A stretch of DNA of 25,654 nt from Octopus sinensis. Lineage: Eukaryota. Below the pieces are notes generated by a model. It was not told the origin of the DNA and made no database searches. It was given only the letters and a program-made list of their open reading frames with translations. Within the stretch, counting starts at the first letter, position 1. Each line of letters begins with the position of its first letter. This document shows, in pieces, positions 1-25,654 of this stretch. The stretch lies in NCBI RefSeq assembly GCF_006345805.1, contig NW_021836032.1, forward strand, positions 1 through 25,654, read 5' to 3'. The position numbers were made by a program, and so were the translations under genes.

Positions 1-235
1 ACGAATAATGACACTGAGCGAACGGGTGGAAAATAGAAGAAAAAAAGAAAATTGACAAAAAGTAAGAAAGAATGAAACAAATAAAGAAATAAATAAGAAA
101 GAGAGAGAGTGAATGGACTGTAAAAGAACAAAGAAGGAAAAATGAATGAGACGAGACATAAAGACATGACAATGAATAAAGATTGCAAAGAAAATAAAAA
201 TAAAGAAGGTAATATAGGTGAGTAATGAAAATAGT

Positions 236-385
236 GTTTCTGTTTTAGGCACAGGGCCAACAATTTTGAGGGGATGGGATTAATCGATACCACTAACTCC
301 TGTTCTTGACCGCTATCCCTACTTTATTGACCCGGTTGGATGAAAGGCAAGATTTAGTTCAAGAAGGTTTGATCTTAAAACGTAA
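236..385 (-). mobile_element. SINE family B, tail variant B2, decayed and 5'-truncated
   Basis: Degenerate match to other copies (gacccggttggatgaaaggcaag; taggcacagggccaacaatttt tail). Confidence 0.6.
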
Positions 386-389
386 ATAA

Positions 390-560
390 TGTTGGTGTAT
401 TTATGTTCCTGCCACTTAGCGGTTCGGCAAAAAGACAGATAGAATAAGTACTAGGCTGAGCAATAAAGAAAAAAAAATTAAGTTCTGGGATCGATTCATG
501 CGACTAAAATTTCTTCAAGGCGTTGCTGAAGAATGAGCGCAAGTCTAATGGCTAAACCAA
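390..560 (+). mobile_element. SINE family A, 3' half
   Basis: cttagcggttcggcaaaaagacagatagaataagtactaggct matches full copies at 1217, 12949 and 20017. Confidence 0.75.
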
Positions 561-564
561 ATAT

Positions 565-828
565 GATAATAAATACAGATGCGCCCTTTTAAAGCCTAGC
601 CAGGCTCATGGGTCCGGTTTCCCGGTTTCTATGGCGTATGCGTTTCCCAGCTCGACGGGACACCAGTCCATCGCAGCGTTACACATTTTTGCCAGCTGAG
701 TGGACTGGAGCAACGTGAAAATGAAGTGTTTTGCTCAAGAACACAACGCGTCACCCGGTCCAGAAATCGAAACCACAATCTTACGATCATGATGCTGACA
801 CCCTAACCACAAAGCCACGCGCCTCCAC
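565..828 (-). mobile_element. SINE family C (tRNA head) with an 11-bp TSD
   Basis: Minus strand reads gtggaggcgcgtggctttgtggttaggg...gtttcgatt (A/B-box-like), then ccactcagctg...ctgcgatggactgg. aaaccaaatat is repeated at 554-564 and 829-839. Confidence 0.75.
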
Positions 829-854
829 AAACCAAATATAAGATACAAGATAAT

Positions 855-995
855 GTTTTCTTTTGAAGGCACAAAGCTTGTAACTTTGAGGGAAGAGGAT
901 CAGTCGATAATAAAGTAAATTGACTGCTATTTCATATTATTGATCCTGAGATGAAAGGTACTATTGACCTCGACAGGATTTCAACTGAAAACATA
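855..995 (-). mobile_element. SINE family B (B2 tail), decayed
   Basis: gatcctgagatgaaaggt...gacctcgacaggatttcaact and the aaggcacaaagcttg tail match other B2 copies. Confidence 0.55.
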
Positions 996-1038
996 AAGCA
1001 GGAAGATATACTGTAATATATTTTGTTCGACTCTAGTG

Positions 1039-1772
1039 CAGTGGCTCTCAAAGTGGTCAGTACTTCCCCCTTTAGGGGCGGTGGAAAGATCAAGGGGTGT
1101 GGTTGAAAAAAGTGGGATGATTTTGGGGCGGCCAAAATGGGGTGATAGATGTAAGAAAAGAGTGGCTGCGTGGTAAGTAGCTTGCTTACCAAAATGGGGT
1201 GATAGATGTAAGAAAAGAGTGGCTGCGTGGTAAGTAGCTTGCTTACCAACGACATGGTTCGAGGTTCATTACCACTGCGTGGCACCTTGGCCAAGTGTCT
1301 TCTGCTATAGCCTCGGGCCGACCAAAGCCTTGTGAGTGGATTTGGTAGACGGAAACTGAAAGAAGCCCGTCGTATATATGTATATATATGTATGTGTGTG
1401 TATATGTTTGTGGGTCTGTGTTTGTGCCACCCCCCTAACATCGCTTGACAACGGATGGTGGTTTGTTTACGTTCCCGTAACTTAGCGGTTCGGCAAAAAG
1501 AGACCGATAGAATAAGTACTAGGCTTACAAAGAATAAGTCCTGGGGTCGATTTGGTCGACTAAAGGCGGTGCTCCGGCATGACCGCAGTCAAATGACTGA
1601 AACAAGCAATAGAGTAGGTTAATTACCTTTAAGTTTTATTTGTGAAATACAGTTGCTTTGAATTTGCTACAGAAAGTGGTCTATAACTGTGGTAGTGAAG
1701 GCGTGGGGGCACCAGGAATATGGCATGGGTGCTAAGGGGGCGGCAGCCTGAAAAAAAATATGGAAACTACTG
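1039..1772. mobile_element. Non-autonomous hAT (Charlie-like) MITE interrupted by a SINE A copy
   Basis: Left end CAGTGGCTCTCAAA at 1039; right end ATGGAAACTACTG at 1772; imperfect TIR resembling the CAGTGGTTCTCAA Charlie-type end. Left flank ctctagtg resembles the NTCTAGAN target. No right TSD seen. Confidence 0.5.
1217..1615 (+). mobile_element. SINE family A, full length, with internal (TA)/(TG) microsatellite
   Basis: A box tggctgcgtgg, B-box-like ggttcatt; colinear with the copies at 12949 and 20017. Confidence 0.9.
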
Positions 1773-1823
1773 CAGTGCATGGCCTAATGTTTAGGGTGTT
1801 AGATCTTGAGATCAATGACTTGA

Positions 1824-1980
1824 CGTTTCCATGGTATGTAAGTGATTGAGATTTGCACACCCTGAATAGGACCCAGTCTATCTCAGAGCTTACCCTCCTT
1901 ATATTACAGCTGAGTGGATTGGATCAATGTGAAAATAGGTGCGCTATTCTAGAACACAACGCTCCTGTCTAGTCCGGGGC
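1824..1980 (-). mobile_element. SINE family C-related fragment
   Basis: cagctgagtggattggatcaatgtgaaa...agaacacaacgc matches 693-750; inverted relative to 2350-2581. Confidence 0.6.
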
Positions 1981-2096
1981 ATTACGTATCGGGGCGGGAC
2001 GTTACGTCTTAGTGCAAAACAATTGATTTCACATTGCTGCTGTAAACATGACAGCGACAAAATTTGAACTCAAAACACAGAGCCGGTAAAAACGTT

Positions 2097-2302
2097 GGCT
2101 TCAAATTTTGGTACAAGGATAACAATTTCGGGGCTGGGCTAAGTTGATTACATCGACGCCAATACTCATGGTATTCTTTTTTATCGACCCGTTAAAGATC
2201 AATGTCGACCTCAGCGGAATTCAGCCTCAGAACGTAAAGACGGACGAAAAGCCATTAAGCATTTTGCTCGACCTGCTAACGATTCTGCCAGATTGCTGCC
2301 TT
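2097..2302 (-). mobile_element. SINE family B (B2 tail), near full length
   Basis: atcgacccg...gtcgacctcagcggaattcagcctcagaacgtaaag...gctaacgattctgccag. Confidence 0.8.
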
Positions 2303-2349
2303 ATAAAAACCAATATAAATATTGGAAGCTATTTCCTTTCGACTCTCAA

Positions 2350-2581
2350 ACGCTGGCCTATTGGGTAGTATGTCGTACTCAAGGTCGTAAGATCGTTGTT
2401 TCGATTCCCGGACCGGGCAGGGGCGTTGTTTTATAAAGCAAAATACTTATCTTCACATTGCCCCAATTCACTCAGCTGCAAATGAGTTACTGTAATAGTG
2501 GAGAAGTCAACCCTGCAATGTACCGGTCCTATTCAGAGCTCAGGGCTCACGAATCTCATTCATTTATGCACCATGGAAACA
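2350..2581 (+). mobile_element. SINE family C-related copy
   Basis: tggcctattgggtag...gtttcgattcccggaccggg...cactcagctgcaaatgagt. Confidence 0.65.
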
Positions 2582-2602
2582 TATATATATATATATGTGT
2601 GT

Positions 2603-2638
<36 letters not shown>

Positions 2639-3175
2639 CACTCGTTACGAGATCAGTAACTGACTGTCACTTCTATATCCATACACTGTGAGTAGAGTGT
2701 GCATATGTGCGTGTATGTACATATGCATGCTACATATAAGTATATGAGTTTGTAGGAGAGAGAGAGAGAGAGAGAAAGAGAGAAGGTGAGAGTGAAAGAA
2801 AGAAAGAAAAAGTAAAGAGAAAGAAAAAAAGAAAGAAAGAAAAGACAAAACATAAGTGAAATTGATTCATCAATGCGTTTTCAGCCATCCATTTAAAAAC
2901 CAATGTTGGTCGTCAGGCAACAGACGTCGACTAATATCGCAATACAATATATGGTTTGTTCAGTATAACGCGTTATTAATTGACAAGTGCGATAGATATC
3001 GTACCGTAGCGCAGACAAGTAAGGAGTTATTTATTCACATTCATGCACACATGCAAGCATGCACGCACACTTACGCACATTTAATTATCATGCGTTTACA
3101 CTGCTCCAGAACAGTAATTTTTTTCAACTTACCACCATTTTGTAATCGTCGTTTCACATACAAAAGACAGTGAAA

Positions 3176-3374
3176 TTATTCTTTATACTAAAAGCACAAA
3201 GCCTGAAATTTTGTGGGAGGGTTCTAGTCGAGTGCATCGACCCCAATGTTTCACTGGTACTTAATTTATCTACTCCGAAAGGATAAAAGGCAAAGTCGAC
3301 CTTGGCAGAATTTGAACTCAGAACGTAGCGGTAGACGAAATATTGCTAAGCGTTTCGCCCGGCATGCTAGCGAT
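3176..3374 (-). mobile_element. SINE family B (B2 tail)
   Basis: aaaggcaaagtcgaccttggcagaatttgaactcagaacgtagcgg core. Confidence 0.85.
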
Positions 3375-3587
3375 ATTTTAAATATTATACACTCTTGAAA
3401 TAAACTTAGATTAAAATATCGGTTGTATAACATTCACAATGAGTTTATGAAGGTGGAACAGTACAAGAAAACATAAAATGGCTAGTAGATCTATCATTAT
3501 AAAAAGCTAAGTACTCGGTACACAAAACCTCCAACTACAAATATATAATTTTTGTCTTCGCTCAGTGCTCAACAAGAACTATTAAGC

Positions 3588-4140
3588 TTTCTTTGCTGGC
3601 CGCAAGGGCCGTTCACAAAACAGGAGGACAATGAGAAACAAAAGAAACAGGATTTACATAAAATACGTGTAAACAATAAAAACAATAACAATTAACTATA
3701 AAATTATCACAATAAAATTCTCCAATTGCGGGAAGTACTATCCAGAGGCGACTAAAGAATCCCATGGATCCTGAATCACTCTGCTTACCAGGTGCACCAT
3801 GGTAAGTGCTCCCCGTTTCTCCGTGTATTTACTCGAGCCATTCTCACTACACTCACCCACCTTTCAACAAATTTACTGGGAGACAATATCTTCCCCACCC
3901 TCACTTTTCTGTCCAATTAGAGTATGATAAATTTAATGGGAGTTTCGCCGAAGAGGAGAGTGCATGTCTTCAGCCTTTTCAGTCGCGTTTACCATACAAC
4001 TTTTCTCGTCATAGACACAAAACAGAAAAACTACTTCTTCACCCAGGCCAAATGATGGAGGTGAGGTGATGTTCACCATAAAGTCGGCCGATAGCCGAAT
4101 CCGTCCTACGCGTGACAGTATATGGTTGACATACGATATG
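3588..4140 (-). mobile_element. 5'-truncated L1/Tx1-like LINE: degenerate ORF2 C-terminus plus 3' UTR
   Basis: Manual minus-strand translation (frameshift and stops): ISYVNHILSRVGRIRLSADFMVNITSPPSFG..VSMTRKVVW*TRLKRLK..LDRKVRVGKILSPSKFVERWVSVVRM, resembling the K-x-I-W-x-x-R and F-x-x-R-W motifs ending Tx1/L1 ORF2. The 3' end resembles the tail at 8341. Confidence 0.65.
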
Positions 4141-4789
4141 TAATAACAATTTTACTTTCAATTATGTTATGAAGCTAGTTATTCAAGCTCTAATTTCATT
4201 ACAATTATATGAATCATTAGACTACTTTTTTTTAAATGAAAACTGTGATAGTTTAGTTGCTAAAAAGCACTATAAGCACGCGAAAATGATAATCACGTTG
4301 CCTTTTAAAGACGAGTATGATTTTATGTTGAAGTAGTCTCATCTCAAGAAGTAGGCCTATCTTGTCTCCATCGCTTAAAGACTTGCAATTTTCGTAATCA
4401 AAGAAAAGTTACATTTATGTGTATTGGCACTCCTCATTTAGAAATGTTTGTCATTTAAGAAAACTAACATTTAAACTGGATGTTTTACTGCTTGTAGTTT
4501 CCATATTGGAAACAAGGGAAAAAATGCTAATAAAATAATGAATAATAGTGCAATGATAATAAATAACAACAGTGCGATACCGCCTGCCACTTAAACCAAT
4601 GTTGAAATTGATAGGAAAATGATAAAATAACAAATGAGAGAGGAAAAAGAGAACAATTTGCATTACAAATAACTGTTAAATGGAAGGTTTGTTTTTATTC
4701 GTATTATTTTTTAATTTATACGTCTGTCAAATTTCTTTCGTCACACATTCTATGACCTTATCAGTGACTTTCTGTCCAATGGGTTTCCG

Positions 4790-5019
4790 ATTTCTTTACT
4801 GCCCACAAGGGGATAAAGACAGAGGGGACAAACAAGGACAGACAAACGGATTAAGTCGATTGTATCGACCCCAGTGCGTACCTGGTACTTATTTAATCGA
4901 CCCCAAAAGGATGAAAGGCAAAGTCGACCTCGGCGGAATTTGAACTCAGAACGTAGCGGCATACGAAATACGGCTACGGATTTCGCTCGGCGTGCTAACG
5001 TTTCTGCCAGCTCGCCGCC
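4790..5019 (-). mobile_element. SINE family B, B1 tail, full length
   Basis: Reverse complement of 23892-24124 with high identity; A box tggcagaaacg, B box gagttcaaattcc. Confidence 0.9.
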
Positions 5020-5097
5020 TTATACCGTTTATTTTATTTTGTCCACTTGAAGGCCAAAATAGAATAAACAGTCTTTCTGAAGGACACATGAGACAGA

Positions 5098-5140
5098 GTC
5101 ACTGATGAGGTTACCGAATGTGTGACGAAAGAACTTTGAC
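5098..5140 (+). ncRNA. Minimal type I hammerhead ribozyme-like motif
   Basis: gtca-CTGATGA-g-GTTAC(cgaatgt)GTGAC-GAAA-g(aa)c-TT-tgac: stem I gtca/tgac, stem II 5 bp, minimal stem III. Confidence 0.55.
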
Positions 5141-5261
5141 AGACGTATAAACTAAAAATAACAGGAAGGTTTGTTGTTGGTCTAAAATTATTGTTTGCCT
5201 GTCCGTGCTTTGGAATACATAGCCATTCATTGGTTGGGTTAGTGTTTGTTTTCTTCAATAA

Positions 5262-5612
5262 ATTAATAAACTGGGTTCGGACATGCAAAGGTTTCTTCTC
5301 TGCAGTTCAAGGTGAGGTTCTGTTTCTTAATCCAGATGTTCGAACCTTCTGTGTGTATTTCTTCGGCATGTTACACTGTGGTGGAATTCTACACTAGATG
5401 TTGCTCCCTTGCACATATATCCTTACATTCCGATGTGTAACTGCTGTTCTGATGATCCGAGTTACATCTCACCACAATAAACGAATGACAAAATAACATC
5501 ATTTCTTTCAATACCTTTTATTAGCTTGCAGTTGTTTCTGCTATCAGTAAGTGTGCCCCCAGAACAGAATGCCAACGCAGTATGATATAAACTTTCTTGG
5601 AGGCGTTTGAAA
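5262..5612 (-). mobile_element. Penelope-like element remnant, GIY-YIG endonuclease C-terminus (pseudogenised)
   Basis: Minus strand: DVILSFVYCGEM*LGSSEQQLHIGM*GYMCKGATSSV..H...C and, in another frame, IWIKKQNLTLNCREE. Homologous to 6296-6560 and 10615-10752. Confidence 0.6.
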
Positions 5613-5674
5613 TATACATACATACATACGTATATATATATAAATATATATATATATATAAATATATATATATA

Positions 5675-6041
5675 TCTTTATATAAAAAGCTGAAGTTGTC
5701 TGTGTGTGGCAGGTCTGGTAGCCTTCAACTATCACTATCTCCTCCGAGACCCTGCGGTGCAAGTTCACCAAAATTGAGAATATGATAAAAGAAGGCTTGC
5801 TCTTCATTCCGTAGAAGAATAAAATCGGACCATGTTAACGCCAAAAATTATTTACATCAAAAAGGTGCTTTTTTTTCTATGAAAATCCCTATTTTTTTAC
5901 GATTTTTTGACTGCTGTGTTGCCATTTTTCGGTGTATTTCAACCAGAAAAATATTCACGCAAAATTTTTACTTTTCAAAAATTCCAATTCTAAAGGGTAT
6001 AAAAGAAAACAAACCCGAGCGACGCCGGGCTGTACTATTAG
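5675..6041 (+). mobile_element. Non-autonomous Helitron
   Basis: 5' A|TC(tttatataaaa) at 5675; subterminal hairpin cccgagcgacgccggg at 6014-6029; end TTAG|T (CTAG variant) at 6038-6042; A|T target; no TSD. Confidence 0.7.
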
Positions 6042-6051
6042 TATATATATA

Positions 6052-6250
6052 TTTAACGGGAAGGTTTACGAAAATATAAAAAAGACGAAGGCAGGTGGAA
6101 TACAAACAAACAAATGTATTAGTATGGCGCTCAGGAATAGAGATAGAACAAGTCTTTTACGTTTCGAGCCTACGCTCTTCGACAGAAAGATACACAGAAA
6201 AAAAACAAGGAGAGAAAAAATGCGTGTAGGAGCTAACGATCTAACATGGC

Positions 6251-6251
<1 letters not shown>
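6052..6251 (-). mobile_element. ~200-bp TA-embedded element carrying a hammerhead-like motif (6153-6190)
   Basis: Flanked by (TA)n. Minus strand tcttt-CTGTCGA-a-GAGC(gtag)GCTC-GAAAC-GTA-aaaga. Confidence 0.6.
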
Positions 6252-6286
<35 letters not shown>

Positions 6287-6295
6287 CACATGTAT

Positions 6296-6770
6296 AATAA
6301 TAAACTGGGTTCGGATGCGCAAAGTTCTATTCCATTTTATGGTTTATAAGCATTAATATATATTTCCACTTGTCCGTTTCTTCTCTGCAGTTCAAGTTGT
6401 GGTTCTGTTTCTTAATCCAGATGTTCGAATCTTCTCTGTGCATTTCTTCGGCATGTTACACTATGGTGGAATTCTACAAAAGATGTTGGTCCCTTGCACA
6501 TGTGTCCTTACATTCCGATGTGTAACTGCTATGATCCGAAGTACGTCTCGCCACATTAACAAGTTATGTCTTGAGCAGCATTGGTTTTTAAGTATAACGA
6601 TCAAACGCTGTCTACTAATTAATTTTCTGATGATTGGACTCAGCGAAAACAGTATTATTCTTGTGATATTTTAGCTAGATCGACGATAGGCTTGGTTAAA
6701 AAGAATAACTGTCCTATCATTCTGACAGGAAGATCAGATTCTTTTACGCTGCTTCTTGATCAGTTATCCT
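6296..6770 (-). mobile_element. Penelope-like GIY-YIG remnant, second copy
   Basis: Minus strand 6600-6481: SLYLKTNAAQDITC*CGETYFGS*QLHIGM*GHMCK, matching NVVYxITCxxCxxxYIG...L..R..EH; later NIWIKKQNHNLNCREE. Confidence 0.65.
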
Positions 6771-6774
6771 ATAT

Positions 6775-6857
<83 letters not shown>

Positions 6858-6860
6858 ATT
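6770..6860. repeat. (TA)n microsatellite
   Basis: Direct reading. Confidence 0.95.
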
Positions 6861-7158
6861 AAGATAACGCATACATACAAGTATGTATGTAGGTATTATC
6901 GATTGCTTTGTAGCGTGAATCTGGAAATTACTTTTATTATTATTTTTTTGACAATATGTAATTAAACACCCACATTTATGTATATGTATATATATATATA
7001 AATTTATGATTGAAACCACCATTGTCCTTAACTTACATTTTCTTTACCGTCGTTTCCCCACCTTACCCCTTCTTTTCTATGTAATTTCTTATGATTATTG
7101 TTAAGTAGTGCGAAATTATTAACAGACATAGAGCAAGTGATGTTCGTAACAAAAGAAT

Positions 7159-7194
<36 letters not shown>

Positions 7195-7217
7195 ACATAC
7201 ACTTACACATGTACACG

Positions 7218-7248
<31 letters not shown>

Positions 7249-7272
7249 TTACACATGTACACGCGTACACAA
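7159..7272. repeat. (CA)n microsatellite with duplicated interruption cacttacacatgtacacgcgtaca
   Basis: Direct reading. Confidence 0.9.
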
Positions 7273-7481
7273 ACATATATAGGATATGAGAACAACTTTA
7301 TGAAAAGGACAAAAAACAAAGATTGAAACGCAATCTTCTTTTTAATCAAACCTGTTCAACAGTAAATCTATTAGTAGTATACAAAAATACGTAAAAACAA
7401 TGCAACTCTCTCTCTCTCTACACACACACGCGCGCGCGCGCGGCAACATACACACGCACACACACACACACATACACACAT

Positions 7482-7878
7482 GGGGGAAGCACTCCGTCGG
7501 TTACGACGACGAGTGTTCCGGTTGATCCGAATCAACGGAACAGCTTGCTCGTGAAATTAACGTGTAAGTGGCTGAGCACTCCACAGACACGTGTACCCTT
7601 AATGTAGTTCTCGGGGATATTCAGCGTGACACAGAGAGTGACAATGCCGGCCCTTTGAAATACAGTTTGTTTAAGAGCCTTTGAAATACAGGTACAACAG
7701 AAACAGGAAGTAAGAGTGAGAGAAAGTTGTGGTGAAAGAGTACAGCAGGAATCACCACCATCCCCTGCCGGAGCCTCGTGGAGCTTTAGGTGTTTTCGCT
7801 CAATAAACACTCACAACGCCCGGTCTGGGAATCGAAACCGCGAGTCCGCTGCCCTAACCACTGGGCCATTGCGCCTCC
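7482..7878 (-). mobile_element. SINE family D (tRNA head), inserted in (CA)n
   Basis: Minus strand begins ggaggcgcaatggcccagtggttagggcagcggactcgcggtttcgattccc (A and B boxes); hairpin near its 3' end at 7515-7541. Confidence 0.75.
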
Positions 7879-7927
7879 TTATACACATACACACATACAC
7901 ACATACACACATACACACACATGTACG

Positions 7928-8115
7928 TGTGTCGTTGGCAATTTCTTTTCCTTCTTTGGACTTTTCCCTCTTTCTCCTTTCCAACGATGAGCTATGCTCG
8001 AAACATCAAACTCTCTCCTTTCACCGAGCATCAAGCTAATATACTTTTTATGCACGACATCATGTTGTCCGTTTTTATTTGTTTATTTCAATTGTTTGTT
8101 TATTTGAATTGATTA
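7928..8115 (+). mobile_element. Decayed copy of the ~200-bp hammerhead-bearing element at 11586-11786
   Basis: Colinear: cgttggcaattt...ttggacttt...gagc(tat)gctcgaaac...ttgattac. Confidence 0.7.
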
Positions 8116-8161
8116 CATAGCTAGCTAGCTAGCTAGATAGATAGTTAGTTAATTAGTTAGT

Positions 8162-8228
<67 letters not shown>

Positions 8229-8237
8229 TTAATTAGT

Positions 8238-8296
<59 letters not shown>

Positions 8297-8305
8297 TTAA
8301 TTAGT

Positions 8306-8342
<37 letters not shown>

Positions 8343-8554
8343 TTCTTTATTGACCACGCAGGGCTGAACACAGAAGGGACAAAATACAAAGCAGAGCTTT
8401 TGTTTTCGGGAAGAAGGGGGAAAAAAGAGGGGGGAATTCCGATCAAAAGGAATCGTGAAAAAAAAAAGAAAAAAAGAAGGGGGCGATCAATAGGGATCGT
8501 GTATCACAGAAATGTCAATGTAAAAGGGGAAAATAGATTAGGTTTGTCCGTGGA

Positions 8555-8648
<94 letters not shown>
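8116..8648. repeat. (GATA)n tract interrupted by a LINE 3' UTR fragment
   Basis: Direct reading; includes repeated gttaattagtt interruptions. Confidence 0.95.
8341..8555 (-). mobile_element. Probable LINE 3' UTR fragment in (GATA)n
   Basis: Minus strand ends ttgtcccttctgtgttcagccctgcgtggtcaataaagaaat, nearly the same as the SINE B1 tail, but the upstream sequence is unrelated to the SINE. Confidence 0.6.
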
Positions 8649-8651
8649 TAA

Positions 8652-8818
8652 TTTTATCTTCGTGATTGTTTCCGCCATTGGACTACGGCTATGCTTGAGT
8701 TTATTGGATCGGATCGGCCTCAGTACATAGACTTATTGTTTTTAAGCCAGGTACTATTCTATCGGGGCTTTTTGCCAAACCACTAGCTTACTTTGACGTA
8801 AACAAATCATTGCCGGTT
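8652..8818 (-). mobile_element. SINE family A, 3' half, decayed
   Basis: ggtactattctatcggggctttttgccaaaccactag...gacgtaaac is the reverse complement of the A 3' half. Confidence 0.65.
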
Positions 8819-9225
8819 GCTGGCAGAAAAGTTAGCACGGCGGGCGAAATGCTTAGCGGTATTTTGTCTGCCGCTACGTTCTGAGTTCAAATTCCACCGA
8901 GGTCGACTTTGCCTTTCATCCTTTCGGGGTCGATAAATTAAGTACCAGTTACGCACTGGGGTCGATGTAATCGAATTAATCCGTTTGTCTATCCTTGTTT
9001 GTCCCCTCTGTGTTTAACCCCTTGTGGGTAGTAAAGAAATAGGTATTTCGTCTGCCGCTACGTTCTGAGTTCAAATTCCGCCGAGGTCGACTTTGCCCTT
9101 CATCCTTTCGAGGTCGATTAAATAAGTACCAGTTACGCACTGGGGTCGATGTAATCGACTTAATCAGTTTGCGTGTCCTTGCTTGTCCCTTCTGTGTTTA
9201 GCCCCTTGTGGGTAGTAAAGAAATA
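8818..9225 (+). mobile_element. SINE family B1 tandem dimer
   Basis: Two consecutive body+tail units joined at aaagaaata|ggtatttcgtctgccgctacg (~9041). Confidence 0.9.
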
Positions 9226-9370
9226 GGTTATCAAAAATTGTGAGGACAAACACAATGATATGAACACATAATGCATATATGCATACACACAAACGCAAAA
9301 ACGCACGCACACACACACACACATACACACACACACACATACACACACACACACGCGCGCGCGCGTAGTG

Positions 9371-9490
9371 GACGATTTTCCATACAGTTTCCACCTAGCA
9401 AATTCACGCACAGGACCTTGTTCGTCTCGGAGCTACAGTAGAAGATAACTGTACAGAGTGTGCTGTAATGTGGGACTGAAACCGAAATTT
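9371..9490 (-). mobile_element. SINE family A, 5' half, decayed
   Basis: cagtttccacctagcaaattcacgcacagg...gctacagtagaaga...gtgggactgaa. Confidence 0.6.
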
Positions 9491-9659
9491 CTTAATCATG
9501 CACACACACACACAAACACACACACACACACACATACACACACACACACATGCGACGGGCGTCCATAAAGCTTCCTCCAAGCAAATTCATTCACAGGATA
9601 TCACGAGTAGAAGCTACATGCCCAAGATACTTAAGCCTTATATGTGTGTGTGTTGTGTG

Positions 9660-9875
9660 TGTGGCTTTATGTCTGTGTTGGTCCTGCACCACCGCTTGAC
9701 AAGTGGTGCTGGTGTGTTTACGTCCCCATAATTTAGCGATTCTGCCTATTTAAAACAATACAAAGAGTACCAGGCTTGAAAAGCAAAAATAAGCACTGGG
9801 TCGGTTCATTCCTCCAGGCGGTGCCCCAGTATAGCCACAGTCTGTTGACTGAAACAAGTAAAAAGATAAAAGATA
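9660..9875 (+). mobile_element. SINE family A, 3' half
   Basis: ccgcttgacaagtggtgctggtgtgtttacgtcccc...gactgaaacaagtaaaaagat. Confidence 0.7.
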
Positions 9876-10274
9876 TATATATATATATAATGTTTGTATG
9901 TATTACTCACAGGTAAAATATGTAGTGAAACACTATGTCAATAAATTGTTTTTGTTTTTGCTTGTTGATTATTAGTAAAGCAATTATACAACAAAAACAA
10001 AAAAAAAAAGACAGAATAATTAAAAACAATATTAATGAAAGGATAATTATTTCTCTTGTCTATAGTGATGATGATCAAGGGTAGGAAACTTTAATTGTTT
10101 TATTGCTGTCTTCACTAAACAAGTTGAACATACTCAACACGGACAATGGAAAACCTAGTTAGTGACTTAGCTCTCAAAGAGGTCATAATCATGGGTTTTC
10201 CCATCTCTCTCTCTCTTTCTCTCTCCCTCACTCACTCTCTATCTCCCAAACACACTCAGACTCTCTATTACTTG

Positions 10275-10510
<236 letters not shown>

Positions 10511-10614
10511 AGGTTACGAAACAACTTATTAGCGATACCAATAGCCAGTTATTAGAATTCAAACCACTATTTCACATGAAAACATCAGGTCTGTACAGAG
10601 CATGACATAAATTC

Positions 10615-10752
10615 ATAAACGAATGACAAAATAACATCATTTCTTTCAATACCTTTTATTAGCTTGCAGTTATTTCTGCTATCAGTAATTGTACCCCCAG
10701 AACAGAATGTCAACGCAGTATGATATAAACTTTCTGGAGGCGTTTGAAATAC
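10615..10752 (-). mobile_element. Third partial copy of the 5262-5612 Penelope-like remnant
   Basis: Near-identical to 5477-5611 (ataaacgaatgacaaaataacatc...ggaggcgtttgaaata). Confidence 0.8.
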
Positions 10753-10772
10753 CACACACAACACACACACAC

Positions 10773-10806
<34 letters not shown>

Positions 10807-10817
10807 ATATAATTAAT

Positions 10818-11000
10818 AATAATATGTTACATTACTCGATAGTCAAGATAAAACTCTGAGTTTCAGATGCCGAAGTGGGAATCCACAACGCCATCTCTTC
10901 GGTTATCTGGCTATAACCGAAGAGATGGCGTTGTGGATTCCCACTTCGGCATCTGAAACTCAGAGTTTTATCTTGACTATCGAGTAAATAACATATTATT
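10818..11000. repeat. Near-perfect palindrome: 75-bp perfect arms (10832-10906 / 10913-10987), 6-nt loop
   Basis: Arms are exact reverse complements; a further 12-bp pair lies at 10818-10829 / 10989-11000. Confidence 0.95.
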
Positions 11001-11086
11001 TATAGATAAATTTCCTCTATTTACAATAATATTGAGGTCTCTTTCTTTCTTTTGTTATCTTACCGTTTTACCAATATATATAGATA

Positions 11087-11127
<41 letters not shown>

Positions 11128-11480
11128 TATATATAAATGGAGTTTAACGCAGGTATAATTCAAATACTTTTACTTCCGACACATGTTTCGAATATTTCAC
11201 TGATATATTCCTAAGTTGCTACCTTTCAAAACAAGGAGTTACAACCTCTTTACTTGTATGATTTTTTGCTACCCTGGTAACTATTATCTTCTTTTTTCGT
11301 ATTAATTGTTAACAAGGGAAAATACACTCATCTATAGATATATATATGTTTTTTTCTGTTTCTACGTCTTATTGTGATGTCCTGTACTTCCGTATAATTA
11401 TATATATGCATGTATATATACATGTAGATGTAGGTACGTACATATATGTTTGTATGTATGCATATATTTTTATTATCTCC

Positions 11481-11542
<62 letters not shown>

Positions 11543-11585
11543 TATATATATGTATATATATATATGGTGTGTATATATATATGTG

Positions 11586-11884
<299 letters not shown>

Positions 11885-12346
11885 CTAATATATATATGGT
11901 GGTGTGTGTATGATTATAATATATATATGTATGTATATATATATATAGAATGTATGTATGTATGTATGTATGTATGTATAAGTGCATGTATGTATGTATG
12001 TATGTATATACACATGTCACTAAATGGGACTAGGGTGTTAGAAAACACCTACATTGCTAGAAATAAGTGCTAAACGCTCTAATGCTGTAGTTAACACACA
12101 TGGAAGAAAACATACACACTCACAGCGACCATAATCACTCGAAAAGTGCCGATCGAGAACAGCGTTCCAGGTTTTCTCAGCTATTTTCGTTTCTTTTTTT
12201 TATCTTCATCGGTTATATCATGCTATATTATAGTACTATACAACACATGCACACACATGCACGCATACACATACATACATACACACGCGCACATACACAT
12301 ACATACATACATACATACATCCAGGCACACACACACATACACACAT

Positions 12347-12702
12347 ATTTTAAGATTAATATGGTAGACGGAATGTAACTAGAAGCATTTATTATCGCAA
12401 GAATCGCTTCGAATTCATTCTGCACTGCTCCCTAGGTGGCGTGGAACGATGTAATAACACCGGATGTAACGCTAGAATCTCTCACCATCACCATATAGCT
12501 TGAAGCGAAATCGAAATGTAAATCTGTGAACTCGTGAAGCATCTTATGTCACTTGAGGAGGCTCTTTTGTACTGTGCGTTGCATTCGTCGTTATTACATC
12601 GCTCCACGCTCACTAGGGAGCTGTGCAGTATAAAACCGAAACGATTGTTGTGTTGATAAACGCTTCTAGTTACATTCCATCTTCCGTATTAATCTTTTAA
12701 AA
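12347..12702. repeat. ~125-bp diverged inverted repeat (12347-12472 / 12576-12702) with ~100-bp spacer
   Basis: aagattaatatggtagacggaatgtaactagaagc...gatgtaataac versus gttattacatc...gcttctagttacattccatcttccgtattaatctt. Confidence 0.85.
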
Positions 12703-12897
12703 TATACCCTACATGCACTTTGGACGTAGACCCAACGACTAACGCACAATATCGTTGATGAGACCTTGTAGCCATAAGTGGTGAACGTGTTCTGCTGGTA
12801 CATTACCTGGGGCTTACCCTAAAACAAGGTTTGGGTACTGCATTTAACGCCAACTTTCTAAACCTTAATAATTCAATTTTAAATTCGACTTATATAC

Positions 12898-12946
<49 letters not shown>

Positions 12947-12948
12947 AA

Positions 12949-13111
12949 GGCACAGGAGTGGATGTGTCGTAAGAAGCTTGCTTCTCAACGACATGGTTCG
13001 GGGTTCAATCCCACTGTGTGGCACTTTCGGCAAGTATTTTCTACAATAGCCTCGAGCCGACCAAAGCCTTGTGAGTGGATTTGGTAAGACGGAAACTGAA
13101 AGAAGCCCGTC

Positions 13112-13160
<49 letters not shown>

Positions 13161-13420
13161 CATTATATATGTGTGTGTGCATGTGTGTGTGTGTATGTGT
13201 GCGTATGTATTTGTGTGCCTGTGTTCGTCCTTCCACCATCACTTGACAATCGATGTTAGTGAGTTTACGTCCCCGTAACTTAGCGGTTCGGCAAAAGAGA
13301 ACAACAGAATAAGTACTAGGCTTACAAAGAATAAGTCCTGAAGTCGATTTGTTCGACTGAATGCGGTGCTCCTGCATGGCCGCAGTCAAATGACTGAAAG
13401 AAGCAAAAGAGTAAAGGAGT
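12949..13420 (+). mobile_element. SINE family A, full length
   Basis: B box gggttcaatccc at 13001-13012; internal (TA)n(TG)n; colinear with other copies. Confidence 0.9.
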
Positions 13421-13425
13421 ATATA

Positions 13426-14639
13426 CAGGATTACGAAGTTATTTGAGGACATACCTTTTTAGGGGTCACTGTTACATTTTTTGCTCATTCTGTATAATCT
13501 TTGTTTCAGAAAATAATAGTGGCAGACCGTCGGCTTACTCGAGAAATGAAGAGCCATGGTGTTTTTGTGGCCTAGCGATTTAGAAATATCTCGACATTTA
13601 AAAGTTGCAAGATATTTCGTCTACAAAATTTGTAAGGATTGAAGATGGGAGCGTATCACTAGTATCAAAGCATAAAAAGCATTCTAAATTCTCTGAAATC
13701 ATCAGAACACCTGAATTCATCCAGCAACTTCAACAGACTATAGATTAAAAGCCCAGAAAGTCCATGAGGTCAATTGCAAAAGGTTTCCATGTGTCAGAAG
13801 AAACAGTCAGAAATGTTGTACATGAAGACATCAGATATAAGTCTTTTGTGATGAGGAAAGGTCAGTTTGTCAGAAAAAGCAAAAGAAAATCACTACAACT
13901 TATCTAAAAGGCTCTTAAACAAACTGAAAAATCCAGCACAAGAAGATTCGATTTGGTTTTTCTCAAACGAGAAAAACTTCGGCTAAGATAAAAAAAATTA
14001 ACAGAATTGATAGATGGTTATGTGCAGACCCTTCTGAAGTGTTATGCATACACAATTTTCTGCAGCTGTCCTAGTTTTAGGGGTTGTCAGCAATGAAGGA
14101 CATGTGAAGCCTCCTTACTTCTTTGTACAAGGCCTTAGAGTTAACTCTGCCACCTACACTTAGGTCCTGGAAATGATAGTTAAGCCCTGGATAGACAGTG
14201 TATGCAATAGAAGGTCATATGTGTTTCAGTAAGTCTCTGCACTATCACACATGGCTCTAGTAACATAGGAATAGATGGCTGAAATTTTTCATGATCATAT
14301 AACCCCAAACATTTGGCCTCCTAATTTCCCAGATAACAATCCATTGGACCATTAGACATCGAGTGTTGTTGAGAGAGGTCAATGAACACAGCCATAATAC
14401 CAAAGATTCGTTGAAAGCTACCATAGTTAGAGAAATGTCCAAAATGAACGAGGACCACTTAATTTAGATCTCATATAGAAGCAGTTGTTGAAGCTGAAGG
14501 TGGTTTTATTGAATAATATTATAGAACAGAAGTTTTATTTTTATCCTCATATTATTTTTTGATAAATAAAGTTATTTGTTATTATACATCTGTTCTTTTT
14601 ATAAACATAAATCTGTCCTCAAATATCTTATGCACTTTA
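13426..14639 (+). mobile_element. Decayed Tc1/mariner-superfamily DNA transposon, DD37D (maT) type
   Basis: 26-bp imperfect TIRs with an exact inner 12 bp (tatttgaggaca 13440-13451 / tgtcctcaaata 14614-14625); TA on both flanks; internal transposase remnant. Confidence 0.9.
13700..14512 (+). pseudogene. DD37D transposase pseudogene
   Basis: HTH-like PRKSMRSIAKGFHVSEETVRNVVHEDIRYKS; WFFSNEKNF (13954); VFQ*VSALSH (14221); WPPNFPDNNPLDH (D at 14347). 37 codons lie between the second and third catalytic positions. Multiple stops and frameshifts. Confidence 0.9.
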
Positions 14640-14663
14640 TATAAATATATAAATAATAAAAAA

Positions 14664-14870
14664 GGAGGCGAGCTGGCAGAGGTCGTTAGCACGCCGGAAG
14701 AAATGATTAGCAGTATAAATGCTGTGGTGTTTATGTCACCATAACTGAGCGGTTCGGCAAAAGAGACCGATAGAATAAGTACTAGGCTTACAAAGAATAA
14801 GTCATGGAGGTGATTTGCTCGACTAAAGGCGGTGCTGCAACAAGTAAAAGAATAAAAGAATAAAAAGAAT
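14664..14870 (+). mobile_element. Junction of a SINE B head (14664-14715) and a SINE A 3' half (14720-14870)
   Basis: ggaggcgagctggcagaggtcgttagcacgccgg followed by gcggttcggcaaaagagaccgatagaataagtactagg. Confidence 0.75.
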
Positions 14871-15600
14871 ATACCAGTGTATGTATATGTATGTATATTT
14901 TATTATATATACCAGTATATGTATGTATATTATATGCCCTTCGAGTTTTTCTTCCTTTTGACGTGAATGGTGAGTGCGGCTAATCAAACATTTGGCTGTT
15001 CAACCAACAGTGTAATCGCGCAATGTTTTAAAATCGGTAGCCAAATCTTTAAGTCACATAGTCAAATAGATATGGTTGCTATTCGTGGGCCAGCGCAGAT
15101 ATTTCGAGCTGAAAAATCTTATATGGTCGTTTCATAGGGGTAGAATACGATATAACGATATAACTTATGTTGGGAATAGACATAATGTTCCCTGGGATGT
15201 CACTTATGAAAGACCAGCTTCTTTTCTATCCGTTTTACTACTTCGAGCAAGTCAGGTTTGTATTAATTCTTATAAACCTCATATGACCAAGTATTCATAT
15301 AGATTTAATATAACGACAGTGTAAAACTTCACAAGAGTGCCTTCTGCATTAGAACCATATAGCTAAGTGCAGATTACCATACGTAAGGTGAATGAGCTTA
15401 AAATAATTTTTAATCCTTTTAAATAATTGATGTTTTACATTAAAAAAATATTGGTAATAGTTCTACAGTCAGAATAGGTAGGAGTGTGGTAAAATAATTG
15501 TAACGGGGTGGTAGCTTGTGGTTAGAAGCGTGAAAACTCTCCGCGGTGGTCATCACCACCTTCGGTGTTTTGGTTTTGACAACAATTCAGCCCCAAGCAA

Positions 15601-15791
15601 AAGCGGTGAGCTGATAGAACCATTAGCACGCCGGACAAAATGCTTTGCGGCATTTCTTCCGGCTTTACATTCTGAGCTTAAATTCCGCCTCGGGTAACTT
15701 TACCTTTCGTCCTTTTTAGGGTGGATAAAATAAGTACGAATTGAACACTAGGGTCAAAATTTCAGGCCTTGTACCTAGAGAAAAGAAAAGG
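15601..15791 (+). mobile_element. SINE family B (B2 tail) with ~17-bp TSD
   Basis: acaattcagccccaagc (15582-15598) / acaatttagccccaggc (15792-15808). Confidence 0.8.
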
Positions 15792-16185
15792 ACAATTTAG
15801 CCCCAGGCCAACCATGAACCAGCAGGCCTCTGATCACTAGTACTCCTATAGCGACCATCCTATCCTTTTTTTTTCTGAAATCTCATACACTCACAACTGC
15901 AACTGCATTATTATCCTATTTCTTTACTACCCACAAGGGTCTAAACACAGAGAGGACAAACAAGGACAGACAAACAAGGACAAACAAACGGATTAAGTCG
16001 ATTTTATCGACCTCAGTGCGTAACTGGTACTTATTTAATCGATCCCGAAAGGATGAAAGGCAAAGTCGACCTCGGCAACTGCATTATTATCCAATGTACT
16101 TTTCGATATCTTTAAGAAGGTAGGGCGTAATTTGAAGGAGATTTTGCTGTTATTTCTAGAAGGTCGAGAAACCCATGAGTGTCAA
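15792..16185. repeat. Older dispersed repeat (family E), interrupted by SINEs; related pieces near 17030-17125, 19960-20010 and 20420-20515
   Basis: Shared motif atttctag(a/c)aggtcga and tgatca...gaccatc. Confidence 0.5.
15917..16076 (-). mobile_element. 5'-truncated SINE B1 with a perfect 16-bp TSD
   Basis: aactgcattattatcc at 15901-15916 and 16077-16092. Confidence 0.92.
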
Positions 16186-17164
16186 CCTCGTTAGCTCATT
16201 TGCGTTAGTTTTCGTAATATTAGTAGTTATTGTGGAATCGATGTCATTGTTGTTGTTGATGCTGCTTCTGTAGTGTGTGGTACGTCTTTGGATCATATCA
16301 CTGCAGCCCACAATGTTATTATTTCTTGACTTGGTCACGCCCTAACGTGAGCAGGGAATTGAGATTTTGTTACATATCAACTTCTTCAGTTTCAAGAATC
16401 TACCATTTGTGTGGTCAATACATGTAGTTGTTATGAAGTTTTTCTTTTACGATTTGCATAAGTTGTTAACCCAAAGCCCACCACCCTCGCCACAACATCC
16501 ACGCACTCAGCTATTACTGTTGTTGGCGTTGGTGGTATTGATGTCGGTTATGTTTAAACGTGAGTAAGCTACAATCAAATGTACCCTAACTTCAGCCTTG
16601 ATAATCTTGTCTTTTATTTATACATAGTATGTATTAAAAAATAATAAGAACCTGTTTCTAAGCATGCCATACTTTTTCTTATCTATCACCCCTTTTCTGT
16701 AACTAACACTTTTCCAAAGTTTCCTTGTAACAATTCAACAATATTAAATATACCACAAAAGAAAAAAAAAAAAAAGAAAAACAAAACTGTGCCGATTGGT
16801 TGATGGCCATGAAAAGACTACTTAGAAGGTGAAAACATTTTGATTAATAATATTCTCAGGTGACTCACAAACACAATGAAAATTTTAATTATTTTTGAAA
16901 ATTAAAAGATGTATCTTTCCCCACTCCCTATTCCCGTCTTCATCCCCAGGACCCATGCAGAATTTTTCATCGCCGTCCTGCTACCCAGCAGTGTACTGCC
17001 TAAATTGAAAGACACTGTTCCAAAGCAATATTACGTGATGTCTCCATTTTAAAAAAGACTGTACAGAGTGATTTGACAAATTTCTAGGAGATCGAGTGGT
17101 CACATAAATGCCTTCTCATTGCATCGCTCTGGACGTTGTTCTTGCTGTTGCTGTTGTTTTAGTA

Positions 17165-17513
17165 ATTACCTCCGCCTTAGCGAAGGCTGTGGTATTATTT
17201 TCAGTCGTGTTTGTTTGTCTGTGGACAAGATATCTCAAGTACCGCTGGATGGATTCGGATGAAACTTTCGGGGATGTTTGACCTCGTGACTGGCACGAAT
17301 TGATTAGATTTTGGAATCGATCTGGTACCGGACAAGGATTCTGGATTATTTTTCGGTTTTTTTTTTTTACTTAATTTTTGAGAGCGGTCGGGTTCATTTT
17401 TATTCTCATTTGTAAGAGCAATCGAGTTTATTTCAGATATTCTCATTTAAAGAAAGAAACATCTCTGGCTAATCGTTGAGAGGACGTTGATGTTGCCTTG
17501 GCGGAGGTTTGTG
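17165..17513 (+). mobile_element. Helentron/HINE-like non-autonomous element; its 3' hairpin is displaced to 19336-19366 by an insertion
   Basis: Subterminal IR acctccgcc (17168-17176) / ggcggaggt (17500-17508); 5' hairpin gcctt-agcg-aaggc; gtttgtttgtctgt; gatgaaactt; the 3' stem-loop gtgctc-tct-gagtgc is found at 19348-19362. Confidence 0.65.
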
Positions 17514-19335
17514 TCACAGGCGGTTTGAATTGTTTTTTGTGATGTTAGACATAGTTCACAGTGTTAAATATTTGTTTGGTTGTTACTGTTCAAATTGTTG
17601 CTAGTGTTATTTTGAATTGTTGTTTTTTTCTCATTGTGGAAAAATGGAGAAAACGCCAGCAGTTGGCCACAGTTATGCGGCTGCAACTGGAAAAGGGATA
17701 GACGCGGAAACGCTGGAGGTACGAGAAATAAAGAGTGAACCTCGAAAAATGAAGGAATGCGAGAAGTTGCTGGAAAGAGACGGAACTACATTGAAATTAA
17801 CGCCGGATGTGGAACTAACAACCAACGTAATGAAAAAAAAAAAAACGGTGATATATAAGACAATGAAGATGGCAACAAGAAAAATAGAAATAGCGACAAT
17901 AGAGGCTATTGAAGAATGTTTAAAGAATATAAAAAGTCTAACCGCATTTATAACAAAAGGGAGAAAGTACGCTACTGTGGAGGTGCGTTTTGTATCCGAA
18001 GTGGAAGCAATTCAGTACCCCACGGAGGCAATAAGATCGGAAGAATATGTACTTTTGCCATCGTACTGTGGTAAACGTGTGGCCAGGGTGCGAGTTGGCA
18101 AAGTGCCCCAGAGCTGAAAGAAGCATGGCTAATGACAGCCATAATGTATGACATGAATGAGGAGGCCAAGATACTGAAGAACCCAGAGTTAACTACTGGG
18201 GATATGGAATATAGTTTACCGTTCAAGCAACAGTGGAAGACCTAAATAGAATTGTCGAAGAGATAATGCTGCCCGATGACGTAAGATTGAGAGTGATGGT
18301 GGAGGGTAGGCCGCCTATATGTTATGCATGTGGAGAAAAGGGCCACATGAAGACGAGATGCCCCCAGAGGGAACAACAGATAGAGCAGATGGAGAGGCAG
18401 GAGAGCACGGAGCAGGTGGTACAGGTCGAGATAAAGGAGAAAGCAACGGAGGAGGGGTTCACGGTGTTTAAAAAAGAAAGAGGAGTGGGAGAGTGAGCTC
18501 TCCGCCAGAGCAGCAGAAAAGGAAGAAAGAAGATATGGAAAAGGAAGAGACCAGAAGGAAGGAAGACGAAATGGTGGTGAAAAAAATGAGCGAAAAGGAA
18601 CTTGAAGAAGTGTTCAAGGAGGTGTTGCATGAGAAGGAGACATTGGTGAGGACACCGGTTGTTGCAGTGGAGGAAGAAAGTTTAGAAATGTAACTGGAGT
18701 GTCTGCTCAGGGAGGTGGAAGAAAGGAAGACGGTATCAGGAGCGGAGCAGGAAAGGAGAAAACAAATGAGAAAAAGAAAATTTCAATGGAATTTTGTGAC
18801 GTACACAAAAAGCAAAGAAACTGAAAAGAAAGTATTAAAGTTTGAACATATTATAAGAGTTAAGTTGCCCACGGATGTGTATTCAGAGAATGTGAAGGCC
18901 ATCGTGGTTGACAAAGACACATACAGCAGACTGAAAGACATGTGTGGAGAAGGGATTGACCCGCCAGGTGTGATGGCGGAGTTCGATGAATTACCACCAG
19001 TAGTGAAGCTAAATGATTTAGAATCTTTTATGAGATATTAAAAAGTAAAAAACAGTAAAATTGTTTTATTAAAAAAGGAAGGAAAAAAGTAAAATTGTTT
19101 CATTTAAAAAAAAAAGAGGGAAAAACAAGAAAAAGGAATAATATAATAGAACAGTTGTAAATCGTTTATATAAACGTTCAAATGGTACTGCATGGGAGTG
19201 GGGCTCATGCAGCCATTTCATTTTTCATTTATATATAACGTCTCATTTTCATTCGTTTTGTGCTTTTTGTCCCCACTGTGGTGTCTTTGTAGTGTCCCCA
19301 TTGTGATGTGGTCGTAGTGCCAAAATAAAGAAACA
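17514..19335 (+). mobile_element. ORF1-only (half-LINE, HAL1-like) non-autonomous retroelement
   Basis: TSD ttggcggaggtttgtg (17498-17513) / ttggcgaggcttgtg (19336-19350); single disrupted gag-like ORF; ends aataaagaaaca. Confidence 0.75.
17644..19041 (+). pseudogene. L1/Tx1-type ORF1-like nucleic-acid-binding protein (~465 codons, disrupted)
   Basis: N-terminal SYAAA motif; RRM-like region (KGRKYATVEVRF...RVRVGKVP); EGRPPI-CYACGEKGHMKTRC (CX2CX4HX4C); Glu/Lys-rich linker. About 3 frameshifts and 2 stops join four ORF-track pieces. Confidence 0.8.
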
Positions 19336-19669
19336 TTGGCGAGGCTTGTGCTCTCTGAGTGCTACTGGCGACTGTTGTATGCGATGACTTTCTACGTTTT
19401 TCTTTACGACGAAAAAGTGAAGTTGTTCCCCAGTAACGAGCACAATAGCGATTAGCATAATTACGTTCGAATCTACCGTAGCGTTTAAGGAACAGATATG
19501 AAGTCATCGTTTTGAATCCTGCTGTTTACGGTGCATATGATGATACTTTTCTCAGAATGGGTCCATCCTTTTTTACGACTGTAAAATGTGATTCGTGGCA
19601 TGTGCGTCTGTTATTTCTCACAAATCGGTTGACTCCATAGTTTTTCTCATTGGTTCATATAAGTTTGCC

Positions 19670-19705
19670 TCATCATCACCGCCGCCGTTGTCGTTGTCGT
19701 TGTTG

Positions 19706-19744
<39 letters not shown>

Positions 19745-19775
19745 TCATCGTCGCCATCCTGTTATTGTTGCTGTG
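19670..19775. repeat. Compound trinucleotide repeat (GTT/GCT/CAT)
   Basis: Direct reading. Confidence 0.9.
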
Positions 19776-20016
19776 TACTTGTCCATCCCTTTTTTTAAGA
19801 CTGTAGGAATGTGTGACTACTATTTCTTACAGATCAGTCGATTATGTAGGAGTTCTCTCGTTGGTCCACTATTATCGTTGTTGCTGGGGTTGACGATAGT
19901 AATAGTTGGATTAATGATAATAATAGCATTTGTAATATCGTTGTTGGTGATTGATGGTGAAAAGACATATGATCAAGGGCCTTTCCAATCATGACCATCA
20001 CTGTATTTCTTTTATA

Positions 20017-20408
20017 CAGGAGTGGCTGTGTGGTAAGTAGCTTGCTTACAAACCACATGGTTCTGGGTTCAGTCAACTACATGGCATCTTGGGCAAGTGT
20101 CTTCTGCTATAGCCTCGGGCTGACCAAAGCCTTGTGAGTAGATTTGGTAGACGGAAACTAAAAGAAGCCCGTCGTATATATGTATATCTATATATGTATG
20201 TGTGTGTGTTTGTGTGTCTGTGTTTTTCCTCCAACATCGCTCGACAACCGATGCTGGTGTGTTTACGTCCCCGTCACTTAGCGGTTCAGCCAAAGAGACC
20301 GATAGGCTTACAAAGAATAAGTCCTGGGCTCGATTTGCTCGACTAAAAGGCGGTGCTCCAGCATGGCCGCAGTCAAATGACTGAAACAAGTAAAAGAGTA
20401 AAAGAGTA
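20017..20408 (+). mobile_element. SINE family A, full length
   Basis: A box tggctgtgtgg, B-box-like gggttcagtc; colinear with other copies. Confidence 0.9.
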
Positions 20409-20549
20409 TCGCCAGACAACATAACATATCTTTTTCTTTAAGTCGCTCGAGGGTAATTTTTAGGGCAATGTGGATGCTATTTCTAGCAGGTCGAACGACC
20501 ACGTAGAGGCTCCTTCTTCGTCACTGTGAACAGTCAGCTTTACTAGTCG

Positions 20550-21390
20550 GTTATGGTAGTGGTAGTGGTGGTGATAGGGGTATGGGGGTGCTCTTGCTTG
20601 TACTCATGGTGCTAGTGGGTGGTGATGGTATTGGTTTTGCTGGTGGGTGATGGTAGTGGTTGTAGTGGTGGTGGTGGGGTGGTGGTGGTGGTGGGGGGTG
20701 ATACTGTTGATGGTGATTGTTCTGGTGTTGGTGATGGTTGTAGTGCTGGTTGTTGTTGTTGTTGTTGTTGCTGCTGGTGGTGGTGGTGGTGGTGGAGGTG
20801 GTGGTAGTGGTGGTGTTGGTGGTGGTGGTGTTGGTGCTGGTAGTGGCGACGGTGTTGGTAGTGGTTGAAGTGCTGGTTGTTGTTGCTGTTGGTAGTGGGA
20901 GTGGTGGTAGTGGAGGTGGTGGTAGTGTTAGTGGTGGTAATAGTGGTGGTGACACTGTTGATGGTGGTTGTTCTGGTGTTGGTGCTGGTAGTGGCGACAG
21001 TGTTGGTGGTGGTGGTAGTGGTGGTGGTAATGGGCGAAGTCGGAAACGAGTATTATTTATAGATCTCGCAGAGTTGGGGGTGGTAATAGCATTCTATTTT
21101 CGTATTGTTTACATAAGTGGGGAAGAGTATTTACGTAACTTACGTGAATGATATCGAAAAAAATGGTGGTAGTGACAGTGTTGGCAATAGTGTGTTAGTA
21201 AATAAAAATAGTGCTGGTAATGACAGCGGCGGCGGCGGCGGCGGTGGTTGTGAGATGGTGGTGGTGGTGATGGTGGTACTAATTATTGCAATGACAGTTG
21301 TTTTAAGTCATTGGTTGTTACGATGTTCAGGCCAGCAATGATAGCAGGAAACGATGACGGCAGTGGTGGTGGTGGTGGTGGTGATGGTTC
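20550..21390. repeat. Degenerate (GGT/GTT)n low-complexity region
   Basis: Direct reading. Confidence 0.9.
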
Positions 21391-21748
21391 TTAGCTGTAA
21401 TACAAGAAGGGAGAGGAAGTGACGGTAATAAATAGTTAACTCGCATTCAGGATGGGTAACCCTAGTTTGTTTATCGTCTCCTATTTTCAAAACTTCATTA
21501 AATTTCCAAAAATAGAACCCGTGACTTTGCTTAATCACTAATTAGTAATGTTTGCTGTTGTTATTATTGTTGTCGTTGTTGTTGAAGAATGATAATATTT
21601 ACATAATCGGCCATTTGTGAACTATTAGTAGATTTCCAAAAAAAAAAATGTCGGATTAGCAAAATGATTATTATCACAGACACCGGCATCAAAATAAAAT
21701 ATGGATACGAACTTTTGCTATAAAATATAACTGGAGAGATTCAATATC

Positions 21749-22058
21749 AAGAAGAAAGAGGAGGAGGAGGAGGAGGAGGGGAAGAAGAAGAAGAAGAAGA
21801 AGAAGAAGAAGATGAAAATGAAGAAGAAGAGGAAGAAGAAGAAGAAGGAGATGATGATGAAGAAGAAGAAGATGAAGATGAAGATGAAGAAGATGAAGAT
21901 GAAGATGAAGAAGGAGAAGATGATGAATAAGAAGAAGAAGAAGGAGAAGGAGAAGAAGAAGAAAATGAAACAGGAGGAGGAGGAGGAGGATGTGGTGGAG
22001 AAGGAAGAGGAGGAGGAGGAGAAGGAGAAGAAGAAGAAGAAGAAGAAGAAGAAGAAGA
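21749..22058. repeat. Polypurine (GAA/GAG/GAT)n tract
   Basis: Direct reading. Confidence 0.95.
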
Positions 22059-22059
22059 A

Positions 22060-22185
22060 TGGTTTCAAATTTTTACACAAAGGGCACCAGTTTCACTGGT
22101 ACTTAATTTATCGACCCCGAGAGGGATGAAAGGCAAAGTCGACTTCGACGGAACTTGCACCCAGACTGTAGCGACGGGCGAAATA
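22060..22185 (-). mobile_element. SINE family B (B2 tail), internally deleted
   Basis: ggtttcaaattttacacaa tail; atcgaccccgagagggatgaaaggcaaagtcgac. Confidence 0.8.
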
Positions 22186-22503
22186 CAACAACAGCAACAA
22201 CAACAACAACAACAACACAACAACAATAATAATAATAATAATAATATGTTACGTTCAACATCCTTAAACAACCCTTATTCAAGGACCTTTTGAGCAGGAC
22301 GGGCAACTCGATCTGAAGAAAATTCTAACTGGGCCCCACCTGCAAGGTCATGTGCTGTTTACCTTGATATGAGATCACTATGTTGTTCACATATGGTTGT
22401 GATGCCTGTATCTGGTGTACCCTTATCTTAGTCATGATAGTTATACTGAGTTTCATATATTTTACCCCAGTGTCACTTTGATGGTATGCACTACTCTCCC
22501 ACC

Positions 22504-23016
<513 letters not shown>

Positions 23017-23035
23017 AATAATAATAATAATGATG

Positions 23036-23093
<58 letters not shown>

Positions 23094-23094
<1 letters not shown>

Positions 23095-23256
23095 CCTTTC
23101 CACTAAAGGCACAATGCTAAAATTGGTGAGGAGAGGGATAATCGATCATACTGGCCCCAGTACTTGATTTCCTAATTTATCGACACCGAAAGGATGAAAG
23201 GTAAAGTCGACTCCCGGTGACATTTAAACTCAGAATGTGAAGACGGACGAAATGCG
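23094..23256 (-). mobile_element. SINE family B (B2 tail)
   Basis: cctttccactaaaggcacaatg tail; gaaaggatgaaaggtaaagtcgac core. Confidence 0.8.
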
Positions 23257-23289
23257 CAACCAAAATGCGCAACCACAGAGTTATCAAAA

Positions 23290-23420
23290 ATGGGCGCGCC
23301 AATGAGTGTATCCTAGAAAACCAGGTCTCGTTGATGACGACAACATCTATATTGAGTGATATGATACCGTCTATCAAGTAGTCTAACTTCCAAACTGACA
23401 CCAGATCACTTGACTGTGGA
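23290..23420 (-). pseudogene. Possible start of a LINE ORF2 AP-endonuclease domain
   Basis: KLDYLIDGIISLNIDVVVINETWF resembles the APE motif DIxxLQETW. Single motif only. Confidence 0.5.
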
Positions 23421-23891
23421 CATATTCACTGCAGAAAATAAGTGAAAGAAATCATTTTCATGTTCTTGGTGAAGAACAAAGAATTCGGTGTGTTCAATGG
23501 AGAGAGACTCATTGGAAGTTTCCTCCATTATGTTCTTGTTTACTCTAATCTGGAACATTCTTACGTCATACGACAATTTTGTTCTTAACGCCATGTCCAA
23601 ATCGGATGATGTTTCCAAGAGATTTCTGCTTATTGGTGTATTGGGGGCAAATCTTCAAAAATATCCCCAGCATCCACTTTTTTTGTTTTTTATTTTACTT
23701 CTGCACTGTACTTCATGGCTGTTTCTCTTTACAACACTGAGGCTGATTGAGGGGACTTTGCATATGTAGCTGCAAGTTTTCTTCTTGTTGTTTTACTGTT
23801 TTTATCGTGGTTGCATTCTTGTGCATCTTTTTGTTGTTGGTGTAGTTACGGCTTTAGCTGATGTTCTGATGGTAATGGTAGTGGTGGTAGA

Positions 23892-24124
23892 AGGCGGCAA
23901 GCTGGCAGAATCGTTAGCACGCCGGGCGAAATGCGTAGCAGTATTTCGTCTGCCGCTACGTTCTGAGTTCAAATTCCGCCGAGGTCGACTTTGCCTTTCA
24001 TCCTTTCGGGGGTCGATAAATTAAGTACCAGTTAGGCACTGGGGTCGATATAATCGACTTAATCCGTTTGTCTGTCCTTGTTTGTCATTTCTGTATTTAG
24101 CCCCTTGTGGGTAGTAAAGAAATA
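23892..24124 (+). mobile_element. SINE family B1, full length, with TSD
   Basis: TSD ggtagtggtggtaga (23877-23891) / ggtagtggtggggggggtaga (24125-24145). Confidence 0.92.
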
Positions 24125-24377
24125 GGTAGTGGTGGGGGGGGTAGATTATTGTGTAGATCTGTACTTTGCTGCCTCAGGGATTTTAGTTAATTCACCAAAC
24201 ATTCCGGTTTTCAGATTGGGGCGGTAATTTCTTTTAAAAAAACTTCCATTTTTGTTTTCCCCTTTTTCCCTGCCATCCTTGATTAAACCACTTCCGGATG
24301 ATATTCTTGTCTCGACCCAGTCGTAGAACGAGGCCTCGAGCCCAATCATAGCAACAACGAAACCGACGATGAGGGTA

Positions 24378-24565
24378 ATGTTGATGTTCATGATCATGAC
24401 AACGACAACGAAGAAGACGGCGATGTCGACAATAATGAAAATGACGATGATGTTGATGATGATGATGATGACGACGATGATGGTGATGACGATGACGACG
24501 ACGACGACGATGATGATGATGATGATGATGACGACGACGACAACGACGATGATGACGACGATGAT
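24378..24565. repeat. (GAT/GAC)n repeat
   Basis: Direct reading. Confidence 0.95.
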
Positions 24566-25056
24566 ACCGTAAATTTTGAAAGGTGTACCGCAGTTCGAAT
24601 ATTAATGCATTCTATTTCATTTTGACTGAATTAATATTTTATTAATCTCCCTTCCTCTAAAACCGGCATTTGTAGGAAATAATTTTCAAATATTTATTTA
24701 AAACTGAATTGTTCTAATTTTATTAGTACATTAGTACTTAAATAAATAAAATAAAATAAAACGAAATAAAATAAAGTAAAATAAAATAAGACAAAATGAG
24801 AAGTTGTTTACCTAGCTAGGTTTTCATCATCTATAAATGTCCTTAATGACTCGATATGAGATCTGCAAAGCTAGCGAAACAACGTTGGTTAATGTCCTAC
24901 CGGACTTCAAGTTCGTCTTCAACACCCACGCCACGATTATTCAATCAACAGCCAATATATGATAGAACTATTTACTTCCTTTCAAAGCGAATACGCCTCG
25001 TTATTGTTTGTTTCTATTTACGTCGAAAACTGCAGGTATGAGAATTATTCGTTGAA

Positions 25057-25146
25057 TCTTTCTTCCTTTCTTTCTTTCTTTCTTTCTTTCTTTTCTTCTT
25101 CTTTCTTTTTTCTTTTTTCTTTCTTTCTTTCTTTCTTTCTTTTTTC

Positions 25147-25181
<35 letters not shown>

Positions 25182-25208
25182 GTAACTTTTTGAAATCTCT
25201 CTCTCTTT
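25057..25208. repeat. (TTTC)n polypyrimidine tract
   Basis: Direct reading. Confidence 0.95.
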
Positions 25209-25211
25209 CAT

Positions 25212-25612
25212 ATTTCTTTATTGCCCACAAGGGGCTAAACATGGAGGGGACAAACAAGGAGAGAAAAAAGGATTAAGTCGATTACATCGACCCCAGTGCG
25301 TAACTGGTACTTAATTTATCGACCCCGAAAGGATGAAAGGCAAAATCGACCTCGGCAGAATTTGAACTCAGAACGTAGCGGCAGAAAAATACCTATTTCT
25401 ATTTCTTTACTACCTGCAAGGGGCTAAACACAAGAGGGACAAACAAGGACAGACAAACGGATTAAGTCGATTATATCGACCCCAGTGCGTAACTGGTACT
25501 TATTTAATTGACCCCGAAAGGATGAAAGCAAAGTCGACCACGGCGGAATTTGAACTCAGAACGTTGCGGCAGACGAAATACCGCTAAGCATTTCGCCCGT
25601 CGTGCCAGCTCA
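25212..25612 (-). mobile_element. SINE family B1 tandem dimer
   Basis: Two body+tail units; junction near 25385-25405 matches that of the 8818-9225 dimer. Confidence 0.9.
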
Positions 25613-25654
25613 CCTCTTTCTCTCTTCTCTCTCTTCTTTCTCTCTCTCTCTCTC

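What the first reader, a model, noticed from the sequence alone, without database searches (positions are those of the whole stretch)
17498..19350. TSD-bounded 1.8-kb retroelement encoding only an ORF1/gag-like protein, with no RT (HAL1-like)
Seen: a 130-bp 5' UTR, one ~465-codon disrupted ORF (SYAAA, RRM-like region, CCHC knuckle, charged linker) and a ~295-bp 3' UTR ending AATAAAgaaaca. It is flanked by ttggcggaggtttgtg / ttggcg-aggcttgtg. Removing the insert rejoins a Helentron-like end (ggcggaggtttgtg + ctctctgagtgc hairpin), which fixes both boundaries and leaves no room for ORF2. Established: ORF1-only non-autonomous derivatives of L1 (HAL1) are known. Inference: this is an independently derived half-LINE from a Tx1-like parent, mobilised in trans, which kept its own RNP protein. 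I do not know whether this family is already described.
Basis: partly seen in the sequence, partly recalled or inferred. Interest (0 to 1): 0.8.

Follow-up and report, generated by a model that had tools for sequence, protein, structure and literature searches.

The report
Site-seeking ORF1-only retrotransposons of octopus
This is a decayed copy of a 1.8-kb jumping gene that carries only an RNA-packaging gene and no copying enzyme, sits again and again at one spot in another mobile element, and belongs to a large group of such elements that likely borrow the enzyme of full-length relatives.

Summary
Observation confirmed. Fourteen further copies span both ends (78-86% identity, 1.70-1.87 kb); none carries ORF2; empty host copies are contiguous. 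The protein is predicted to fold as two RRMs plus a CCHC knuckle and is ~30% identical to ORF1 of intact APE-RT LINEs of this genome (octopus, by homolog names). The family is one twig of a deep ORF1-only clade (support 99/98; dN/dS 0.1-0.2 between families). Young members of that clade have intact 466-525-aa ORFs, share only a ~50-nt hairpin tail with a young autonomous LINE and form head-to-tail trains with it at one target. The partner of this window's older family was not found; Tx1 membership was not tested against named elements. Closest known: HAL1, SINEU-3/Tx1-Mar, HeT-A. The scan noted site-specific Tx1 LINEs in other genomes, no ORF1-only ones. Not found in nine literature searches; Repbase/Dfam unchecked. 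New variant of a known kind.

The parts
17165..17511 (+). Host element, 5' part: ~370-bp HINE/DINE-1-like non-autonomous Helentron (5' subterminal repeat with nested inverted repeat 17169-17192, GTTT microsatellite, 3' subterminal repeat 17496-17507)
   Evidence: 4274 first-look candidates; features as listed for HINE/DINE-1 in PMC4067079 (passages)
17498..17511 (+). Target site duplication, 5' copy (14 bp)
   Evidence: loose ends at 17511
17512..19335 (+). ORF1-only non-LTR element, family A, full length, decayed
17512..17643 (+). 5' UTR, T-rich
17644..19041 (+). Broken ORF1 (466 codons plus stop in the family's majority columns)
17824..18310 (+). Region predicted to fold as two RRM domains (limits approximate)
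   Evidence: Model of related copy L105 with a 46-row alignment that includes the window's N-terminal piece: pLDDT 72.5; tandem-RRM hits E 1e-5, Z 8.7 at rmsd 2.4 over 80 residues
18320..18361 (+). Single CCHC zinc knuckle
18784..19038 (+). Conserved C-terminal ~85-aa alpha/beta domain found in many ORF1-only families; no clear structural match
   Evidence: best Z 5.7, no Foldseek hit at E<=0.001
19042..19335 (+). 3' UTR; ends in a TGTCC motif, a short hairpin (19309-19322) and AATAAA (19324-19329); the tail pattern is shared with autonomous LINEs and a SINE
19336..19348 (+). Target site duplication, 3' copy (one base missing, one changed)
19349..19363 (+). Host element, 3' hairpin and end

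Best explanation
The element is a decayed full-length copy of a retrotransposon family that encodes only ORF1, sits at one 14-bp site in a HINE-like host in many separate loci, and was likely inserted there copy by copy by the ORF2 protein of an autonomous Tx1-like LINE acting in trans. Shown: anatomy, copy number, absence of ORF2, recurrence of the site, purifying selection, a shared 3' hairpin tail, and for young relatives (families G, H) a shared tail and shared target with an intact LINE. Inferred: the element's RNA is packaged by its own ORF1p; the ~50-nt tail recruits the partner's ORF2p as a SINE tail does; the partner's endonuclease picks the site (about 0.6); each insertion duplicates the site and so leaves a landing place for the next, giving stacks of different families. 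The partner of family A itself is inferred to be extinct or unsampled.
For: Site: 18 of 18 rows of the clade containing the window (bootstrap 100) have the host end at one or both junctions. In a search blind to the flank (17-nt tail, 23 exact matches, control 0), 13 of the 14 copies ending as family A does run into the host end (11 by script, 2 by eye). Independent insertion: host length variant, host loop variant and presence of a second family upstream all occur inside and outside the same element subclade; sisters L005/L006 differ by 9.3% while their hosts differ by 15.8%; Mantel r 0.06, p 0.36 on 14 loci; L049 and the first unit of L011 have more host sequence after their 3' end, which deletion cannot produce; 72 of 77 frameshift indels are private. 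Selection: dN/dS 0.14-0.20 raw and 0.08-0.14 net between ORF1-only families in the 8 of 10 pairs not saturated; in family A singletons 0.83, variants shared by 3 or more copies 0.26; intact G vs H 0.17. No ORF2: 100 of 128 de-duplicated ORF1 rows have >=1.9 kb downstream and no ORF2 start, 21 have one. Trans signal: hairpin before AATAAA in 82 of 124 distinct tails against 11.8 +/- 2.7 in shuffles, with different stems that all pair. Partner shown for relatives: H shares 49 of the last 50 nt with an autonomous LINE whose ORF1 is only 34-37% identical; 14 of 20 trains hold such a LINE, 12 end at the same target, 3 end there with a G or H unit and no LINE. Precedent for endonuclease-set targets and non-autonomous riders: PMC4494074 (passages, section 14).
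Against: No autonomous element was found at the HINE site: 0 of 29 loci at the neighbouring host site and none among the family-A-type tails have ORF2 running into the tail. Close sisters of family A with nearly the same tail sit at other targets, which a strict one-tail-one-endonuclease rule does not predict. Host distances are slightly lower within the element subclade (0.130) than across (0.146) or outside it (0.163), a weak trend toward carriage by the host; the Mantel test has little power on a star tree and ~340 bp of host. Clean 5'-truncated copies with both TSDs were not found; the truncated ones have lost the 5' junction. The 20 trains were picked partly for tandem spacing or closeness to LINEs. 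Tails are related, so the shuffle excess is not a probability. The trees have no outgroup.
Confidence: 0.85

Rival explanations
1. One or a few insertions into the HINE were then multiplied as cargo by the Helentron machinery.
For: Nearly all copies share both junctions and the tree is star-like; host and element are of similar age (mean distances 0.15 and 0.13); slight host similarity within the subclade.
Against: Three host markers cross the element tree; no diagnostic host variant marks filled hosts against 29 empty ones; other nick positions exist (L049, L011); at least four other tail types use the neighbouring host site. The insertion also splits the 3' subterminal repeat from the unique host body.
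Confidence: 0.08
2. Insertion is independent, but the target is remembered by RNA: with AATAAA only 6 nt from the end, transcripts would run into the TSD and pair with matching sites, the endonuclease being loose. (Alternative for the targeting step only.)
For: No poly(A) at junctions; tail and target are partly decoupled (same tail, several targets; several tails, one target); the element's 5' end resembles the target end and L016/L017 join through that likeness. Read-through pairing raises R2Ol insertion from 12% to 96% (PMC6530143, passages).
Against: Young G, H and their LINE share one genomic target although the sequence just after the nick varies between trains, which points to recognition of the upstream flank by protein.
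Confidence: 0.3
3. Each ORF1-only family arose separately by deletion from its own autonomous parent, so low dN/dS between families reflects selection on the parents.
For: ORF1-only groups K and N fall on the autonomous side; autonomous rows form one side of a branch in only 29% of bootstrap trees; autonomous families were sampled mainly through one ORF2 query. HAL1 arose several times (PMC5753468, passage).
Against: 22 ORF1-only rows, including A, B, D, G, H, are split from all 9 autonomous rows at 99/98; selection is also seen among ORF1-only copies within families (G-G 0.39, 0.17 in the first 240 codons; shared variants 0.07-0.26).
Confidence: 0.15
4. A one-off deletion of a LINE or a domesticated host gene.
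For: Protein databases list octopus homologs as gene models.
Against: Many dispersed copies with the same ends, TSDs, private lesions.
Confidence: 0.01

Closest known systems
HAL1 (half-L1) of mammals
   Same: Non-autonomous, encodes only ORF1p, arose more than once (PMC5753468, passage; the original paper PMC2923044 was not held).
   Different: ORF1 here is the RRM + CCHC type, not the mammalian coiled-coil type (types per PMC5203782, passages); no poly(A); sequence-specific target; deep clade with young intact members; shares only a ~50-nt tail with its partner.
SINEU-3 with Tx1-Mar (crocodilians); Tx1L in Tx1D (Xenopus)
   Same: Rider and Tx1 LINE home to a non-autonomous DNA transposon, ~16-bp TSD, tandem copies sandwiching a TSD (PMC4494074, passages and section 14).
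   Different: The rider here encodes a selected protein; the target is a HINE-like Helentron end; no autonomous element found at that target.
HeT-A of Drosophila telomeres
   Same: Gag-only, non-autonomous, under negative selection, head-to-tail arrays mixed with pol-bearing elements (PMC5537684, passages).
   Different: Internal sequence targets with TSDs, many families and targets, no host function known; I/Jockey-group origin of HeT-A is recalled, not from a call.
R2/R1 SIDE elements
   Same: Non-autonomous elements at the parent's site (PMC3414825, search listing and abstract start only).
   Different: SIDEs are internal deletions without a kept ORF (recalled); these keep ORF1 and are not deletions of the active partner.

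Membership tests
ORF1-only non-autonomous LINE (HAL1-like kind) | Encodes ORF1 homologous to that of autonomous LINEs | tested here: met
   tblastn ~30% identity, E ~1e-32 to ORF1 of intact APE-RT elements
ORF1-only non-autonomous LINE (HAL1-like kind) | No ORF2 in full-length copies | tested here: met
ORF1-only non-autonomous LINE (HAL1-like kind) | Multiplied as a unit with TSDs | tested here: met
ORF1-only non-autonomous LINE (HAL1-like kind) | Mobilised in trans | not testable with these tools
   Indirect only: shared tail and target in young relatives
HAL1 proper (mammalian L1 derivative) | Type II (coiled-coil, Transposase_22) ORF1 | tested here: not met
   Two predicted RRMs + CCHC; Pfam scans gave zf-CCHC and no Transposase_22
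Tx1 clade (parent LINEs) | ORF2 with APE, RT and C-terminal zinc domain; type I ORF1 | tested here: met
   PF03372, PF00078, PF13966, PF00098
Tx1 clade (parent LINEs) | RT groups with named Tx1 elements rather than L1 | tested here: inconclusive
   Best 120 homologs are almost all unnamed; none is labelled Tx1; no reference Tx1 RT was on hand for a tree
Tx1 clade (parent LINEs) | Target preference (same repeat in >20% of flanks, criterion of PMC4494074) | tested here: met
   Family A 13 of 14; 6 of 6 L141-type LINEs end in a SINE head
HINE / DINE-1-like non-autonomous Helentron (host) | Subterminal repeats, 5' inverted repeat, microsatellite, 3' stem-loop, T-rich flanks | tested here: met
   the two subterminal repeats match perfectly over 8-9 bp only
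HINE / DINE-1-like non-autonomous Helentron (host) | Autonomous Rep/helicase partner with the same ends | not tested
   No search was run
LTR element or endogenous virus | Terminal repeats | tested here: not met
   No long terminal repeats in any full-length copy; ends differ

The most novel reading that the evidence does not exclude
Octopus genomes hold an ancient lineage of 'protein-coding SINEs': ORF1-only elements that lost reverse transcriptase once, have since diversified as deeply as the LINEs themselves, and survive by matching a ~50-nt hairpin tail to whichever LINE is active, so changing partner and target over time, while their own ORF1p is kept because it wins the partner's ORF2p or steers the particle.
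Probability: 0.4. Interest if true: 0.8.

Novelty: new variant of a known kind. Interest (0 to 1): 0.62.

Why it matters
It joins three things known separately (ORF1-only riders, target-specific Tx1-type insertion, SINE-like tail sharing) in one large, still-young system. Intact rider and intact partner lie side by side, so one can test directly why a non-autonomous element keeps ORF1, how cis preference is beaten, and what sets the target. It also flags a class of repeats that annotation reports as uncharacterised CCHC genes.

Tried and rejected
Partner search for family A: junction patterns, tail pattern, 3' UTR search and ORF2 tblastn over loci found none. L034/L401 looked like an ORF2-family A chimera but is a nested stack with a deletion. 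L082/L083/L086 place an ORF1 copy beside an RT of Penelope look (label recalled); read as nesting. 'Host type B' turned out to be a second ORF1-only family. C-terminal domain: no PDB sequence match, no clear fold match; this does not show a new fold. Expression: no RNA holder listed; four runs guessed to be RNA gave short contigs only, no conclusion. The deep profile search of protein representatives could not be run, so ORF1 relatives outside octopus are untested beyond. One search's tree is the quick version; one search's output was cut in the middle. Literature: nine searches found no account of this element or of ORF1-only Tx1 derivatives; PMC13282606 (first third of text, term search, one supplement) lists L1-Tx1 families by number only. 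Repbase, Dfam, subscription journals and bioRxiv supplements were not searchable.

Full report
Observation. The window holds, at 17512-19335, a 1.82-kb element with a T-rich 5' UTR, one broken ORF (17644-19041) and a 294-bp 3' UTR ending AATAAAGAAACA without poly(A). A search of the window's genome scored 40 of 711 candidates and returned 64 matches; 14 copies besides the window span both ends in one piece, at 78-86% identity and 1.70-1.87 kb. In 17 aligned copies the majority-occupied columns between ATG and stop make 467 codons with a stop only at the last; 72 of 77 frameshifting indels are private. Homologs in protein collections are few and, where a species is named, from Octopus, so the genome is taken to be an octopus.

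Host. The flanks are the two parts of a ~370-bp repeat with subterminal repeats, a 5' inverted repeat, a GTTT microsatellite and a 3' hairpin, the HINE/DINE-1 anatomy (PMC4067079, passages). All 30 loci fetched with an empty copy are contiguous across the site, and 114-143 contigs in each of four public runs leave the window at 17511 into the hairpin. Summed contig depth over the host is several hundred times that over the element body (not a copy number).

Target specificity. The 18 rows that group with the window copy (bootstrap 100) all have this host end at a junction. A flank-blind search with 17 nt of the tail gave 23 exact matches; 14 end like family A and 13 of these run into the host end. 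A second site about 17 nt upstream in the same host end is used by family B and at least three other tail types, and the families stack head to tail. Sister families use other recurring targets with 13-18-bp duplications.

Independent insertion or cargo? Long and short hosts, two loop forms of the host's 5' hairpin, and presence or absence of family B each occur inside and outside the one well-supported element subclade. Sisters L005 and L006 differ by 9.3%, their hosts by 15.8%; the Mantel test on 14 loci is flat (r 0.06, p 0.36), though of low power, and host distances are slightly smaller within the subclade (0.130 against 0.146 and 0.163). L049 and one unit of L011 end at other nick positions. 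Clean 5'-truncated copies, the test used for SINEU-3 (PMC4494074, section 14), were not available. On balance repeated insertion is favoured.

Protein. A model from 46 natural segments (pLDDT 72.5) matches tandem-RRM proteins and is followed by one CCHC knuckle: type I ORF1 (PMC5203782, passages). A conserved C-terminal domain has no clear match. Young intact LINEs with APE, RT and zf-RVT carry an ORF1 ~30% identical. Their placement in Tx1 rests on this anatomy and behaviour; no named Tx1 was among the best 120 homologs.

A larger lineage. The ORF1 query had 10,072 first-look candidates, and all 150 scored passed E 1e-25. Of 128 de-duplicated rows, 100 lack ORF2, 21 have it, 7 had too little flank. 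In a careful tree of 37 rows, 22 ORF1-only rows including family A are split from all 9 autonomous rows at 99/98, while 6 ORF1-only rows (K, N) fall on the autonomous side; there is no outgroup. dN/dS between ORF1-only families is 0.14-0.20 with dS 1.1-2.9 in the 8 of 10 pairs that were not saturated; family A singletons are near neutral (0.83) and shared variants are not (0.26).

Young members. A search with family D found 33 of 150 hits with stop-free frames of 467 codons or more (counted by eye). Families G (1.94 kb, 95-97% identical, ORF 486-525 aa) and H (1.79 kb, 94-95%, 466-468 aa where intact) have no ORF2 and dN/dS 0.12-0.39. They share only the last ~50 nt with a young LINE whose ORF1 is 34-37% identical to theirs. 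In 20 trains (chosen for tandem spacing, long frames or closeness to LINEs), 14 include the LINE, 14 start at the same upstream flank, 12 end at the same downstream target, and 3 end there with G or H alone; the spacer between units is mostly particular to each train, as expected when each insertion duplicates the local junction. The tail holds a hairpin whose stem differs between families yet pairs (82 of 124 tails; shuffles 11.8 +/- 2.7).

Mechanism. Shown: anatomy, no ORF2, recurring site, selection, shared tail, shared target in G/H. Inferred: own ORF1p packages the RNA, the tail recruits a partner ORF2p, target-primed reverse transcription makes the 14-bp duplication. The partner's endonuclease most likely sets the site (about 0.6; stated as the main determinant in PMC4494074); read-through pairing is the rival (0.3; precedent PMC6530143). 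Against the simple picture: no autonomous element was found at the HINE site (0 of 29 loci), and near-identical tails use different targets.

Comparison and verdict. It works like HAL1 (PMC5753468) and HeT-A (PMC5537684) and targets like SINEU-3/Tx1-Mar, but is a member of none of these families. Nine searches found no description; Repbase and Dfam could not be checked. Earlier scan notes describe site-specific Tx1 LINEs in other genomes and nothing on this sequence or genome. New variant of a known kind; interest 0.62.

Noticed in passing
L361-L400 (e.g. G000:C24:4666400-4688400, C10:80313000-80333000): Trains of up to a dozen young ORF1-only units (G, H, K) ending in an autonomous LINE, mostly at one site that reads as ORF1 sequence of another element.
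   Followed up: partly
L203, L204, L205; equivalent to window ~18970-19000: An autonomous LINE end sits antisense at about the same position in the ORF of three separate family A copies.
   Followed up: partly
Host 5' hairpin, window 17169-17192; L005, L011, L029 and 4 of 29 empty hosts: The hairpin loop occurs in two reverse-complement forms (TTAGCGAA / TTCGCTAA), like flip/flop ends of single-stranded DNA replicons (comparison recalled).
   Followed up: partly
window 4784-4961, 8858-9228, 25206-25582; L141-L146: An abundant ~185-bp SINE-like repeat, often in tandem, ends in the same hairpin-AATAAA tail; the L141-type LINE inserts at its head in 6 of 6 loci.
   Followed up: partly
L005, L009, L010, L024: A long host variant with a ~620-bp homologous insert bounded by a short direct duplication.
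   Followed up: partly
L401 / L034 (G000:C2:125199500-125208500): An A-like copy at a non-HINE target holds a nested ORF1-only unit and a nested autonomous LINE in its 5' UTR.
   Followed up: yes
L082, L083, L086: Three near-identical loci where a 3'-truncated ORF1 copy abuts an RT of Penelope look (label recalled).
   Followed up: no
window 22403-22734: A LINE-like C-terminal fragment (IPVVIGAL motif, restriction-like endonuclease by recall) interrupted by an AAT microsatellite.
   Followed up: no
window 10832-10987 and 1132-1249: A perfect 75-bp inverted repeat with a 6-nt spacer, and a perfect 57-bp tandem duplication.
   Followed up: no
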